Source: Candidatus Acidiferrum sp. (GTDB lineage Bacteria; Chloroflexota; Dormibacteria; CF-121). From it: a stretch of 64,000 bases of DNA. Where the stretch lies: NCBI GenBank assembly GCA_035602395.1, contig DATNMH010000068.1, forward strand, positions 77,416-141,415. The letters run 5' to 3'. The position numbers and the translations under genes are program-made. Position 1 is the stretch's first letter, and the number at the start of each line of letters is the position of its first letter. The notes beneath the pieces were generated by a model. That model worked only from the letters and a program-made list of their open reading frames with translations. It was not told where the DNA came from and searched no databases. Positions 1-64,000 of the stretch are shown here, one piece after another.

Positions 1-1129
1 GCAGCTCCCGCCAAGTCCGGCCGCCGTCGTGCGACTGCAGCATGTAGCTGTGCATCCAGCCCTGGGTCGTCGGCGGCTGCGACGGATCGGGCCGGAAGGT
101 CGGTGGCGGTCCCGTGACCTGGAACTGCTGCAGGACGTCCTTTCCAAACACGACCGGCGACTCGAGCCGAACATCGTTGGCCGCCGCCTCGGCTGGCAAC
201 GGGAGGTCGATCGGCGACCACGATTGGCCGCCATCACGGCTTACCCAAAGGAGGGCGGCCGGGGGTGTGAAGGGAATCGGCTTTCCGTTGGCGTCCCACG
301 CGTAGCTCTTGGACGCGTTCGCCGTCAGCCATCCTGTCTGGCGATCGGTGAAGGTTAGGTCGCTGCCGAGGCTTGCCCCGGCGGGGACGGACCCGACTGT
401 CGTCCAGTGGTCGCCACCATCGATCGTATGCTGGATGACCACCGAACGAGCGCTCTCACGGCCCGAAATGCGCCAGCCCTCTTGCGCCGTCAGCATAAAG
501 CCGCCCGCCAGTGACGGGTTCCGCCAATCAATCGGCCGGTCGAGCAGCTGCCAATGCGCACCTCCGTCCTGTGAACGGTAGGTCTGCTCCACCGTGTTGG
601 AGGAGCCTGGAGCTCCAGGCGTCTTGCTCGGCGGTAGCGTCGAGGGCACCAGCACGCTCAACTCGCCGTCCTTGGAGTTCCAGAAACGGAACGACCCGAG
701 TCCTGATCCATCAGGGATGCGGAACTGCTCGTGCCACGTCTTTCCGCCGTCAACCGTGTTCATCAAGACCGTTGGCCCGTTGTGCTCGTGAAGCTGGGCG
801 ATGATCCAGGCCGTGTCGGCCGAGATGAATTGCGCGTCCGCGATGAAATAGCTGGCAGCCGGTGGGTGCAGCCCCCCAACGCCAAAGGGCAACCCGGCGG
901 GCAGCGCCATCTCGCCACGGGCCACGCGCACGCCAATCGTCGCGATCCCAATAGCGAGAGCCGCCATGATAACGGCCGCCGTCTGCATGACGACGCGGCC
1001 GCGATGCGCAGCCGGTCGCGCCGGGTTGTGTGGGATCGCGCGCAGCACCCGAACCACGAGGTCAGGACTTGGCGCCTCGTAATCGGCGAGCACATCATTA
1101 CGGACCGCGGATCGTGGTGAGGGTTTCAT
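1..1129 (-). CDS. Membrane-anchored BNR/Asp-box repeat (beta-propeller) protein, anti-sigma-factor position; runs off the left edge (partial, absent from ORF track)
   Basis: Manual translation from ATG 1129, which overlaps the sigma-factor stop (ATGA): MKPSPRSAVRNDVLADYEAPSPDLVVRVL..., one TM segment (TAAVIMAALAIGIATIGV), then five Asp-box motifs TVDGGKTW, SQDGGAHW, TIDGGDHW, SRDGGQSW, SHDGGRTW; frame open to base 2. Confidence 0.85.
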   Translation of the reverse strand, partial: MKPSPRSAVRNDVLADYEAPSPDLVVRVLRAIPHNPARPAAHRGRVVMQTAAVIMAALAIGIATIGVRVARGEMALPAGLPFGVGGLHPPAASYFIADAQFISADTAWIIAQLHEHNGPTVLMNTVDGGKTWHEQFRIPDGSGLGSFRFWNSKDGELSVLVPSTLPPSKTPGAPGSSNTVEQTYRSQDGGAHWQLLDRPIDWRNPSLAGGFMLTAQEGWRISGRESARSVVIQHTIDGGDHWTTVGSVPAGASLGSDLTFTDRQTGWLTANASKSYAWDANGKPIPFTPPAALLWVSRDGGQSWSPIDLPLPAEAAANDVRLESPVVFGKDVLQQFQVTGPPPTFRPDPSQPPTTQGWMHSYMLQSHDGGRTWREL

Positions 1130-1653
1130 GTTGACTTCTCCTTGGAGGGATCGAATTCGAGTCGAAGGCGCCCAACCGCTCGATACAGGCGTGCGCGAGC
1201 CGCTCCCGTCGAGAGGCCGGCGACGGCAGCAACCTCCTCGAGTGGGAAATCGAGCCAGTAAAAGAGGTAGAGGAGCAGCCGGTCCGACCGCGACAGACGC
1301 GCAATCGTCTGGCGCAGATCCGACGCGGTCATCGCCGCCTCATCGCTCCCCTGCGGTGGTCGGACCTGATCGAATCGAAGGACCGACCACCACCGCCCCC
1401 GCTGCAGAGAGCGACATTCGTTGGCGACAATCGTCAGGTACCATGCCCGAAACCCGCCGCGTTCGTTACGGAAGCTGGCGAACTTGTTCCACGCCTTGAG
1501 GGTGGCTTCCTGGACGGCATCCTCGGCCGCCATCCGCTGGCGGAGCATGGCGAAGGCGAGCCGGTAGCCTGGTTCAACGAGAGGTGTGATCAGATCGTCG
1601 AAGCCGGTGCGTTCCGCAGCCTGGCGCGCTCGGCTGAGCTGGTCGGCCGGCAT
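1126..1653 (-). CDS. ECF (sigma-24 family) RNA polymerase sigma factor
   Basis: Region 2 AEDAVQEATLKAW...FRAWYLTIVANEC and region 4 LEEVAAVAGLSTGAARARLYRA. Confidence 0.92.
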   Translation of the reverse strand: MPADQLSRARQAAERTGFDDLITPLVEPGYRLAFAMLRQRMAAEDAVQEATLKAWNKFASFRNERGGFRAWYLTIVANECRSLQRGRWWSVLRFDQVRPPQGSDEAAMTASDLRQTIARLSRSDRLLLYLFYWLDFPLEEVAAVAGLSTGAARARLYRAVGRLRLEFDPSKEKST

Positions 1654-1725
1654 GTCAGCGGCAAGCTCGTGGTGGACGATATGTGGGCTCCTTTCTGCCG
1701 GGCAGCGCGGTGGTCCTAACTGTAT

Positions 1726-1752
1726 GACGCGCTAGCCCAGGCCCCAGTTACA
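1726..1752 (-). promoter_or_regulatory. Putative ECF-type (autoregulatory) promoter
   Basis: Minus strand TGTAAC-N17-CGTC about 75 bp upstream of the ECF gene; matches the generic ECF AAC/CGT consensus. Confidence 0.55.
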
Positions 1753-1795
1753 TTGGACGGGTCGGGTAACCCGCGGCTGCGGCGTGAGACTCCGA

Positions 1796-2326
1796 TTAGA
1801 TTCCCGTGTCGATCGGTTCGCTCGGAATGTGACCGGTGACGAGATCAGCCAGGAAGTGGCCGAGCCGGTGGGGCGCGAACTCGTCGTTTGACGCTTGGAC
1901 ATCGCTGATCGTCCACCACCGGTGTTCGCCCATGAAGGTACGCTCGAAATCATCCCAACCGCTGACATCGACATCGTGCCGTTCGACGCGGACGAGGTAG
2001 AAGCGCTCCCGTTGGCGCATCGGTTGGCCCGAGTGAGGCATCGGAAATACGTGATCTCGCACCCAGATCAGGGGACCGATCTCTGCGGCTAGGAGACCGC
2101 ATTCTTCGGCTAGTTCCCGCTGCAGGGCGGCGGTCGCGGATTCTCCGGAGGCGACGCCGCCCCCAGGCGTGATCCAGAAATATCGCGACCGGGTCTTGTC
2201 GGGGAATGCTTTGAAGAGCAGGACGCGATTGGCACGATCCAGGACGACGGCCCTGACCGCCTCGCGAATTGGGACGTCGTTGCCCTGACGATTCGGGGTC
2301 TCCACGAGCAGGAGCTTAGCGGGCAT
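1796..2326 (-). CDS. NUDIX hydrolase
   Basis: Nudix box GGGVASGESATAALQRELAEECG; start uncertain (ATG 2326 chosen). Confidence 0.9.
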   Translation of the reverse strand: MPAKLLLVETPNRQGNDVPIREAVRAVVLDRANRVLLFKAFPDKTRSRYFWITPGGGVASGESATAALQRELAEECGLLAAEIGPLIWVRDHVFPMPHSGQPMRQRERFYLVRVERHDVDVSGWDDFERTFMGEHRWWTISDVQASNDEFAPHRLGHFLADLVTGHIPSEPIDTGI

Positions 2327-2339
2327 AATCCCGAAACGA

Positions 2340-3995
2340 GTGGCTGACGCTGATGTGATCGTGGTGGGGGCAGGCCTCGCCGGGCTGGTGGCGACCGCCG
2401 ACCTTGCCGATGCGGGTCGCCGCGTCATTTTGCTCGAGCAGGAACCGGAGCCCTGGTTGGGTGGTCAGGCCTTCTGGTCTTTTGGCGGTCTCTTCTTTAT
2501 CAACTCCCCAGAGCAGCGGCGGCTCGGCGTCCGCGACTCTCGTGAGCTGGCAACCAAGGACTGGATGGCCACCGCCGGGTTCGACCGACAGGAGGACAGC
2601 TGGCCAAAGAAGTGGGCCGCAGCGTATCTCGCGTTTGCGGCTGGCGAAAAACGATCGTGGTTACACGCACAGGGTGTTCGATTCTTCCCCATCGTGGGCT
2701 GGGCGGAGCGGCGCGCCGATCCGGCCGCTGGTCCTGGTAATTCTGTCCCACGCTTTCACGTCACCTGGGGCACCGGCCCCGGCGTCGTGGCTCCCTTCGA
2801 GCGGCGGGTGCGCGAGGCCGTGGCTCGCGGCCGGGTCGTCGTGAAGTTCCGACATCGCGTCTGCGGCTTGACGTCTCGTGGCGGCGCCATCGATGGCGTC
2901 CGTGGTGCGGTGCTCGAGGCGAGCTCCATGGAACGGGGGAGACCCAGCTCGCGGGTCGAGATCGGGGAGTTCGAGCTTCGTGCGCAGGCGGTCATCGTGA
3001 CGTCGGGAGGCATCGGCGGCAATCACGACCTGGTTCGGGCGGCCTGGCCCGCGCGGCTTGGGACGCCGCCCCGCCAGATGCTGACCGGCGTGCCGGCCCA
3101 CGTCGACGGCCGCATGCTCGCGGTCACTGAGGCCGCCGGCGGATCAGTGATCAACCGCGATCGCATGTGGCACTACGTCGAGGGCATCCAAAACTGGAAC
3201 CCAATCTGGCCCAGGCATGGCATTCGGATCCTGCCAGGACCGTCGTCGATGTGGTTCGATGCCGTCGGCAATCGCCTGCCGGCGCCCCTGTTTCCTGGCT
3301 TCGACACGCTGGGGACACTGGCGCACCTGCGCACGACCGGGTACGACTATTCCTGGTTCGTGCTGACGCAGCGCGTCATCAAGCGGGAATTCGCACTCTC
3401 CGGGTCCGAGCAAAATCCCGACCTGACCAATAAGGACATCGGACTGCTCCTGCAACGGGTGGTTTCGAAGTCCGGACCTACGCCGGTTGAGGCGTTCAAA
3501 CAACACGGCGCTGACTTCGTCGTGGCCAACAACCTCGGCGATCTCGTCCGCGGCATGAACGCCCTGACGGACCAGCCGCTCCTCGACGCCGCCAAGCTCG
3601 AGCACGAGATCGCCACCCGCGATCAGGCGATCGTCAGCACTGCGACCGAAGACGCGCAGATCCAGGCGATTCGAACGGCCCGGGGTTACCTTGGAGACCG
3701 GTTGATTCGTGTCGCACAGCCGCATCGTTTACTCGATCCAGCCGCCGGGCCGTTGATCGCCGTCCGCCTCCACATCCTGACTCGCAAGACGCTCGGTGGG
3801 CTTCAGACCGACCTTTTCGGACGCGTGCTCGGATCTGACGGGTCTCCGCTGCCCGGCCTCTACGCCGCTGGGGAAGTGGCTGGCTTCGGGGGAGGGGGGA
3901 TGCACGGATACCGATCGCTCGAGGGAACGTTCCTCGGCGGCTGCCTGTTTTCCGGGCGCACTGCCGGGCGGGCTGCCGCGGCCGCTGTCGCCTAG
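2340..3995 (+). CDS. FAD-dependent oxidoreductase (FAD_binding_2 / KsdD-like dehydrogenase family)
   Basis: VIVVGAGLAGLVA dinucleotide-binding motif; C-terminal TLGGLQTD...GLYAAGEVAGFGGGG...LEGTFLGGCLFSGR. Confidence 0.88.
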   Translation: MADADVIVVGAGLAGLVATADLADAGRRVILLEQEPEPWLGGQAFWSFGGLFFINSPEQRRLGVRDSRELATKDWMATAGFDRQEDSWPKKWAAAYLAFAAGEKRSWLHAQGVRFFPIVGWAERRADPAAGPGNSVPRFHVTWGTGPGVVAPFERRVREAVARGRVVVKFRHRVCGLTSRGGAIDGVRGAVLEASSMERGRPSSRVEIGEFELRAQAVIVTSGGIGGNHDLVRAAWPARLGTPPRQMLTGVPAHVDGRMLAVTEAAGGSVINRDRMWHYVEGIQNWNPIWPRHGIRILPGPSSMWFDAVGNRLPAPLFPGFDTLGTLAHLRTTGYDYSWFVLTQRVIKREFALSGSEQNPDLTNKDIGLLLQRVVSKSGPTPVEAFKQHGADFVVANNLGDLVRGMNALTDQPLLDAAKLEHEIATRDQAIVSTATEDAQIQAIRTARGYLGDRLIRVAQPHRLLDPAAGPLIAVRLHILTRKTLGGLQTDLFGRVLGSDGSPLPGLYAAGEVAGFGGGGMHGYRSLEGTFLGGCLFSGRTAGRAAAAAVA

Positions 3996-4015
3996 GGCTG
4001 AGATACGATTTCGCG

Positions 4016-4762
4016 GTGGCCACCACCGAGCTATCGGCATATCCTGGGGATGGTTTCGAACCTCGGCTGATCGAGCGCTTCGTGAGCCTTCGCGACAAGC
4101 GTGTCCTTGAGATTGGCTGCGGAGACGGACGGCTGACGTTCCAGTACGCGCCGCACGCGTCGTCGGTCCTCGCGATCGATCCCGATCGACCCAGTATTGA
4201 CGAGGCGCGTTTTCAACAGCGTGCCGGTGGCGCGTCCAACATCGACTTTCGCTTGGGCTCGATCGAGCGCCTACCGCATCCGGGTGCCCCGTTTGATGTG
4301 GCTTTGTTTACCTGGTCGCTTTGATGAATCGCGCTCAGGGGCATGGTCTATGCCCTCCGGCGAGCGGGTAGCTACCTCCGACGCGGAGGCACGCTCATTA
4401 GCATTCGACCGCACCGCACCTGGCGGCCGACAATCGCCATCGTCGCTGGCACGCGCCGGGTGCCTGTTACAACGCTGCTTAACACGGCCTTCCAAGTCAA
4501 CCTGGACGCCGCCGAATCGGCTCTCGAACGGGTTGTCGATGAAGGCTCGTTTGCCTTATATGGGGTGCGGGCGGCCCGGTACCGCATCTACCTGGCTCGG
4601 CCTTCGCAGATGCGGACCTACCTCGAATTGATCAACCCCCCACGTCCGCGATTTCCTCGAGGTGCCCGTGCCAGACTTGACATGATGTGGGACTCGGCGC
4701 ACCGAGGTGCCCGCATCGAAGTGACGGAGTCGCTCATGGTGAACGCACTGCGTCGCCACTAG
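4016..4762 (+). CDS. Class I SAM-dependent methyltransferase with two tandem in-frame UGA codons (candidate Sec-Sec selenoprotein)
   Basis: ORFs 4016-4324 and 4343-4762 are in one frame, separated only by TGA TGA (4322-4327) ATC GCG CTC AGG GGC; motif I VLEIGCGDG, then FDVALFTWSL**IALRGMVYALRRAGSYLRRGG, continuous methyltransferase fold. Confidence 0.8.
4332..4366 (+). promoter_or_regulatory. Putative bacterial SECIS element
   Basis: CGCTC(4332-36)/GAGCG(4362-66) lower stem, GGGCAT(4339-44)/ATGCCC(4350-55) upper stem, apical loop GGTCT(4345-49) starting 20 and 17 nt after the two UGAs; same loop sequence as the E. coli fdhF SECIS. Confidence 0.7.
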
Positions 4763-4772
4763 GGTTGGGAGG

Positions 4773-5501
4773 ATGGCGTTGCCAATGCCTATGGTCAGGC
4801 GGATCGATTTCGGGTACTTCGTGCGACCCGCGCAGGAAACCGGCACCGGCAGGCCTCGCGTCGAGGGTGTGCTGGGCTACGTGATCGAGCATTCGACCGG
4901 CCTGCTTCTGTTCGATACCGGGCTTGGGGAGGGGGACGCCGAGGCCGACGCGCATTACCGACCGGTGCGCTGTCCACTGCCCGACGCAATGCGCGCGGCC
5001 GGGCTTTCGGTCGATGACGTCCGCTGGGTGGCCAACTGTCATCTGCACTTCGATCATTGCGGCGGCAACCCGGCGCTCGTCGGCCGTCCGATCTTCGTTC
5101 AGTCGCGCGAACTGCAGCAGGCTCGCACGGCCCTGGACTACACGCTGCCGCACCTCATCGACTTCAGCGGCGCCGATTATCGCCAGCTCGATGGCGAGAC
5201 AGAGATCCTGCCCGATGTTCTTGTAATTCCAACCCCAGGGCATACCGACGGCCACCAGGCGATCGCGGTTCGGTCCAGTGACGGCACCGTGATTCTCGCC
5301 GGCCAGGCACACAACACCGCGTTCGACTATGCGGCCGACCAGCTAGCCTGGCGCGCGCGTCAGGAGGGGCGCGTCGACGATCCCGCGCTAAGCTACCGGC
5401 CCTGGATCGAGCGGCTTCAACAGCTCGATCCGTCCCGGATCGTGTTTGCCCACGATTACGCCGTGTGGGAGCCGGCAACCGGTCGCTTGACGAAGACGTA
5501 A
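4773..5501 (+). CDS. Metallo-beta-lactamase fold hydrolase, N-acyl-homoserine lactonase-like
   Basis: LLFDTG, HLHFDHCGGN, TPGHTDGHQ motifs. Confidence 0.85.
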   Translation: MALPMPMVRRIDFGYFVRPAQETGTGRPRVEGVLGYVIEHSTGLLLFDTGLGEGDAEADAHYRPVRCPLPDAMRAAGLSVDDVRWVANCHLHFDHCGGNPALVGRPIFVQSRELQQARTALDYTLPHLIDFSGADYRQLDGETEILPDVLVIPTPGHTDGHQAIAVRSSDGTVILAGQAHNTAFDYAADQLAWRARQEGRVDDPALSYRPWIERLQQLDPSRIVFAHDYAVWEPATGRLTKT

Positions 5502-5516
5502 GCATCCTTCGCCAGC

Positions 5517-5536
5517 TCGACCTTCGTCGATTTCTT
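5517..5536 (+). terminator. Possible intrinsic terminator
   Basis: TCGAC-CTTC-GTCGA hairpin followed by TTTCTT between convergent genes. Confidence 0.4.
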
Positions 5537-5547
5537 GGCGGCAGTAA

Positions 5548-6924
5548 TTAGAGGACCAGCGCCATCGGGCTCTGCAGCAGGCGCTTGACTTCCTGCAGGA
5601 ATTGCGCCGCCGTCACCCCGTAGAAGACCCGATGGTCGACCGATAGCGTGATGCGCATTCGCTTGCCCGGCACCACCTGGCCATCCTTGACGACGGCTTT
5701 GTCCTCGATCGAGCCGATCGCGAGGATCCCCGAGTCGGGCGGGTTGATGATGGCGGTGAACTGGTCGACGTCATACATGCCGAGATTCGAAATGCTGAAG
5801 GTGTTGCCGACATAATCCTGCGCCGCAGCCTTGTTGGCGCGGGCCCGTTCGATCAGCTGCTTGGACTCCGTGGCGATCTCTTTCAGCGATTTCTGATCGG
5901 CGTTGCGCAGCACCGGGACGATCAGGCGATCGGGAAGGCCGACGGCAATCCCGATGTTGATATCGCGTTTGCGCTCGATGTGGCCGTCGGCCCAGGAGGC
6001 GTTGACCTCGGGGAACTTTGTCAGCGCCTGCGCCACCGCCTTGACGATCAGGTCGTTGATGCTGATCGACTCTGACTTGTCGACCGCCTCGTTGAACATC
6101 TGGCGGAGGCGGACGGCGTCATCCATGGCGATCTCCGATGTCACGTAGAAATGCGGCGCCGAGAACTTGCTTTGCACCAGCCGCATCGCGACGGTCGACT
6201 GGAGCTTGGTGAGCTCGACGACCTCGACCTCGCCGGTCGGCCGGGCGGTTGCCTGCCGCGTGGGCGCGACGGTGCCCGTCGCCGCGGGCCGCGCCTGGCC
6301 CTTTTGCTGGGCGGCAGCCTCGACATCTTCTTTGGTGATCCGTCCACCGGGGCCGGTGCCCTCGACGCGGCGCAGATCGACGCCGTGTTCTTCGGCGAGG
6401 CGCCGGGCGACGGGGGAGACCCGTTGGCGCTCACCGTCCTCCTGCACGGCGGGACGGCGAATCACGTTGAGGGCAGCCTGCGCCGCCGCGCCGACTTCGG
6501 TCCGGTCGTCCGGTCCGCCGTGCGGGTATTGTTCGCCACCGGCATCGGCCGCCGTCTGAGCGGCAGCCGCCACCGCCCGATCCGCCTGCGCCAAATGGGC
6601 CGCAGGCGTGGTGGCTTGTGGCTTTGGCGCTTCCACCGTGGCCGGCGCCTCGCCCTGCGGCGCCGCCTTCGGGGTCGATGGTGTCGAGGCGCCATCGCCG
6701 ATCTGGGCGATGACGGCGCCGATCGGCGCGCTTTCGCCCTCGGCGACAACGATCTTGCTCAGCTTTCCTGAGGCGTAGGCTTCGACCTCGATGTTGGCCT
6801 TATCGCTCTCGATCTCGACCAGCGGCTCACCCTTCTTGACGTCCTCGCCTTCTTTCTTGAGCCAGCGCAGGATCTTGCCGGTCTCCATCGAGTCCGACAG
6901 GCGCGGCATCTGAACGTCGGCCAT
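5548..6924 (-). CDS. pdhC: Pyruvate dehydrogenase E2, dihydrolipoamide acetyltransferase
   Basis: Lipoyl domain (EIESDKANIEV), E3-binding domain (VSPVARRLAEEHGVDL...GTGPGGRITKEDV), catalytic domain ending DHRVFYG. Confidence 0.93.
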   Translation of the reverse strand: MADVQMPRLSDSMETGKILRWLKKEGEDVKKGEPLVEIESDKANIEVEAYASGKLSKIVVAEGESAPIGAVIAQIGDGASTPSTPKAAPQGEAPATVEAPKPQATTPAAHLAQADRAVAAAAQTAADAGGEQYPHGGPDDRTEVGAAAQAALNVIRRPAVQEDGERQRVSPVARRLAEEHGVDLRRVEGTGPGGRITKEDVEAAAQQKGQARPAATGTVAPTRQATARPTGEVEVVELTKLQSTVAMRLVQSKFSAPHFYVTSEIAMDDAVRLRQMFNEAVDKSESISINDLIVKAVAQALTKFPEVNASWADGHIERKRDINIGIAVGLPDRLIVPVLRNADQKSLKEIATESKQLIERARANKAAAQDYVGNTFSISNLGMYDVDQFTAIINPPDSGILAIGSIEDKAVVKDGQVVPGKRMRITLSVDHRVFYGVTAAQFLQEVKRLLQSPMALVL

Positions 6925-6927
6925 GGT

Positions 6928-7908
6928 CTAGTTCTTTCCGAGCAGGGCTTTCGCGGTGACGATCACGTCAGCCTTGCCGGGGAAGGCGATCTTCTCCAGC
7001 CGCTTGTTGTACGGCGCCGGCACCTCGGCGGCGCCGATCCGGGCCACGGGGGCATCGAGGTAATCGAAGGCCTCCTCGTAGACGCGGGAGGCGATCTCGG
7101 AGCCGACGCCGTAGGAGCGCCATCCCTCCTCGACGGTGATCAACCGGCTGGTCTTCTTGACCGACTCGATCACCGGCGCCATGTCGAGCGGGCGCAGCGC
7201 GCGCATGTCGACGACCTCGGCGCTGATGCCTTCCTTCTCGAGTTCGGTGGCCGCGTCCATCGCGACGATCAGCATGCGCGAGTGCGCGCAGATCGTGATC
7301 TGCTCGCCGGGTCGCTTCACCTCGTTCTTGTCGAGTGGCACGAGGTACTCGCCGTCGGGAACCTCGCCCTTGACCGCGTAGGTGCCTTCGTTCTCGATGA
7401 ACATGACGGGATTGTCGTCCCGGATGGCGGACTTCAGCATGCCCTTGGCGTCGGCCGGGGTTCCCGGTGCGACGACCTTGAGCCCGGGTACGTGGGCGAA
7501 CCAGTTCTCGTGACTATGTGAGTGCTGTGCGCCTAACTGGTGCCCACCGCCGCCCGGGGTGCGGATCACCAGCGGTACCTTCGTTCCGCCGCCGAACATG
7601 TAGCGGATGTGCGCCGCGGCGTTGACCACCTGGTCCATCGCCACCATGATGAAGTTGACCGTCATCATCTCTGCGACCGGCCTAAGTCCCGACATGGCGG
7701 CGCCGATGGCGGTGCCAATGATGATCTCCTCCGCGATCGGCGTGTCGAGCACGCGCCTCTCGCCGAACTCCTTCATCAAGCCGCGGGTGACCTTGAATGA
7801 TCCGTCGTAGAGTCCGATGTCCTCGCCGAGGAGGAACACCGACTTATCGCGCTTCATCTCCTCGCGGAGCGCCTGGTTGAGGGCGTCGCGCATGGCAAGA
7901 ACGGCCAT
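6928..7908 (-). CDS. pdhB: Pyruvate dehydrogenase E1 beta subunit
   Basis: True start ATG 7908 (MAVLAMRDALNQALREEM); LDTPIAE, GAQHSHS, DMRALRPLD motifs. Confidence 0.93.
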   Translation of the reverse strand: MAVLAMRDALNQALREEMKRDKSVFLLGEDIGLYDGSFKVTRGLMKEFGERRVLDTPIAEEIIIGTAIGAAMSGLRPVAEMMTVNFIMVAMDQVVNAAAHIRYMFGGGTKVPLVIRTPGGGGHQLGAQHSHSHENWFAHVPGLKVVAPGTPADAKGMLKSAIRDDNPVMFIENEGTYAVKGEVPDGEYLVPLDKNEVKRPGEQITICAHSRMLIVAMDAATELEKEGISAEVVDMRALRPLDMAPVIESVKKTSRLITVEEGWRSYGVGSEIASRVYEEAFDYLDAPVARIGAAEVPAPYNKRLEKIAFPGKADVIVTAKALLGKN

Positions 7909-8924
7909 CAGCTCGCCACCTCGTCCGCGTAGACGTCGCGGTAGAGGTCCTTCGGATCGGGCTCGGGACTCTCCTCGGCGAACTTCACCGCTGTCTCGAC
8001 CTGCGCGGTGATCTCCTCGTCGATCTTCTGGATCTCCTTGTTGTCGAGCATCTTCTGCGTCTTCAAATGCTCGGCGAGGCTGAGGATGCCGTCGCGCGCC
8101 TGCCACTCCTTGACCTCGTCCTTGCCCCGGTAGGTGTCGGGGTCGGACATGGAGTGGCCGCGGTACCGATAGGTGACACACTCCAGCAGGCTGGGCTCGT
8201 GCTTCTCCCGCGCTTGCGCCACCAGCTGATCGGTGATGCGGCGCACCGCCAGCACGTCCATGCCGTCGACCCGCTCGCCCGTCATGTCGTAGGCGCAGGC
8301 TTTTTTCCAGATCTCGGTCACCGCGGACGCGCGGCTGACGGCCGTGCCCATTCCGTAAAGGTTGTTGACGCAGACGAACACGATCGGCAGATGCCACAGC
8401 TTGGCGACGTTGAGCGATTCGTGGAAGGCGCCAATGTTGGTGGCGCCGTCCCCGAAGATGCTCATCACCACTTCGTCTTTTTCCTCGTAATTGATGGCGT
8501 AGGCGCTGCCGCAGGCGATCGGGAGGGCCTGGCCGACGATGGCATAGCCGCCGTAAAAACGATGTTCCTGGCTGAAGAGGTGCATCGACCCGCCCCGGCC
8601 GTGCGAGGTGCCGGTCTCCTTACCGAAGAGTTCGGCCATCACGGCGTTGGGGTCGACCCCCTTGGCGATGGCGTGGCCGTGCTCGCGATAGGTGCTGTAG
8701 ACATAGTCCTTCGGGCGCAGGGCCGAGATCGTGCCGACGATGGTCGCCTCTTCGCCGATGTTCAGGTGGCAGAACCCGCCGATCTTGGCCGCCTGGTACA
8801 TCTCCGCCGTTTTCTCTTCGAAGCGGCGGATGAGCAGCATCTCCCGATAGAGCGTCAGAAGGCTGGCTTTATCCGTCAGCGGGTCCTTCGATGGGCTGCT
8901 GGCGGGGCGCTGTTCGACCTTCAT
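7908..8924 (-). CDS. pdhA: Pyruvate dehydrogenase E1 alpha subunit
   Basis: IGGFCHLNIGEEA, YREHGH, GRGGSMH, TPP motif GDGA...N, YRYRGHSMSDP. Confidence 0.95.
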   Translation of the reverse strand: MKVEQRPASSPSKDPLTDKASLLTLYREMLLIRRFEEKTAEMYQAAKIGGFCHLNIGEEATIVGTISALRPKDYVYSTYREHGHAIAKGVDPNAVMAELFGKETGTSHGRGGSMHLFSQEHRFYGGYAIVGQALPIACGSAYAINYEEKDEVVMSIFGDGATNIGAFHESLNVAKLWHLPIVFVCVNNLYGMGTAVSRASAVTEIWKKACAYDMTGERVDGMDVLAVRRITDQLVAQAREKHEPSLLECVTYRYRGHSMSDPDTYRGKDEVKEWQARDGILSLAEHLKTQKMLDNKEIQKIDEEITAQVETAVKFAEESPEPDPKDLYRDVYADEVAS

Positions 8925-8972
8925 GATGTCTCCTGGAATGGAAATGGCCGGGACCGGTGCGAAATCGGTTCT

Positions 8973-8996
8973 ATTGTACCTATAGATAATTTCTAT
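8973..8996 (-). promoter_or_regulatory. pdhA promoter -10 (TACAAT) with adjacent LysR-type palindrome ATAG-N7-CTAT
   Basis: Minus-strand TACAAT at 8978-8973; ATAGATAATTTCTAT at 8982-8996 in an AT-rich patch. Confidence 0.45.
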
Positions 8997-9002
8997 GGAT
9001 CG

Positions 9003-9413
9003 CTACTCGCGCGATAGGACCGACGGCACGCCGTTGGGCGAAAACCCCTTCTGAGTGTGACGCGCGGTGACCACGGTCTTGATGTTGCCTCGGACGTTGA
9101 AGTCGCCGATGACCTCCATGGACCGAGGGTCGAGCAGCGCGACCAGGTCATCGAGGATCCGGTTGACCGCCGCCTCGTGGAAGACCTCCTGGTCGCGGAA
9201 TTTGTTGATGTAAAGCTTCAGCGACTTGAGCTCGACCAGCTTCTGGTCGGGGATGTAGCGGATGCGGATCGTGGCGAAGTCGGGGAAGCCCGAATCGGGC
9301 GCGAGGCAGGTGAACTCGGGGATCGTGAAGTCAATCTCGTAGTCGCGCTCCGGCTTGCTATTGGGAACCGCCTCGAGCGTCGACTCCGCGATCATCTTCG
9401 CGCCGTATTTCAT
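9003..9413 (-). CDS. queF: QueF (preQ0 nitrile reductase, T-fold) homologue; canonical catalytic Cys replaced by Ala
   Basis: [35 protein letters not shown] motifs. Confidence 0.8.
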
Positions 9414-9459
9414 CGGTCAATGCTAACGCGGTACCGCGCACTGGTGGCAGGAATCCGCG

Positions 9460-10515
9460 TCAGGGCGTGACGGTGAAGGCGGTACGCGAGCTCGTCACGG
9501 CGCCGTCGCCGTTGGTGACCTGGACGACGTAATCCTGGACGACGCGTCCGGCCGGAACCTTGACCGTCAACTGCGATGGGTTGACGAAGGTGGCGGCCAG
9601 TCCGTCGAAGCCGCCGCTCGGGCTCGCCAGCGGGATGAACGAGACCCGAAGCATTGTTCCGTCGCTAAAGCCGCTGCCCTGAACGGTGACCAGCGTGTCC
9701 TGCGCCGCCGAGGCTTGGGTTGGGCTGACGGACTGGATGCTCGGTCCGCTGGACGGCGCGCTGGTAGTGTCGGTCCCGCGCAGCACCAGGTTGGCTGGCA
9801 GCGGCGCGAGCGGCATTGCCGTGCCAGCCTGGCGTCGCCATTGCGAGATGTCCGTCAGCGCGACGGTGATTGGCAAGACCCGCCCGCTTCCAGTCAAGAT
9901 GCCGACCACCTTGCCGCCGGGGCCCACGACCGGACCACCCAGGTTGCCGGGCAGGATATCGACCCGCAAGGCCAGCTGGGTATCGCTGCGCAGGACGACC
10001 ACCGCCGGGGTCGCGGTCCGCAGGTTGACGACCTTGGGGCTGGCCAGCAGCACTACCGGATCATCCACCTGGAGGACCGCGGGATCACCGAAGGCCAGCG
10101 GGGTGCCGTCGTTGCTGGCGCGCACCAGCGCGATCCCCAGGTCGGTGTCGATACCGATAAGGCGCACCAGGTGGGACCCGCCGGTGTTGTCGACGAGCCG
10201 CAGGCTCGCGCTGCCGTTCACGACGCTCGCCGCGGTGAGGAAGTCACCCTGGGGATCGATGAGAAAAGCCGTCGCGAACGCGTGGTCGTTGACGATTGTC
10301 ATCACGCCCTGGAGCGCGCGGTCGAGCTCCTCAGGCAGCAGCACCGCAGCGGGCGGCGCCGTGGGGGTCGGCGTTGGCACCGGCGTGGGAGCCGGCCGCG
10401 CCGCGCTCAGCCACTGGCCGGCCTTCGGCAGCAGGACCGCGATGCCGACCAGCACGAGGGTGATGACCAGCGCGGCGAGCGCCTGGTCCAGCCGGCTCTT
10501 CGGAAGACGGGTCAC
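9460..10515 (-). CDS. Membrane-anchored trypsin-like (HtrA/S1C) pseudo-protease with C-terminal IPT/TIG domain
   Basis: N-terminal TM plus PT-rich linker; TAFLIDPQGDFLTAASVV (His absent), DLGIALV, PGNLGGPVV (Ser absent); IPT-like SVSPTQ...VTVQGSGF...VQVTNGDG. Confidence 0.75.
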   Translation of the reverse strand: MTRLPKSRLDQALAALVITLVLVGIAVLLPKAGQWLSAARPAPTPVPTPTPTAPPAAVLLPEELDRALQGVMTIVNDHAFATAFLIDPQGDFLTAASVVNGSASLRLVDNTGGSHLVRLIGIDTDLGIALVRASNDGTPLAFGDPAVLQVDDPVVLLASPKVVNLRTATPAVVVLRSDTQLALRVDILPGNLGGPVVGPGGKVVGILTGSGRVLPITVALTDISQWRRQAGTAMPLAPLPANLVLRGTDTTSAPSSGPSIQSVSPTQASAAQDTLVTVQGSGFSDGTMLRVSFIPLASPSGGFDGLAATFVNPSQLTVKVPAGRVVQDYVVQVTNGDGAVTSSRTAFTVTP

Positions 10516-10579
10516 GGTGATTCAACGGAGGACCGCGGCCCTTTCTTGGGCGCGGCCAGTTTCCGATACATTCATCACG

Positions 10580-11722
10580 ATGCGGCTGCGGAATACGGAA
10601 ACGGGTGTGGTGCAGCCGCTGGAGCCCGCCCACCAGCCGGTCGGTGTCTACGTCTGTGGCATCACCCCGTATGACACGACCCACCTCGGCCACGCCTTCA
10701 CCTACGTCGCCTTTGACGTGTTAGTCCGGGCGCTCCGGGCCGCCGGGAAACCGGTTCGCTACGTGCAGAACGTGACCGACGTCGACGACGACATCATCCG
10801 CCGGGCTCGCGAACTGGGCACCACCTGGGATCGGCTGGCGGTAAAGGAGACCGCCCTGTATGAGGCCGACATGGCGGCGCTCAACGTGCGGCCGCCGGAC
10901 GTCTTCCCCAGGGCGAGCCAGACGATCCCGAAGATCATCGACCTCGTGCGCTTGCTCGAGGCGCAGGGCCACGCCTACCAGCGAGACGGCAACGTCTATT
11001 TCCGCGTGGGCAGCGTGACCGATTACGGCCGCCTGAGTCGTCTGAGTCGCGAGAAGATGATCAAGCTATCCGCGCTGCGCGGGGCCGATCCGAACGACCC
11101 CCGCAAGCAGGACCCGCTCGATTTCGTGCTCTGGCAGGGAAGCGCGCCGGACGAGCCCCGCTGGGAGAGCCCCTGGGGCGAGGGACGACCCGGTTGGCAC
11201 ATCGAGTGTTCGGCGATGGCGCTGGAGCACCTCGGCGAGCAGGTCGACGTGCATGGCGGCGGCTCTGACCTGATCTTTCCCCATCATGAAAGCGAGATCG
11301 CGCAGTCCGAGTCGGTGACGGGTGTCCGGCCGTTCGCCCGCATCTGGGTGCACGTCGGCATGCTTCGCTACCACGGCGAGAAGATGAGCAAGTCATTGCG
11401 CAATCTCGTGCTCGTTGCCGACCTGCTCCGGCGCTACGACGCCGACAGCATCCGGGTGCTGCTGCTCCGGCATCACTACCGCGAACCGTGGGAGTACACC
11501 GCGGACCAGCTGGACGACGCGTCGGCATGGACTCGACGATTGCGGGAAGCCACGCGCGGTGCGGGGACCGGCGGGGGTGACAGCCCGCTGGCAGTCCGAG
11601 CCGCCCTCGAGGATGATCTCGACACGCCGCGCGCTTTGCGCCTGCTCGAGGATGCGGTCACTGGCGGCGACGCCGGCTGGCGAAGCGCCGCAGAAATCCT
11701 GGGGCTTCGACTCGGGCCCTGA
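10580..11722 (+). CDS. MshC-like cysteine ligase (class I CysRS paralogue lacking anticodon domain)
   Basis: Start ATG 10580; [58 protein letters not shown]; only 380 aa. Confidence 0.8.
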
Positions 11723-11730
11723 GGAAAACG

Positions 11731-11762
11731 AAAAAGGCGCCCGGGTGGCGGGCGCCTTTCTC
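11731..11762. terminator. Bidirectional intrinsic terminator
   Basis: AAAAAGGCGCCCG-GGTGG-CGGGCGCCTTTCT between convergent genes. Confidence 0.8.
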
Positions 11763-11781
11763 TAATGGGGGAGGGAGCTAG

Positions 11782-12303
11782 TTAGTCGCCCTCGCGCGAG
11801 GTCGTCTGGACTTCCGGCTTGTCAGCCTTCTCGACGTCGGGCTTCTCAGCCTTGTCTTTTTCCGGCTGCTTGACTTCCGGCTTATCGACGTTCGGTTGGG
11901 TGGACTCAGCCTTGATTTCGGCGACCGCCGCGGTGTATTCCGCGGTCAGGTTCGTAATCGCGGCGCAGGTCGCGGTCTCGATCGCCGTCACCCTGGCAGC
12001 TAGTGCCACGGGGTTGTTTCCGTCTTCCTCGTCGGTGTTGGCCTTGAGCTCCGCGATGGCGCTGTTGGCCTCGCTGACGATTTCGCTGAGGGCTGCCGAG
12101 GTCTCAACGTTGAGCTCGGTAACTGCAGCTTTCCCCTCGCCGGTCAGGGACGACGGGTCGGTCACGGTGAATTTGGCCGCGCAGGCCGCAATCGCGGCGT
12201 CAGGCGTTGCCGTCGGGGTCGTGTCGTCGGCGAGGCTTGCCACGCTCGTCCAGAGCGTGAGTCCGCCAGCGACAAGGAGGGCGCCGAATACGTTTCGCTT
12301 CAT
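11782..12303 (-). CDS. Secreted hypothetical protein, helical Ala-rich with charged KPE/KPD C-terminal repeats
   Basis: Signal peptide MKRNVFGALLVAGGLTLWTSVASLA; tail DKPEVKQPEKDKAEKPDVEKADKPEV. Confidence 0.75.
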   Translation of the reverse strand: MKRNVFGALLVAGGLTLWTSVASLADDTTPTATPDAAIAACAAKFTVTDPSSLTGEGKAAVTELNVETSAALSEIVSEANSAIAELKANTDEEDGNNPVALAARVTAIETATCAAITNLTAEYTAAVAEIKAESTQPNVDKPEVKQPEKDKAEKPDVEKADKPEVQTTSREGD

Positions 12304-12385
12304 GCATTCTTATACGCACCTCATCGAGTGGATATTCGTAACGATGTCGCATCCAGGTCACGCCCGGGCTACGCGGCGGTGATGA

Positions 12386-12411
12386 GCGCGCTCCGGCGTG
12401 GAAAAGCGCGC
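12386..12411. repeat. Single hairpin element sharing its 12-nt loop with the 14111-14207 array
   Basis: GCGCGCT-CCGGCGTGGAAA-AGCGCGC. Confidence 0.7.
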
Positions 12412-12413
12412 GG

Positions 12414-12833
12414 TTAGCTAATGCGATGAACCCGCGGTAACCCCGGCGGCGGGAACGCGGGCAGATCGGTCGGGCCGCGGCGATCGAGGTCCTCTCGCAA
12501 GGCGGCGGTCTCGCGCACCAACCGCTCGACATCGATCGTCATACAGCTCGGCCGGTAGGCCTCCAGCTTGGCAAGTCCGTGGCCGAGCTTGGCGACGGCG
12601 CCGCGCCAGTTGCCGCGCCGCCAGTGATAGAAGCCAACTCCGACCTGCAGGATCCCCTGATACAGGTAGCGGACCTCGTCGGGCTCGTGCATCCAGATGC
12701 CCTCGAGCGTTTCGTGCTGCTCGAAGAATTCCTGCCGGTTGAACTCCTCGATGCCATGCAGCAGGGCCGCCGGCGGCGGGTCATCGCATCGGGCGGTGCG
12801 GCGGGGCGCGGTCTTCTTCGGGTGGACGCTCAC
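12414..12833 (-). CDS. DUF309 domain protein
   Basis: GIEEFNRQEFFEQHETLEGIW...YQGILQVGVGFYHWRRGN. Confidence 0.85.
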   Translation of the reverse strand: MSVHPKKTAPRRTARCDDPPPAALLHGIEEFNRQEFFEQHETLEGIWMHEPDEVRYLYQGILQVGVGFYHWRRGNWRGAVAKLGHGLAKLEAYRPSCMTIDVERLVRETAALREDLDRRGPTDLPAFPPPGLPRVHRIS

Positions 12834-12858
12834 CGGGATATCGCCCGAAGCGCACCCG

Positions 12859-14085
12859 TCACGCCGAGCTCTGGCTGTCGGTCAGCGAGACCTGGGCCTC
12901 ATCGCCGTCGGGCGAAGCCCCTGGCAATTCCAGATAGAAGGTCGTGCCCTTGCCCTCGAGGCTGTTCGCCCAGGCGCGCCCACCGTGCGCTTCGGCCACC
13001 CGGCGCAACAGATAGAGGCCGAGGCCCTGGCCACGCTCCGGTTGCTGTTCGGCCAGCGGAGCGAAGAGCTCCTCCAGCCGGTCGGCCGACATGCCGGGGC
13101 CGTCGTCCTTCACGATCAGCTGATACCGGTCGTGGCTCGCCTGCCGCAAACGAAGCTGCACGACGGTGGCGCTCCGCGCGTGCTTGAACACGTTGTGAAG
13201 CATCTCGTCGAGCGCCGCCTCCAGCAAGGTGGCGTCGCCCCACACGTCCGCCTGGGTGTCGAGCTGGAGGCGCAACTCCATGCCAACGCCGGCCATCCGC
13301 TCGCGGATGCGTCGCGCCGCCTCCTGGGCGACGGCGCCCAGCGAGACGCGGACGGTGAAGGCCAGTTCGAGCGGAAGACGAGAGAGCAGGAGCACCTGGT
13401 CCGCGATCCGCATCAGGGTCTCCGCTTGCTGCGCCAGCCGCTGGGCGACGAGCGGCATCTCGTTGACGGGGACCTCGTTGCTCCGCAGCATGTCGGCATA
13501 GCCGCGCAGGATGGCGAGCGGCTCCTTGACCTCCTCCGATGCGAGCCGCACCGCCGAGACGGGCGTCCGCGATTGGCCGTTGGTTGGCGTCGATTGCTGC
13601 AGCAGCCGGGGCGCGAGCAGTCCGGCCACTACCAGGAGCAGATCCTGGTCCTCGGGGGAATAGACCCGGGCGCCCTTGCCCAGCACCGCCAGGGTTCCCG
13701 ATAGCTCGCCTGTCTTGCCATGCCAGCTGGTGCCCAGGTAGCTCACGATGCCCAGCTGTGCCCGCATCTGCAGGCTTTTGAAGGGCTGGCGCTTGCCGGC
13801 ATCCGCAACACTGAGAACGCCACCCTCGGCCTCATCCTCGGCGTTGGCGAAGGTCGACTCCAGGGGCAGGCGCAAGCCCGACGCGATCGGAGGGCCGCTT
13901 TCCACGATGGCCGACATGATCTCGAGCGTGTCGTCATCAATCTTGCCGAGAAAGGCCGCGCGCCCATCGAGTGCCTCGACCAGGCACGACAGGGCGTGAT
14001 CGACGAGGTCGGGAAGAGGCCGATCGAGATTGGCGACCACCAGGCGGCGGACTACGCTCAGGCGAGACTGGGGGTCAGGGCTCAT
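12859..14085 (-). CDS. GAF-domain sensor histidine kinase-like protein lacking the phospho-acceptor His
   Basis: GAF (IVSYLGTSW...GTLAVL); H-box reads ASEEVKEPLAILRGY; HATPase boxes HNVFKHA, VKDDGPGM, GQGLGL, GTTFYLELP. Confidence 0.85.
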   Translation of the reverse strand: MSPDPQSRLSVVRRLVVANLDRPLPDLVDHALSCLVEALDGRAAFLGKIDDDTLEIMSAIVESGPPIASGLRLPLESTFANAEDEAEGGVLSVADAGKRQPFKSLQMRAQLGIVSYLGTSWHGKTGELSGTLAVLGKGARVYSPEDQDLLLVVAGLLAPRLLQQSTPTNGQSRTPVSAVRLASEEVKEPLAILRGYADMLRSNEVPVNEMPLVAQRLAQQAETLMRIADQVLLLSRLPLELAFTVRVSLGAVAQEAARRIRERMAGVGMELRLQLDTQADVWGDATLLEAALDEMLHNVFKHARSATVVQLRLRQASHDRYQLIVKDDGPGMSADRLEELFAPLAEQQPERGQGLGLYLLRRVAEAHGGRAWANSLEGKGTTFYLELPGASPDGDEAQVSLTDSQSSA

Positions 14086-14110
14086 GAAGGGGCGCCCACG
14101 GTTATAACAG

Positions 14111-14207
14111 TAAGCGGCCCCGGTGTGGAAAGGCCGCGTGTCATAAGCGGCCCCGGCGTGGAAAGGCCGCGTGTCATAAGCGGCCCCGGTGTGGAAAGGC
14201 CGCGTGT
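14111..14207. repeat. 33-bp tandem repeat x3, each unit a hairpin
   Basis: TAAGCGGCCCCGG(T/C)GTGGAAAGGCCGCGTGTCA at 14111, 14144, 14177 (third lacks final CA); internal GCGGCC/GGCCGC inverted repeat; no spacers. Confidence 0.95.
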
Positions 14208-14221
14208 AAAGTTCTTAGAAT

Positions 14222-15109
14222 TTGCCAGCATTGGCTGAGGTATCCAACGGGCGCGCGAACCTGCACCTGCACACCGTCTTCAGCGACGGTGAACTCGAGC
14301 CGGCTGAGGTCGTGCAGGCCCACGCCGCCGCCGGCTTTGACGCCATCGCGTTGACCGACCATGACACGCTGGCGGGGATCGACGCGCTGGGCGGCCTCGA
14401 GGGACGCTCGCTGCGGATGGTTGCCGGCGTCGAATTGTCGATCGAGGATGAGCCAGGTCGCGGGCTGGTCGACGTGCATCTGCTCGGCTACGGCTTTGCG
14501 GTCGGTGATCGGCGGTTGCGACGGCGGCTCCACGAAGCCAGCGAGGCGCGCGAGGCGCAGAAGGTCGAGACCGTTCGGCGGCTGGCGGCGGCGGGTTTCA
14601 AGGTGGCGTGGGGTGACGTGCGAGCGCGGGCGCGCGGCAACGTGGGTAAGCCGCATATCGTGGCCGCCATCGAGGCGGCGCAGCCGGGTGTCGTGCGCGA
14701 GGAACTCTACGCCGCGATGGGCCCCGGTGGTGCGGCGCACGTGCCCCGGACAAAAGAGATGTCGCTGGACGAAGGGGTCGACTTGATTGGGGGGGCCGGC
14801 GGCGTGACCGTGCTGGCACACCCCGGCGTCTACCGCCATGTGTCCGACCTGGAGGTGCTGTTTCGAACCTGCGCCGTGGCCGGCGTCCTCGGACTCGAGG
14901 TGACCTATCCCCAGGCACCCGATGATCCCTATGGGCCGAAGAGTGCGGCGTTGATCGAGCGCTTCGTCAAGGTGGCGGCATCCTATGGATGGGTCGCGAC
15001 CGGCGGTGACGATTTCCACGGGCCACAGGTGACGCCACTGATCCGCCTGGCCGGTTGGACGGCGACGCCGGCGACCAGCGTCGACGAGTTACTCGCTCGC
15101 CGCAGCTAG
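14222..15109 (+). CDS. PHP domain phosphoesterase (TrpH/YciV-like)
   Basis: NLHLHTVFSDG, ALTDHDT, GVELS, VHLLGY, LAHPG, GGDDFHG. Confidence 0.9.
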   Translation: MPALAEVSNGRANLHLHTVFSDGELEPAEVVQAHAAAGFDAIALTDHDTLAGIDALGGLEGRSLRMVAGVELSIEDEPGRGLVDVHLLGYGFAVGDRRLRRRLHEASEAREAQKVETVRRLAAAGFKVAWGDVRARARGNVGKPHIVAAIEAAQPGVVREELYAAMGPGGAAHVPRTKEMSLDEGVDLIGGAGGVTVLAHPGVYRHVSDLEVLFRTCAVAGVLGLEVTYPQAPDDPYGPKSAALIERFVKVAASYGWVATGGDDFHGPQVTPLIRLAGWTATPATSVDELLARRS

Positions 15110-16545
15110 CGCGTTGTCAGGAATCGCGTAATCGCTTCGACCACCGCGTCGGGCCGATCGAGGGGAAGGAAGTGCCCACCCGGGTCGATGATCTCGACCG
15201 TCGAGTTGCGGAATTTACGCTGGAGGACCTCCGCCCAGCGTGGCTCGAGGAAGGCGTCATTCGCGCCCCAGAGGATCAGGGTCGGTGTCTCGATCTCCTC
15301 GATGTGCTTCGACCGACCCACGAGGTCGCGGTTGTTGAGCGCCCGCGCGGCTCGTAGGTAGGCGCGGCGTCCGCCCAGGTCCTGGAAGGGCCGCGTCCAC
15401 TCGTCGACGACCTCGTCGGTGACGCGGCCCGCGGTGACGATGCCCTTCTCGAGTCCCTCCCGCAAACCCTTGCGCATGTCGATGTTGACCATGATCTGGT
15501 CCCACGCCGGTTCTTTCAGCCGCGCGATGACCGGCACCGGCCAGTTGTTGTCGGCAGCGCTATCGATCAAGATCAGCCGGGCCACCCGGTCTGGTTCGTC
15601 GACCGCCATCAGCTGCGCGACCCCGCCGCCGATATCGTGGCCGATGACTGCGGCCTGGTGGATCCCGATGGTTTCCATGAACGCGACCATGTAGCGCGCC
15701 TGCGCCGCGATCGACAGGTCGGCGTCGAGCCGTTTGTCGGAATCACCGTAGCCGAGCAGGTCGGGCGCCAGGACATCGAACGTTGCCGACAGCGGATCGA
15801 TGACGTCTCGCCAGAGGTACGACGAGCTTGGAATTCCATGCAAAAGAAGAATGGGCGGCCCCTGCCCCTTGCGGACGTAGGCGATGTCGCCGGCGAAGGT
15901 GCGGATCTTGCGCTTGCCTCTTGCGAGCGGCGCCATGCTGATGAGCTCGGTGGTCATCGACGGCGAGACGGTCGGCGTTGACGGTCGCTCGAGGGCTGAT
16001 GGCGGCGCCGCGAAACGGGGCGGCGGCTCGTACGTCGCAGCGGGCGCGGTCGGGGGAGGCGCGGTCGCGGATGGCGCGGCCGTCAGTGTCGCGGGTTCGG
16101 CTCCGCGCCGCTGAAGGATGATGTTCGTCGAGCTGGCGCGCGCGATCAGCTGGTTCTGCTGGTCCAGGACGTCGGCCTCGGCGACGGCGACCTGCTGGCC
16201 GCGTTGCACCACCCGGCCGATCGATCGCAGCATGCCGGAATCGGCGGTGGCCGCCTTCAAAAAGTTGACGTGGAGTTCCGCCGTGGTGAAGGTCTCACCT
16301 GGCGCGAGCGTGCTGAAGACCGCAAAACCCATCGCACTATCGGCGAGCGAGGTGATCGCGCCGCCGTGCACCACGTTGTTGGGGTTGTAGAGCTGGCTGG
16401 TCGAAGGCATCTCGAAGGTTGCGCTGCCATCGGCCACCGCGATGAAGCGCATGTTGAGCAGCCGCACGTAGGGCGGTGGAGGCGCCGCACCACGCAGGGC
16501 GGCTTCGAGGAGGTCACGACCGGACGGTTCGGCCGGTGCGGCCAT
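15106..16545 (-). CDS. PaaI-type hotdog thioesterase fused to an alpha/beta hydrolase
   Basis: Start ATG 16545; NPNNVVHGGAITSLADSAMG (PaaI); PA-rich linker; LLLHGIPSS, PDLLGYG, GHDIGG nucleophile elbow, GGHFLPLD. Confidence 0.85.
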   Translation of the reverse strand: MAAPAEPSGRDLLEAALRGAAPPPPYVRLLNMRFIAVADGSATFEMPSTSQLYNPNNVVHGGAITSLADSAMGFAVFSTLAPGETFTTAELHVNFLKAATADSGMLRSIGRVVQRGQQVAVAEADVLDQQNQLIARASSTNIILQRRGAEPATLTAAPSATAPPPTAPAATYEPPPRFAAPPSALERPSTPTVSPSMTTELISMAPLARGKRKIRTFAGDIAYVRKGQGPPILLLHGIPSSSYLWRDVIDPLSATFDVLAPDLLGYGDSDKRLDADLSIAAQARYMVAFMETIGIHQAAVIGHDIGGGVAQLMAVDEPDRVARLILIDSAADNNWPVPVIARLKEPAWDQIMVNIDMRKGLREGLEKGIVTAGRVTDEVVDEWTRPFQDLGGRRAYLRAARALNNRDLVGRSKHIEEIETPTLILWGANDAFLEPRWAEVLQRKFRNSTVEIIDPGGHFLPLDRPDAVVEAITRFLTTR

Positions 16546-16672
16546 CGCCACGCATTGTACGGCCGAGCCTGCCTCAGCACCTGACAGGTTTTGGTCTGTG
16601 CGTGACTGAGATTTTTGGTTACGGCGCGCCCGTAACGGCCGCGTGACGGTCGTGTGATACATCGTCGCGGCG

Positions 16673-17716
16673 ATGCAAGCCATCGTCACCGGGAACAGTT
16701 GGTCCTGTGTAGGCCGCGTCGACCTGCAAATAGGGGGAGAGAAAAGGGGGACTTTTCTGAAGTACGCCGCGCCGCGATTTGCTACACATTCGGCCGTTCT
16801 GCTGATGGCAGCCGCGATGCCATGGGTCGTGTTCCATGTACCGGTGGGCGCCTCCCCCGCGATGGCCGGCGGCACGGTCCCCGGTGTTGCCCTGGCGCAA
16901 GCGCCCTTCGGTCGCGCGGTCGACGGCATTGGATGGTCGATGAGTGGCTCGCTGGTCGTCCCGGCGCTCCCGGCAACCCCGCCCGCTGAGAAGCACCGCG
17001 ACATCATCTATTACCAGGCGGTCGATGGCGACACACTCCGGGCCCAGGCCTCGAAGTACGGGTTGTCCGTTAACACGCTCCTCTGGTCGAACCCCATGCT
17101 GGTTGACCGATTGACGGCCGGCCAGACCGTCGTCATCCCGCCGGTGGACGGAGTGCTCGTCAAGGTCGCGGCCAAAGACACCGTCGCCTCTCTGGCGCAG
17201 AAGTACCGCGCCGAGTCCGACGCGATCATCGAGTTCAACCTGCTGCGGCATCCCGAGACCTTGCCGGTGGACGACTACTTGATGGTGCCCTACGGCGTCG
17301 GTCCCGAGCCCGCGTCCGTCCCGCAGCCTACCGCCCAGACGGTTAGCGCCGGCAAGCGCTCCTGGTACGTCACGCCGGTCTACTCCGCGGGTGGGGCCAG
17401 CTATCCGTTCGGCCAGTGCACCTGGTACGTCAACACCCGGCGGCCGGCGCCCTGGGGTGGCAATGCCTGGCAATGGTTTGGACGGGCGCGCGCCTACGGC
17501 CGTCCCGAAGGGCCCACCCCCCGGGTCGGCGCCATCATGGTGACCTGGGAGTCACCCTATTGGGGCCATGTCGCCTACGTCGAGCAGGTCTACGCCGACG
17601 GCAGCTGGCTGGTCTCGGAGATGAACTACGCGAGCCCGACCGGCGGCGGCTGGGGGCGGGTCAGTTACCGGCACGTCATCCCGGGCACGGTTCCGCTGAT
17701 CGGCTTCATCTACTGA
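16673..17716 (+). CDS. LysM (x2) plus CHAP domain peptidoglycan amidase/endopeptidase; start uncertain
   Basis: GDTLRAQASKYGLSVNTLLWSN and DTVASLAQKYRAESDAIIEFN LysM repeats; CHAP YPFGQCTWYV...GHVAYVEQV...VSEMNY. Confidence 0.88.
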   Translation: MQAIVTGNSWSCVGRVDLQIGGEKRGTFLKYAAPRFATHSAVLLMAAAMPWVVFHVPVGASPAMAGGTVPGVALAQAPFGRAVDGIGWSMSGSLVVPALPATPPAEKHRDIIYYQAVDGDTLRAQASKYGLSVNTLLWSNPMLVDRLTAGQTVVIPPVDGVLVKVAAKDTVASLAQKYRAESDAIIEFNLLRHPETLPVDDYLMVPYGVGPEPASVPQPTAQTVSAGKRSWYVTPVYSAGGASYPFGQCTWYVNTRRPAPWGGNAWQWFGRARAYGRPEGPTPRVGAIMVTWESPYWGHVAYVEQVYADGSWLVSEMNYASPTGGGWGRVSYRHVIPGTVPLIGFIY

Positions 17717-19062
17717 CCCTCAGCAAGCTCTTCAAGCAGCCGCCCAACCGCCAGCACCCGGACTTCGCCCATCCACGGCCCCACGATCTGCACGCCGACT
17801 GGAAGGCCACCCGCGCGGCCGAAGGGCACCGATAACGCCGGCAATCCGGTCAGATTGAAGGGCGCGGTCAGACGCACCAGCGCGCCATCGACCGGCTCCT
17901 CGCCGGCGCGCCAGCGTACCGTCCGATCACCGACGACGGGCGCGGTGATCGGCGTCGTGGGCAAGAGCAGGACGTCCACGTCCTGGAAGACGTGCCCCAT
18001 GGCCGCCCGAAGTTGGCCTCGCATGCGCTGCGCCAGCACGTAATCGGCGCCGGCGACCAGCGCGCCGAGCTGCAACCGGGTCCGCACGTCAGCGCCGTAG
18101 GCGCGCGGCCGGGAGCGGATCCAACGGTAATGAACCGCGCTCGCCTCGGCGCGAAGCGTCACCAACTGCGTCGCGACCGTCCACTGCATCTCCGGAACCG
18201 TCACCTCGCGAACTCGCAGCCCCCGACGCCGCAGGGCGGCGGCCGCGGCATCAACCTGGTGCGACACGCGCGGTTGCACCTTCTGGACAAGCGGTCCCTT
18301 CAAAACGCCCACCCGCAAGCCACGGGTCGATGCCCGCCGGGCCCGCCGCCCAGCGTCCAGGCCGGTCAGCACATCCAGCAGCAGGCCCGCGTCGGCGACC
18401 GTCCTCGCCAGCGGACCGGCGTGGTCGAGCGACCAGCCGAGCGGGATGGTGCCCGTCAGCGGAATGGCACCGAACGTCGGTTTCAGTCCGACACAGCCGC
18501 AGAGCGAGGCCGGGATCCGGATCGATCCGCCGGTGTCCGATCCGAGGGCGCCGGCGCAGAGCCCGGCCACCACCGCGATCGCCGAACCGCCGCTCGAGCC
18601 GCCCGGGCTGCGCGTCGGGTCGTGGGGGTTGCGGGCGACGCCCCACCAGGGGTTGGCGTTGCTGACGCCGTAGGCAAACTCGTGAAGGTTGGTCTTCCCG
18701 ATGATGATGGCGCCGGCGGCCCGTAGCCGGGCTACCGCGGCGGCATCGCGCGAGGGAACCCAGTCGCGCAGGATGCGCGAGCCGGCGGTGGTCCTGATCG
18801 CCTGCGTCGCAAACAGGTCTTTGACCGCGATCGGCACGCCGAGGAGCGCTCCAGCCTCCCCTCGCGCCAGCCGTCGTTCCGCCCGCCGGGCCTCCTGCCG
18901 AGCCCGCTCCCCCGGACGCGTGATAAAGGCGTGCAGGCCGCTGGCCTGTTCGATCCGGTGGGCGTAGGCGTCGACCAGCTCGAGCGGGGACACCCGTCGC
19001 CGGCGAAGCGACCGCGCGATCTCGACCAGCGGGGCGACGGTCATCGCCTCAACCGCGGTCAT
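17710..19062 (-). CDS. Amidase-signature family enzyme (GatA-like)
   Basis: GVPIAVKD, GKTNLHEFA, PGGSSGGSA, GSDTGGSIRIPAS. Confidence 0.92.
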   Translation of the reverse strand: MTAVEAMTVAPLVEIARSLRRRRVSPLELVDAYAHRIEQASGLHAFITRPGERARQEARRAERRLARGEAGALLGVPIAVKDLFATQAIRTTAGSRILRDWVPSRDAAAVARLRAAGAIIIGKTNLHEFAYGVSNANPWWGVARNPHDPTRSPGGSSGGSAIAVVAGLCAGALGSDTGGSIRIPASLCGCVGLKPTFGAIPLTGTIPLGWSLDHAGPLARTVADAGLLLDVLTGLDAGRRARRASTRGLRVGVLKGPLVQKVQPRVSHQVDAAAAALRRRGLRVREVTVPEMQWTVATQLVTLRAEASAVHYRWIRSRPRAYGADVRTRLQLGALVAGADYVLAQRMRGQLRAAMGHVFQDVDVLLLPTTPITAPVVGDRTVRWRAGEEPVDGALVRLTAPFNLTGLPALSVPFGRAGGLPVGVQIVGPWMGEVRVLAVGRLLEELAEGQ

Positions 19063-19280
19063 CCCAATCCTCAGGCGGCATCGCCGCTCTCAGTTGTTCG
19101 ACCAGTCCCAGGTACCGCTTCCAGGCTGGCAGCAGATCGGCCACGTCCTGGGCGGTCAGCCGAAGGCCGGCGGCTTGCGCGGCGGCCGCCAGCAGTTCCC
19201 TCTCCGTCACCGGCACAGTATGCAATCCGTGGCGTTTCGCCGGTGATCGGCTCCATCATTACTTGCGAGTGCGAAATGGT

Positions 19281-19310
19281 TTGACAAGAGTGATTCCTCG
19301 GCCCTAAGCT
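19281..19310 (+). promoter_or_regulatory. Sigma-70-type promoter
   Basis: TTGACA-N18-TAAGCT, 90 bp upstream of the 19400 CDS. Confidence 0.6.
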
Positions 19311-19399
19311 GCCACTGCCGCTTACCGGCTCGTGGGGAGGCGCAGGGTGGCGGTGGCGCTGCCGTTCATCCAATTTTTATTGCTGAGGAGCCCGAAACA

Positions 19400-20821
19400 A
19401 TGCTGCTTGTGGAAGTCCGCCGGCTCGACGTCGCCCCTAACACCGACCAGTTCTGGACCCTCGTCTCTCGTATCAACGGCCCTGAGTTCATGGGCGTTCT
19501 CTACCGGGCGCGCGAGGCGATCTTCGATAGCGCCGGGATCAGCTTCACGCTCGACCTCCTGAACAAGTTCCTCCAGTTCGACGTCACCAAGAGTTGGTCG
19601 GCGTCCGACGAGGGAGAGCTCTTCATGGGATCGGCACCGGTGGTTGGCTGGCTGCGCGTCCGCCGGCCCGGATCCGCGACGCTGCGCGAGTTGCGCTCGG
19701 ACGACGTCCATTTCATGGAGCTCGAGCACGCGGCCAAGCCGGCGTTCATCGAAGTCGGCATGGCCTACCGCGCCGGCACCGAGAAGATCCGCACCGACTT
19801 CCTCAAGCGGGTTCGCACCGCCGCCCAGGAGGCGCTTGGCCAGGAAGTCGGCACCCCATCATCGTGGCCGGTGCTCGCCCCGGTGGGCAGCCACAACTTC
19901 GATGCCATCCGTAAGTCCCGCCAGTCGATCAACGAGGCGACGCCCGAAGAGAACCAGGCGATGGCTGCCTTCACCACCCCTGAGATCCGGGCACTGATCC
20001 GCGATCTCGAGCGCGTGGGATCGCTGACCGTCTCGGACCTGCCGAAAGTGCTGGGCGAGGCCCAGGGAACGGCGGTCGCCGGGCGGCTCGGCGAGCTCCG
20101 TCAACTTGGCCTGATCCAGTCGGAGTACGTAATCGTGTGCTCGCGTACCGGCAACGCGGTGCTGCGCACAGACGACCCCAACAAGTTGCAGAAGATGGCG
20201 CCGGACTGGATGAAATGTGCCTGCGGCCGGCCGCTCAACGAAGAGCGCGTCGACCAGGTCATCATGCCGACCGAGCGCGCCACCGCCCTGAACGATAAGG
20301 GTCGCTGGATGACGACTCTCGCGACCGCGATCCTTCCCAAGCTCGGCATCAGCCGCGAGCAGGTCATCATCGAGGCCAGCCCGCAGGGCACCGATATCGT
20401 CCTCGACCTCAGTGGCGACCTGGTGCTGGTTCAGCTCAAGGATCGCGAGTTCAACCTGGCCGACGCCTACGCGTTTAACGCCAAGGTTTCGCGGATCAAG
20501 GCGGCCGAAGGCGTGATCGTCAGCAATGAGGGCCTGTCGGGCGATGCCAAGAAGCTCGTCCAGGAAGAGCTCGGTCCGCAACGGGCACGGATCACGGACC
20601 CCTTCCGCATCTCATTCGTGGAAGGCGTCCAGGGTCTCGAGCACGAGCTCGGCCGCGTTGTGGAGCGGCGTCGCCGCCAGTACTTCCTGCGGGCGCTCGG
20701 CGACCTGGCGACCATCCAGGGGCTCAATATCGGGCAGCTGGCGCTGGCGAAGGTCGAGGCCGGCGGCCGGGCGGGCAAAGAACTCGTTGTGACGCCCGAG
20801 GCGGTCCCTGCCGAAGCCTAG
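19400..20821 (+). CDS. Multidomain protein: unknown N-terminus, winged-helix-like segment, Cys cluster, C-terminal Mrr-like PD-(D/E)xK nuclease domain
   Basis: TDIVLDLSGDLVLVQLKD (D-x12-QxK) and GVIVSNEGLSGDAKKL; CSRTG...CACG; GAGGAG RBS. Confidence 0.6.
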   Translation: MLLVEVRRLDVAPNTDQFWTLVSRINGPEFMGVLYRAREAIFDSAGISFTLDLLNKFLQFDVTKSWSASDEGELFMGSAPVVGWLRVRRPGSATLRELRSDDVHFMELEHAAKPAFIEVGMAYRAGTEKIRTDFLKRVRTAAQEALGQEVGTPSSWPVLAPVGSHNFDAIRKSRQSINEATPEENQAMAAFTTPEIRALIRDLERVGSLTVSDLPKVLGEAQGTAVAGRLGELRQLGLIQSEYVIVCSRTGNAVLRTDDPNKLQKMAPDWMKCACGRPLNEERVDQVIMPTERATALNDKGRWMTTLATAILPKLGISREQVIIEASPQGTDIVLDLSGDLVLVQLKDREFNLADAYAFNAKVSRIKAAEGVIVSNEGLSGDAKKLVQEELGPQRARITDPFRISFVEGVQGLEHELGRVVERRRRQYFLRALGDLATIQGLNIGQLALAKVEAGGRAGKELVVTPEAVPAEA

Positions 20822-20883
20822 TTAACGCGGCGACTTTGGGTTCGCACGGGAAAAACTGAAACGCGCGCGCGTACTGTTAGAGC

Positions 20884-21075
20884 ATGCGAACCCTTAGTCT
20901 CGTTATTGGCGGAATAGCCATCCTGGCCGGCGCGGTCTGGATCCTGCAAGGCGCGGGTGTGCTGCCCGGCAGTTTCATGACCGGACAGCGGATGTGGCTC
21001 ATCATCGGCATCGTCGTCGCCGCCATTGGGTTGGCGCTGGCGTACAACGGAATCCGCCGGCCCGCCAGCCGTTAA
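20884..21075 (+). CDS. Small two-TM membrane protein
   Basis: 63 aa, two hydrophobic segments around WILQGAGVLPGSFMTGQ; TACTGT 6 nt before the ATG. Confidence 0.75.
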   Translation: MRTLSLVIGGIAILAGAVWILQGAGVLPGSFMTGQRMWLIIGIVVAAIGLALAYNGIRRPASR

Positions 21076-21079
21076 CCGG

Positions 21080-22507
21080 TTGGCCCGTCACCGCCCGCTG
21101 ATCACCGGCCTCGGGGCCGGGGCGCTGGCCCTGGGCGTCGACTACCTCGCCCACGCCCTCTTCGCCGTGCCGTTGCTCCCGGAGCAGGCCGGCTACTTGC
21201 TGCTCAAGGTGCTGCCCCTGTCCACCTTCGCGAACCTGCTCAAGCTGTTGGGGGTGCTCGCCCGGCCGCTGCTGCTCCTGGGGGCGACGGTGGTCATCAT
21301 CGCTCTCTACGTCGTTGCGGCGGTGGTCGGCGCCCGGCTCTTTCCGCGCATCTACGTCGCGGCCGTCACCGCGCTGGCCGTGGCGGTCGGCGCGCTGGTT
21401 GCGACTACGGCCTTCTCGCCCGGGGATTCGGCGATCGGCATCGTGGTCGAGGTCGTGTTGCTCGCGGCCACCGTCCCGCTGGTCGATCGGGTCATCGACG
21501 GGGTCGGGTCGGCCGGTACCGTCAACGAGGACCGCCGGATCCTGTTGCGCAACCTCTTTTATGGCGCGGTCGGGATCGCCGTCCTCGGCCTCGGCTACGT
21601 CAACGTACGGCGGTTCACGACGGCGCTCGCGATCACCCAAGGGACCCACGCCGGGACGGAGATCACCGATGTGAAGGACTTCTATGTGGTCGAGAAAGAT
21701 CTCGGAGGCGGACCGGTCGTCAATGCCTCCACCTGGCGCCTCAACCTCCCGACCCGGTCGCTCGCCTATGACCAGTTGCTGGCGATCCCCACCGTCCAGT
21801 TGGAGCTCACCCTTGAGTGCATCAGCAATGACATCGGCGGGACGCTGATCAGCAACGGCATGTGGACAGGCCCGCGAGTCTCCGACGTGCTCGCCCTGAC
21901 GACGGTGCCATCGGATGCGGTCTGGATGCTAATGGAGAGTGCCGACGGCTACACCGAAAGCTTTCGGCTGAGCGAGTTGACGCCCGACCACCTCCTCGCG
22001 ACCCATCTCAATGGCGCGCCGCTGACTCCGGAGCACGGCTTTCCGGCGCGCTTCCTTTTTCCCGGCCACTACGGGATGAAGCAGCCCAAGTGGGTGACGC
22101 GGATTCGTTTTTCCACCACCGATCAGGCTGGCTACTGGGAGAACAACGGTTGGGACGAGCGAGCGATCATCAAGACGATGTCGCGCATCGATCGGCCGTC
22201 GGACGGCGCCGCCCTGGCCGCGGGGTCGATCCAGTTCGGCGGCATCGCGTTCGCCGGATCCCGCCGGATCAACGCCGTCGAGCTGAGCTGGAACGGCGGC
22301 CACAGCTGGCAGGCAGCGGAGCTGCACGCCGAGTTCGCTCCGAATGCCTGGCGCTTCTGGCAGCTCACCACCAGCCTGCCGGCGGGACATTACGGGGTCA
22401 GCGTCCGAGCCCGCGACGGCGAGGGAACGTTACAGACGTCGAAGGCCACGGGCACACTTCCCAACGGCGCCGACGGCTACCACAGCATTACGCTCGATCT
22501 CGCTTAG
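21080..22507 (+). CDS. Membrane-bound sulfite-oxidase-family molybdopterin oxidoreductase
   Basis: Multiple N-terminal TMs; TLECISNDIGGTLISNGMWTG (Moco Cys), HGFPARFLFPGHYGMKQPKWV, Ig-like dimerisation domain; start approximate (TTG 21080). Confidence 0.88.
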   Translation: MARHRPLITGLGAGALALGVDYLAHALFAVPLLPEQAGYLLLKVLPLSTFANLLKLLGVLARPLLLLGATVVIIALYVVAAVVGARLFPRIYVAAVTALAVAVGALVATTAFSPGDSAIGIVVEVVLLAATVPLVDRVIDGVGSAGTVNEDRRILLRNLFYGAVGIAVLGLGYVNVRRFTTALAITQGTHAGTEITDVKDFYVVEKDLGGGPVVNASTWRLNLPTRSLAYDQLLAIPTVQLELTLECISNDIGGTLISNGMWTGPRVSDVLALTTVPSDAVWMLMESADGYTESFRLSELTPDHLLATHLNGAPLTPEHGFPARFLFPGHYGMKQPKWVTRIRFSTTDQAGYWENNGWDERAIIKTMSRIDRPSDGAALAAGSIQFGGIAFAGSRRINAVELSWNGGHSWQAAELHAEFAPNAWRFWQLTTSLPAGHYGVSVRARDGEGTLQTSKATGTLPNGADGYHSITLDLA

Positions 22508-22624
22508 CAATCTCAACTGCTTCTCAGGACGACTTCAGCCAGATTCGCAACGCGCCTTCTACCGTAAGGTTCGAGGCAAAAGAAACGCATGAACCGCGAC
22601 GTTGTACCAGGCAGGGAGAGGAAG

Positions 22625-22798
22625 ATGTCCTCGATCACGACGCTGAGGTGGGCGTCGATGTTGGGCACGCTACTGCTGGCGGTGCTCGCCGGCGGCGTGG
22701 TTGCCACCGCCCCTAAACCATCCGAGGCACCGCTGCACCCTTCGGTCACGCTGCTTCCGAACGATGCCACGGTCCAGAGCAAGAGCTATGTCTCCTGA
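22625..22798 (+). CDS. Small secreted or membrane-anchored peptide upstream of ApbE
   Basis: RBS AGGGAGAGG; MSSITTLRWASMLGTLLLAVLAGGVVATAPKPSEAPLHPSVTLLPNDATVQSKSYVS; overlaps the ApbE start. Confidence 0.55.
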   Translation: MSSITTLRWASMLGTLLLAVLAGGVVATAPKPSEAPLHPSVTLLPNDATVQSKSYVS

Positions 22799-23654
22799 AC
22801 TCGCGTCCCGACACTTCAGTGCGCTGGGCTCGACCTGCGAGCTGCTGGCCCTCGGGGTGGGGCAGGCGGCACTCGAGCGTTGCGAGCAGCGGGTGCGTGA
22901 GGAAGAGGCGCGCTTCACCCGATTCGTCACGGACAGCGAGCTCGCTCGGCTGAACGCCGGCGATGGCCGCTACGTTCCCGTCAGCCCGGATATGTTCGCC
23001 ATGCTCGAGGCCGCGCTCTGGGCCTACCAGGAGAGCGGGGGACTGGTCAACGCCGCCATCCTTCCCGCGCTGACCGCGGCCGGCTACGACCGCCCCTTCC
23101 GTCAGGGCCTCACGCATCCCGGATCAACGGAGCCGATGCACGTCCCGGGACTGCCCGAGGTGCTGATCCTCGATGCGACGACGCGCTCCGTCGCGCTCGC
23201 CCCTGGGGCGGCGCTGGATCTAGGCGGGATCGCCAAGGGGGCGCTTGCCGACCTCCTCATCGACGAGCTGGGCGACGATGCCGTTTGCAACCTCGGTGGG
23301 GACGTCCGGGTGCGCGGCAACGGGCCCGAGGGCGACGGCTGGCACATCGGACTCTGCGATCGCTCGGCGGTGGCGGTACGAAACGGCGCCGTGTGCACCA
23401 GCGGCACCACCCGGCGTCGGTGGGGCCAGTCCATGCACCACCTGATCGACCCCAAGACGGGCATGCCGGTCAAGACCGACCTGGCCGAGGTTTCGGTGAT
23501 CACCGACTTCGCCCTGCGTGGCGAGGTGTACGCGAAGTGCGCGATGTTGCTCGGCGCGTCCGCGGGGCTCGCCTTCCTCGACTCGCGCGGCGTTCGTCAC
23601 GCGGCCGTGCCGGCCGTGAGCAACGGCGACCGGATCGTTCCGGCTGCCGCGTGA
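22788..23654 (+). CDS. apbE: FAD:protein FMN transferase (ApbE family)
   Basis: FSALGST, SELARLN, LDLGGIAKG, NLGGDVR, VCTSGT, HHLIDPKTGMP; start ATG 22788. Confidence 0.9.
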   Translation: MSPELASRHFSALGSTCELLALGVGQAALERCEQRVREEEARFTRFVTDSELARLNAGDGRYVPVSPDMFAMLEAALWAYQESGGLVNAAILPALTAAGYDRPFRQGLTHPGSTEPMHVPGLPEVLILDATTRSVALAPGAALDLGGIAKGALADLLIDELGDDAVCNLGGDVRVRGNGPEGDGWHIGLCDRSAVAVRNGAVCTSGTTRRRWGQSMHHLIDPKTGMPVKTDLAEVSVITDFALRGEVYAKCAMLLGASAGLAFLDSRGVRHAAVPAVSNGDRIVPAAA

Positions 23655-24196
23655 GCCTCGACCAGGTCCTCTGGCTGACATCACGCGCGGCAGCGCTCAC
23701 CGCCTTCTTTGTGATCTCCGCGGCGCTGCTCACCGGCCAGGCGCTGCGCAGCGCGATGTTCGAGGGCGCCGTGCGCAATCGCGACCTCTCCAACCTGCAC
23801 CGGTTCCTGACGGTGTGCTGGGTGCCGTTCGTTGCCCTCCATGTGCTGGCGATGATGCTCGATGCCGTGGCCCGCATCGGCCCACTCGACCTTCTCGTTC
23901 CGTTTCGCGTCTCCTATGCGGCGCTGCCGATCGGGCTGGGGACGATCGGCTTCGACCTGCTGCTCATCGTCACGGTTACGGGTTACCTGCGCGGTCACCT
24001 CGATCCGGCCGCGTGGCGATGGTTGCACCGCCTGTCGTACGTGATGTTCGGGGTCTTCCTGCTGCACGCCTTGCTGGCGGGCACCGACTTCACCCGGCCC
24101 GTCGTGCTGGCTCCCGCCGCGGCCGTGGTGGCCTTCATCGCGATCACGAGCCTGGCTCGCATGGTTTTCGGGCGCCTCAAGACAACCTCCGGTTAG
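23651..24196 (+). CDS. Ferric-reductase-like transmembrane (MsrQ-like, heme b) protein
   Basis: GTG 23651; WLTSRAAA, LHRFL, ALHV, WRWLHRLSYVMF, LLHA (conserved His pairs). Confidence 0.82.
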   Translation: MSLDQVLWLTSRAAALTAFFVISAALLTGQALRSAMFEGAVRNRDLSNLHRFLTVCWVPFVALHVLAMMLDAVARIGPLDLLVPFRVSYAALPIGLGTIGFDLLLIVTVTGYLRGHLDPAAWRWLHRLSYVMFGVFLLHALLAGTDFTRPVVLAPAAAVVAFIAITSLARMVFGRLKTTSG

Positions 24197-24212
24197 ACTC
24201 GCGGTCACCAGC

Positions 24213-24980
24213 GTGGATCCATGGCATCGGGCGATTGCCTTCATTCGGACGGTGGACGAGCGTGCCGCCGAGGAGGTCATTCCCTATCGGTGGGGCCGCG
24301 CGCTCATCAACCGCCGGCTTGCGCGGGTGCATGACCTCAACTACTTGATCGTGGATCGAGTCGATGGCGCCGACGTGCCGGCGCTCGTCGCCGAGGCCAA
24401 TCGAATCCAGGGCGAGGCCGGGATCGCGCACCGCCGCATCAACGTCGACGACCAGGCCGCGGCGGACCGGTTTGCGCCGGCATTCGTCTCGGCCCGTTAC
24501 CGACCGGAGCGTTTTGTTGTGATGGTGCACCGGCGATCTCCAGGCCGCCAGGTCGATGCCAGCGGTGTGCGGGAGGTCGACTGGACGCAGTTGCGTCCAG
24601 CCCGCGAGCTCGAGTTACGGCAGCAACCGTGGGCCAGCGCCCCAGGACTGATCTCGCAGATCCTCGCCAAGCACGAGCTCACCGCCAGCCGCATCAACAC
24701 GCGCTACTTCGGGGCGCTGGTCGACGGCGCCGTCGTCTCCTCGTGCGAGCTTCGGACCGAGGGCGATGTCGCCCAGATCGAGACCGTGGAAACGCTCGAA
24801 CCTTTTCGCCGGCGCGGTCTCTCTCGGGCGGTTGTCAGCTCGGCGCTCGCGGCCGCCAGCGCGTACGAGTTCGTCTTCCTGGTCGCCGATGCCAATGACT
24901 GGCCGCACGAGTTCTATCGCCGTCTTGGGTTTGACCAGGTCGGCATCGAGTCCCGATTTCTTCGTCTGCCCGACGGCTGA
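24213..24980 (+). CDS. GNAT family N-acetyltransferase
   Basis: VETLEPFRRRGLSRAVV and FYRRLGF motifs. Confidence 0.8.
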   Translation: MDPWHRAIAFIRTVDERAAEEVIPYRWGRALINRRLARVHDLNYLIVDRVDGADVPALVAEANRIQGEAGIAHRRINVDDQAAADRFAPAFVSARYRPERFVVMVHRRSPGRQVDASGVREVDWTQLRPARELELRQQPWASAPGLISQILAKHELTASRINTRYFGALVDGAVVSSCELRTEGDVAQIETVETLEPFRRRGLSRAVVSSALAAASAYEFVFLVADANDWPHEFYRRLGFDQVGIESRFLRLPDG

Positions 24981-25070
24981 CGATCAATCGCTCGATCCGA
25001 GCCGGCAAACGTTAGGCTGAAGCGGCGTCGGCGAGTGCTTTCGGCAGCGAACAATCCCAGGAGGACTGCG

Positions 25071-25406
25071 ATGCGTGTCATGGATGTCGTCAACGAGGCA
25101 AAGGGGGCGATGCGGGCGAGCGAAGTCTTCGGTGCTCCTTACGAAAAGAATGGCATCACCATCATTCCCGCGGCGAAAATCGCCGGCGGCGCCGGTGGTG
25201 GCGGCGACCAGCAAAATCCGCAGGCGGGCGGTGTCGGATTTGGCGTCTCGTCGCGGCCGGTGGGTGCGTTTGTGATCAAGGGCGGCGAGGTCAGGTGGCA
25301 GCCGGCCCTCGATCTGAATCGGGTCATCCTCATGAGTCAGGTCGTGGCAATCGTCGCGCTGCTGACCGCTCGGGCAATCGTCAAAGCGTCGGCGAAGCGC
25401 CGCTGA
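25071..25406 (+). CDS. YtfJ/GerW-like small protein
   Basis: VFGAPYEKNGITIIPAAKIAGGAGGGG...GFGVSSRPVGAFVI; GGAGG RBS. Confidence 0.8.
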   Translation: MRVMDVVNEAKGAMRASEVFGAPYEKNGITIIPAAKIAGGAGGGGDQQNPQAGGVGFGVSSRPVGAFVIKGGEVRWQPALDLNRVILMSQVVAIVALLTARAIVKASAKRR

Positions 25407-26671
25407 TGGCGGGACCGACCACGATCGACCTCGATCTGCAATCCGTTCGGAGGCAGTTTCCGGCGCTCGCCCTGAAGATCGAGGGACAACCCGTTGTCTA
25501 CCTCGACAATCCCGCCGGCACCCAGGTGCCCCAACGGGTGATCGACCGCACGGCGGAGTACTGGCGCACGATGAATGCCAACCGTGGAGGCGCGTTCGTC
25601 ACCAGCGAGGAGACGGACGCCTTGATCGCTGAAGTCCGGCAGGCGGCCGCGATCTTCCTCAACGCGGCGTCCCCCGACGAGATCGTCTTCGGTCCTAACA
25701 TGACGACGCTGACCTTCGCCGTCAGCCGCGCCATCGGACGTGAGCTGCGCCCGGGCGACGAGATCCTGGTCACTCGACTCGAACACGACGCCAACGTTTC
25801 GCCCTGGCTCGCTCTCCAGGAGCAAGGCGTCAAGGTGCGCTTCGTCGACATCGCGGTTCCACAATGCACGCTTGACATGGAGGACTTCAAACGCCAGCTC
25901 GGCCCGCGGACCCGGTTGGTCGCGGTCACCCACGCCTCCAACGCGGTCGGCACCATTCCGGACCTGGCGGCGATTTCGCGTGCCGCCCACGCCGCAGGTG
26001 CCTGGGTCTGGGTGGACGCGGTCCACTACGGCCCGCATGGCCCGATCGACGTGCGCGCCATCGACTGTGACTTTCTCGTCTGCTCGAGTTACAAGTTCTA
26101 CGGGCCGCACCAGGGCATCCTCTACGGCCGGCGCGAGCTGCTCGAGCGGCTCCGTCCGTACAAGGTTCGTCCGGCAAGCGACGAGGGCCCCAGTCGTTGG
26201 GAGACCGGCACGCAGAACCACGAGTGTCTAGCCGGCATTCTCGGCGCCTTCGAATACCTGGCGGACCTCGGTGGCTCGCGGCAGATGGCCCGTCCGGCGC
26301 TGGAGGCGGCGATGGTCCGCATCCAGGCGCACGAGCGGGCGCTGGCGGCGCGACTGATCGACGGCCTGGAGCAGATCAAGGGTGTCCAGATCTACGGGAT
26401 CACCGACGCCGAGCAGCTGGACCGGCGCGCGCCCACGGTGTCGCTCACCTGGTGGCCGCACCGCCCCGAGGACGTAGCCCGCTGGCTCGGAAGCCACCAT
26501 GTGTTCACCACGCACAGCGATCACTACGCGACCGAGCTGATGAATCGGCTGGGTCTGGCCGAGCAGGGCGGCACCCTGCGCATCGGCGTGGCGCACTACA
26601 ACACCGCCAGCGAAGTCGATCTCGTCCTGGAGTTGCTCGCCGGCTACCGTCCGTCGCCGATCAGAGGCTGA
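25406..26671 (+). CDS. Cysteine desulfurase-like PLP enzyme (class V aminotransferase, VC1184-like subfamily)
   Basis: YLDNPAGTQVP, LEHDANVSPW, VDAVHYGPH, CSSYKFYGPH. Confidence 0.88.
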   Translation: MAGPTTIDLDLQSVRRQFPALALKIEGQPVVYLDNPAGTQVPQRVIDRTAEYWRTMNANRGGAFVTSEETDALIAEVRQAAAIFLNAASPDEIVFGPNMTTLTFAVSRAIGRELRPGDEILVTRLEHDANVSPWLALQEQGVKVRFVDIAVPQCTLDMEDFKRQLGPRTRLVAVTHASNAVGTIPDLAAISRAAHAAGAWVWVDAVHYGPHGPIDVRAIDCDFLVCSSYKFYGPHQGILYGRRELLERLRPYKVRPASDEGPSRWETGTQNHECLAGILGAFEYLADLGGSRQMARPALEAAMVRIQAHERALAARLIDGLEQIKGVQIYGITDAEQLDRRAPTVSLTWWPHRPEDVARWLGSHHVFTTHSDHYATELMNRLGLAEQGGTLRIGVAHYNTASEVDLVLELLAGYRPSPIRG

Positions 26672-27494
26672 TCAGGAGCACGCCGGCCAGCGCCAGGACG
26701 ATCCCGACCTGCTGCACCCGGACCATTTGCTCCTTGAGGACGATCCGAGCAAGGATGACCGTGGCCACCGGGTAGAGCGACGAAAGAATGGAGACGATGC
26801 TGAGAAGGCCGACGGTGGTTGCAAAGGCGAAGAAGACGTCGGCGGACACATCGAGCACGCCGACCGTAAGCAGGGATGGCACGTCGGCGCTCGCAACTTT
26901 TATCCGCGATCGGAACACCAGCCCGAGCACCAGCAGCGCCAACACGCTCCCGGTTCTGGTCGCGAGCACGCCCCACACAGGATCGGGCCGGCTCGCATAG
27001 CGGATCGCGACCAGGAACACACCGAACGCCAGCGCCGCCAGGAGCGCCAGGCCCACACCGGGAACCAGCTTTCCTCCTGCCTGCGGGCGCCGATCGAAGG
27101 CCAGCAGCGCGATCCCGGCCAGCGTGACGGCGATGCCTCCGAACTGCAGGAAGCTCGGTCGTTCGCCCAGCACCAGGCCGACCACGATCGGGATCACGGG
27201 TCCGGTCGCCGCGATCGTCGACACCACGCTGACCACCCCGATCGCCATCCCGCGATAGGCTGCGGACAGGCCGACCAGGCCGACGAGACCCGCAATGACT
27301 CCGAACACGATCCAGGGGCCTGGCGCAGTCGGGACACCGCGGAGAAAAACGACAGCGGCGATCAGCAGGAGCGTTGGCGGTTGCGAGACCAACAGCACCG
27401 CGAGCGCGCCCAGACGCCGGGTTTTGAAGCCGCCAATGAAATCACCAACGCCCCAGCTGAGGCTGGCGGCGAGCGCCAGAAGGACGGCGGTCAG
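26661..27494 (-). CDS. EamA/DMT family transporter (probable CTG start overlapping the upstream stop)
   Basis: Ten-TM pattern LALAASLSWGVGDFIGG...SLYPVATVILARIVLKE. Confidence 0.85.
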   Translation of the reverse strand: MTAVLLALAASLSWGVGDFIGGFKTRRLGALAVLLVSQPPTLLLIAAVVFLRGVPTAPGPWIVFGVIAGLVGLVGLSAAYRGMAIGVVSVVSTIAATGPVIPIVVGLVLGERPSFLQFGGIAVTLAGIALLAFDRRPQAGGKLVPGVGLALLAALAFGVFLVAIRYASRPDPVWGVLATRTGSVLALLVLGLVFRSRIKVASADVPSLLTVGVLDVSADVFFAFATTVGLLSIVSILSSLYPVATVILARIVLKEQMVRVQQVGIVLALAGVLLISL

Positions 27495-28582
27495 CGGGCC
27501 ACCCGACGAACGGAGGTGTCGGTAAGGAGATCGCCAAGCCGCTGGCGCCGCCGATGGCGCAAGAGCAGGACCGCATCGATCGGCCAAAGGGGGACCAGGA
27601 CGCCGACCAGGTTGCGCACCGTCGCCCGCCACCATCCGGGCACGCCCTCATTGGGTCCGTAGACCGAGATACCCATCAGTGTCTTGCCGATCGTCTGGCC
27701 CCGGCGTGCCTCGATTGGAACGCGGTACACGAGGGCGATGACGGCCAGCAGCAGGAGACCTTCCGGGTCGAGGACGATTTCGGTTTTGTCCAGCCCGGAT
27801 ACGGCCGTCAGGATCAGGAGGGCGACGATGAACACGATGGCGAGGTCGATGAGGCCGGCCCACACCCGGCGCACGAGCGGATATTTGCGCCAACCGGCGG
27901 CGTGGAAAACCGCTTCATCGATCGTGTCCGCCAGCTCCCGACGTACACCGAGCACGATCGGTTCCAGAACTGACAGCACCCCGCGCCGCGCCAGCCAGCG
28001 CACCGAGAGGATGACCGCGAACGCCGCCAGGACCGTGATGGCGATGACAAAGAATCGGTGCTCGGCCCGGTGAAAGAGCCGGACCGCGGGCTGGCCGGCC
28101 AGCGCCCCGAGCCCGACAAAGACCGCGATGTAGACAAAGACCGACGGGATCAGGCCGGCCGCAAAGGTGAGGCGCGGCATCTTGCTGACGCCCGCTACCT
28201 GGGTCGTGCTGATGCGCAGCCCGGGAATCAGCCGGCCAATGAAAACCGCCACCGGACCGCCACGCCGGAGCAGGGTGGTCGCTCGTTCCAACGCAGGCCG
28301 GAATCCCAGCGCGTCTGCCGCCTTCATCAGGGCTGGCCGGCCCACCGCTGCGAAGACTTCGCGGCCAATCATCGCGCCCAGCACGGTGGCCGTCAGGAGC
28401 GCCGCTACCATCGGAACCGGCTCCACCGTGTCGCTGGCGATCGCGATCCCGGCGATGATCAGGAGCAAGTCGCCGGGCGCGAAGGGGACCGGGATCCCGG
28501 ATTCTTCGATGAAGACGAGCCCGGCGATCACGGCGATCAGGAGGTCGCCGCTCAGGCTCGCGATGGAGGTAATGGGGTTCAT
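27491..28582 (-). CDS. DedA (VTT) domain fused to an RDD domain
   Basis: FIEESGIPVPFAPGD and FIGRLIPGLR (DedA); RRVWAGLID, GQTIGK, RQRLGDLLTDT (RDD). Confidence 0.85.
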   Translation of the reverse strand: MNPITSIASLSGDLLIAVIAGLVFIEESGIPVPFAPGDLLLIIAGIAIASDTVEPVPMVAALLTATVLGAMIGREVFAAVGRPALMKAADALGFRPALERATTLLRRGGPVAVFIGRLIPGLRISTTQVAGVSKMPRLTFAAGLIPSVFVYIAVFVGLGALAGQPAVRLFHRAEHRFFVIAITVLAAFAVILSVRWLARRGVLSVLEPIVLGVRRELADTIDEAVFHAAGWRKYPLVRRVWAGLIDLAIVFIVALLILTAVSGLDKTEIVLDPEGLLLLAVIALVYRVPIEARRGQTIGKTLMGISVYGPNEGVPGWWRATVRNLVGVLVPLWPIDAVLLLRHRRRQRLGDLLTDTSVRRVAR

Positions 28583-28762
28583 CCGGCGGTCCTGGGGCTG
28601 GGGTCGAAGGCTCTATCTCGAAAGGGAATTCGTAACGTCGCCCACGTCCGCACGGGGTTTGAGGCTAGCAGGTGACCACCTGCAAAGCGTCACGGAGGAC
28701 GTAAGGCACCGCTGTTACGTTGGCGTCACCGAATCATGCGCCAGCCATCATCGCCACGTCAC

Positions 28763-30250
28763 ATGCTGTCAGCCTTCCATCGTCCGCTCGCGGCCCTGCT
28801 GGCCGCTACCGGCCTGGCGTTGGCCGGTCTGCCAAGCATTCCGGCCCTGGCCGCATCCAACCAAGCGCACCTCGATCGCGAGGTGCTCAAGGCCATGCAG
28901 GCCGGGCGATCGATCAATGTCATCGTGGTCGCGCGCGGCGATCTGAACGTGCTGGAAGCCGATCTGCGGCGGACTGGTCTGAAACACACGGAGCGTGTCC
29001 CGATCGCTCATGGGGTCGCCGTCCAGCTGACGGCGGCGCTCATCGATCACTTCCGCGCGGACGCGAACGTCGCCCGGCTCATCTACGACGCCCCGGTTAG
29101 GCTGACTGACACCCCCTTCGACCCAACCGCATTGGCGACGGTGTACCCGACGGTCGTTGACGCTCTCCCGGTCTGGAGCAACCCGCTGGCGCCGCTCACC
29201 GGACAAGGGATCGGGATCGCCGTGATCGACAGCGGGATTGCGTCGCACCCTGACCTGGGCAATCGCCTGATCGTCAGCCAGAACTTCAATCCGAACGTCA
29301 ATGGCAACGACGACGCCTATGGCCACGGCACCGCGGTCGCCGGCATCATCGCGGGCGACGGCACCGCAGGCCTCGGACAGTACGTCGGTGTAGCGCCGCA
29401 GGCGAACCTCATCAGTCTGCGGGTCAATGACGGCACCGGCGGCGCCCCCACCTCGGCGATTATGAACGCCATTCTGTGGGCGGTCATCAACCGGAATACC
29501 TACAACATTCGCGTGATCAACCTGTCGTTGCAGGCCTCCGTGCAGGAGTCATACCGCACCAGCCCGATCGACGCGGCCGTCGAGTATGCCTGGCTGAAAG
29601 GGGTCGTGGTGGTCGTTGCCGCCGGCAACAGTGGCCCAAACAGCGCCCTCTATGCGCCGGCGAATGACCCATACGTGATCACGGTGGGCGCGACCGACGA
29701 TCAGGGCACGGTCGCGAGCACCGACGATACGCTGGCCGGTTTTTCGAGCTACGGTGTGACCCAGGACGGCTTTACCAAGCCCGACTTTGTCGCGCCCGGC
29801 AAGCGCATCATCACCACGCTCGCCCCCAACAGCAATTTCGCGCTGAACTACCCGAGCTTCATGGTCGGGTCGCAGTACATCAAACTCAGCGGCACCTCGG
29901 TGGCGGCCCCGATCGTCAGCGGCGCGGTGGCGCTCTATATCGAGAGCAATCCGACGGTGCGCCCGGGGCAGCTGAAAGGCGTGCTGCTCGCGACCGCGAA
30001 CCGCCTGGGGTTCCCCGGAAGCGGCGCCGGATATCCGGACGCCCTGCATGCGATCGCGTATGTCGGCCTGCTCGGGAATGCGGATCACGGCCTCGATCCA
30101 AACGACTACCTGAAGGTCCTCTACATGGCGGCGCACAGCCTGACGGTGCTGCCAGTCGTCTCCTGGGACAGCGTCTCGTGGGACAGCGTCTCCTGGGACA
30201 GCGTGTCGTGGGACAGCGTCTCCTGGGACGCCGTGAGCTGGAGCAACTAG
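28763..30250 (+). CDS. Secreted subtilisin-like S8 serine peptidase with Trp-rich pentapeptide C-terminal tail
   Basis: Signal peptide; triad IAVIDSG, HGTAVAG, GTSVAAP; oxyanion AAGNSG; ends VSWDSVSWDSVSWDSVSWDSVSWDAVSWSN. Confidence 0.93.
   Translation: MLSAFHRPLAALLAATGLALAGLPSIPALAASNQAHLDREVLKAMQAGRSINVIVVARGDLNVLEADLRRTGLKHTERVPIAHGVAVQLTAALIDHFRADANVARLIYDAPVRLTDTPFDPTALATVYPTVVDALPVWSNPLAPLTGQGIGIAVIDSGIASHPDLGNRLIVSQNFNPNVNGNDDAYGHGTAVAGIIAGDGTAGLGQYVGVAPQANLISLRVNDGTGGAPTSAIMNAILWAVINRNTYNIRVINLSLQASVQESYRTSPIDAAVEYAWLKGVVVVVAAGNSGPNSALYAPANDPYVITVGATDDQGTVASTDDTLAGFSSYGVTQDGFTKPDFVAPGKRIITTLAPNSNFALNYPSFMVGSQYIKLSGTSVAAPIVSGAVALYIESNPTVRPGQLKGVLLATANRLGFPGSGAGYPDALHAIAYVGLLGNADHGLDPNDYLKVLYMAAHSLTVLPVVSWDSVSWDSVSWDSVSWDSVSWDAVSWSN
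30158..30247 (+). repeat. 15-bp coding tandem repeat x6 encoding VSWDS
   Basis: GTCTCCTGGGACAGC units with mostly synonymous variation. Confidence 0.95.
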
Positions 30251-30252
30251 CC

Positions 30253-30966
30253 ATGACAAGCGGACGACGCTCGACCGCCGCCCTCTCCTACGTCGCCGGT
30301 GTCAGCATCGCCACCGTCGCGTCCGCCTTGCTCCTCTGGCGAAGCGAGGGCCCAGCAGCCAGTCTCGTGGTCTTGGTTGTCCTCACAGGCCTGGGCATGC
30401 TCGCGCACGCCTATCCGGTGCAGGGATTCCGCCACCAGGCCTACCAGGTGACGCTGCCCTTCATCGTGGTAGCGGGCGCCATCTTGAACGCCTGGCAGTT
30501 GGTCACCTTCATCGTCCTGATCCACCTGGCCGAGCAAGCCCGGGTTCGTCGGCCGCTCCACATTCAGTGGTTCAACGTCTGCAACTACTTCCTCAGCGCG
30601 GCGCTCGCTGCCACCTTTTACCATCGGGCGACCGCGCTGCTCCCGGATGGAGCGCTGGGCCAGGTCGCCGCCGCTCTCGCAGCCAGCTGCACGTTCGTTC
30701 TGCTCAACCGTGTGCTGCTCGCGGCGGTACTCTGGCTCGCGCGCGGCCTGTCGCCGCTCGCCTCGGGACTCTTCCAGCCGGAGTTGCTCGCCGCCGACCT
30801 GATCATTGCCTGGATCGCCGGCCCGATGCTGGTTCTCACATTGGAGGCAGGACCCTGGATGCTCCTCGCCACCGCGGGCCCGCTGTTGCTCGCGCGCCTG
30901 GCGCTATCGGCGCTGCTGGCACAGCGTGAGGAACAGGTGCAACCGGTCGAGGCCCGGGCCGCCTAA
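30253..30966 (+). CDS. Stand-alone multi-TM (MASE-like) sensor protein without an output domain
   Basis: About 7 TM; paralogous to the N-terminus of the next gene (HQAY/HQSY; IQWFNVCNYFLSA/IQAFNVANFVLSA). Confidence 0.75.
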   Translation: MTSGRRSTAALSYVAGVSIATVASALLLWRSEGPAASLVVLVVLTGLGMLAHAYPVQGFRHQAYQVTLPFIVVAGAILNAWQLVTFIVLIHLAEQARVRRPLHIQWFNVCNYFLSAALAATFYHRATALLPDGALGQVAAALAASCTFVLLNRVLLAAVLWLARGLSPLASGLFQPELLAADLIIAWIAGPMLVLTLEAGPWMLLATAGPLLLARLALSALLAQREEQVQPVEARAA

Positions 30967-30970
30967 GTCG

Positions 30971-32197
30971 ATGAGCGATCTCCCGCGCGCGGCACGGATT
31001 TACGTCGTCGCCGTGCTGGTCGCGGCGGCAGTCGCCGGCATTGCCGGAATCCTGCTCGCGCCACCGCGGCTCGAGCGGCTGCCGGTTGCCGTCGTGATCC
31101 TCCTGTGCGCGACGATCGCGCAACAGTTCAAGGTCAAGAGCCCCAAGCACCAGTCCTACTACACGACGACGATCTTCTTCTTCGCCGCCGCCGTTCTCTT
31201 CGGTCCGGCTTACGTGATCGCCATCATCCTCGCCGCCCACGTCGTGGAGTTACTGCGCGTGAGGTACCGCTGGTACATCCAGGCCTTCAACGTTGCGAAT
31301 TTTGTCCTCAGTGCGATCGCTGCCGGCGCCATCGCGGGCATTGGCCAGTCGGCCCAGCCGCCGAGCACGGGCGAGGCTGTCTTCTATGTCGCGCTAGCCG
31401 GGCTGACCTTTATTGCTCTCAATCACTTTCTGACTGCGCTGGTGATCATGTGGGCGCGGGGCGTCCCGATCTCGCGGGCCGGCACTATGGACTGGGAGAA
31501 CGTTGGGACCGACCTGGCGTTGATGTCCGTCGGCGCGCTCGGCTCGTTGCTCTGGCTCACGAGTCCATGGCTGGTGCCGCTCTGCCTCGGTCCACTCTTC
31601 TTGATCTACCGATCCCTGCTCGTCCCCAGCCTCAAAGAGGAGGCGCGGACTGACCCGAAGACAGAACTGGCCAACATGAAGCACTGGAACCAGCTGGCAC
31701 AGGCAGAGGTTGAGCGCGCCCGTCGCTTCGGCCGTCCCCTCAGCGTCGTTCTCGCCGACTTCGACCTGCTCCGTGACGTCAACAATCGGTACGGCCACCT
31801 GATGGGAGACCAGATGATCCGGCGGGTGGCCGACGCGATCCGCGCGTCGTTGCGTGAGTACGATGTGCCAGCCCGTTTCGGCGGCGACGAATTTGCCGTT
31901 CTCATGCCGGAAACCACGCTCCCCGAGGCGATGGCGGTCGCCGAGCGAATCCGGCGCGGGGTCGAGGCGATCGTGCTGAAGAGCGGAGATGGCGCGGTGC
32001 CGGCGAGTGTGAGCATCGGGGTTGCGCTCTTCCCGGCACACGGACGAACCGCGTCCGACTTGCTGGCCGCAGCCGACCGTGCGGTATATCAGGCCAAGGC
32101 GCTCGGTCGCAACCGTGTCTGGGCGTTTGCCGAGCGTGAGGATGAGAACCTGCGGCCCATCATCGTGACGGCGCCCTCCCGGCGCGAGGCGAGTTAG
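30971..32197 (+). CDS. Membrane-bound diguanylate cyclase (GGDEF)
   Basis: TDPKTELAN, DFDLLRDVNNRYGHLMGD, I-site REYD, RFGGDEF, SVSIGVA, ADRAVYQAK. Confidence 0.92.
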   Translation: MSDLPRAARIYVVAVLVAAAVAGIAGILLAPPRLERLPVAVVILLCATIAQQFKVKSPKHQSYYTTTIFFFAAAVLFGPAYVIAIILAAHVVELLRVRYRWYIQAFNVANFVLSAIAAGAIAGIGQSAQPPSTGEAVFYVALAGLTFIALNHFLTALVIMWARGVPISRAGTMDWENVGTDLALMSVGALGSLLWLTSPWLVPLCLGPLFLIYRSLLVPSLKEEARTDPKTELANMKHWNQLAQAEVERARRFGRPLSVVLADFDLLRDVNNRYGHLMGDQMIRRVADAIRASLREYDVPARFGGDEFAVLMPETTLPEAMAVAERIRRGVEAIVLKSGDGAVPASVSIGVALFPAHGRTASDLLAAADRAVYQAKALGRNRVWAFAEREDENLRPIIVTAPSRREAS

Positions 32198-32200
32198 GGC

Positions 32201-32494
32201 CTATTTTTTCGGCCGCCGGCTTCCGCGTCGGTCGCCGTGTGCGCGCATGAAGGTGTAGGTCTTTTCTGCGGCATAGCCTTTTTGCACCGCGTCCTGGATC
32301 CGCGGCCAGAACTCTTCCTTGACCCAGTTGCGGGCGACGAGGACCTCGATGCCGGCGAGCCGTAGGTCTCCTTTCTCGATGTCGGAGGTCGTATCGCCGC
32401 GCTGCAGAGCGCGTACCGCGTCGAGGCTGAGGTTCGGCAGGAGCCACGCGCTGGGGATGAGGACCTCGGCCTGGCCACGCCCCTCGTCTGGCAC
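32201..32494 (-). CDS. Hypothetical protein (about 97 aa)
   Basis: GTG 32494 preceded by TATAGT at 6 nt; plausible globular sequence. Confidence 0.55.
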   Translation of the reverse strand: MPDEGRGQAEVLIPSAWLLPNLSLDAVRALQRGDTTSDIEKGDLRLAGIEVLVARNWVKEEFWPRIQDAVQKGYAAEKTYTFMRAHGDRRGSRRPKK

Positions 32495-32530
32495 GGAGCA
32501 ACTATAAACGGCAGACGCTATGCTGCTGAC

Positions 32531-32956
32531 GTGTCGGTCCTGAAGACGCTCCACGTGTTGGGAGCGATCTTCCTTGTTGGTGGCGTCACGACGCATGCAT
32601 TGCTCCGGCCGATGGCGGCTCGCGCCACCGACCTGGCGCAACAGGCGCTCTACCAGTTCGCCTGGCGCGTGCAGCTGGCGATGGTCTACGTCGGATCGGC
32701 GCTCGTGTTGATCACCGGCCTCCTGCTATGGATCGGACACTTCAAGTTGTTCACGGGTTGGCTCGTGCTCGGCGTCTTGCTCTTCATTGCGGCGATGGGT
32801 TTGGACGGGGCTTTCCTCGCCCCCAACCTACGGCGGGCGCGCACCGCAGCCGGCGAGGCGTCCAGCGCGCTGGCCGGCGCCGCCATGACGGTTCAGCTGG
32901 TGGCCTGGCTCCTGCTCGTCGTCGTCGTCTTTCTCATGGTCGCGCGCCCCTTCTAG
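32531..32956 (+). CDS. DUF2269-like four-TM membrane protein
   Basis: LKTLHVLGAIFLVGG...LITGLLL...LMVARPF; TATGCT 6 nt before the GTG. Confidence 0.75.
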   Translation: MSVLKTLHVLGAIFLVGGVTTHALLRPMAARATDLAQQALYQFAWRVQLAMVYVGSALVLITGLLLWIGHFKLFTGWLVLGVLLFIAAMGLDGAFLAPNLRRARTAAGEASSALAGAAMTVQLVAWLLLVVVVFLMVARPF

Positions 32957-32960
32957 CGCG

Positions 32961-33572
32961 ATGGCGTCGCTGGGACCAATTACGTTGACCGGGAAGCACA
33001 TCCGGCTCGAGCCGATGCGGTCGGCGCATGCCCGCGCGTTGCTCGACGCCGGGCGCGCCGCCGAAATCTGGGAGTGGATGCCAACCCGCCCGGTCAATGA
33101 GACAACCATGCAGGGCTGGCTGGACAAGGCTATACAGGCAGAATCACAGGGCCGTGAGTATCCGTTCGTCGTGATCCTCGTCCGCAATGGCCGCCTTGTT
33201 GGCAGCACCCGCTATCTGGACGTTCAGGAAGATGACCGAACGGTCGAGATCGGATGGACCTGGTACGCGCCGGACACCTGGGGCGGCATCGTCAACCCCG
33301 AGGCAAAGTATTTGTTGATGCACCATGCCTTCGACGATTGGGGCGCCATTCGGGTGGCACTCAAGACGGACGTCCGCAACCTCCACTCGCAGGCCGCCAT
33401 CAAGAAGCTGGGCGCGAAGTACGAGGGGCTGCTCCGCAACCAACGGATCCGTCCCGACGGGAGCTACCGCGACACGGTGGTGTTTTCCATCACCGACCGC
33501 GAGTGGCCGGCCGTCAAGTCGCGGCTCGAGCAGCGCATTGCACAGCTCACTCCTCCGGAAAGAGCGACATGA
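32961..33572 (+). CDS. GNAT family N-acetyltransferase (RimJ/RimL-like)
   Basis: VGSTRYL, VEIGWTW, NPEAKYLLM, NLHSQAAIKKLGAKYEGLLR, RDTVVFSI. Confidence 0.9.
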   Translation: MASLGPITLTGKHIRLEPMRSAHARALLDAGRAAEIWEWMPTRPVNETTMQGWLDKAIQAESQGREYPFVVILVRNGRLVGSTRYLDVQEDDRTVEIGWTWYAPDTWGGIVNPEAKYLLMHHAFDDWGAIRVALKTDVRNLHSQAAIKKLGAKYEGLLRNQRIRPDGSYRDTVVFSITDREWPAVKSRLEQRIAQLTPPERAT

Positions 33573-33873
33573 TCGGCGGGTCTTGCGACCGGCTCTTGCG
33601 CGCCGGGCGCCTGGCGCCGCCCGGCAAAACCAGCAGGGTGGGCTCATCCTTGCGACGCGCCCGATAACCGCTGGCGACCCGGGCCGCGGCCGCCTGGACG
33701 GCCCCGATCATCTCCTGCGCCGCCACCTCGGGGCTGCGCAGCGACTGCTCTTCGAACGGCACCAGCTCGCTGATGCAGATCTCACGCTGGGGATCGACGA
33801 TCACGACCGCGACAAAGGGCTCTTCGGACCTGATGCTGGGATGGATCTCTGACCACGGAATGACATTGCCCAT
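33547..33873 (-). CDS. Hypothetical protein
   Basis: 108 aa ORF; TAGGCT 6 nt before the ATG. Confidence 0.55.
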   Translation of the reverse strand: MGNVIPWSEIHPSIRSEEPFVAVVIVDPQREICISELVPFEEQSLRSPEVAAQEMIGAVQAAAARVASGYRARRKDEPTLLVLPGGARRPARKSRSQDPPIMSLFPEE

Positions 33874-33940
33874 GCCGCGAGCCTACCCCCCCCTTTTGAC
33901 AGCTGTGTGTCGCAACTTTTCCTGCTAACACGGGAACTTA

Positions 33941-34076
33941 GCCGGCGATTGCGACGGCCCCGGTGTCCTTCAGCGCGCTACTCGCCCGTCCATGAGGGCA
34001 GGGCTCGTGTCGCGCTTTTCCGGACGGGCCGTCGCTCGCCGGACGCTAAAGATGCGGCCTCTGGCCGCGTGCCGGT
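33941..34076. ncRNA. Candidate structured intergenic RNA (long interrupted hairpin)
   Basis: Nested pairings GCCGGC/GCCGGT, CTTCAGCG/CGCTAAAG, GCCCGTCC/GGACGGGC in a 240-bp gene-free gap. Confidence 0.3.
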
Positions 34077-34116
34077 CCGTGCCAAGGCCGACCCGGCCAT
34101 TCTTTGGCGGAACTCG

Positions 34117-37100
34117 TTAGCTTGGGACTTCTTCTTCAACTTGGTCGGGGCTGGACCCATTGGCTGGCGTTCCCTCGGCGGATCCCGGGACCAGGGCCGG
34201 ACCGGGCAGCCGGATGATCGTCCACTCGTCGTTCTTCTCGGCGCGGTCGGCGAGCGCCTCATCCTTCGAGAAGAGGATGACCTGGTGATCGAGGCGGCCC
34301 AGCTCGTCCATGGCGGCCCGCAGCCGGCGGCGATCCGCGTGCACCAGCGCCTCGTCAAGGAGCAAGGGGGGTGGCTCCGCGTTGCCGCCGATGATCCGCG
34401 CCAGCGCCAGGCGCTCGAGTAAGTAGATCAACGACCTGGTGCCCAGGCTCAGGTTGTCGACATCTTTATATGCCCGCTGGTCCTGGGTCTTGACGGAGAG
34501 GGCAAGGTCTTCTCCGATCCGCACGTCCCGGTAGCGGCCGTTGGTGATCGGCGAGAGCTGGCCCTGCAGTTGCGACTTCAGGCGTGGGATCACGGCGCGC
34601 CTGACGGACTTGGCCGCCGCCTCCAGGGTTTCGATCGCGAGGTCGTAGGCGTGGGCTTCCGCCTCGAGCTCCTGTAGCTGTTCGCGGACGGTGGCGATCT
34701 CCTCGTCGAGTGCCGCGACATCGCCGGTCTGCGTCAGCCGATCGTTCAAGAGTTCCTCGGCGCGGGCCCGTTCCTCCTGGGCACGCTCCTTGACGTCGCG
34801 GTGTTGATCGCGCTGCCGTTCGAGCTCGGCCAGGGGTAGTGCCGCGAACTCGGCCGCGCGCGCCGGATCGACGCTTTTCCCTACCTCGCCCAGCTGGCGG
34901 GTCAGGTCATCGACCAGCTGGCGGAGCGATCCCGCTTCGTCCGCCGTGACGCCGCCGCGCTGCGATTCCAGCTCGGCCAAACGAACACTCGACGTCCGGT
35001 ACGCATCACCGTGGCCGACGGCAGCGTCCCAGGCCACCGCCGCGGCCTCCATGTCGGGTTCGGTAATTCCGGCTCGCATGTAGATGGTTGACAGCTGCTG
35101 GGTGTAGTCGTCAGCCTTTGCGCGCTCGGAGCTCGCGCGCTCGCCCGGGGCGCGAAGCTGCGCCAGTTGGGCGTCGAGCTGCTCGATTCGGGTGCGAACC
35201 TGCTGGGCCTGGCGCTCGGCCTCGCAGCTGGCGATAAAGTCGCGCGCGGCGCCCAACGCCTCGCGCCGGTCGAAGCCGAGCCGGTCCAGCAGGCTGTGGA
35301 GCTGCTGGCGGAGCGATTCCCGGCGCTGGTCCATCTCGGTTTCGGCCCGCGTCGCCTCCAGCGAGCGCTGGCTCGCGGCGTTCCACGCGAGGCTGTCCTG
35401 GGCCAGCGATTCCACGTCCTTGGCCGTTGCGTCGACGGCCTCTTCGGTGGGGGCCGGCTGCGAAAGCCCCCAGGATCCCACCAGCTCGCGCAGGGTTCGA
35501 CCGGCGCCCTGCGCCCGCTCTTCCAACTCGGTCGCCTGGCGATCCAGCTCGAGGCGGGTGGCGTCGTAGCGGACCTTCTGCAGGTGCTCGACGAGCGCCT
35601 GCTGCAGCTCGCCGGAGCTGCGGACACCCCACGGCTGCAGGATTTCGCGGCGCTTGACGCGAGCCTCGTCTTTCGCGCGAAGGCGGCGATCGACCTCCCG
35701 GACCGCGGCGCCGCGGACCCAGATGCCGATGCCGGTCGACAACACCCCCATGCCGAGCAGGAAGAAGGCGGCGCCGCTGAGCGGCAGCGGCATGCCACCC
35801 TGGAGCGCGAGAAAGGCGACCAGGATCGCCATCGCGGTGAGCAGCAGCCCGCCCAGCATCGCGCCCAGGAAGGTTCGCTGCCGGCTGCGAGCGCGCTCGG
35901 CCATCGCCTCCTCACGCCGCATGGCCTCTTCGGATTGCTGGCCGGCCTTGATGACGTCCGGGACTTCCTTGTAGCGCGCAATGTCGTGCTTGAGCTGCTC
36001 CAGCCGCGGGGGCAGCTCGGCGCCGGCCCGATGACGCGCTTCGGTGGCGACATTGTGGCGCTCGCGCCATTCCGAGTAGACGCGCTGAAACTCCATCTGG
36101 CGGGCGGACCAATCGAGGTTCTGGCCGATCAAGCCCGGATGACGCTCGGCGATCCGGCGCGCCTCTTCCGCAGCCGTCTGGGCGCGCAGGTGGACCTCGG
36201 GGGCCTGGGTGTCGGCCACGTTGAGGGAGGTCAGCAGCTCGCGGACGGCGGGTTCCTGGTCGAGCGCGGCGGCGTCGATCCCCCGGGCGCGGGTTTCGTG
36301 ACCTTGCGCCTCCGTTTCGAGCTTGGCACGCTCGCCCTCGAGCTGCTGCACCTGCGCGGCGTTCTCCGCGGCTCGGCGCTCGAAGTCTTCCTGGGCCTCG
36401 CGGGTTGCTCGGAGGTGGCTACGGAGTTCCTGGACCTCGCCCTGTCGGTCGAGCGGGAACATGGCAAAGCGCGTGTGATCCTCCTGTCTCGCCCGCTCAT
36501 CAGCGATGGCGCGCTCGAGCATTTCGACCCGCTCCAGGCGATGACGTGCCTCGTCGAGGCGGGAGGCAAGGACGGCGGCGTCGAGCAGCTGGACCACCGC
36601 CAGCTCCGCCTCGGTCAATGCCGACACCGTCTCGCGCTTCTGCGCCAGCTCGTCGACGGCGCTGCGAGCTTGTTGAGCGGCGGTCAGCTGCCGTTCGAGG
36701 TCGGCGAGCCGGCTTTCGAGGTCGTGCAGCGGGCCGGTGCGCCCGCGAGGCTTTCCGATGCGCTGGACTCGTTCCTGGCGGAGTCGATCGAGCACGGCCT
36801 GGGCGGTTCGGTCGGGATGCGCCGAGTCCGCCAGGGCGACGATCGCTTCCTTGATGCTGCCGGCGTCTTCGAGTCGCAGCACCTCGCTGCGCGAGATGCA
36901 TGCCGTGTTGGTGTAGATATCGCGGCTGATGCCGAGCAGCTGGCGTCCAATCTGGAGCCCACCCCACGGGTCGCGTTCGAAGCGATCGTTCAACTCCGCT
37001 CCGTTGGCGAGGTCGAGGACGCGAACCGAGTCGCCGTCGAGGTCGCGCTCGACCCGAAGCCTCGAGCCGTCGTCGAGCTCGAATTCGAGCGCGAGGCCGA

Positions 37101-37320
37101 AGCCGCCGCCCTCCCAGGGCCGCCAGCGATCGGTGCGCTCGACGATCGCGGAACGGCGGTCGCTGGTCTCGAGACCATAGAGGCCGGTCACGATCGCTTC
37201 CTGCAGCGTCGACTTGCCGGCTTCGTTCGGCCCCACCACGAGGTTCATGGCAGGACCGAAGCGCAGGTCCATGCCTTGCAGGGCGCCGAAACCTTCGATC
37301 TCGATGCGCGTCAGGCGCAT
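34117..37320 (-). CDS. YhaN-like SMC/Rad50-superfamily ATPase with long coiled coil and central TM hairpin
   Basis: Walker A GPNEAGKST, signature LSLGT, Walker B PLLLDEALVHAD; hydrophobic hairpin mid-protein. Confidence 0.88.
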   Translation of the reverse strand: MRLTRIEIEGFGALQGMDLRFGPAMNLVVGPNEAGKSTLQEAIVTGLYGLETSDRRSAIVERTDRWRPWEGGGFGLALEFELDDGSRLRVERDLDGDSVRVLDLANGAELNDRFERDPWGGLQIGRQLLGISRDIYTNTACISRSEVLRLEDAGSIKEAIVALADSAHPDRTAQAVLDRLRQERVQRIGKPRGRTGPLHDLESRLADLERQLTAAQQARSAVDELAQKRETVSALTEAELAVVQLLDAAVLASRLDEARHRLERVEMLERAIADERARQEDHTRFAMFPLDRQGEVQELRSHLRATREAQEDFERRAAENAAQVQQLEGERAKLETEAQGHETRARGIDAAALDQEPAVRELLTSLNVADTQAPEVHLRAQTAAEEARRIAERHPGLIGQNLDWSARQMEFQRVYSEWRERHNVATEARHRAGAELPPRLEQLKHDIARYKEVPDVIKAGQQSEEAMRREEAMAERARSRQRTFLGAMLGGLLLTAMAILVAFLALQGGMPLPLSGAAFFLLGMGVLSTGIGIWVRGAAVREVDRRLRAKDEARVKRREILQPWGVRSSGELQQALVEHLQKVRYDATRLELDRQATELEERAQGAGRTLRELVGSWGLSQPAPTEEAVDATAKDVESLAQDSLAWNAASQRSLEATRAETEMDQRRESLRQQLHSLLDRLGFDRREALGAARDFIASCEAERQAQQVRTRIEQLDAQLAQLRAPGERASSERAKADDYTQQLSTIYMRAGITEPDMEAAAVAWDAAVGHGDAYRTSSVRLAELESQRGGVTADEAGSLRQLVDDLTRQLGEVGKSVDPARAAEFAALPLAELERQRDQHRDVKERAQEERARAEELLNDRLTQTGDVAALDEEIATVREQLQELEAEAHAYDLAIETLEAAAKSVRRAVIPRLKSQLQGQLSPITNGRYRDVRIGEDLALSVKTQDQRAYKDVDNLSLGTRSLIYLLERLALARIIGGNAEPPPLLLDEALVHADRRRLRAAMDELGRLDHQVILFSKDEALADRAEKNDEWTIIRLPGPALVPGSAEGTPANGSSPDQVEEEVPS

Positions 37321-37348
37321 GAACGACTCACCGCATTCAGGCTAAACG

Positions 37349-38443
37349 TCATTCGTCGAAGGCATCGAGCGCGAGCTGCAGCGCCCGACCAACCGTCTGT
37401 TCCTCCTGGCGTGATCCCTGTTTGTGATCGACGAGCTTGCGAACCATTTCTCCACGGCTGGTGAACTCCTGGGTCGCCGCCTCCAGGTCGTGGGAGACCC
37501 GAGACTGGTCCCGGAACTCGAGATAGGCGAATCCGTCACTGCACTCGGAGGACAGTGCCTGGGGATCGATGACGAGCGAACGGGCCCGTTCCCCGACCAG
37601 CGTCGCCCGGATCACCGCGCCATCCAGATGCTTGCCATCACGGATCGCCAGCACCGCGTCGCGCACGTGGTCGGGGCTGGTCATGCCCGTGATGTCGATC
37701 GTTTCCTGGGCGAACTGGCGCTGATTGATGTCATCGAGCACCACGTGCACCGTGCCATCATCCTCGATCGTCACAAGCGCGGTGCAATGCCGACCGGCTT
37801 CGTTCCACCCCAACGGTTCCGGGCTTCCCGGATAGGTCATCGGCCCGCTCGTGCTCGCTTCGTGATAATGACCGAGCAGCGCGTGGCGAAACCCGGCCTG
37901 CTCCACCTGGCTGGGCAGGATCGGCTTGTAGGGGGTCACGCCCTCAGGCACCTGGCTCATGTCTGAGGCGTGCAACAGGAGGAGATGCGTGCCCGCATCT
38001 TGCCTGGCGAAATCCCGCAGAGGCGCCTCCGAGACCTCGGGGCGCATGAAGCCGCCCGCCCAGACCTGGACATCACCGTAGCGATAGGGCCGCAAGTCCT
38101 CGTGCGCCGCGATCGTGACGTTCTCCGGCCAGCGGAGGTAGCGGTAGGGCGAGCTCGGCACGGCGGGATCCGCGTGTCCGGGAGCGATCAGCACCGGCTG
38201 CCCGGCGCCACCCAGGGTTTGCGTGAGGAAGGCGGCCGTGTCACGGGTGACGTGATCCTGCTCGAAGAGGTCGCCGCCGCAGGTGATCAGGTCGACCCGT
38301 GCCTGACGGGCGCGCTCGACGATGCGCTGGAGAGCCGCTCGCAGGTCGCCGCGACGGCGTTGCGCGCCAACGCCGTAGAGGCGCTCGCTCGCGAAGGACC
38401 GGTCCAGATGCAGGTCGGCGAAATGTAGAAGGCGAAGGGCCAC
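37349..38443 (-). CDS. YhaO/SbcD/Mre11-like metallophosphoesterase nuclease
   Basis: LLHFADLHLD, CGGDLFE, APGHAD (GNHD variant), LLGHYH, YPGSPE. Confidence 0.88.
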   Translation of the reverse strand: MALRLLHFADLHLDRSFASERLYGVGAQRRRGDLRAALQRIVERARQARVDLITCGGDLFEQDHVTRDTAAFLTQTLGGAGQPVLIAPGHADPAVPSSPYRYLRWPENVTIAAHEDLRPYRYGDVQVWAGGFMRPEVSEAPLRDFARQDAGTHLLLLHASDMSQVPEGVTPYKPILPSQVEQAGFRHALLGHYHEASTSGPMTYPGSPEPLGWNEAGRHCTALVTIEDDGTVHVVLDDINQRQFAQETIDITGMTSPDHVRDAVLAIRDGKHLDGAVIRATLVGERARSLVIDPQALSSECSDGFAYLEFRDQSRVSHDLEAATQEFTSRGEMVRKLVDHKQGSRQEEQTVGRALQLALDAFDE

Positions 38444-38522
38444 AAATCCCCCGTAACCACGCGAATTGAGCCTGGCGCGATGGCATATGCGAGCGCGAAA
38501 TCAGCGCCCATTATAGAACGAG

Positions 38523-38546
38523 GGCTGAATTTATTCCGAATCAGCC
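38523..38546. promoter_or_regulatory. Candidate WYL-regulator operator
   Basis: GGCTGA-N12-TCAGCC inverted repeat with AT-rich core in the divergent intergenic region. Confidence 0.4.
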
Positions 38547-38582
38547 GGCAACGCGACAGCAGCGCCTACACTGATCGACGAA

Positions 38583-39611
38583 GTGGGCTCGTTCGAGAAG
38601 GGGGACCGGGGTGCGCGCATCCTCAAAATCCAGACGCTCCTTCAGGGCAATCCGCGCGGGTTGACGACCGGCGAGATCGCCCGCCGAACGGCCGTCAACC
38701 CTCGCACCACCTACCGCGACATCAAGGCGCTGGAGGCCATGAACGTCCCGGTCTACGAGGAGGCGGGACGGATCGCCATCGACCCGAACTACTTCATCGC
38801 GCCGGTCAAGTTCACGCTGCGCGAGGCGATGGCGCTGCTGATGGGCGTTCGTCTCATGTCCCGGCACAGCGACGAGGCAGACCCTGACGTGGCCGACGCC
38901 TTCACGAAGTTGGCGGCGGTGCTCCCGGCGCCGGTCGCCGAGTACGTGCACGCCACCGTCCGGCAGATGGCGGCTCGGCCGCCCAACCCGGTCTATTCGA
39001 GGGTGCTCCAGACCGTCGCCCTCGGGTGGGCTGGTCGCAAGGTGGTGCGCATCTGGTACCCAAGCGCGGATCACGCCGTCAAGCCTCGGCTGATCGAGCC
39101 CTACTTTCTCGAGCCATCGCTGATTGGACACGGGAGCTACGTCGTCGCGCGCGATCGCGGGCTGGGGGAGATGCGGACCTTCAAGCTGGAGCGCATCACC
39201 CGCGCAGAGCCGATGACCGAGACCTACTCGATCCCGGCTGACTTCGACATCAATAGCTACCTCTCGGGGGCCTGGGGCATCTACCACTCCGGCGAGCCGG
39301 TCGAGGTCAGGATGCGGTTTTTCCCGCCCGCGGCCGCGCGGGTCAAGGAATCAACCTGGCACCCATCGCAGAAACTCAGCGATGGCCCCAAAGGATCGAT
39401 CAACATGACGGTGACCGTGGCGGGGACGATCGAGATCACGCCCTGGATCCTGGGTTGGGGCGATGCGGTCGAGGTCATCGCTCCGAAAGACTTACGCAAG
39501 AAGATCGCCGACGCCGGCGCGAAAATGTCGACTCGCAACGCCGTGGATGTTCCCTCCCCCTCTGGGGGAGGGCAGGGTGGGGGCCGCAAAGCTCGAGGAG
39601 GATCGCTATGA
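38583..39611 (+). CDS. WYL-domain transcriptional regulator (HTH-WYL-WCX; PafC/DriD-like)
   Basis: HTH LTTGEIARRTAVNPRTTYRDIKAL; RLIEPY...RTFKLERI; WILGWGDAVEVIAP. Confidence 0.92.
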   Translation: MGSFEKGDRGARILKIQTLLQGNPRGLTTGEIARRTAVNPRTTYRDIKALEAMNVPVYEEAGRIAIDPNYFIAPVKFTLREAMALLMGVRLMSRHSDEADPDVADAFTKLAAVLPAPVAEYVHATVRQMAARPPNPVYSRVLQTVALGWAGRKVVRIWYPSADHAVKPRLIEPYFLEPSLIGHGSYVVARDRGLGEMRTFKLERITRAEPMTETYSIPADFDINSYLSGAWGIYHSGEPVEVRMRFFPPAAARVKESTWHPSQKLSDGPKGSINMTVTVAGTIEITPWILGWGDAVEVIAPKDLRKKIADAGAKMSTRNAVDVPSPSGGGQGGGRKARGGSL

Positions 39612-39973
39612 ATGTCTTTGGGAAAGTCTCGGCGTTTAATCCGGCGCGCATCTGGGAGGGTGTGCACGCCCGTCCCTTGCACGCCAACCGGGTCACGATT
39701 GGCTTCGTCGACATCGATCCGGGCGTGCTGGTACCCGAGCACCGGCACGACAACGAGCAAGTCGGATTCGTGCAGCGCGGTTCAGTCACGATGACGATTG
39801 CAGGTCAGTCGCGCGAGCTACGAGTGGGGGAGACCTACTCCATCGCCGGCGGCGTTCCTCACTCCGCCAAAGCTGGTACCGATGGCGCGTCGGTGGTGGA
39901 TGTCTTTGCGCCCGTTCGTGAAGATTGGAAATCGGCGCCGACGGTCGAGCCGTTTCCGGGACGCTGGCCCTAG
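39608..39973 (+). CDS. Cupin domain protein
   Basis: PEHRHDNEQ and GGVPHSA cupin motifs; ATG 39608. Confidence 0.88.
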   Translation: MNVFGKVSAFNPARIWEGVHARPLHANRVTIGFVDIDPGVLVPEHRHDNEQVGFVQRGSVTMTIAGQSRELRVGETYSIAGGVPHSAKAGTDGASVVDVFAPVREDWKSAPTVEPFPGRWP

Positions 39974-40758
39974 AACAGGCCGCCGTACTCCCCGCCGTCT
40001 ACCGAGAGCGTGGCGCCGGTGATGAAGCTCGCCGCGTCGCCTGCCAGGAAGACAACGGCCGCCGCGAGTTCGTCGGGGCGTCCGTGCCGGCCGAGCGGGA
40101 TGTTGCGGAGGCTACGGGCGGTGAACTCCTCGGCATCGATGCCCAGCCTCATCGCCTGGCCGCGATTTTCTTCTTTGATCCGATCGGTTTCGAAGCGGCC
40201 CGTCAGGATGGAATTGACCCGGACCTCGGGCGCGGCCTCTTTCGCCAGCGTCTTTCCCATCGCGACCACGGCCGGGCGTAGGGCGTTCGACAGGACGAGA
40301 TTGTCGACCGGTTGGTGGGCGGCGATCGAGGTCAGGTTCACGATCGCGCCTCGACCGCGCCGCAGCGCGGGAAGCGATGCTCGCGTCAGACGGACGGCGC
40401 TCATTAAGACCAGGTTGATCGCATCAGCCCACGCCGCGTCGTCCAGCTCGGCGACGGCGCCGAGGACGGGGCCGCGTGTGTTGTTGACGAGCACCTCGAG
40501 GCCGCCCATGGTCGCCGTCGCCCACTCGACGAGGTCGCGGCACTGGTCAGCCTGCTTGAGATCGGCCACCCGCGCGACGACGTCATGATCTTCCTTACGC
40601 AGGGCGGCAGCAGCGGCCTGGATGCGCTGCTCGTTGCTCGAGGAGATGACGACGCGACAACCCTCAGCGGCCAGCGCCCGGGCCGACGCAAATCCGAGGC
40701 CCCGGCTGGCCGCCGTGACGAGGGCTCGCCGACCCCCGAGCCCGGTTTCCACCGCCAA
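39970..40758 (-). CDS. Short-chain dehydrogenase/reductase
   Basis: VTAASRGLG, VLVNN, SNALR, VNSILTGRFET, ITGATLSVDGG. Confidence 0.9.
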   Translation of the reverse strand: MAVETGLGGRRALVTAASRGLGFASARALAAEGCRVVISSSNEQRIQAAAAALRKEDHDVVARVADLKQADQCRDLVEWATATMGGLEVLVNNTRGPVLGAVAELDDAAWADAINLVLMSAVRLTRASLPALRRGRGAIVNLTSIAAHQPVDNLVLSNALRPAVVAMGKTLAKEAAPEVRVNSILTGRFETDRIKEENRGQAMRLGIDAEEFTARSLRNIPLGRHGRPDELAAAVVFLAGDAASFITGATLSVDGGEYGGLF

Positions 40759-40787
40759 ATACTAGGCGGGCGTCTTGCGAATAATCG

Positions 40788-41354
40788 CTATGGCCAGAAT
40801 TCGAAGCTCAATCGCCCGTCGCTGCAGGCGTCGGCGGCCGACCACGGTTGGTGCCAGCTATCGATGTGAAAAGTACTGCCGGCCGCGCCGCAGGTTGGTG
40901 CGATGCTGACGCCCAATCCCGCGCCAAGAATGACGAGCGCGATACACGTGCCGATCGCTGCAGAAATCGATGCTGGACGTCGGCGGCCATCTGTCGTAAT
41001 GGCACTCGCCAGAGCCGCTAAGGCTAGCGCGGCGGCCATCAGCAGGAGAACAGCGGTCTCGAATGTAAACAGGTTGATCCATATCCAGAGCGCGCCCAGG
41101 GTTGCCAGACCCGCAGCTGCCATACCGAGAAGTGCCGCGCGTTGGATCGGTCTGCGCGTCAATGCACCAGCCACACAGGCGATCGCCAACATGGCGACAA
41201 AGCCGGACACGAAGATGAAGATGCGACCAAACCGATGTCCTACGCCTTGGCCGAGCACCAGCAGGATGTAGGACCCGGCCGCCGCTGCCAGTAGGCCGGC
41301 TACGGTGGCAGGTGCTGAAACCCCCCAAAGGTGTTTGTACGCAAAGGCTGTCAT
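40788..41354 (-). CDS. Hypothetical multi-TM membrane protein with atypical codon usage
   Basis: About 5 hydrophobic segments; visibly more A/T-ending codons than neighbours; flanked by CTAGGCGG direct repeats. Confidence 0.6.
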   Translation of the reverse strand: MTAFAYKHLWGVSAPATVAGLLAAAAGSYILLVLGQGVGHRFGRIFIFVSGFVAMLAIACVAGALTRRPIQRAALLGMAAAGLATLGALWIWINLFTFETAVLLLMAAALALAALASAITTDGRRRPASISAAIGTCIALVILGAGLGVSIAPTCGAAGSTFHIDSWHQPWSAADACSDGRLSFEFWP

Positions 41355-41407
41355 GCCGGAGCCATGATGCTTTGACGCAGCCTAGCTGAGAAAGTTCCTG
41401 AGGCCAG

Positions 41408-41617
41408 CTAGGCGGCGGCGCGAGGTTGCTTGCCGCAAGCGGGACAAGGAGTCCCCGCCTTGAGTTCGGCACGCTTGAAGGCGTGCCCACCGCAATGCGG
41501 GCAGAGCGCACCCGGCCGCAGCGGCTGGGTTTGCGCGGCCTTCTGCATGCGCTCGCGCAGGTGACTGTCGTCTTCCTTTTCGATGAAGCGCGGGTCGGTG
41601 GGCGTCTGGGTGCTCAT
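41408..41617 (-). CDS. Small zinc-ribbon protein (69 aa)
   Basis: ATG 41617 overlapping the upstream stop; CPHC...CPAC. Confidence 0.75.
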   Translation of the reverse strand: MSTQTPTDPRFIEKEDDSHLRERMQKAAQTQPLRPGALCPHCGGHAFKRAELKAGTPCPACGKQPRAAA

Positions 41618-42423
41618 GCGGCCTTCAGTTCTCCCGGCTGGAAGGCCCCAGGTCGGATGTGCTCCGCGAGCTTGAGGCCGATGACTTCGGGGTGCAAGTC
41701 GATGCCGCGCTGGAAAGGGTGCACGCTGAGAATCGCCGGCACGCGCCGGTTGCCGATCTCGACGTCGAGGACGCGACCGTGCAGGGTCGTCATGGACGCC
41801 CATCCGTCCCAGGTCCGCATCGTCCGCCACCACAGGTGACGGGCAACGGGTCCACCCATGGCGACGATCGCTTGCGGCGCGATCCGCACCAGCAAGCTCT
41901 GCAGGTGGCGGTCGACGCACTGGTTGAGGGCGGCGTCGGTGACGCGGTCAGGATTGTCAGTCGCGCAACGAACCGCCCAGGTGTGGAAGGCGAAATCCAG
42001 GACGTCGCGCTTGTCGAGCTTCTGGCCCATCCGGCGGCGGGCGGCGAGCAGCACCCCGCGGACGAATTGAAAGTACGGTTGAGGAGTATCCGCTGTCATG
42101 TGGTGCTCGAGCCGTGCCTCGTGGTCGAGCCACTCGGTGAATGCCTCGTTGCTGGCGCTCGCCGTGTCGAGCGGGCTGGGGCTGATGAAGACGATCGGCG
42201 CCTCGGGATTGCCGAATCCCACTTGGGGCCGGCGGAGCGGTTGCGCGAGTCGTGCGCACGGGCTGTCGGCGCGGTCGGACTCGGCGATCGCGCACCCGTG
42301 CAACCGCTTGAGGGCGTCCGAGCCGAAGAACTGCAGGTACTGCTGGCCCTTGCTCACGCTGTTGGAAACGACGCGGAGTGATGGTCGAAGCTTGCGCCCC
42401 AGCCATCGGCGACGGCGGCGCAA
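41614..42423 (-). CDS. Divergent uracil-DNA glycosylase superfamily protein (family 4-like); start uncertain
   Basis: GFGNPEAPIVFISPSP (motif A region), WAVRCATDNP...NQC, IVAMGG, ILSVHP (motif B). Confidence 0.6.
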   Translation of the reverse strand: MRRRRRWLGRKLRPSLRVVSNSVSKGQQYLQFFGSDALKRLHGCAIAESDRADSPCARLAQPLRRPQVGFGNPEAPIVFISPSPLDTASASNEAFTEWLDHEARLEHHMTADTPQPYFQFVRGVLLAARRRMGQKLDKRDVLDFAFHTWAVRCATDNPDRVTDAALNQCVDRHLQSLLVRIAPQAIVAMGGPVARHLWWRTMRTWDGWASMTTLHGRVLDVEIGNRRVPAILSVHPFQRGIDLHPEVIGLKLAEHIRPGAFQPGELKAA

Positions 42424-42437
42424 TTAAGATTTCCGCA

Positions 42438-42773
42438 ATGGCACCTGTTCCGGCCGTCGACGTCAAGGAGCTCCGGCGCCGTCTCGAGGCCGACGGGCCC
42501 AAGCCCTACCTGCTCGACGTCCGGGAGCCCTGGGAGTACCTGGCGGGACATGTGCCCGGTGCGCAGCTCATCCCACTGGGCGAGCTGGAGCAACGGGTTT
42601 CCGAAGTGCCGCGAAATCGCGAGGTGCTCGCCATTTGCCATAGCGGCCAACGCAGCCTGGCGGCGGCGGGCTATCTCCAGCAGCTCGGTTACACCGCCGT
42701 CAGCAACGTCGACGGCGGCACGGCCGCCTGGCTCGAACGCGGCTATCCAACCGAAGGTTCATCCGCCAGCTGA
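42438..42773 (+). CDS. Rhodanese-like sulfurtransferase
   Basis: LLDVREPWEY..GHVPGA, active-site loop CHSGQRS, VDGGTAAW. Confidence 0.92.
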   Translation: MAPVPAVDVKELRRRLEADGPKPYLLDVREPWEYLAGHVPGAQLIPLGELEQRVSEVPRNREVLAICHSGQRSLAAAGYLQQLGYTAVSNVDGGTAAWLERGYPTEGSSAS

Positions 42774-42940
42774 AGCTGGGTCGCGTCGAAGCGGCTGACC
42801 ACCCCGGCGCGCACCGGGGAGTGTAAGCCGCCGGGGCGTCTGCGACAGACAGCTGTCAAAACCGCCTGCTTGACTTTGGGAGTGAGCCAAACCACCATGA
42901 TGACGACCAACCGTCCCTTTCACGTCCTGGAGGAGTTGCC

Positions 42941-44044
42941 GTGAGCGTCCTTGAACTGGTCCTCGTGATCCTGTTGCTGGCGGTACTGCTGGGCCTCGTG
43001 GCCGTTGTCATCCGGCGGCCGTCTGCGACTGGCCCGTCCGATGCGGTCCTCGCGGCGCTGGCCGACCTCGGGGCGCTCAAGTCCCACGTCGAGACGGTCA
43101 GCAATCAGCAGGGCGCCCTGAGCCAATCGTTAGGCATGCTCCAGTCGGCGGTGCAAGGGGTCGAAACCAAGGTCCTCGAGAGCTCGGCCGGCGTTCGCGA
43201 GGCGATCGGCAAAGACCTGTCCGACGCCCGGATCGTCGTCGAACGGCTCAAGGTGGACGGCGAGGAGCGGCGGCGCATGGAGGAAGACGTGCAGGCGTCG
43301 GCCCGCCGCATCGAGACCGTGCTCCTCGGCAGCCGCACCCGCGGCGCCGCCGGGGAAAACATCCTCCAGGATGCCTTCCGACAGTTCCCCGCCGAGATGA
43401 TCGACATGAACTTCCGTGTCAACGGCAAGGTGGTCGAGTACGCGCTCATCCTGGCCAACGGCAAGCGCCTGCCGATCGATAGCAAGTGGCCGTCCCCCGA
43501 ATTACTGGATCGCCTCGGCGAGGCTATGCAAGACCCAGCCAAAGAAGCTGCGCTCGTCCAGGAGATCGAGCGCATCATGCGGCTCAAGGTCCGCGACGTG
43601 CGGCAATACATCGACCCCGCCGCCACCATCGGCTTCGCCCTGGCGGCCGTCCCCGATCCCATCTTGAACGCCTGCCGGCGCGCGCACCTCGAGGCGTATC
43701 GCGAAGGGGTGATCCTGATGCCTTACAGCATGACCATCCCTTACGTGCTGGCGCTCTATCGGCTGCACCTGCAGTACGCGCGATCGATCGACCTCGAGAA
43801 CCTCGAGGGCTACCTGCAGCAGATCGACGACAACGTCACCGCTCTCGACCGCCTGCTGGAGAACAGCATTGCCCGCGGCAGCACGATGATCCAGAACGCC
43901 TTCAACGACGCCAAGCGCAACGTGGGCCAGATGCGAGGCGCGCTGGCGGCGCTGCGGGCCGTCCCCCAGGCGTCGGTCAGCCCCGCGCCGGAGGTCGATG
44001 TGATCGATGACGGCGAACTCGCGCTGCTGATGTCCCGTCGTTAA
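42941..44044 (+). CDS. rmuC: DNA recombination protein RmuC
   Basis: N-terminal TM plus coiled coil, TRGAAGENIL, LPIDSKWP, KVRDVRQYIDP. Confidence 0.85.
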   Translation: MSVLELVLVILLLAVLLGLVAVVIRRPSATGPSDAVLAALADLGALKSHVETVSNQQGALSQSLGMLQSAVQGVETKVLESSAGVREAIGKDLSDARIVVERLKVDGEERRRMEEDVQASARRIETVLLGSRTRGAAGENILQDAFRQFPAEMIDMNFRVNGKVVEYALILANGKRLPIDSKWPSPELLDRLGEAMQDPAKEAALVQEIERIMRLKVRDVRQYIDPAATIGFALAAVPDPILNACRRAHLEAYREGVILMPYSMTIPYVLALYRLHLQYARSIDLENLEGYLQQIDDNVTALDRLLENSIARGSTMIQNAFNDAKRNVGQMRGALAALRAVPQASVSPAPEVDVIDDGELALLMSRR

Positions 44045-44541
44045 GCCAGGCTGGGCGTCCTGGCGAGTCGCATGACCAGGACGAGCAGGATAAGGATCCC
44101 CGCGCCACTCAGGTACAACGTGTTGCTTGGCTGGAAGCCGGGGTCATCGACGACCAGCTGGTCACTCGCTGTGGCGGTGCCGGCTTCGTTGGTCACTTCG
44201 ATGGAATAGGACCCCTGGGCGAGGTTGTCCGGCAGCTTCACCAGCATGTGGTACGTGTCGGACGCCTGCACCGTGGTGGCGGGCCGCCCGCCGACCTGCA
44301 CGGTCGACGCCGCGGTCAGGTGCTGGCCCAGGATCATGATGTTGGGTTGGGTGATTGGGTTCACCTTGGCGGGGGTGACCTGGTAGATCTGCGGCGGCAG
44401 GACGGCGGTCCTGACCGGAACGGGCGCCACCGGCTTGACCGTCGGGGCCGGCCGCTTGGTCGCAGCGTGCACCGGCAGGCTCGTCAGGGCGAGGGCGACG
44501 ATCGTCAACCCGCCGGCCGCCAGGCGTCGCGCAGCTGTCAT
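44041..44541 (-). CDS. Secreted IPT/TIG-domain protein with C-terminal membrane anchor
   Basis: Signal peptide, IYQVTP...IMILGQHL...VQVGG...GSYSIEVTNEAG, C-terminal TM followed by RLAR. Confidence 0.75.
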   Translation of the reverse strand: MTAARRLAAGGLTIVALALTSLPVHAATKRPAPTVKPVAPVPVRTAVLPPQIYQVTPAKVNPITQPNIMILGQHLTAASTVQVGGRPATTVQASDTYHMLVKLPDNLAQGSYSIEVTNEAGTATASDQLVVDDPGFQPSNTLYLSGAGILILLVLVMRLARTPSLA

Positions 44542-44642
44542 GGAATAGACCTCTAGTACAGATAACGGCGGAGGCTTTACGCCAAAGATGGCGATGCGGC
44601 CCATTCTGGCTGCGCAGACGGACGTAGTTGTAACCCCAGGCG

Positions 44643-44678
44643 AAACAAAAAAGCCCCTACCCGCAAGCGGGCAGGGGC
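44643..44678 (-). terminator. Intrinsic terminator of the histone-like gene
   Basis: GCCCCT/AGGGGC plus CCCGC/GCGGG hairpin followed by a U-tract on the minus strand (AAACAAAAAA on plus). Confidence 0.8.
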
Positions 44679-44693
44679 TGTTGAACTCGCGCT

Positions 44694-45164
44694 TTAGCGG
44701 TTGCCGCCTCCCGGCCAGGTCTGCTCCGGCGGGCGCTCACCGATCTTGATCCGCTCCGAGCTGCCGCCCGACGTATCGGACTCGCCGCCCGGATCGCTGC
44801 CAAAGCCGCCGTACGAGGGCAGGATCGGCGGCTCCGCCGGCCGCGCCACGGGACGAGACGCGCCGCTAAACGGGCTGGCGGCGGGCTTCGGGGCGCTCGG
44901 TGGCGCTACTTTCGGGGCTGCGACCGGCTTGGCCGCGGCCCTGGCGGCGGCCTTCGGGGCGGCCTTCGCGGCCGTTCTTTTCTTCGCGGCCGGGCGCTTG
45001 GCCGCCGCCTTCTTGGCGGCGGGGCGCTTGGCGGTCGACTTCTTCGCGGTGGATCGCTTGGCCGTCGACTTCTTGGCGGCGGAGCGCTTCGCCGTCGACT
45101 TCTTCTTGGCGGTCGACCGCTTCGGCGTCGACTTCTTGGCTTTTGATTTCTTCTTCGCTGGCAT
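44694..45164 (-). CDS. Histone H1-like Lys/Ala-rich basic protein
   Basis: Repeated K(K/R)STAK/RPAAKK pentapeptides, then PA-rich and acidic tail; GGGAGGAG RBS; own terminator. Confidence 0.8.
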   Translation of the reverse strand: MPAKKKSKAKKSTPKRSTAKKKSTAKRSAAKKSTAKRSTAKKSTAKRPAAKKAAAKRPAAKKRTAAKAAPKAAARAAAKPVAAPKVAPPSAPKPAASPFSGASRPVARPAEPPILPSYGGFGSDPGGESDTSGGSSERIKIGERPPEQTWPGGGNR

Positions 45165-45294
45165 TTCTCCTCCCTCGGATGCGCAATGATGACTCGCGCG
45201 TTGGTTCAGGCGGATGAGGTCCCCCTGCTGTTACCTGCGATTTATAGCATCGGCTCCCCGCAAAGACAAGCATTTCCCTCGCGCCGAGGCGCCA

Positions 45295-46086
45295 TCAGTG
45301 CGAGTTCAGCCAGTTCAGCACGGTAGCGAACAAAAGCTCGTGCTCGAGGTCGACGGTGATCGCGTGGCCCGACCGCTCGAACCAGATCAGGCGCTTGTCC
45401 GTGGAGCCGATCCGCTCGAAGATGTGCGGCGCATTGCCGACGTCGACCGTTCGGTCGCCGCGGCCGTGCATGATCAGGGCGGGGACCCGCACTTGCGGCA
45501 GTTCCTGGTCGAGCACGCGCAGCAAATGCATCAGGCTCTCGATGCAGACCGTCGGCCGCCGGGCATAGCTGTGCAGCAAGCGAACGGCCGAGGGATCGCC
45601 CAGGTCGGGCTCGTCGCCCGGGACGTGCCAACGCACCGCGTACTTGAGTCCGCGAATGATCTTGATCCGCCAATCGCGAAAGTAGGCAGGTGAACCCATG
45701 GCACCCATGGTGATCACGCCTTTGACGTCCGGATGGGTCGCCGCCAGGTGCAGCGCCAGGGTGGCGCCCAGGGACTGGCCGCAGACGAACACATCAGAAC
45801 AGTCACGACGCAGCGCGACCAGCGCCTCTTCCGCCGAACGCACCCAGTCCGGCCAGCGGGTCGCGGCCATTGCTTCGGGAGTTAGCCCATGGCCGGCCAG
45901 TAACGGTCCCATGACGTCGTAGCCGCCAGCGGCGAGAAACTCGCCCAGTCCCCGCATCTCCGGTGGCGTCCCCGCGAAGCCGTGGATCAGCAGGCATCCG
46001 CGAACCCCGCCGCGGATCCGGAAGGGCTGAAGTTGCTCCGGCTCGGCGGGGCTGCTCCACACGGATTGGGTACGAACGGCCATCAA
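45295..46086 (-). CDS. Carboxylesterase (alpha/beta hydrolase, YvaK/Est30-like)
   Basis: LLIHGFAGTP, GQSLG, HGRGDRTV, SGHAITVD. Confidence 0.88.
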   Translation of the reverse strand: MMAVRTQSVWSSPAEPEQLQPFRIRGGVRGCLLIHGFAGTPPEMRGLGEFLAAGGYDVMGPLLAGHGLTPEAMAATRWPDWVRSAEEALVALRRDCSDVFVCGQSLGATLALHLAATHPDVKGVITMGAMGSPAYFRDWRIKIIRGLKYAVRWHVPGDEPDLGDPSAVRLLHSYARRPTVCIESLMHLLRVLDQELPQVRVPALIMHGRGDRTVDVGNAPHIFERIGSTDKRLIWFERSGHAITVDLEHELLFATVLNWLNSH

Positions 46087-46199
46087 GTTCGCAGTCTATC
46101 GGTCCGCAAGTTCGTCAAGGCGCTCCCGGTTATACGAGCCGGGCGAGGTTTCGCCGTCGGTCGGCAAACGGGCGACTGAACCTGGGGGTGAGAAAGCGG

Positions 46200-46520
46200 A
46201 TGGCGATTGTCGGGTGGCTCGTTGCGTTGTTGCTGGGCATTGGCTTTGCGCTGTTTTCGGTCGGTAACCAGCAGGCGGCGACGATCAATCTCCTCGGCGC
46301 GACCTACCGGGACATTCCTACCTGGGTCGTGATGCTCGCCTCGGCCAGCCTTGGCGCCCTGATCGTCATCATCATCAGCCTCGTTGAACGCGTGCGCTGG
46401 TTCATGGCAAGCCGCTTCACCAAGAAGGTGCTCGCCGAGCACAAGAAGATGATCGTGCAGCGGGACAACCGCATCAGCGAGCTTGAGCAAGAAGTGCTCC
46501 GGCTTCGAGGGGCTGCCTGA
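46200..46520 (+). CDS. LapA/DUF1049-like membrane protein
   Basis: Two TMs around FSVGNQQAATINLL..., C-terminal coiled coil. Confidence 0.7.
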   Translation: MAIVGWLVALLLGIGFALFSVGNQQAATINLLGATYRDIPTWVVMLASASLGALIVIIISLVERVRWFMASRFTKKVLAEHKKMIVQRDNRISELEQEVLRLRGAA

Positions 46521-46527
46521 GCCGACC

Positions 46528-46947
46528 ATGACCCTGAAGGCCTGCCCGCAATGCGGGTACCGCTATAACGCGCCCGAGAACCAGACGTGCGGCAAGTGCA
46601 AGGGGTGGCTTGGTGGCGTCGCGGCCGCAACCGCGGTGGCGCCGCCGCCGCGCCGGTCGCTCATCCCGAACAGCATTCCGGAGTTCGCCTGCTACTTGGC
46701 CGTCCCGATCGGGGCGTTGCTGGGCTTCCCGAACCCCATCGGCGCCACCTTTGGCCTGCTGATGGCCACGCTGCTGATCAAGGTCGTTCGGCTCGACATG
46801 GAGCGATTCTCCAAGGGGTTGCTGATCGGGATTGTGATCGCGGGTGTCTTCTTCGTGTACCTGGTCTTCCTGCTGGTCTTCGGCTTCATCTTCAACCTGC
46901 TTGAACCCGTCCTTCAACCGCTCGTAGGGCGCATCTTCAAGCACTAG
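46528..46947 (+). CDS. Zinc-ribbon membrane protein
   Basis: CPQC...CGKC N-terminus followed by 3 TM segments. Confidence 0.7.
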   Translation: MTLKACPQCGYRYNAPENQTCGKCKGWLGGVAAATAVAPPPRRSLIPNSIPEFACYLAVPIGALLGFPNPIGATFGLLMATLLIKVVRLDMERFSKGLLIGIVIAGVFFVYLVFLLVFGFIFNLLEPVLQPLVGRIFKH

Positions 46948-46962
46948 GCGGGCCTCCCCGCC

Positions 46963-48219
46963 GTGAGGCGCCCGCTGGTCCATGCCGCGCTGGTGCTCCT
47001 GCTCGTGATCAGCGCCGTGCCGGCGATCCTGGGACCAGGCCCGAGCCACCGATCGATGGCGCTGGTGCTCGTGACGCCATCTCCCAGTACATCGGTGCGG
47101 GCGACTCCGGCGCCTACTCCCACTCCGGCCGCGGACCCCCGCCCGGCACCCCTGTCGCTCGACATGGCCGTCGGCCAGATGATGGCGGCCAGCTTCGGGG
47201 GACCGAACGTCACCGACGGCCTACGGCGTCTGATCCTGGACGAGAAAGTGGGCACGGTGCTGATCTTCGGCGACAACTTCACCGACGCCGCATCGCTCGG
47301 CCGGCTCACGGTCGAGCTGCAGGCCCTCGGACGTGAGGCTGGCCTACCGGCGCCGCTGCTGGTCGCCGTTGACGAGGAGGGCGGCCGCGTGATGCGCATT
47401 CACGACGGTGTCGCCGCGCTCCCGTCGGAGCTCGCGCTCGGGGCCGGCGGCCCCCAGGCGGTGCGCCAGGCGGTGGCGGCCACCGCCACCGGGCTGCATA
47501 CGCTGGGCATCGAGCTCGATCTCGCGCCGGTCGCGGACCTGCGCACGAACCCGGCCGACGCCGTCATTGGGGATCGCTCCTACGGCGGGGATCCGTCCGT
47601 CGTTGGACCGCTGGTCGCCGCGGCGGTCACGGGGCTCCACGACGGCGGGGTTGGGGCGACGCTCAAGCACTTTCCCGGGCTTGGTGGCGCCGCCGGTGAT
47701 CCGCATTCCGCGATGCCGACTGACGGCGAGAGCCTGGACCAGTGGACCGCAACCCAGGCTCGCAGCTTCCAGGCTGGCATCGATGCGGGTGCGGACGCGG
47801 TGATGACGACGGCGGTAGTGGTCCCGGGCCTCGACCCGACGCGGACTCCGGCCGTCTTCTCGCGGGCCGTCGTGACCGGGTTGCTCCGCGATCGCCTCCA
47901 CTTCCAGGGTGTGATCGTCACCGACGGCCTCGGGATGGGAGCGATCACGACGCTCTACGGGCTTCCCGATGCGACGGTCGCGGCCGTCCGTGCCGGCAAT
48001 GATCTTGTGCTGCTCAACAGCGCCGACGCCGCTTACCAGGCCTCGGCGATCGAGGCGGTCAAACAACAGGTCCTCGCCGGCGGCATCCCGATGGACGAGG
48101 TGCAGGCGTCCGCCGCGCGCGTGATCGCGCTGCGCGCTCGCTGGCCGCGCTGGGCGCCCTCATTGATGGACGTGTCGTCGGCCGCGCCCGTGATCGATCT
48201 GGCCTTCAGCCGTCGCTGA
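46963..48219 (+). CDS. Glycoside hydrolase family 3 N-terminal domain protein (NagZ-like beta-N-acetylglucosaminidase), exported
   Basis: VAVDEEGGRV, DLAPVAD, RSYG, KHFPGLGGAAGDPH, VTDGLGM. Confidence 0.88.
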   Translation: MRRPLVHAALVLLLVISAVPAILGPGPSHRSMALVLVTPSPSTSVRATPAPTPTPAADPRPAPLSLDMAVGQMMAASFGGPNVTDGLRRLILDEKVGTVLIFGDNFTDAASLGRLTVELQALGREAGLPAPLLVAVDEEGGRVMRIHDGVAALPSELALGAGGPQAVRQAVAATATGLHTLGIELDLAPVADLRTNPADAVIGDRSYGGDPSVVGPLVAAAVTGLHDGGVGATLKHFPGLGGAAGDPHSAMPTDGESLDQWTATQARSFQAGIDAGADAVMTTAVVVPGLDPTRTPAVFSRAVVTGLLRDRLHFQGVIVTDGLGMGAITTLYGLPDATVAAVRAGNDLVLLNSADAAYQASAIEAVKQQVLAGGIPMDEVQASAARVIALRARWPRWAPSLMDVSSAAPVIDLAFSRR

Positions 48220-48221
48220 CG

Positions 48222-49151
48222 TCAGCGGCCCAAACGGTCGATAATCTTGGCCAGGTTCTCGAGATCTTTCTCGAAGACAGTGAGATAGCTCAGGCCGAAG
48301 CGTTCGCGCCGCTGCTCGAGGGTCTCGGCTACCTGATCAACCGAGCCGATAAGGACCAGTGGCGTTTCGAACACCTCGTCAACGTCCATCCCATATTCCT
48401 TGGCCAGCGGTGCCGCCGCGTTCCGCGGGTGGTCCGTGATCACGACCGTTTGCACCAGGGTGTTCAGCTCGATGTCGGAAAACCGAGCACCGGCGGCGTC
48501 TCGAATCCACGCCAGCTTGCGCGTGAACGCCTCCGGGCTGGCGTCCGCGTCTTCGAGGCCGGAGCCATCCCGGCGCGATCGGGGCATGATGCTGATGATG
48601 TCGGCCTCGTTCGCGGCCAGCGTCAGTAGCCGACGGCCGCCGCCACCAATGAGAATCGGCGGATGGGGTTCCTGCTTTGGCTTCGCGCTTCCCGTTAGCG
48701 CGGTCAGGCGGTAGTGGCGTCCCTCGTAGGTCAGAGGCGTGGCGTTGAAGAGCGACTTAACGACCCGCAGCGCCTCCGCCATTCGCGCGACCCGCGTTCC
48801 GCCATCGTCGAACGGAAGGCCGGCGGCATCGTACTCGCTCTTCAGCCAACCGGCGCCCAGACCGAACTCGAAGCGGCCGTCCGTCAGCAGGTCGATCGAG
48901 GCAATTTCCTGGGCGAGCAGCGCGGGATGGCGGAAGTCGTTGTCGTACACGAGGCTGCCAACCCGCAGCGTGGACGTGGCCTCGGCGGCCAGCGCGAGGG
49001 CCGGCGCCAGCGCGAACCTCGGCCCGAAGTGATCCGGCATGAGCAGCGTGTCATAGCCCAGGGTTTCGACGTGCCGCGCGAGTGACATCCACTCCGTCTT
49101 CGATCGCGCCCGGCTTGCGCTCAGGCCAAATCGAAACGGTCGCAGCGTCAG
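48222..49151 (-). CDS. LLM-class (probable F420-dependent) oxidoreductase
   Basis: PDHF, LVYDNDFRHPA, GRFEFGLGAGW, ILIGGGG; conserved RPFRFG N-terminus lies upstream of ORF-track start 49088, implying a CTG start at 49151 or 49145. Confidence 0.88.
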   Translation of the reverse strand: MTLRPFRFGLSASRARSKTEWMSLARHVETLGYDTLLMPDHFGPRFALAPALALAAEATSTLRVGSLVYDNDFRHPALLAQEIASIDLLTDGRFEFGLGAGWLKSEYDAAGLPFDDGGTRVARMAEALRVVKSLFNATPLTYEGRHYRLTALTGSAKPKQEPHPPILIGGGGRRLLTLAANEADIISIMPRSRRDGSGLEDADASPEAFTRKLAWIRDAAGARFSDIELNTLVQTVVITDHPRNAAAPLAKEYGMDVDEVFETPLVLIGSVDQVAETLEQRRERFGLSYLTVFEKDLENLAKIIDRLGR

Positions 49152-50035
49152 TGCTCGCTCCGGTGGATCGCTCCGTCGCTGGAGGTCGGCAGGGTCGAGG
49201 CCTGCTGCGGACGAACCAACCAGTTCAGGGCGTTGACGTAGGCATTGGCGGCCGCCTCGACCACGTCGAGCGCCGCGGCCCGCCCGACGACGACCTGCGA
49301 TCCCTGGCTGAGGGTGACGACGGCCTCACCGAGCGCGTCGCTGCCCTGGGTCGCCGCTGCCAGACTGAAATCCTCGAGCTCCGCGGGCACGCCCGTGACC
49401 TGCTGGATGGCGCGGAAGACCGCATCGAGGGTGCCATTGCCGCTGGCACGACCCGAACGCACGGCGCCCTCATCGCTCACGGCAACCTCGGCGGTGCTCG
49501 AGACGCCACTTTGCGCGTTGACCTGTACATCCTTCAGGGTGAACCGGCCCGGCGTCGCCCGTCCGAGCGCTTCCTCCACAGCGAGCTTCAGATCCTCGGC
49601 GTAGAGCACCCGCTTGCGCTCGGCCAGGCTGAGGACGAGTGAGTACACCGGGCCAAGCTGTTGCTCATCCAACTGCATGCCCATCGCTGCCAGCTCCTCG
49701 GCAAGGCGCCGCCTCCCCGCACTGGTGCCGACCTCGCCGAGCTGTGGTGCGTACCCGATATCTGCCGGGTCGATAAACGCCGGAACCAGGGACTTCGGCC
49801 GCCGCGGCGGGCTGAACACCGTGGTCGGAAAGGCGGCCCGAACCTCATCGATCCAGCGCTCCCACCCGGAGTAGTCCATGGTCGCCAGCATCGCGACATA
49901 GGCATCGAACCGAACCAACAGCGCCGCCGGTTGATCGTGATGTTTGATGATGAGCGTCGTGCCGCTTTCCTCCAGCGCCTTGAGGATCGGGTCGAGGTTG
50001 CGGGCGAGTTCGGGAGCGGAAATGACTTTGAGCAC
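49148..50035 (-). CDS. Phd/YefM-like domain fused to the LeuA (2-isopropylmalate synthase) C-terminal subdomain II plus allosteric dimer domain
   Basis: GTG 50035 with TACGAT at 6 nt; ISAPELARNLDPIL...LIIKHHDQPAALLV (Phd-like); IDPADIG...SAGRRRL...AERKRVLYAEDL and SGNGTLDAVFRAI...DFSLAAATQGSDALGEAVV...DVVEAAANAYVNALN (LeuA-like). Confidence 0.8.
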   Translation of the reverse strand: MLKVISAPELARNLDPILKALEESGTTLIIKHHDQPAALLVRFDAYVAMLATMDYSGWERWIDEVRAAFPTTVFSPPRRPKSLVPAFIDPADIGYAPQLGEVGTSAGRRRLAEELAAMGMQLDEQQLGPVYSLVLSLAERKRVLYAEDLKLAVEEALGRATPGRFTLKDVQVNAQSGVSSTAEVAVSDEGAVRSGRASGNGTLDAVFRAIQQVTGVPAELEDFSLAAATQGSDALGEAVVTLSQGSQVVVGRAAALDVVEAAANAYVNALNWLVRPQQASTLPTSSDGAIHRSEH

Positions 50036-50092
50036 GACGCAATCGTAGACCGGCTCTCCACGATGGTCAAACAAGAATCGATGAGAGGTGTG

Positions 50093-51247
50093 ATGATTTC
50101 GGCGATCGCAAAACGCGCGGCAATCGGCGTGATATTGATGGCGACCGCGGCCTGTCAGCAAGGGCCGGTCGCGCCGACGGCAACCACGCCCACCCCGTCA
50201 ACAAGCCCTCGGGCGTCCGCCCTGGGCGCCTGTCCTGGTGCCTCAGCCTCGCCAGGCCCGCAGGTGCTGCTGCAAAAGCAGCCGGCGCCGGATGACCTCG
50301 TCTTCGGCAACGATGGCCGCCTGCTGTTCAGCGATATCAAGACGGGTGCCGTCTCGGCCTTGAATGCGGACGGGTCCGTCGAGCGCCTCGCCGGTGGGAT
50401 GGCGGCGCCGGAAGGCATCGTCGTGCAAGCCGACGGGCGCATCCTGGTGGGCGAGCAGGGACGCAACCGCGTCGCGGCGATCGACCCTCAGACGCACGCC
50501 GTTACCCTGTGGCATGCGTTTCCGAACCGGACCGGACGCGACGGCCTCGACGGCATCGGCCCGATTCTCCCGAGCGGCGGCGTGATCGTCCCCGACAGTC
50601 CGAACGGCGTCGTGTGGCGTGTCACCGCCGATGGCAAAACGGCGACGCAGATCGCGAGCGGCATGGTGCGTCCGGTCGGCGCCGCGGTCGATGCGTCGGG
50701 GCGGATTTTCGTCGCCGACGAAGGTGGCGCGCTGTGGGTTCTGACGCCGGCCAGGGGTCGCTTCGCGACATTGTCGACGCCCGATGACGTGCTCGTCGCT
50801 CGAGCCGGGCACATCTTCGTCAACACGCTCGGGGACAACGCTATCCACGAGCTCGATGCCCAGGGACACCAGGTCGGCGTCATCACCGGTATCCAGCAAC
50901 CGCAGGGCATCGCCCTCGATGACGCCGACAACCTTTACTACACCGAGTTCAACACCGGGCGGATCGACCGCGTCGTCCGGACCTTCGTCCTCGATGCGCC
51001 TACGGTGACGCATACCGCTCGAGGCACCTACATCATTTGTCCCGTTGTTCGTCGCGCGGCCGGCTTCAATGCTCGGTTAGGGCTTGAGACCGGTTCGAGC
51101 ACCGAGACGGCAGTCCTCCAATTAGTCCAACCTGGCGCCGATTCATCGGGGGCGCTCGAAGTTCGCACAACTAAGTCGTCGATCACCATTACCGTCAGCG
51201 ACGGCGGTCTTCTTTCACAATCGCAGACAGTGTCATTGTCGCCATGA
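50093..51247 (+). CDS. Lipoprotein with NHL/SMP-30-like beta-propeller
   Basis: Lipobox TAAC; repeats APDDLVFGNDG, APEGIVVQADG, RPVGAAVDASG, TPDDVLV, QPQGIALDDAD. Confidence 0.8.
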   Translation: MISAIAKRAAIGVILMATAACQQGPVAPTATTPTPSTSPRASALGACPGASASPGPQVLLQKQPAPDDLVFGNDGRLLFSDIKTGAVSALNADGSVERLAGGMAAPEGIVVQADGRILVGEQGRNRVAAIDPQTHAVTLWHAFPNRTGRDGLDGIGPILPSGGVIVPDSPNGVVWRVTADGKTATQIASGMVRPVGAAVDASGRIFVADEGGALWVLTPARGRFATLSTPDDVLVARAGHIFVNTLGDNAIHELDAQGHQVGVITGIQQPQGIALDDADNLYYTEFNTGRIDRVVRTFVLDAPTVTHTARGTYIICPVVRRAAGFNARLGLETGSSTETAVLQLVQPGADSSGALEVRTTKSSITITVSDGGLLSQSQTVSLSP

Positions 51248-51313
51248 TCAGGCATTGCGCTTGATCGAGGCCGCCTCCGTCATGAGGCAGAGCGCTTCCT
51301 ATACTTGGCTCGT

Positions 51314-52450
51314 ATGCCGATGACGAAGGGTGGTCTCGAGGATGTCGTTGCAGCGACCTCGACGATCTGCGACATCATCGGTCCGCTCGGCAAGCTGACC
51401 TACCGGGGCATCGACATCCATGACCTGGCCCGTAACTCCTCGTTCGAAGAGACCACCTATCTTCTGTGGTTCGGGTCCTTGCCAACGCGCGCGGCGTTGC
51501 ATGAGTTCAGCGCCCAGGTGGCGTCCCACCGCGCGCTCCCCACCCAGGTCCTGACGATCATGAAGGACTTTCCGCGCAGCGCCACCCCCATGGATGCGCT
51601 GCGGACGGCGCTGTCCGCCCTGGCTTTCTATGATCCGCAGGCGCACGACCCCTCGAGGGAGGCGAACATCGAGAAAGCGATGCGGGTGACGGCGCAAACC
51701 GCGACCATCGTCGCCGCCTACGAACAGATCCGGCGCGGCCGCCAGCCGGTCGAGCCGGAGCCCGATGGAAGCCACGCCGAGAACTTTCTGCGGATGCTGT
51801 ACGGCGCCGAGCCCGACCAGCTGTTCGTCAGCGCGATGGACCTCGCCCTGATCCTCCACGCCGACCACGAACTGAACGCGTCCACGTTTGCGGCCCGCGT
51901 GACGGCGGCCACGTTGGCCGACATGTACTCGGCGATGGTGTCGGCGATAGGCGCCCTCGCCGGTCCCCTGCACGGCGGGGCCAACGAGCAGGTGATGAAG
52001 ATGCTGCAAAAGATCGGCGAGCCGTCGCGGGTCGAGGCCTACGTCACGGAGACGCTCCAGGCCCACCAGAAGATCTCCGGCTTCGGGCACCGCGTCTACA
52101 AGACCGAGGACCCGCGCGCGACCCACCTTCGCCGCATGTCGAAAGAGCTCGGCGAGCACATCGGCAACCTCCGCTGGTACGAGATCTCGCGCAAGCTCGA
52201 GGAGGCCGTGATGCAACAGAAACATCTCTATGCCAACGTCGACTTCTATTCGGCGTCCTGTTACTTCACGATGGGGATCCCGATCGACATGTTCACCCCG
52301 GTCTTTGCGGTCAGCCGGACCGCCGGCTGGGCGGCGCACGTGCTCGAGCAGTACGCGGACAATCGGCTGATCCGGCCCCGCGCCGAGTACCTCGGCGAGA
52401 AGGACGTGGCCTACGTGCCGATCGACCGCCGGGTCAAGGCCGCCAGCTAA
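51314..52450 (+). CDS. Si-citrate synthase / 2-methylcitrate synthase (short dimeric type)
   Basis: LTYRG, HADHELNASTF, GPLHGGAN, GFGHRVYK.EDPRA, NVDFYS, SRTAGW. Confidence 0.93.
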   Translation: MPMTKGGLEDVVAATSTICDIIGPLGKLTYRGIDIHDLARNSSFEETTYLLWFGSLPTRAALHEFSAQVASHRALPTQVLTIMKDFPRSATPMDALRTALSALAFYDPQAHDPSREANIEKAMRVTAQTATIVAAYEQIRRGRQPVEPEPDGSHAENFLRMLYGAEPDQLFVSAMDLALILHADHELNASTFAARVTAATLADMYSAMVSAIGALAGPLHGGANEQVMKMLQKIGEPSRVEAYVTETLQAHQKISGFGHRVYKTEDPRATHLRRMSKELGEHIGNLRWYEISRKLEEAVMQQKHLYANVDFYSASCYFTMGIPIDMFTPVFAVSRTAGWAAHVLEQYADNRLIRPRAEYLGEKDVAYVPIDRRVKAAS

Positions 52451-52559
52451 GGATTCGCCCGATCTCCGTTATATTTATGGCGCTCGTGGAGCCCATACTC
52501 GACAGAGGAGGTCGTTCGAACTCGTCCTACTGCTAAACGCCTCACTTCAGCCGCTGAAT

Positions 52560-53051
52560 GTGATCAGTAAGCGGCGGCTGGTCGTCCTGCTGACCAAGCA
52601 GCGCGTCACGTTTATTGACGACGCGGCCCGGCAGGCGGTCGAGCAAGCAATGGCACGGCGTTGCTTTGGTGCGGATGTCGTCATCGTCCGGCTCCTCTCG
52701 AATATCCAGATCCCTCGTCGCATGCTGCGCGCCAACCGGCGCAACCTCCTTTTGCGGGACGACGGGATGTGCCAGTACTGCGGCAAGGGGATGCCCTCCT
52801 CGCAGCTCTCGGTCGATCACGTGGTCCCCACCTCGCGCGGCGGGGCAGCCAACAGCTGGGAGAACCAGGTGATTGCCTGCCGCCGTTGCAACGGGCGGAA
52901 GGGAAACCGATTGCTAAGCGAGGCCGGCATGCGGCTCATCCGGCCGCCGCGGGCGCTAACCCAGGAATTCGCCCACCTGATCTTCCTGCGCTACCCGCAG
53001 CTCAAGCATGCCTATGACCGGCTGCTCTCCAGCGCCCGCGCCGCCGTCTAA
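52560..53051 (+). CDS. HNH endonuclease (McrA-like); conserved N-terminus extends upstream to about 52521
   Basis: RRNLLLRDDGMCQYCG, SVDHVVP.SRGG, WEN.VIACRRCNGRKG; in-frame upstream VLLLNASLQPLN. Confidence 0.9.
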   Translation: MISKRRLVVLLTKQRVTFIDDAARQAVEQAMARRCFGADVVIVRLLSNIQIPRRMLRANRRNLLLRDDGMCQYCGKGMPSSQLSVDHVVPTSRGGAANSWENQVIACRRCNGRKGNRLLSEAGMRLIRPPRALTQEFAHLIFLRYPQLKHAYDRLLSSARAAV

Positions 53052-53120
53052 GCTCGATCGACGTTCGCGCCGGGTTTTGCTGCGGCTGAAAGGATTGACG
53101 AGCGCGAGCGATTCTCCGAT

Positions 53121-53693
53121 GTGCCCTTTCGCCTGTTGGGCTTCGCGACGGATCCAGACAAGGCCAGCAACCTTTGCGGAGGTACGTTCGCCCGATATGC
53201 CGCGGCCGGCGCCGAGGTCACGCTGGTCTGCGCCGCCGCCCACGACTGGAGTGGGAGGGACCTTGCGACGTTGGCCCGCCAATTGGGCGCCGGCAACCTG
53301 ATCTTGCTGGACTACCAGTCGAGCGAGCTGACGGCTGCCGGCCTCGGAGGCGTCTTCGCGGATGTGATGCGAAGCGTGCGGGCTCACGTGGTGGTCGCGG
53401 AAGGCTCCAACGCCGCGGTCAGGGAGGCGACCACGTCGGCGTTTTCGACCGTTCGCCGGACAGCGGGCGGCTCCGCGGCGCTGCCGGCCAAGCTGTATCT
53501 CCGGCCGTCCGGGGCCCCGGGGAGCGTGGCGGTGACCACCGCGATCGGGGTTGGGCCGCAGGCGACCCCCGAGCTCTTCGTCCGGGTCTTTCCCAATCCG
53601 TGGGTCACCGGGGTATTGGAGCGGGACCTCTTCGCCGGCCTGACGGCCGATCCCGGGACTGCCGCTACGCTCGCCGAGCGGCTCGCCAGCTAG
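53121..53693 (+). CDS. Degenerate PIG-L/MshB-like deacetylase fold (metal ligands lost)
   Basis: LLGFATDPDKA (for AHPDDE), GGTFARYAAAGAEVTLVCA, C-terminal ERDLFAGL; no HxDH. Confidence 0.55.
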   Translation: MPFRLLGFATDPDKASNLCGGTFARYAAAGAEVTLVCAAAHDWSGRDLATLARQLGAGNLILLDYQSSELTAAGLGGVFADVMRSVRAHVVVAEGSNAAVREATTSAFSTVRRTAGGSAALPAKLYLRPSGAPGSVAVTTAIGVGPQATPELFVRVFPNPWVTGVLERDLFAGLTADPGTAATLAERLAS

Positions 53694-53760
53694 CCAGACG
53701 GGAGATTTTCATGATAGTCTTAGTGACACGTTACGTACAAACGTATTCTAGGAGGAAAGT

Positions 53761-54021
53761 ATGAATTTCATCGTCTTCTTGATCATCGGCGGCATCGCGG
53801 GCGCCCTGGCCGGGCGCGTGATGAGTGGCCACGGTTATGGCATCTTGATGGACGTCGTGGTCGGCGTCATCGGCGCTTTTATTGGCGGCTGGCTGCTGTC
53901 CACGATTCTCGGAGTCAGCACCGGCGGCAGCCTGATCATCAGCTTCATCGCGGCATTCCTTGGCGCCGTGGTGCTGTTGTGGGTCATCCGCCTCGTCACC
54001 GGCAACCGCGCTCGCGCCTGA
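53761..54021 (+). CDS. GlsB/YeaQ/YmgE family (transglycosylase-associated) membrane protein
   Basis: IIGGIAGALAG...DVVVGVIGAFIGG...AFLGAVVLLWV; AGGAGG RBS. Confidence 0.92.
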   Translation: MNFIVFLIIGGIAGALAGRVMSGHGYGILMDVVVGVIGAFIGGWLLSTILGVSTGGSLIISFIAAFLGAVVLLWVIRLVTGNRARA

Positions 54022-54039
54022 GCGAAATTCGGCAGCGTG

Positions 54040-54069
54040 AAGCGGGCGCCCGTGGGCGTCCGCTTTTTT
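54040..54069 (+). terminator. Intrinsic terminator
   Basis: AAGCGGGCGCCC-GT-GGGCGTCCGCTT followed by a T-tract. Confidence 0.8.
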
Positions 54070-54087
54070 AGTCGGGCAAGATAACCC

Positions 54088-54768
54088 GTGATGCGCCGGC
54101 TTGGCTTGCTTGCCCTAATCGTCATCCTCGCGTTGCTGGCGGGCGGCGGCTACACCGCCCTGGCGGGTGCCGCGGTCTACCAGGACCTGGATGGCGGCCA
54201 GCAGGCGCTGGTTGCCGCCCAGGCGAGCATGACGGCGGCCGCCGGCACCGGCGACCCGTCGGAGCTCCAGAGCGCGGCCGTCCAGCTCAAGCTCGCCGAG
54301 CGGCATTTCAACGATGCGCATGCGCGATCCGTGAGCGACCCGGCTCTCCACCTGGTAGGCGGCCTTCCACAGGCGGGCCGACAGCTGGCGGCGAGCACCC
54401 ACCTGGCGGCGATCGGCGCCGACCTGAGCCGGTCAGGGGAGGGGGCGGCCGCGGTGGCGATCCAGGTCGCGGATCTGAAGCTGAAATACGCCGGCCGGAC
54501 CCTGACCGCGGGCGATCTCCAGGCCGCACTCCAGGACGCTCAAGGGATCGCCCGGACATACAGCGCCTCGATCCAAGCGATCGGCCAACAGCTGCGGGCT
54601 GCCCAGGGCGAGCGAGCCCAGGTCGACACCACCCAGCTGGTGGGGCCCCTGAAAGACGCCTACGACGCGGTAGACCGGGCCCTGGCCGAGGCCAACACCT
54701 CCTTTCGCCGCTACCAGGACGTCCGGCAGGTGCTGTCGGATTTTCTGGGAGTCCAGCTTCCGCCGTAA
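54088..54768 (+). CDS. Membrane-anchored helical protein (resembles DUF4012 N-terminal region)
   Basis: N-terminal TM, Ala/Gln-rich amphipathic helices. Confidence 0.55.
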   Translation: MMRRLGLLALIVILALLAGGGYTALAGAAVYQDLDGGQQALVAAQASMTAAAGTGDPSELQSAAVQLKLAERHFNDAHARSVSDPALHLVGGLPQAGRQLAASTHLAAIGADLSRSGEGAAAVAIQVADLKLKYAGRTLTAGDLQAALQDAQGIARTYSASIQAIGQQLRAAQGERAQVDTTQLVGPLKDAYDAVDRALAEANTSFRRYQDVRQVLSDFLGVQLPP

Positions 54769-54843
54769 TCTCGTTCAGCACGTGCCACGGGCGAGACCGG
54801 TTTGTAACGTTTACCGTCACAGAGCGGCCTGATAATTTCGGCA

Positions 54844-56097
54844 ATGGCCGCCGTCCGCAATATTTCGCGCAAGGGCCGCCAGCGCTCCCAGGATCCGGCC
54901 GAGAGTCTGATCAATCTCAGCAATGAGCGGCTCACGGGTTTGTTCCGCTGGACGCTGCTGATTTTCGCTGTCATCCTCAACAACCTCAATGCGGCCCCCG
55001 GCTACGACGTGGGCCGGATCAACGGCATCCTCGCGGCCTGGGGCGTCGTCTGTCTGACCACCTTGCTGCTGCTCTTCCTGCACCAACGCCCGGGGAGGGC
55101 GTTCAGCTATGCGACCACCGGCGTCGACATGCTGGTCGCGACCATGATCACCTACGCGTCCGGTGGGTACACGAGCCCATTCGCGGTGCTGTTCTTCCTG
55201 GTCATCACGGTGTCGGCGCTTCGATTCGGCGCGGCAGCGTCGGTGCTCTGCGCCTTGCTGGTGGCAACGCTCTACCTGACGGCCGGCGCCGTCGCGCCTC
55301 TGCAGAATGGGACCTACCTCGCCACCGTCTCGGACGAGCGCATCATCATCCTCCAGCGCCTCTTCCTGTTCGTGGTGGTCGCCGTCGTCGGCTCGGTGAT
55401 GGCGCAAGCCGTGTCGTCGCACCAGGAAATCGTGACGCGGCGGGACGTCGAGGCCAAGTTGATGACCGAAGTCAACATGGCGCTGGCGAATGCCATCGAG
55501 GCCAAGGACAGCTACACGCGCGGCCACTCCGAACGGTTGGCCAAGCTGGCCGGCGCCTGCGCCGAGCGCATGGGGCTCTCCCGTGATGAGGCGGCCGCGG
55601 TTCGCCTGGGCGCCATCCTTCATGACGTCGGCAAGATCGGGATCCCGGATCGGATTCTCCGCCAATCGATGGCGCTTACGGAAGACGAGATGGCCTGGAT
55701 GCGTCGCCACCCGCAGATTGGCGCCGACATCATCGGCCCGGTCGAGGGGCTGCATCACGTGGCGCCGCTGATCCGCCACCACCATGAGAAATTCGACGGC
55801 ACAGGATATCCCAAGGGCCTCAAGGGCGAAGAGATCCCGCTCGGCTCGCGCATCATCGCCGTCGCCGATGCCTTCGAAGCCATGGTGGCCGACCGGATCT
55901 ACCGTCCGTCCCTTGGCCTCAACAAGGCGCTGGAAGAGATCAAGACCGGGCGCGGGAGCCATTTCGACCCACGCGTGGTCGATACTTTCCTGGACCTGAT
56001 CGCGACCGACACCGTGCACCTGCCGCTGCCCACGAAGGACCAGGGCCAGAAACCCGTGCCCACCCGTCCCGACGAGCCAGTGCAGACTGCCGCGTAA
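54844..56097 (+). CDS. Membrane-bound HD-GYP c-di-GMP phosphodiesterase
   Basis: About 5 TM; KDSYTRGHS, LHDVGKIG, HHEKFDGTGYPKGLKG, AVADAF. Confidence 0.92.
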   Translation: MAAVRNISRKGRQRSQDPAESLINLSNERLTGLFRWTLLIFAVILNNLNAAPGYDVGRINGILAAWGVVCLTTLLLLFLHQRPGRAFSYATTGVDMLVATMITYASGGYTSPFAVLFFLVITVSALRFGAAASVLCALLVATLYLTAGAVAPLQNGTYLATVSDERIIILQRLFLFVVVAVVGSVMAQAVSSHQEIVTRRDVEAKLMTEVNMALANAIEAKDSYTRGHSERLAKLAGACAERMGLSRDEAAAVRLGAILHDVGKIGIPDRILRQSMALTEDEMAWMRRHPQIGADIIGPVEGLHHVAPLIRHHHEKFDGTGYPKGLKGEEIPLGSRIIAVADAFEAMVADRIYRPSLGLNKALEEIKTGRGSHFDPRVVDTFLDLIATDTVHLPLPTKDQGQKPVPTRPDEPVQTAA

Positions 56098-56139
56098 CTT
56101 CCCGACCTAACCCTGCGCAGCAGGTAATGTTTGCAGGCA

Positions 56140-57108
56140 ATGGAAGTTGCCCCTGGCATTTTTCGGCTGGAACTCCCGATGCCGTTTGAGCTCAAGCATG
56201 TCAATGTCTTTTTGCTGCGCGACGGTGACGCGTACACGATGATCGACACCGGCCTGCAGACCGATGAATCGCGGCAGGTCCTCAACCAGAAGTTGGCCGA
56301 AATGAAAGTCCGGGTCGAGCGGATCAATCGGATCCTGATCACCCACATCCACCCGGACCACTTCGGTCTGGCGGCCGAGTTGCGTGAACGGTCCGGCGCG
56401 GAGCTCATCATCCATCGGTTGGAGGTCGCCCTGATGGAGCCGCGCTACGCGCGTGCCGAAGACCTCGTCCACGACGTCGCGAAGTGGCTGAGCCGAAACG
56501 GCGTGCCCGAGGCCGAAGCCGAGTTCGTCAAGAGCGCATCGATGGCGGCCCGGGAGTTCGTCTCCGTTGTTGAGCCCGACACGTTGCTCGAAGGCGCCGA
56601 GCGGCTGCCGATCGAGGACAGTGAGATGGAAGTCATCTGGACGCCGGGCCATTCCCCCGGTCATTGCTGTTTCTACTGGCCGGCGCGCGGCGTGCTATTT
56701 TCGGGCGACCATTTACTACCGAAGATCAGCCCGAACATCGGCCTGCACCCGCAATCCGGCGCCGATCCGCTCGATGATTACGTGTCCTCGCTGGAGCGCA
56801 TTCGCCGGCTCGAGGTCGAAACGGTGCTGCCGGCCCATGGCGACCCCTTTTACGACCATCGTGGCCGGATCGCGGAAATCATCGAGCACCACGAGGCGCG
56901 CAAAGCGGCGCTCGTGCGGCTCGCAGCGGATGGGGCGAAGTCTGGCTGGGAACTTGCGGCCGGACTCTTCCAGGGCATCATGCAGCGCAACGTCTTCCAG
57001 CAGCGCCTGGCGTTGCAGGAAACGCTGGCGCACTGTCAATCGCTCGCCGTCGAGGGCCGCATCCACAAGCAGGTGACTCGCGAGCTCGTGACGTGGAGAG
57101 CCGCCTAG
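56140..57108 (+). CDS. Metallo-beta-lactamase fold hydrolase with C-terminal winged helix
   Basis: MIDTG, THIHPDHFG, TPGHSPGH, FSGDH, LPAHG. Confidence 0.88.
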   Translation: MEVAPGIFRLELPMPFELKHVNVFLLRDGDAYTMIDTGLQTDESRQVLNQKLAEMKVRVERINRILITHIHPDHFGLAAELRERSGAELIIHRLEVALMEPRYARAEDLVHDVAKWLSRNGVPEAEAEFVKSASMAAREFVSVVEPDTLLEGAERLPIEDSEMEVIWTPGHSPGHCCFYWPARGVLFSGDHLLPKISPNIGLHPQSGADPLDDYVSSLERIRRLEVETVLPAHGDPFYDHRGRIAEIIEHHEARKAALVRLAADGAKSGWELAAGLFQGIMQRNVFQQRLALQETLAHCQSLAVEGRIHKQVTRELVTWRAA

Positions 57109-57884
57109 GTCCGCTGGCGCTCGACGTCGTCGATGAAATCCAGCAGCAGGCGCACCACCGAGGCGAATTGCTCGGAGTGAACCTGGTGGCCGCCCTGGAG
57201 GATCTCCAGCCGCACATTGGGTAGGCCGCGCTGCAGCTCTTCTGCGCGGGCGACGGGGACCATCAGGTCCTGGCGGCCGTGGAGGATCAGAACCGGTTGG
57301 CGGATTTCGCCGAGCCGGTCGCAGACATTGTGTTGTTTGACGGCCTGGTCCTGGCGGACGATGGCATGAAGTGGCATTTTGCCGAAATGGCGCGCATCTT
57401 CTTCGACCCACTCGGGATGTTCGGCAATAAAGTCGGCGTCGTAGAGATTGGCAAAGCGGCGCAGCGGTCCTTCGACCGTCGGCGCGTTACCGGCGCCGGC
57501 CGTGGGTGGGTGCTCGCCGCCGCAGTGGGTCGCGCCCAGGATCAAGCTGCGAACCGCGTCAGGGTGCAGGAGGGCGAGCTGCTGCAAAATCATCCCGCCC
57601 ATCGAGAGGCCGAACCAGTGCGCCGACGTCTCGCCGGCATTGCGAAGCACCGCGAGCGCGTCGTCCGCCATGACCTGGGTCGTGTACGGCGTGTCCGGTT
57701 TGTCGGACGCGCCCGTCCCGCGGTTGTCGAGCGCGATTACCTTGAGGCGCTTGGCGAGCACCGGGATATACCGCCACCAGGCGCCGTCAATGTCCGAGGT
57801 CTTGCCGCCGACCAGGACAAGCGGCGGCTCGGTTCCCTCCACGATGTAGTGCAGGCGGGTCGCGTCGGCGGCGGTTGCGATCAT
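57105..57884 (-). CDS. Alpha/beta hydrolase
   Basis: DNRGTG, GLSMGG, LHGRQDLMVP, GGHQV. Confidence 0.88.
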   Translation of the reverse strand: MIATAADATRLHYIVEGTEPPLVLVGGKTSDIDGAWWRYIPVLAKRLKVIALDNRGTGASDKPDTPYTTQVMADDALAVLRNAGETSAHWFGLSMGGMILQQLALLHPDAVRSLILGATHCGGEHPPTAGAGNAPTVEGPLRRFANLYDADFIAEHPEWVEEDARHFGKMPLHAIVRQDQAVKQHNVCDRLGEIRQPVLILHGRQDLMVPVARAEELQRGLPNVRLEILQGGHQVHSEQFASVVRLLLDFIDDVERQRT

Positions 57885-57896
57885 TCGCGCATTAGC

Positions 57897-58223
57897 ATGA
57901 AGCTCGAGATGGCAGGGGCCTCGTCACCCGGCAATAGTGCGGTACCCGAACCCGCCTGGCGGGCCCTGCAAAGTCTCGATCCGCAGGTGGAAGACCAGAT
58001 CGTCACCCTGGCCACCTGCCTGGCACTCGCCGAGCAGCGCTTCCAGATGTTGTTCGAAGGCGTGTTGCCCCGCTTCGCCGAAGCGCCGGATGACCTGACG
58101 GGCGAAGCCGACGCCCTCGCCGATGCACACCATGCGCTGACCTTGCTGCAGGAGAGCCTGCACGCGACCTCACGGCGGATGCTCGACGTGCTGGACCGGG
58201 TCAGCCGCGAACTGGGCGAGTAG
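57897..58223 (+). CDS. Hypothetical helical protein
   Basis: 108 aa amphipathic-helix ORF filling the gap between annotated genes. Confidence 0.6.
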   Translation: MKLEMAGASSPGNSAVPEPAWRALQSLDPQVEDQIVTLATCLALAEQRFQMLFEGVLPRFAEAPDDLTGEADALADAHHALTLLQESLHATSRRMLDVLDRVSRELGE

Positions 58224-58226
58224 GCG

Positions 58227-58571
58227 CTACAACCCCTGGCGGTCGAGGCGCTCCCACGGTGGGTGCTCGCTGCCCAGGTCGCGCTTGATGTCGGTGGCGC
58301 GGTCGACGTTGTCAAGACTCTCGTCATCGGATCGGGGCGGTTGCACCTGCCAGGGAGCCGGGTCATACCGCGAATGGTGGACAGCCGGGCGAAACCCCCA
58401 GGCGCGACTCGGCATCACACCCGCGGTCTGCCGCAGGACGAGCGGCTCCACCGTGGGCGCGTCGTACTCGAGCGCCCCCTCGCCCGGGCGCAACGCCATG
58501 ATCAGTCCGGCGCCGATCATCGCCACGGTCCAACCGCCCAGGATGATTACCGCCCAATCGACAAGGGTCAT
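58227..58571 (-). CDS. Hypothetical membrane-anchored protein
   Basis: [29 protein letters not shown]; TACAAT upstream. Confidence 0.55.
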
Positions 58572-58640
58572 CGATTCGCCATTGTAGAGCGGCGGCGCGA
58601 AGCGCCTAAACTGAGAACAGTTACCGCGAAGGAGGAGCAG

Positions 58641-59717
58641 ATGGCTACCGCAACCGCGACATCGCTGAGCAAGCTGGAATCGATCCTCGGCAACGACGCC
58701 GCCAGCCTGCTGCAGCACGAGTGCAAGACGATCCCGAAGTCGCAGCTGCATCTGCCGGGCCCCGACTTCGTGACCCGGATCTTTTCAACCAGCGATCGCC
58801 CGACGCGGGTTCTGCGAAGCCTCGAATCGCTGTACGACCACGGCCGGCTGGCGGGCACGGGCTACCTGTCGATCCTGCCGGTCGACCAGGGCATCGAGCA
58901 CTCCGCGGGCGCATCATTCGCCGCCAACCCCGCGTACTTCGACGGCGAGAAGATCGTGGAGCTGGCCATCGAGGGCGGCTGCAATGCTGTGGCGTCGACC
59001 TTCGGGGTCCTCGGCTCGGTCGCGCGCAAGTACGCGCACAAGATCCCCTTCATCTGCAAGCTCAACCACAACGAGCTGCTGACGTATCCCAACCATTACG
59101 ACCAGATTCGCTTCGGCACCGTCAAAGAGGCGTGGGAGCTTGGGGCGGTGGCGCTCGGGGCGACGATCTACTTCGGCTCGCCCGAGGCAGACCGCCAGAT
59201 CCAGGAGATTTCGGCGGCCTTCCACGAGGCGCACCAACTGGGCATGGCGACAGTGCTCTGGTGCTACCTGCGCAATCCGGCCTTCATCAAAGATGGCGTC
59301 AACTACGAAGTGTCTGCCGACCTCACTGGCCAGGCGAATCACCTCGGGGTCTCGATCGAGGCTGACATCATCAAGCAGAAGCTGCCCGAGACCAATCACG
59401 GATTCGAGGCCGTGAAGTTCGGCAAGACGACCAAGGCGGTTTACGACAAGCTGACCAGCGACCATCCGATCGACCTGACGCGATACCAGGTGGCCAACTG
59501 CTACATGGGACGGAGTGGGCTGATCAATTCGGGAGGCGCCTCGTCCGGCGAGGCTGATCTCAAGGAAGCCGTCAAGACCGCTGTGATCAACAAGCGAGCG
59601 GGCGGCACCGGCCTGATCACCGGGCGCAAGGCCTTCATGCGACCGATGAGCGAGGGCATCCAGCTGCTGAACGCGGTGCAGGACGTCTACTTGATGGACG
59701 AGGTGACCGTCGCCTAA
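58641..59717 (+). CDS. fbaB: Class I fructose-bisphosphate aldolase (FbaB/DhnA type)
   Basis: [44 protein letters not shown]; GGAGG RBS. Confidence 0.93.
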
Positions 59718-59749
59718 CCGCCGGCCGACGGCGGCGATACAATCCGCCC

Positions 59750-59941
59750 ATGGCAACCCCCCGCCTGCGCGCGACTGAATCGGGCCAGGTCTACAACATC
59801 GATCTGCCCGAATTGAAGGTCACGCGCGACGATGTCGATGGGATCTACGTGCTGCACGGCCGCGGCTATTTCCAGACGTTCACCAGCCGCGAGGAAGCCT
59901 TCGAACGTAAGAAGGAGATCGACTACAGCACGTTCCGGTAG
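59750..59941 (+). CDS. Small hypothetical protein (63 aa)
   Basis: TACAAT 6 nt before the ATG; globular beta-rich sequence. Confidence 0.7.
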   Translation: MATPRLRATESGQVYNIDLPELKVTRDDVDGIYVLHGRGYFQTFTSREEAFERKKEIDYSTFR

Positions 59942-59964
59942 GCATTCGCCAAAGGAAGGGCAAC

Positions 59965-60117
59965 GTGGGGAAAGAGAGCAGTGAGGCCGGCGGTAAGCCG
60001 TGCGTTTGCCACATCAAGAAGTCAGGGTGGCCATGGAAAGCAACGGGGAAAGTAGAGGCCGGTCAGCGTGAGGAGAAGTGCCGCATCTGCGGCGCCACGC
60101 ACATGGTGACGGCCTAA
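59965..60117 (+). CDS. Unannotated 50-aa Cys/His small protein (below ORF-track cutoff)
   Basis: AAGGA RBS then GTG; MGKESSEAGGKPCVCHIKKSGWPWKATGKVEAGQREEKCRICGATHMVTA. Confidence 0.6.
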   Translation: MGKESSEAGGKPCVCHIKKSGWPWKATGKVEAGQREEKCRICGATHMVTA

Positions 60118-60350
60118 GGGTCGCCCATCCAGTCGGCGGCGTGGGGGAGGGGACGGGCGCCTCGGCTCGGCCGCAGATGCAGGACGCGTTGGACGTCGCC
60201 GTGCCGGTATAAGCGAGCTCGCTTGATGCCTTGCCGATAGCTCTTGAGCACGCCGCGGCTGACGTAGGCGTACAGTGTCGCCGGCTTCACGCCGAGCAGC
60301 TCGCAGGCCTCGGCGGCACTCAGGTAGGGCTCCCCGTGGATCTCGATCAT
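60114..60350 (-). CDS. Stand-alone MerR/excisionase-type HTH protein of the kind usually fused to citrate-synthase-family proteins
   Basis: YLSAAEACELLGVKPATLYAYVSRGVLKSY. Confidence 0.85.
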   Translation of the reverse strand: MIEIHGEPYLSAAEACELLGVKPATLYAYVSRGVLKSYRQGIKRARLYRHGDVQRVLHLRPSRGARPLPHAADWMGDP

Positions 60351-60378
60351 GATCGCCTTAAGCGTACGTGAGTCGATC

Positions 60379-60423
60379 GTTGCAGTCAACATGTTGCAAT
60401 GCAAATCAACATATGCATAGAAT
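60379..60423 (+). promoter_or_regulatory. Divergent promoter with overlapping palindromes
   Basis: TTGCAA(60394-99)-N18-TAGAAT(60418-23), 6 nt before ATG 60430; palindromes CAACATGTTG (60387-96), TTGCA-A-TGCAA, TATGCATA. Confidence 0.6.
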
Positions 60424-60429
60424 GGATTG

Positions 60430-61746
60430 ATGCTGGACCGATCCGAACCGAACCTGCTGCGCGGCGAGTTTCCGTACAGTCGGATCCCACCGATCCGCTT
60501 CGAGTCGGAAGCGGTCCCCCAGGCGCCGCCCCGGGACATCTGGATCACGGATACGACCTTCCGAGACGGCCAGCAGGCGCGGGCCCCGTACAGCGTCGAG
60601 CAGATCGTTCACCTCTACGACCTGCTGAACGAGCTGGGCGGGCCGGTGATCAGGCAGACCGAGTTCTTCGCGTACACACCGGTCGATCGCGAGGCGATCG
60701 CCGCCTGCCAGCAACGACCCGGACCGGAGGTCACGACCTGGATGCGCGCCTCACTCGACGATCTCAAGGCGGTCGCGTCGACGGGCGTCAAGGAGACCGG
60801 CATCCTGGTCTCAGCCTCCGACTACCACATCTACCTGAAGATGAACCGCACGCGGCGCCAGGCCGCGGACGATTACGGACGGGTAGTCCGCGCCGCGATC
60901 GACGCGGGCCTGCGGCCGCGCTGCCACCTGGAGGACCTGACCCGCGCCGATCTGGACGGCTTCGTCGCGCCGCTGGTCGAATTCCTGCAGGAAATCGGGC
61001 GCGCGGCGAAAATCCCGGTGAAATTCCGGCTGTGCGACACGATGGGCTTCGGGCTGCCCTGGCCGGAGGCGGCGCTTCCTCGCGGGGTGCCTCGACTCGT
61101 TCAGTACTTCACGCGCACGCTCGGCGTTGCACCAGAGCTCCTCGAATGGCACGGTCACAACGACTTCCACCGTGGCGAGGTCAACACCGTCGCCGCCTGG
61201 CTCTACGGTTGCGCCGCGGCGAACGGCTCCTTCTTTGGCTTCGGCGAGCGAACCGGCAATCCGCCGCTGGAAGCGCTGATCATCGACTACGTGGGACTGA
61301 GAGGGGAGACGCCGGGTCTCGATACCACGGCGATCACGCGGGCGGCCGCCTATTTCCGGGATCAGCTGGGGACTCCGCTGCCGGCGAATTATCCGTTCGC
61401 CGGCGCCGGCTTCAATGTCACGAGCGCCGGAATCCACGCCGACGGACTGCTCAAGAACGAGGAGATCTACAACATTTTCGACACGGGCCGGATTCTCGAC
61501 CGGCCGCTTGGGATCACGGTCAACGATCGCTCGGGGCTGGCCGGGGTCGCCTACTGGATCAACACGACGCTGGGCGTGAAAAGCGCCACCCAGGTGCGAA
61601 AGGACGACCCGCGAGTAGCGGCCATCCACCGCGAGGTTGAGCGGCAATATGCGGCCGGTCGGACCACCGGGTTCTCGCCCGACGAGATGCTGGCCCTGGC
61701 CAAGTTGCAGTTCGGCAACGCCCTGGAAACGAGCGCGCGCAGCTAA
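60430..61746 (+). CDS. Re-citrate synthase-like DRE-TIM metallolyase (LeuA/HCS superfamily)
   Basis: IWITDTTFRDGQQAR.PY, IRQTEFF, CHLED.TRAD, RLCDTMG, EWHGHND, GERTGN; no LeuA allosteric domain. Confidence 0.85.
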   Translation: MLDRSEPNLLRGEFPYSRIPPIRFESEAVPQAPPRDIWITDTTFRDGQQARAPYSVEQIVHLYDLLNELGGPVIRQTEFFAYTPVDREAIAACQQRPGPEVTTWMRASLDDLKAVASTGVKETGILVSASDYHIYLKMNRTRRQAADDYGRVVRAAIDAGLRPRCHLEDLTRADLDGFVAPLVEFLQEIGRAAKIPVKFRLCDTMGFGLPWPEAALPRGVPRLVQYFTRTLGVAPELLEWHGHNDFHRGEVNTVAAWLYGCAAANGSFFGFGERTGNPPLEALIIDYVGLRGETPGLDTTAITRAAAYFRDQLGTPLPANYPFAGAGFNVTSAGIHADGLLKNEEIYNIFDTGRILDRPLGITVNDRSGLAGVAYWINTTLGVKSATQVRKDDPRVAAIHREVERQYAAGRTTGFSPDEMLALAKLQFGNALETSARS

Positions 61747-61793
61747 CAAGTTGACCCGATCGCCGGAGTTGATTGCTGTGAGGCATTCCGGCG

Positions 61794-63512
61794 ATGAACC
61801 ACGAAGGCGACCCGACGGCGCCCCAACCAGAGACGACAGCTGGCGCCTCTGCGCTCCCAGCCAGCACGAGCCGTTCATGGTTTGCTCGCTACAGGCTCGT
61901 CGGCGTGTCAGCCGCCGGAGCGCTGGTGTTGGGCGCCGTGGCCGTCGCGGCGGTACTATTTCTATCCCAGCCGAATCCCAGCATCGAGAAGATGGTGCCG
62001 GCGACGCACGACGCGCTGGTCATCGCCAACCTCAATCCGTCGCTTGGCCAGAAGATCAATCTGCTGCGTGCGGTCCACAGTTTTCCCGACACCAGCACGG
62101 ACGCCGCCATCTCGAGCAAGCTCGACCAGGCATTCAAGGCTGCCGGCCTGTCCTACACCAGCGACGTGCAGCCGTGGCTCGGTGGGGAGGTGGGGGCGAG
62201 TGGCAAGGTGAACTTCGCGAGCGGCACTGACTCCCCGTTCGCCCTGTTCGCGACCTCACGGGATGACACCAAGGCGAAGGCGCTTCTCGCCAAGCTGCGC
62301 AGCGGCAGCTTCGGCCAGAAGTACACCTGGCGGGACGAAACCTACAACGGGATCAGCATCGCGTCGGGCACACCGACCGTCACATCCGAAAAGCCGGTCG
62401 CCTACAGCCTGGTCGACCACGTTGTCGTGGCAGCGAGCTCAGCGGCAATGATCCACGAGATCATCGATACCGATCAGGGCCGCAGCGCCAGGCTGGTTGA
62501 TTCCGCCGACTTCAAGGCCACCATGAAGTTGCTGCCTTCCGACCGAGTCGGCATGGGCTACCTCGCTGGCAAGTCGCTCGTGGCGGGCGTCAAGAAACAA
62601 ATGGCCAAGCCATCAACGCTGGGCCTGCCGGCGCTCAAGACTGTGGACGACCTCAATGCGCTGCAGGGGATCGGCGGGGCCGTCTCGGCAACCAGCACCG
62701 GGGTCGCATTCGACCTCGCCGTGAAGCTGGACGCGAACCAACTATCCCCGGCAACCCGCCAGGCGTTCGTTTCCACGCGCCGGCCCGACGTCGTCCTGCG
62801 CTGGATTCCGAAATCGAGCGATGCCTTCCTCGCGATTGGCAATCTCGACCAAACCATCAAATCGCTGCTCGACCAATACGGCACCGACCCGAGTGTGCAG
62901 GCGAGCACCTCCGCGATTGGCCTCACCGGCCCCCAGGGTATCCTCCCGCACCTGACCGGCGACCTCGGTATCGAAGTCGAGCTGGGAAGCAATTCCATCC
63001 CCAGCGGTGCGATTCTGCTCGGCACAAATGATTCGGCGGCCATGAATGCTTTCTTTAGCAAGCTCCTGGGGCTCGCCGCCGCCACCAGCCAGCAGACGCC
63101 GGGCGCGGGAATCACCCGGACCACCTATCGCGGCACGGTGATCACCTCATGGACCAGTGCCTCCTTGGGTCAGGTGCCTGGGCTGGCGCCGTCGTACGCG
63201 GTACTCGGTGGCATGGGAATCCTCGCCTCGAACACGGCCGAGATCAAGGCCGTGATCGACGCCCAGGCCGGCGGTTCGAACATCGCGGTTGACTCGACCT
63301 ACAGGTCCGCCAGCACCGCGTCGCTGACGCAGCCGGCTGGGATCGTGTACGTCAACGTCGCTCGCGTCGTCAGCGCCCTCGAAACGCTGCGGGGCAGCGC
63401 CACGGTGGACAAGAAGACGGCCGCGTACCTGGCTCCCCTGAAAGCCTTCATGCTCACGGCGACCAGCCAGGCTGGCGCCGCCCTGGAGCGATTCTTCGTC
63501 GTGATCAAGTAG
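61794..63512 (+). CDS. DUF3352-like membrane-anchored protein
   Basis: TM anchor; DVQPWLGGE, TYRGT/TYNGI, internally duplicated beta-rich architecture. Confidence 0.65.
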   Translation: MNHEGDPTAPQPETTAGASALPASTSRSWFARYRLVGVSAAGALVLGAVAVAAVLFLSQPNPSIEKMVPATHDALVIANLNPSLGQKINLLRAVHSFPDTSTDAAISSKLDQAFKAAGLSYTSDVQPWLGGEVGASGKVNFASGTDSPFALFATSRDDTKAKALLAKLRSGSFGQKYTWRDETYNGISIASGTPTVTSEKPVAYSLVDHVVVAASSAAMIHEIIDTDQGRSARLVDSADFKATMKLLPSDRVGMGYLAGKSLVAGVKKQMAKPSTLGLPALKTVDDLNALQGIGGAVSATSTGVAFDLAVKLDANQLSPATRQAFVSTRRPDVVLRWIPKSSDAFLAIGNLDQTIKSLLDQYGTDPSVQASTSAIGLTGPQGILPHLTGDLGIEVELGSNSIPSGAILLGTNDSAAMNAFFSKLLGLAAATSQQTPGAGITRTTYRGTVITSWTSASLGQVPGLAPSYAVLGGMGILASNTAEIKAVIDAQAGGSNIAVDSTYRSASTASLTQPAGIVYVNVARVVSALETLRGSATVDKKTAAYLAPLKAFMLTATSQAGAALERFFVVIK

Positions 63513-63574
63513 GGGCCTGGAGCGAGCGAGGCCCTTGCCAGCCATTCCGGCACTCTGGTACGCTGGTGACTGAC

Positions 63575-64000
63575 GTGTCAGTCAGCAGCAGATCGACCAG
63601 CGAGGCGCCCCTGACCGAACGGCAATGGGTCCGCCGCGGCGAGTTGCTGGAGGCTGCCCGCGGGGTCTTCGAGCGTGACGGCTACCACGGCACGACCGTT
63701 AGTGCGATCGTGCAGGCGGCAGGCCTCTCCCAGGGCGCGTTTTATCTGTACTTCACGGACAAAAAAGCGGTTTATGCGGCCCTCCAGGAGGAGATGGCGA
63801 CCCTGCTGCGGCGTCGGATCTACTGGGCCACCCGGGACGAGGCCGATGCCCGCCGGCGGCTCGAGGCCGGGCTGCAGGCCTACTTCGAGTACTACGGGGA
63901 GTACGCGGCATGGAACCGGCGGCTGACGACCGAGGGGCTGGCCATCGACGAGAGCTTCGAACGCCGGCAAACCGAGCTGGCGCAGACGCTCGCCGTGGCG
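63575..64000 (+). CDS. TetR/AcrR family transcriptional regulator (partial, runs off the right edge)
   Basis: Manual translation: RRGELLEAARGVFERDGYHGTTVSAIVQAAGLSQGAFYLYFTDKKAV. Confidence 0.9.
   Translation, partial: MSVSSRSTSEAPLTERQWVRRGELLEAARGVFERDGYHGTTVSAIVQAAGLSQGAFYLYFTDKKAVYAALQEEMATLLRRRIYWATRDEADARRRLEAGLQAYFEYYGEYAAWNRRLTTEGLAIDESFERRQTELAQTLAVA

Follow-up and report, generated by a model that had tools for sequence, protein, structure and literature searches.

A REP-like palindromic DNA repeat of about 35 nt, confined to one genus of Dormibacterota and putatively moved as folded single-stranded DNA

Why do hairpins with one and the same loop stand on both sides of a DUF309 gene and its neighbouring kinase gene? 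The question is raised by the 64,000-nt stretch of DNA analysed here (the window), for which an initial annotation had described a fourfold hairpin bracketing the two genes. Direct reading of the sequence, together with Tandem Repeats Finder (14111-14207, period 33, 2.9 copies, 96% matches, score 187), bore out the description of three head-to-tail 33-bp units on one side. In unit 1, the 5' arm GCGGCC (14114-14119) and the 3' arm GGCCGC (14132-14137) enclose the loop CCGGTGTGGAAA (14120-14131); in unit 2 the loop CCGGCGTGGAAA (14153-14164) lies between arms at 14147-14152 and 14165-14170, and in unit 3 the loop (14186-14197) lies between arms at 14180-14185 and 14198-14203. The fourth copy, on the other side, was likewise found as described, with the loop CCGGCGTGGAAA (12393-12404) on a different perfect stem formed by GCGCGCT (12386-12392) and AGCGCGC (12405-12411). 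The positions given relative to the two genes were also correct: the array is 25 nt away from the kinase start codon (14083-14085), and the DUF309 stop codon is 2 nt from the hairpin, within the 3' tail of the element. The features are collected in Table 1.

Table 1. Coordinates of the hairpin elements and of the features around them, in positions of the window; G000 is the metagenome-assembled genome (MAG) that contains the window, and other G numbers are genomes of relatives.
Feature	Position	Strand	Remarks
Relic ancestral DUF309 stop codon (TAG)	12369..12371	-	Lies 3' of the insertion today; aligned with the stop codon in all empty-site species
Single unit	12382..12416	+	43 bits, E 1.7e-6; tail ATGA 12382-12385, hairpin 12386-12411, tail GGTTA 12412-12416
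Insertion of about 39 nt in the ancestral 3' coding end of DUF309	12385..12423		13-species alignment; exact ends ambiguous through ATG/TGATG redundancy at both junctions
Current DUF309 stop codon (TAA)	12414..12416	-	From the 3' tail of the element
DUF309 gene, 139 aa	12414..12833	-	Pfam PF03745, E 4.7e-23; last few residues replaced by the insertion
GAF-HisKA-HATPase_c protein (kinase), 408 aa	12859..14085	-	Neighbour, outside the element
Hairpin array, three units, period 33	14109..14209	+	Divergent spacer between the kinase (-) and PHP (+) genes; 6-bp arms GCGGCC/GGCCGC; junctions GTGTCA/TAA, the bar falling between GTGTCA and TAA
PHP-domain gene	14222..15109	+	Divergent from the kinase; neighbour, outside the element
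Empty element site in G000	32515..32516		One full copy and a truncated second copy here in G001 and G002

The loop motif occurs in the window four times exactly and five times with one mismatch, against 0.91 expected, and a count of five was reached by none of 100 shuffles, so that a chance match was rejected. Arrays of two to five units are present at other loci and in independent MAGs, which makes an assembly artefact unlikely; moreover, the array measures 97 bp, expected to be below the typical length of a short read, and copies number in the hundreds across independent assemblies from several studies. That chance or misassembly produced the pattern can thus be practically dismissed.

A search of the whole of G000 (2.13 Mb) found further copies, about 31 altogether, and 204 distinct copies from 153 loci were collected across the genomes compared, all of which are fragmented MAGs. 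The element is present in 23 out of 24 genomes of the same genus, at 1-59 copies each, and in none of 16 other genera of the class. Furthermore, an exact pattern of 26 specified bases retrieved 78 stretches from 185,579 species genomes, all from this Dormibacterota lineage; three mislabelled contigs among them are syntenic with G000. Viral carriers were considered and rejected, as three IMG/VR matches to an 18-mer containing the loop lack both arms and tails and are therefore chance matches. The repeat is restricted to one genus of Dormibacterota, a group of uncultured soil bacteria. We found no paper in the literature that ties Dormibacterota to repeats, and this 35-base repeat is undescribed.

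The unit of about 35 nt consists of a tail ATNA, a 7-bp covarying GC stem around a loop of 12 nt, and a tail GTGW, with the consensus 5'-ATNA / GCSNGCY / CCGGYGTGGAAA / RGCNSGC / GTGW-3'. The loop CCGGYGTGGAAA, common to all four copies in the window on their differing perfect stems, is nearly invariant across the 204 copies, in which the positions carrying sequence information around the loop run from -11 to about +12, and an A.G mismatch, A(-8).G(+8), closes the foot of the stem in 174. The arms vary with compensation. Among the 31 copies of G000, 84.2% of the cells pair compared with 68.5% in shuffles, and 35 cells carry double changes compared with 16.1; neither statistic was reached in any of 500 shuffles. 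RNAalifold independently gave the identical hairpin structure, and no Watson-Crick covariation was found beyond the 7 bp, at -9/+9 to -12/+12. The change of stem with retained pairing had been taken initially as a sign of selection on structure. The covariation itself is significant family-wide and selection is a reasonable reading of it, but arm-to-arm conversion inside a DNA palindrome could produce the same pattern without selection. One subfamily of 42 copies, GCGAGCC/GGCGAGC, carries a tandem 5'-GA/3'-AG on the plus strand and TC/CT on the opposite strand, and one orthologous site has retained it both in G000 and at the loci of seven relatives. Apex-deleted remnants also occur among the copies, and show that copies decay by deletion of the hairpin apex.

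Comparison with relatives demonstrates how the copies in the window came to be where they are. The DUF309 site is filled by one copy each in G000, G001 and G002 and by three copies in G012, where a perfect TGATG direct repeat is found on both sides, and it is empty (GGTGATG^CGATG) in G003 and eight more distant species of a 13-species alignment; four of these nine empty-site species recur as element-free rows in the comparison of orthologue identity. The copy at 12386 is an insertion in the 3' coding end of DUF309 and is the source of the present stop codon. The orthologous kinase spacer holds three copies in G000, two in G012, one in G001 and one inverted copy each in G003 and G002, and no hairpins in 19 other species. 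Filled sites of the window are limited to the four closest relatives, one of the sites being oppositely oriented in two of these.

The idea that the hairpins are attC-like recombination sites bounding a mobile DUF309/kinase cassette draws on the two copies of the same orientation that flank both genes in G000, G001 and G012. It is refuted by synteny, and we assign it next to no probability: the gene pair is found in the same order in 24 other genomes among 30 of the genus, and 19 of these 24 lack a hairpin on either side. In G003 and G002 the upstream copy is inverted, and it is the only one that G003 has at the two sites. Furthermore, the two flanking copies do not share a stem sequence, and the downstream one falls within the reading frame of DUF309. 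The tails of the element are by eye unlike the GTTRRRY of integron attC core sites (RYYYAAC...GTTRRRY). While it is true that hairpins flank the pair, as had been noted, the bracket is coincidental, since the pair is conserved without them. Each of the two sites was filled by a recent insertion of its own, and together they do not delimit a DUF309/kinase unit.

Copies are mostly intergenic, and their orientation relative to flanking genes was classifiable at 114 loci (39 sense, 38 antisense, 25 divergent and 12 convergent). Orientation is thus random with respect to genes, and the element behaves as DNA would, unlike a strand-specific RNA. Ordinary housekeeping genes adjoin the copies or lie between them, including those for DedA, MarR, rhodanese, Ku, DUF58, BatA/VWA, an ABC transporter, an OmpR-type regulator, RsfS, YCII, BTAD, DUF1800, XdhC and a protein that we take, from reading its sequence, to be an LLM-class (luciferase-like) oxidoreductase; no association with any gene class was found among them. 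A bias towards one replication strand was sought by GC skew, which was too weak for the purpose (sd 0.014), with 11 of 26 copies on the G-rich strand.

A small RNA, a protein-sponge array presenting GGA loops, a terminator or an attenuator would each be a strand-specific functional RNA. The hairpin does fold as RNA (-13 to -15 kcal/mol), carries GGA within its loop and contains tandem G.A pairs typical of structured RNA, and some reverse-strand copies are followed by T-rich tails. Single-unit folds reach modest z-scores only, from -0.7 to -2.9, however, and the near-equal numbers of sense and antisense copies beside co-directional genes argue against this explanation, as do the 25 loci in divergent promoter spacers compared with the 12 between convergent genes, and the opposite orientations seen within the same spacer of sister species. 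Rfam gave no gathering-score match over the window and nothing on the hairpins (12300-14300) even to E 10. An intrinsic terminator was rejected on the same orientations, one unit fitting the consensus, which is no more than in shuffles. We therefore consider a strand-specific RNA, or the RNA form of the protein-binding hairpin suggested at the outset, highly improbable. A CRISPR array was rejected as well, as units abut directly with a period of 30-39 nt for a unit of 35 nt.

Single units account for 120 of the 153 loci by clustering, and for 84 of the 114 loci classifiable for orientation. Where several copies are clustered they form head-to-tail arrays with periods of 30-39 nt, mixed orientation being found in none of 69 multi-copy clusters. 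In 40 pairs of adjacent units the arms are identical, and in 11 they differ. Local tandem duplication may account for most of the growth of arrays, and the arrival of new copies beside resident ones for part of it.

Gain and loss are seen as orthologous sites that are either filled or empty, with clean boundaries of 35-36 nt. At three loci (L051, L053 and L064) a clean 36-nt insert without duplication is found at GGGCAG^GGTGGGGGC, and at a further one (L096) a 35-nt insert separates two convergent stop codons. The target GGGCAG belongs to a second family of repeats, with about 90 copies: nine of the 17 element copies adjoining the GGGGAGGG motif, some of them orthologues, have the junction GGGCAG/GGGCGG followed by ATCAGCGAGCC. 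This shows preferential insertion at one position within the second repeat. Sites other than these three loci have different left flanks and flanking repeats. Some inserts lack a flanking duplication and others lie between direct repeats whose length is 5, 6, 12 or about 20 nt, so a fixed target-site duplication was rejected; such inconsistent junctions would not be produced by a single transposase mechanism. Insertion also takes place at or into the 3' ends of genes, where the tails supply stop codons: a tail of the element contains the stop codon of 18 out of 39 sense genes nearby and of 17 out of 47 converging genes.

Judged by sequence identity (96% in the core of orthologous copies versus 84% in their mostly coding flanks), old orthologous copies retain stem and loop better than the coding DNA around them. 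One site (C71) is occupied in G000 and at the loci of about nine distinct relatives, from a list that includes some duplicate loci, with flanks 76-87% identical, and another (C21) in G000 and at the loci of seven relatives. The C71 copy forms a mini-ORF of 12 codons with an ATGA stop/start overlap on each side, an arrangement that preserves translational coupling. Such strong conservation could mean a host function and not selfish spread. The copies would then be structural or protein-binding sites maintained by the host, under purifying selection because a cellular protein (for example a nucleoid protein, topoisomerase or replication factor) recognises the loop on extruded or single-stranded DNA, or else orientation-independent hairpins at mRNA ends, with spread by copying being secondary. 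The near-invariance of the loop in 204 copies, the two widely occupied sites and the ATGA overlaps all fit this explanation, which overlaps with that of a mobile repeat and does not exclude it. However, species of this one genus carry anything from 0 to 59 copies, most sites are unconserved past close relatives, and no gene class is favoured. Concerted evolution or re-insertion could also account for the conservation, as the stem subfamily can differ at one and the same orthologous site (C37:27857). On balance a host-maintained site seems unlikely as the primary explanation.

We conclude that the hairpins are probably copies of a non-coding dispersed palindromic DNA repeat of about 35 nt, REP-like and confined to one genus, which is putatively moved as folded single-stranded DNA. 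The undescribed REP-like element that the initial annotation had listed among its options is thereby upheld, with copies genome-wide, mostly intergenic, at sites variably present between relatives, while the gene pair itself stays syntenic; recombination sites of a small cassette, another of its options, fail on that synteny and on the independent occupation of the two sites.

Resemblance to REP/BIME elements is found in the short (20-40 bp) GC-rich stem-loops in tens to hundreds of mostly extragenic copies, in the conserved short tails that adjoin the stem foot, in the variation of copy number among relatives, and in the lineage-restricted families with stem/loop subtypes and compensatory stem changes. 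REPs are, however, defined by a terminal GTAG or CGTC tetranucleotide and form mainly head-to-head or tail-to-tail dimers, head-to-tail ones being negligible (Di Nocera et al. 2013, PMC3733652). Here, the tails are ATNA and GTGW in the position table of 204 copies, clusters are exclusively head-to-tail, and the most conserved part is a 12-nt loop, whereas most REP loops have 2-5 nt. A REPIN consists of two inverted REPs forming one long hairpin, whereas the present element occurs mostly as single units and no inverted doublets were found. It also differs from DDE-transposase-dependent MITEs, with their fixed terminal inverted repeats and target duplication of fixed length, in that its arms vary and its duplications measure 0, 5, 6, 12 or about 20 nt.

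Mycobacterial interspersed repetitive units (MIRUs), at 40-100 bp, are not hairpins built around a conserved loop. They are similar to the present element in being short head-to-tail units in operon spacers whose number varies between relatives, and at a single locus, the DUF58-BatA junction, the 35-nt units read as mini-ORFs, each overlapping through ATGA with the stop and start codons of its neighbours. Another comparison is offered by the "peel and paste" single-strand transposition of IS200/IS605 elements such as IS608 and ISDra2. As in these, one particular strand appears to fold, nucleotides beside the foot of the hairpin are conserved, several insertions lack a target duplication, and there is a preferred target, GGGCAG^GG. 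Unlike in these, there is one hairpin and not two different end hairpins, some insertions have direct repeats of variable length, and the left flank is not constant.

The element also differs from both REPs and IS200/IS605 in that no Y1 transposase gene accompanies it. A six-frame search for Y1_Tnp (Pfam PF01797; RAYT and IS200/IS605 transposases), which was positive in 6 of 14 known genomes used as a control, found no match in the genome of the window or in any of 30 genomes of the genus; the check for RAYT or TnpA-Y1 genes put forward at the outset was thus negative in 30 of 30. Nor was any RAYT-like gene found flanked by copies, in the way that RAYT genes usually are by REPs, the neighbours being ordinary genes. 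Y2_Tnp (IS91-type) was found in two of the 30 genomes only, G005, which has no copies of the element, and G010, and is unrelated to copy number. Neither of these known HUH-type transposases is thus encoded in the 30 genomes so as to account for the element.

An element of about 35 nt could plausibly move only as single-stranded DNA. The repeat would be copied or moved as a folded single strand, presumably the one carrying CCGGYGTGGAAA, by an enzyme reading the shape of the hairpin, its apical loop and its short tails. The choice of strand is favoured by the tandem GA/AG that the GCGAGCC/GGCGAGC subfamily shows on the plus strand, compared with TC/CT on the opposite one. Recognition of this kind would account for the constancy of loop and tails and for the freedom of the stem to change provided that it pairs. 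A further possibility, which we put forward tentatively, is that the family is the substrate of a RAYT-independent transposition or copying of single-stranded DNA by a new class of enzyme, not yet linked to mobile DNA, that recognises the hairpin and excises or copies the 35-nt unit. The enzyme would recognise on one strand the 7-bp hairpin, via its 12-nt apical loop and A.G-closed foot, and would insert the unit at favoured targets, for example GGGCAG^GG within the second repeat. The host would tolerate or exploit the element because of the stop codons in both tails.

To our knowledge, the mechanism of small palindromic repeats is understood only where a RAYT or an IS200/IS605 transposase is present. 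The present family shows the behaviour of a mobile element (sites cleanly gained and lost among close relatives, a preferred target, both orientations and arrays) in genomes that lack RAYT and where the rare Y2 gene does not track it. As it is the loop that is conserved, and not the arms, the family offers a tractable case of what may be a novel mechanism by which tiny DNA hairpins are moved or maintained.

The repeats also bear on the annotation of Dormibacterota MAGs. Copies in the 3' ends of genes replace C termini and supply stop codons, as exemplified by DUF309. Together with the second repeat family, the element could plausibly be one cause of breaks in assemblies and of spuriously called ORFs, for example a frame of 172 aa at 13720-14238.

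The window holds two sets of hairpins (table). A direct reading of the sequence agrees with the initial annotation: the array consists of three 33-bp units, head to tail (Tandem Repeats Finder: 2.9 copies, 96% matches, score 187), each reading GCGGCC-CCGGYGTGGAAA-GGCCGC, and the single copy presents that loop on a different stem, GCGCGCT/AGCGCGC. Within the window this loop motif is enriched (5 matches at <=1 mismatch against 0.91 expected), and 0/100 shuffles reach 5. As the kinase and PHP genes diverge, the array sits in a divergent promoter spacer; the single copy touches the DUF309 stop codon. The GAF-HisKA-HATPase_c protein, conserved in 24 other genomes of the genus at 65–91% identity, reads SEEVKEPL at the position of the H-box, which is usually SHELRTPL in histidine kinases. 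The phospho-acceptor His appears to be swapped for Glu, in line with the earlier label of pseudo-kinase.

Features of the window and of comparable sites (G000, genome of the window; G001, G002, G003 and G012, close relatives; C, contig of G000; L, fetched locus)
Feature	Position or genomes	Strand or orientation	Detail
Secreted-looking gene	11782-12303	-	173 aa
Single hairpin copy	12386-12411		
DUF309 gene	12414-12833	-	Pfam E 4.7e-23
GAF-HisKA-HATPase_c protein gene	12859-14085	-	
Hairpin array	14111-14207		
PHP-domain gene	14222-15109	+	divergent from - strand genes
Kinase-PHP spacer middle	G000, G012, G001	+	3, 2, 1 copies
Kinase-PHP spacer middle	G003, G002	opposite	one copy (ACACGCGGCCTTTCCACACCGGGGCCGCTTAT)
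Kinase-PHP spacer middle	three species		no insert, minimal spacer
Kinase-PHP spacer middle	most others		1-2 copies of different hairpin repeat: CCCTCCCCC-loop-GGGGGAGGG, then (T/C)(C/A)GGGTGGGGGC
DUF58-BatA/VWA units	G000 C71:38766-38809		outside window; orthologues L003, L005, L008-L010, L042 and others
Flanking direct repeat	C71		6 nt, GCATGA
Flanking direct repeat	L067		12 nt
Flanking direct repeat	L038		~20 nt
Array units taking in a few flank bases	L062, L097		

The sole sigma-70-like match in 12250-14300 lies at 14192-14221 (+), upstream of the PHP gene. Its -35 hexamer, TGGAAA, comes from the loop of the last array unit and TAGAAT follows 18 nt on, a consensus match only. An ORF of 172 aa (13720-14238, +), antisense to the kinase gene, crosses the array, where its translation repeats the peptide GPGVERPRVIS; this ORF is almost certainly spurious. 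Tandem Repeats Finder also reported 30157-30229 (15/30-bp units, score 139) and 44980-45140 (30/60-bp units, score 197).

The search for further copies showed that the hairpins belong to a dispersed family. Pattern and covariance-model searches revealed ~31 copies in G000, a 2.13-Mb MAG of 71 contigs that is 86% complete and includes the window at C68:77416-141415, and 204 distinct copies at 153 loci once relatives were included; all genomes compared are fragmented MAGs and many of the copies are orthologues, so that these counts are not independent events. In the alignment of the 31 copies the 7-bp stem covaries, with 84.2% paired cells against 68.5% in shuffles and 35 double-change cells against 16.1. 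Of 500 shuffles, 0 reached either value, and slid controls pair at 30–40%. RNAalifold recovered the same helix together with two invariant inner C-G pairs (loop positions 1-2 with 8-9). The consensus of the 204 copies, numbered outwards from the loop with - for the 5' side and + for the 3' side, is A(-11)TNA(-8) / GCSNGCY / CCGGYGTGGAAA / RGCNSGC / G(+8)TGW, and outside these ~35 nt sequence information falls to background level. A(-8) stands opposite G(+8) in 174/204 copies, and no Watson-Crick covariation was found at outer positions beyond -8/+8. Among the stem variants, GCGCGCC, GCGAGCC, (A)GCGGCC, GCCGCCC, GCCGCCT, GCCCGCT and GCGCGCT are well populated.

Comparison of relatives revealed sites that are filled in some species and empty in others, including both sites in the window. 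When the kinase locus was compared with 24 other genomes of the genus, the kinase-PHP spacer proved to have a variable middle, which is a hot spot, between two conserved ends; the kinase side has GGTTATAACA and the PHP side ATACCACATAAAATGGGCGACCATTGG or TAGAATTTGCCAGCATTGG. The 3' end of the DUF309 gene is empty in nine species, one of them the close relative G003 (...CATCGCA^TCA(C/T)C...stop), and filled at that exact point in the reading frame in G000, G001 and G002 (one copy each) and G012 (three). The ancestral stop is a relic at 12369-12371, the present stop (12414-12416) is a TAA from the GGTTA tail of the element, and the protein now ends in ...VHRIS, having ended in ...VHRITSPM before insertion. 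TGATG stands on both sides of the insertion in G012 as a perfect direct repeat, the second copy of which is 1 base off in G000 and G001. Polarity (insertion, not deletion) is firmly established at the DUF309 site only. Since genomes with and without hairpins share the gene pair, the pair is old, and its hairpins are recent and arose independently. The proposal that they delimit a two-gene unit was therefore abandoned: two hot spots just happen to lie on either side of the pair.

Shared sites, empty sites and remnants emerged when 60 regions of the four closest relatives were fetched and their flanks compared with G000 by BLAST. Among the clean cases, given in the + orientation of the element, locus L051 reads GGGCAG[ATCAGCGAGCC...GCGTGACG]GGTGGGGG against an empty site GGGCAG^GGTGGGGG; L053 and L064 are arranged likewise, and in all three the insert is 36 nt long and duplication is absent. 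At L096 a 35-nt insert lies between convergent stop codons spaced 4 nt in G000. With direct repeats of variable length at some insertions and none at others, there is no fixed target duplication, and local tandem duplication accounts for at least part of array growth. Neighbouring array units have identical arms in 40 pairs and different arms in 11 (e.g. GCCCGCC beside GCGCGCC in the same-genus genome G007), so some arrays hold independently derived copies. Apex-deleted remnants at C22:20115, C37:23700 and in the G007 array keep tails and stem bases, the loop being gone, and match the outcome expected if the palindrome were extruded and then cut or skipped in vivo. Across ~C22:20115, ~C37:23700, ~C57:5340 and the G007 array in L001, either the apex (loop and inner stem) or one element half is deleted and the tails are kept.

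The GGGCAG^GG target sits within a second repeat family, and this junction occurs in 9/17 copies adjoining a GGGGAGGG motif, some of them orthologues, which indicates that the element has a target preference. The second family has ~90 copies genome-wide (e.g. window 39551-39585, C68:29524 and C6:15124) of the form (T)TTCCCTCCCCC-[TCT or GCTCGC/GCTTGC]-GGGGGAGGG, then CAGGGTGGGGGC, with a constant stem and a variable loop; its G-rich tail could rival the 3' arm for pairing with the C-rich arm. It is the preferred insertion target of the ATCAGCGAGCC subfamily, and most of the other species in this genus carry it in their kinase-PHP spacer. Window position 32515/32516 is empty in G000 (GGCAGA^CGCTATG), and its orthologue in G001 and G002 holds one full copy (ATGTAGCCGCCT...AGGCGGCGGTA) and a truncated second copy.

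Between 32 orthologous copy pairs, identity is 96% in the stem-loop core, 81% in the tails and 84% in the mostly coding flanks. The copy at C71:38782, between DUF58 and BatA/VWA genes, is found with 1–3 units in G000 and at some nine distinct loci of relatives, an approximate count as listed loci include duplicates of one another. Each 35-nt unit there forms a 12-codon mini-ORF, MSAPRCGKARVA/S, which is joined to the upstream stop through its ATG and to the next ATG through its stop, by an ATGA overlap in each case; at this single locus translational coupling would be kept across the units. At C37:27857 the stem subfamily differs between species at one site, which suggests replacement or conversion. 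On these observations the copies are more than decaying junk, and they are kept intact either by a host-level function or by continual homogenisation and re-insertion. The 5' tail T(-10)N(-9)A(-8) is the stop codon of 18/39 sense genes that end no more than 40 nt upstream, and the reverse complement of the 3' tail (TCA or TTA) that of 17/47 genes converging on it. Thus the element is often found within or right at the end of a gene, whose stop codon it provides, as in DUF309.

A terminator, an attenuator, a small RNA or an RNA-protein site would be expected to show a strong orientation. Among 114 loci, classed from crude GC3-based gene calls in which stops are exact and starts are not, 39 have the element in sense and 38 in antisense to co-directional flanking genes, 25 lie between divergent genes and 12 between convergent ones, and the element matched no Rfam family. 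Folding energies differ little between the two strands or the two chemistries, and the z-scores are modest. The GCGAGCC/GGCGAGC subfamily (42 distinct copies) has tandem 5'-GA-3'/3'-AG-5' mismatches, a motif known as stable, on the strand that carries the CCGGYGTGGAAA loop and tandem pyrimidine mismatches on the opposite one. It is unchanged at a C21 site in G000 and at seven relatives' loci with flanks 77–90% identical. The stem-foot A.G is likewise purine-purine solely on the CCGGYGTGGAAA-loop strand, which would be the preferred folding strand. Because orientation is random with respect to transcription and one folding strand seems preferred, a hairpin that would form in single-stranded DNA is the best fit.

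REPs carry GTAG or CGTC at one terminus, are associated with RAYT transposases, have loops of mostly 2–5 nt and form head-to-head or tail-to-tail dimers, head-to-tail ones being negligible (PMC3733652). The present element, in contrast, has ATNA/GTGW tails and head-to-tail arrays only, and the part conserved best is its loop of 12 nt. The proposed check for RAYT/TnpA-Y1 found Y1_Tnp in 0/30 genomes, the control search being positive in 6/14 reference genomes; Y2_Tnp occurs in two genomes only, one of them without any copy of the element. Single-strand "peel and paste" elements are closest in behaviour, although their defining enzyme is missing here. A MITE in the usual sense is ruled out by the variable arms and the lack of a fixed duplication, and an attC/cassette system, a terminator and a CRISPR array were each rejected. 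From the three alternatives of the initial annotation, the REP-like element is retained on account of the genome-wide copies and the filled and empty sites, whereas cassette recombination sites are not, and a strand-specific RNA or protein-binding hairpin is disfavoured by the random orientation. In kind, the element is a REP-like repeat.

The element model matched 23/24 other genomes of the genus, with 1–59 copies each, and had no match in 16 genomes of the same class that represent 13 other genera. IMG/VR gave only three matches to the loop, all without arms and thus chance matches. Scanning 185,579 species genomes with the exact pattern AGCGNGCCCCGGYGTGGAAAGGCGNGCG, which is biased towards GCGNGCC stems, yielded 78 stretches, all from soil MAGs labelled Dormibacterota or (older records) Chloroflexi apart from three contigs labelled Binatus, Stellaceae and Actinomycetes. 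These are syntenic with G000 contigs at 75–82% identity and are therefore mislabelled or mis-binned. Loci bearing the element under the labels Candidatus Binatus, Stellaceae and uncultured Actinomycetes are L099, L103, L121, L132, L148, L149 and L169 (GenBank contigs DATNNA01..., DASZHJ010000380.1 and CAZRMD010000007.1). The four compared, L099, L103, L132 and L149, show synteny with G000 in that same identity range, and the public labels or bins of their contigs look wrong.

Follow-up and report, generated by a model that had tools for sequence, protein, structure and literature searches.

The window, a 64-kb stretch of DNA from an uncultured soil bacterium placed in the Dormibacteria, encodes two unrelated enzymes that would catalyze the same reaction, namely a Si-citrate synthase and an orthologue of the Re-citrate synthases. 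We consider it probable that the former is the constitutive Krebs-cycle enzyme and the latter an accessory isoenzyme, repressed by a small stand-alone helix-turn-helix (HTH) protein encoded divergently from it. This explanation is founded on gene identities, phylogeny, conserved pairing of regulator and enzyme, a shared DNA motif and purifying selection.

A Si-citrate synthase gene and a probable Re-citrate synthase gene in one genome

All three genes reported by a first-pass annotation of the window, encoding the Si-citrate synthase, a DRE-TIM enzyme and the HTH protein, were found at the positions it gave (Table 1). The Si-citrate synthase reading frame, which can start at a TTG (51305) or an ATG (51314) and ends at 52450, covers the full-length domain (PF00285, 462.9 bits, model positions 1-357), exceeds the TIGR01800 cut-off (509 versus 421 bits) and has its catalytic His/His/Asp intact (DHE, GFGH..DPR (GFGHRVYKTEDPR) and NVD). 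It is the single PF00285 match in the window's own assembly (2.13 Mb, 86% complete) and probably represents the housekeeping citrate synthase. A TATACT box 8 nt 5' of its ATG suggests a leaderless mRNA. The same assembly encodes a heme-copper oxidase (COX1, 539 bits), and the host is apparently oxygen-respiring.

Table 1. Features of the citrate synthase region, in window coordinates
Feature	Position	Strand	Evidence or remark
Si-citrate synthase, type II (short)	51314..52450	+	PF00285, TIGR01800
Stand-alone HTH, 78 aa, candidate regulator of the adjacent Re-citrate synthase gene	60114..60350	-	PF12728
Divergent control region, 79-bp spacer	60351..60429	.	Promoter scan; block conserved in G017, G128 and G137
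Putative operator site 1, inverted repeat TCAAC-AT-GTTG	60386..60396	.	Overlaps both -35 boxes
Putative operator site 2, AATCAACATATGCAT	60404..60418	.	Within the spacer of the enzyme promoter; site 1 lies 20 nt before it
Re-citrate synthase orthologue (by sequence), C. kluyveri/Syntrophus type, 438 aa	60430..61746	+	PF00682, trees, motifs

Re-citrate synthase (EC 2.3.3.3, KEGG K05942) condenses acetyl-CoA with oxaloacetate to citrate by Re-face attack and depends on Mn2+ or Co2+. The window's DRE-TIM enzyme contains an HMGL-like domain only (PF00682, 114.7 bits). Its best NCBIfam match, nifV, reached 137.6 bits against a cut-off of 462.9, and the scores for LEU1_arch (100.8; cut-off 484.8), LysS (93.3; 413.6) and citramalate synthase (42.3; 450) were likewise below threshold. 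Isopropylmalate, homocitrate and citramalate synthase were rejected as identities, as no curated NCBIfam cut-off was reached and the tree places the protein elsewhere. In a careful maximum-likelihood tree, with which a quick tree agrees, it falls inside the Re-citrate synthase family clade (support 100/99), as the first-pass annotation had proposed, and shares a 12-row clade (98/87) with CLO1313_RS03665 of A. thermocellus. LeuA forms a separate clade (99/99), and the assembly's own homocitrate synthase and the C23 paralogue lie outside that of the window enzyme. The enzyme thus stands apart from isopropylmalate and homocitrate synthases, so the outcome that the annotation had named as contrary to its reading, clustering with either of them, was not found.

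Sequence motifs agree with this placement. The Asp and Arg of D-T-T-x-R-D-G, the His-x-His pair, the Glu of ..H.ED.. and the His of ..G-I-H-A-D-G, which are the DRE-TIM metal and substrate residues, are present and invariant across the family alignment A1. TDTTFRDGQQ, which corresponds to DTTLRDGEQ in LeuA and homocitrate synthases, and LEWHGHNDF are common to the window enzyme and to CKL_0973, SYN_02536, CAC0970 and CLO1313_RS03665 (PMC12016533, Table S1). The window enzyme is 53-54% identical to CLO1313_RS03665, recognized here by three exact peptides. For this A. thermocellus protein, the published identities to the enzymes purified from C. kluyveri and Syntrophus are 61% and 60%; the latter two lie outside the tree and are linked to it only through CLO1313_RS03665 and these printed values. 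JGI and NCBI name homologues citrate (Re)-synthase. NCBI also often labels such poorly annotated DRE-TIM genes "histone-lysine N-methyltransferase" or isopropylmalate synthase. Elsewhere the assembly encodes LeuA (NF002086, 610 bits; cut-off 532), a lysine-type homocitrate synthase (TIGR02146, 449 bits; cut-off 413), HMG-CoA lyase, pyruvate carboxylase B and a further LeuA/CimA-like paralogue. By descent and motifs, the gene is orthologous to the Re-citrate synthases of the C. kluyveri/Syntrophus type; its product would have the corresponding Re-stereospecific activity.

Two parts of the first-pass annotation did not hold. Its premise that Re-enzymes are a feature of anaerobes without a Si enzyme fails for C. 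thermocellum, which has both according to 13C evidence (PMC6115520, 2018; Li et al. 2007 is cited to this effect in PMC11964587), and a PF00285 gene was present in all nine further genomes checked that carry the window's enzyme family. The 10-kb distance between the two genes carries no functional weight either: it is kept only within the window's own family, is 180 kb in A. thermocellus and is mere synteny within one family. One of the observations against our preferred explanation is the reported oxygen sensitivity of the C. kluyveri enzyme (PMC6115520), whereas the present host encodes a heme-copper oxidase.

The stand-alone HTH protein and its fused relatives

The HTH gene, read on the minus strand from an ATG at 60350 to a stop at 60114, matches HTH_17 (PF12728, 40.3 bits; gathering score 27) and falls just under the cut-off of the excisionase model TIGR01764 (28.7 versus 28.8 bits). 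Its AlphaFold model (mean pLDDT 79.5) consists of a helix-turn-helix and a beta-hairpin wing, with BldC, Xis and MerR N-domains as top fold matches and BldC (6ama; TM 0.80 on target, 33% identity) and Pukovnik Xis as the best. Values of dN/dS between 0.09 and 0.20 across four genomes indicate purifying selection, and the tail ..LPHAADWMGDP is strongly conserved. The annotation had described the protein as a type normally fused to citrate-synthase-like proteins; indeed, more than 100 of its 120 best longer homologues combine PF12728 with PF00285, and the core LGVKPATLYAYVSRG is invariant between the window protein and the heads of these fusions. On the minus strand of the window, no citrate-synthase-like sequence follows the HTH and the reading frame ends after 78 aa. 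Judged by sequence, the protein belongs to the HTH subfamily of the fusion regulators, yet is no fusion itself. It would represent their stand-alone form, the citrate-synthase-like sensor body being absent from this lineage. It has no ligand-binding domain, which makes a simple metabolite switch difficult to envisage and is a further point against our explanation.

Regulator and enzyme genes recur together. The solo HTH is divergent from and adjacent to the enzyme gene in four further genomes (G017, G128, G137 and G127) and also lies beside the enzyme P0133, while in G120 and G066 the HTH is the head of an HTH-citrate-synthase fusion next to the enzyme. Full fusions are the partners in other Chloroflexota and in Actinomycetes. 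In the latter, an enzyme of the Dehalococcoides type was detected in 6 of 201 genomes, five of which carry the fusion as the adjacent divergent gene; in the sixth, fusion and enzyme are on different contigs, where adjacency is not judgeable. Conversely, of the 19 actinomycete genomes that carry a fusion, about 12 yielded no enzyme gene of the Dehalococcoides type, and in the ten of these whose flanks were fetched, no HMGL gene lies within 5 kb; the regulator family is therefore not restricted to Re-enzymes. The fusion bodies retain the catalytic His/His/Asp, and our literature search found no paper describing HTH_17-citrate-synthase-like fusion proteins.

Control region and proposed regulation

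A promoter scan placed the enzyme promoter at 60394-60399 (-35, TTGCAA) and 60418-60423 (-10, TAGAAT), with an 18-nt spacer and 9 of 12 consensus matches. This sigma-70-type promoter would yield a probably leaderless mRNA, the ATG lying 6 nt after the -10 box. On the minus strand, a weak possible HTH promoter was read by eye (TTGACT, 60389-60384; TACGCT, 60366-60361). The palindrome that the annotation had seen over the -35 box is real and conserved among relatives: site 1 is kept as TCAAY-N2-RTTG in G017 and G137 and with one mismatch in G128. A related palindrome, TCAATATTGA, occupies the same position beside the fusion regulators of Actinomycetes, G120 and G066, with a half-site gap of 0 bp in the actinomycete sites versus 2 bp in the Dormibacterial ones; this difference and the mismatch in G128 count against the explanation favoured here. 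The second site, 20 nt away and also containing TCAAC, carries an AATCAAYAT that recurs nowhere else in the window's 64 kb, and its 17-mer is unique in the assembly even when two mismatches are allowed. In 903 bp of regulator/enzyme spacers, AATCAAY was counted 13 times, versus twice in 47,856 bp of flanks, and this AT-rich motif (TCAAY..RTTG, AATCAAY) sits in DNA of 62-72% GC. At locus L144, where another gene lies between regulator and enzyme, a motif copy stands upstream of each. In addition, an ATGCA-N10-TGCAT dyad spans the spacer of the enzyme promoter.

In the mechanism we propose, the BldC/Xis-like HTH would bind TCAAY-N2-RTTG and AATCAAYAT, over the -35 box and the spacer, and thereby shut both back-to-back promoters, repressing the enzyme gene and its own. 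The fusion regulators of other Chloroflexota and of Actinomycetes are encoded beside Re-type genes that have the same operator. DNA binding, the sign of regulation and the physiological trigger are inferences here.

The sign could differ. A MerR-kind activator would bind the over-long spacer and thereby bring the -35 and -10 boxes into register. This reading suits the MerR/BldC-like fold, the location of site 2 within a spacer of 18 nt (the optimum is 17) and the dyad that spans it. We nevertheless consider it unlikely, given that classical MerR promoters have 19-20-nt spacers and their regulators a coiled-coil dimer and an effector domain, both absent here, that site 1 over both -35 boxes has the usual repressor geometry and that the promoter is already near consensus. 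That the HTH gene has no part in control at all, being a decaying fusion remnant or the excisionase of a mobile element, seems very improbable. The protein does resemble a fusion head severed at the linker, and HTH_17 is an excisionase family too, with the TIGR01764 score close to its threshold; against this stand the low dN/dS, the conserved tail and putative operator, the fact that three separate lineages (f1, G127 and P0133) all have the solo HTH together with the enzyme, a level GC content across the region and a search that revealed no integrase or attachment repeats near the gene.

Regarding the enzyme, it might belong to the Re-family by descent and use other substrates, such as another 2-oxo acid or propionyl-CoA, which would make it a specialized synthase rather than a back-up. 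The family is broad, few of its members have been assayed, sub-clades carry altered active-site motifs (TTETTHRDGQQ/LEFHPHND in family f8, CVDSTL in P0190/P0195) and a Si enzyme is already present in the host genome. We think this rather doubtful, as the window protein retains the exact motifs of assayed Re-enzymes and shares its clade with the 13C-supported A. thermocellus enzyme, LeuA, homocitrate synthase and the further LeuA/CimA-like paralogue are already encoded, and a search of the assembly for PrpD gave none. Moreover, the non-orthologous enzyme of the Dehalococcoides type comes with this regulator family and this operator as well, and the sole known property common to both clades is Re-citrate synthesis. 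A more speculative extension, to which we give little credence, is that the solo HTH is half of a split regulator that has lost its fused citrate-synthase-like body, its conserved tail recruiting the Si-citrate synthase or another citrate-synthase-fold protein as sensor in trans. Transcription of the Re back-up would then respond directly to the flux through the ordinary enzyme. In a wider view, HTH_17 heads and citrate-synthase bodies would form an undescribed, enzyme-derived regulator family for alternative citrate synthases of three unrelated kinds.

Known counterparts and implications

The closest characterized enzymes, CKL_0973 of C. kluyveri and SYN_02536 of S. aciditrophicus, belong to the same DRE-TIM family and sub-clade and additionally share IRQTEFF, PRCH.ED.TRAD, GERTGN and FNVT.AG.HADG with the window enzyme, whose similarity to the family (50-56%) is about that of the assayed members among themselves (49-65%). 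Unlike them, the window enzyme, whose Re activity is predicted, comes from a host with a heme-copper oxidase and a Si enzyme, and its gene has a dedicated divergent HTH that is absent at 91 clostridial loci. It has no C-terminal Cache-like domain, whereas P0122 has one and the longer Syntrophus protein may. A. thermocellus resembles the window host in carrying both stereotypes in one genome; it is, however, a strict anaerobe, and its Re gene adjoins aconitase and has no HTH. The enzymes of D. mccartyi CBDB1 (CAI83711) and of the H. modesticaldum/C. difficile type catalyze the reaction proposed for the window enzyme but form a separate DRE-TIM clade (100/100), with about 27-29% identity to it. 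This type was found in none of three genomes of the window's family. The five Dehalococcoidia genomes checked have it as their sole citrate synthase and lack a PF00285 gene; the 1.5-kb flanks of the 17 loci fetched hold no HTH of the window's kind. Actinomycete orthologues of this type have the same regulator family and operator alongside.

As for the regulator, Streptomyces BldC (6ama, 6amk) and phage Xis (4j2n) are likewise small MerR-like winged helices without effector domain or coiled coil; the fold match (TM 0.73-0.81 on target) comes with marginal sequence similarity (E about 0.2). In Streptomyces, BldC controls development globally and binds direct repeats in a head-to-tail manner, whereas the window's site is genome-unique and one of the two sites is an inverted repeat. 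The HTH_17 fusions match the window protein exactly in the recognition-helix region, have a similar AT-rich operator and are likewise divergent from a neighbouring citrate-forming enzyme gene, but extend past the linker, where the window HTH ends, into a citrate-synthase-like body. In Bacillus subtilis, the repressor CitR is encoded divergently from citA, the gene of a minor citrate synthase, and thus resembles the window locus as a dedicated local regulator of a second enzyme; it differs in being of the LysR type and in regulating a Si-type paralogue.

The coexistence of Si and Re enzymes in one organism is known from C. thermocellum (2018), and why some bacteria keep two stereochemically opposite citrate synthases has been called an open question (PMC6115520). 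Two features seem to be new, namely a regulator that stands alone and lacks a sensor, and the occurrence of a regulated Re-type enzyme in a host that has a heme-copper oxidase. Re-citrate synthase is usually regarded as oxygen-sensitive and typical of strict anaerobes; here it accompanies a terminal oxidase and an ordinary Si enzyme. The condition-dependent switching suggested by the first-pass annotation is plausible for the Re gene because it appears to have its own regulator. Fusions of this kind accompany the two unrelated clades of Re-enzymes, in Actinomycetes and Chloroflexota. The link of the window locus to them provides independent context evidence that these DRE-TIM genes make citrate, and it suggests that transcription factors derived from enzymes form a family, apparently not yet studied, that would serve the reaction by which carbon enters the Krebs cycle. 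Together, the citrate step of this bacterium seems to have a separately switched back-up, since its second, Re-type enzyme is guarded by a small putative DNA-binding protein; the genome-unique, well-defined putative operator offers a handle, as the signal that releases the HTH would tell when the Re enzyme is needed.

Gene content and identity of the HMGL-like enzyme

Re-annotation of the 51.3-63.5 kb stretch gave the genes listed in the table, and the coordinates and descriptions of the first-pass annotation proved correct. GC content is even throughout the region (62-68%), and the nearest homologues of the window's proteins come from Dormibacteraeota/Chloroflexota MAGs. The 63-aa ORF between the aldolase and HTH genes gave no match in a Pfam search and is 85-89% identical in three relatives from the window's family (G017, G128 and G137), and probably encodes a genuine small protein. 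A 50-aa Cys-rich ORF is kept only in the same-genus relative G017 (90% over 40 aa).

Features of the citrate synthase region, with coordinates in the window
Feature	Position	Strand	Remarks
TATACT box	within 51300-51316		8 nt 5' of ATG 51314
Citrate synthase (Si)	TTG 51305 / ATG 51314 to 52450	+	PF00285, TIGR01800
HNH protein
HD protein			HD-GYP type
MBL-fold hydrolase
Alpha/beta hydrolase		-
Fructose-bisphosphate aldolase			class I
Conserved ORF, 63 aa	59750-59941	+
Cys-rich ORF, 50 aa	59965-60117	+	C-x-C-H ... C-x-x-C; convergent to HTH gene, overlaps its stop
HTH protein, 78 aa	60350 to 60114	-	HTH_17
Site 1	60386-60396		TCAAC-AT-GTTG
Enzyme -35 box	60394-60399		TTGCAA
Site 2	60404-60418		AATCAACATATGCAT
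Enzyme -10 box	60418-60423		TAGAAT
HMGL-like enzyme, 438 aa	60430-61746	+	DRE-TIM
Third RTCAAYNTRT match	61746-61755	-	GTCAACTTGT
DUF3352 protein			last gene, beyond enzyme gene

The enzyme encoded at 60430 had been read as a Re-type citrate synthase, and its scores, its phylogeny and the presence of separate LeuA and homocitrate synthase genes set it apart from IPMS and homocitrate synthase. It reached none of the curated cut-offs for IPMS, homocitrate synthase or citramalate synthase, the top score being 138 bits for nifV versus a cut-off of 463. Re-citrate synthase is absent from the PDB, in which the enzyme finds only distant IPMS, CimA and HCS entries (E ~1e-20). Close homologues are labelled "citrate (Re)-synthase" by JGI and NCBI, but also IPMS; the NCBI label for remoter family members (clusters of P0122, P0125 and P0129), "histone-lysine N-methyltransferase", appears to be an annotation error that has propagated.

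Known Re-enzymes form two clades with ~28% mutual identity, one comprising C. kluyveri, Syntrophus, C. acetobutylicum and C. thermocellum, with published identities of 49-65% within the C. kluyveri/Syntrophus clade, and the other Dehalococcoides, C. difficile, Thermoanaerobacter and Heliomicrobium (PMC12016533). Comparison with the sequences printed in that paper revealed the signature stretches of the C. kluyveri/Syntrophus clade in the 60430 enzyme, which is 53-54% identical to the Re-enzyme of A. thermocellus (C. thermocellum; CLO1313_RS03665), a gene traced from the genus of an Acetivibrio locus, whose identity three exact peptide matches verified. The best 80 matches in a genome-contig scan came mostly from gut Clostridia MAGs. 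In a careful maximum-likelihood tree of 48 rows, with the A. thermocellus gene standing in for those of C. kluyveri and Syntrophus and row L163, a mis-extracted ORF, to be disregarded, the family clade (100/99) contained the enzyme, which shared a 12-row clade (98/87) with A. thermocellus. The LeuA clade (99/99), the Dehalococcoides-type clade (100/100) and two further proteins of the window's genome, its homocitrate synthase and a third LeuA/CimA-like paralogue, lay elsewhere. A quick tree of 63 rows agreed on this placement; its one LeuA-clade row from the unpublished genome G038 (L022), present in that tree only, supports no claim. LeuA, a lysine-type homocitrate synthase, HMG-CoA lyase and pyruvate carboxylase B are encoded elsewhere in the assembly. 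The third paralogue (L004; G000:C23:3008-3817), a 489-aa ORF with an aconitase-family gene 4 kb off, reached no curated cut-off and is possibly a citramalate synthase.

Si- and Re-type enzymes in one genome

The Si enzyme is full length (PF00285, 462.9 bits; TIGR01800, 509 bits versus a cut-off of 421), with intact catalytic His/His/Asp motifs, and is the sole PF00285 gene found in the assembly holding the window (2.13 Mb, 85.8% complete). PrpD was not found in the same, 86% complete assembly, so a methylcitrate role for the Si enzyme is unsupported. One same-genus genome carries a second citrate synthase of another type.

Re-enzymes had been taken as a mark of anaerobes lacking the Si enzyme, a premise that found no support. 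Co-occurrence of both types in one organism is already known: C. thermocellum uses both in vivo (PMC6115520), and a passage in PMC11964587, citing Li et al. 2007, makes the same point. Nine of 151 Chloroflexota genomes, including the window's own, contain a strong match to the 60430 enzyme; a PF00285 gene is present in the window's genome, in all eight others and in A. thermocellus, and absent from five of five Dehalococcoidia-type genomes with the other, Dehalococcoides-type Re-enzyme. The unusual feature is the host, which encodes heme-copper oxidase subunit I (539 bits), and not the co-occurrence. Nor did the closeness of the two genes, within 10 kb, retain the meaning first attached to it: spacing of ~9-10 kb recurs solely within the window's own family, the genes are 180 kb apart in A. 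thermocellus, and we rejected a functional interpretation in favor of synteny within that family.

The HTH protein and its pairing with Re-type enzymes

A structure model of the HTH_17 protein (mean pLDDT 79.5) best matched BldC and mycobacteriophage Xis, followed by MerR N-terminal domains. Its proposed association with citrate synthase was borne out, as more than 100 of the 120 best longer homologues are HTH_17+PF00285 fusions of ~400-450 aa, with the catalytic His/His/Asp of citrate synthase retained. Stand-alone proteins and fusion heads share the core LGVKPATLYAYVSRG without variation, and the stand-alone gene, tail included, is under purifying selection (dN/dS 0.09-0.20). Full-text literature searches found no papers on HTH+citrate-synthase regulators; Caulobacter CitC, a putative member of this family, is reported not to rescue an E. 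coli gltA mutant, in a paper that leaves an HTH unmentioned (PMC7083601). Among longer proteins, those most closely related to the HTH are fusions to a luciferase-like monooxygenase domain (PF00296), and the one examined, P0284 on a metagenomic contig, is divergent from a 259-aa citrate-synthase-family gene.

HTH and enzyme genes form a conserved module. In three relatives from the window's family, the HTH gene adjoins the enzyme gene and is divergent from it; the same arrangement occurs in G127, from a different family (enzyme 48% identical, stand-alone HTH of 77 aa), and at the metagenomic locus P0133 (stand-alone HTH of 80 aa). In family f8 (G120 and G066), the enzyme's neighbor is a full fusion, and the enzymes form a diverged sub-clade with altered motifs. 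In this Chloroflexota sub-clade (L014, G120:C202; L015, G066:C65; and L013), TTETTHRDGQQ/LEFHPHND replace TDTTFRDGQQ/LEWHGHND; the pairing with the fusion persists, and specificity may differ.

Of four actinomycete-type fusions that we looked up, three stand back-to-back with an HMGL-like gene and one has a single gene in between. With 52-53% identity, the HMGL-like genes are orthologous to Dehalococcoides Re-citrate synthase, an assignment confirmed by exact matches to CAI83711 peptides at the Dehalococcoides loci. Among 201 evenly sampled Actinomycetes genomes, six contained the Dehalococcoides-type enzyme, with the fusion as the adjacent divergent gene in five and the two genes on different contigs in the sixth. 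The converse fails, as ~12 further genomes of this sample have the fusion but not the Dehalococcoides-type enzyme gene. We rejected the idea that all such fusions guard Re-enzymes: no HMGL gene lies within 5 kb of the ten fusions of this group whose flanks were retrieved, all from large actinomycete genomes (L165-L174; 46-50% identical to the representative P0357). A second citrate-synthase-like fragment lies next door in three of these (L168, L171 and L174). Such an HTH is also absent beside 91 clostridial loci, the Dehalococcoidia genes and two other anaerobe-type members.

Candidate operator and proposed control

The boxes of the enzyme promoter are 18 nt apart, and the ATG follows 6 nt after the -10 box, so the mRNA is probably leaderless; the Si-citrate synthase gene, judged by its TATACT box, also looks leaderless. 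The enzyme promoter block is conserved in the window's family. As first noted, a palindrome, site 1, overlaps the enzyme's -35 box. Its overlap extends to a possible TTGACT -35 box for the HTH gene, on the opposite strand. Site 2 occupies the promoter spacer, 20 nt past site 1. The 64-kb window has a single AATCAAYAT, that of site 2, and the 17-mer has no second copy anywhere in the assembly. Spacers in G127, G120, G066 and the actinomycete modules are filled with the same words (AATCAAT, TCAATATTGA), with 13 occurrences in 903 bp of spacers versus 2 in 47.9 kb of flanks, a count whose nominal P value overstates the case because the loci are partly related (~5 independent lineages). At locus L144, whose enzyme and regulator genes are not adjacent, a copy lies 5' of each. 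A repeat search with 6-nt seeds returned nothing in the spacer; its short palindromes were located by reading, alignment and pattern search. The third RTCAAYNTRT match, exactly at the enzyme's stop codon, may be chance. We rejected an operator shared with the Si enzyme gene, as the 51250-51313 region is without the motif.

Elsewhere in the Re-citrate-synthase family, P0121 carries an N-terminal response-regulator receiver and P0122 (615 aa) a C-terminal Cache/PDC-like sensor; in PMC12016533, the printed Syntrophus protein is of comparable length. These fused domains suggest that tight control of the enzyme is common. At the window's locus, the sensor body is missing from the HTH. In the simplest account, for which we infer enzyme activity, DNA binding by the HTH, the sign of regulation and the trigger, a housekeeping Si enzyme is joined by an accessory Re-type enzyme, whose gene would be held off by a small BldC-like HTH acting on back-to-back -35 boxes. 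The same binding would autoregulate the regulator gene, and the HTH itself may be derived from, or ancestral to, the citrate-synthase-bodied regulators.
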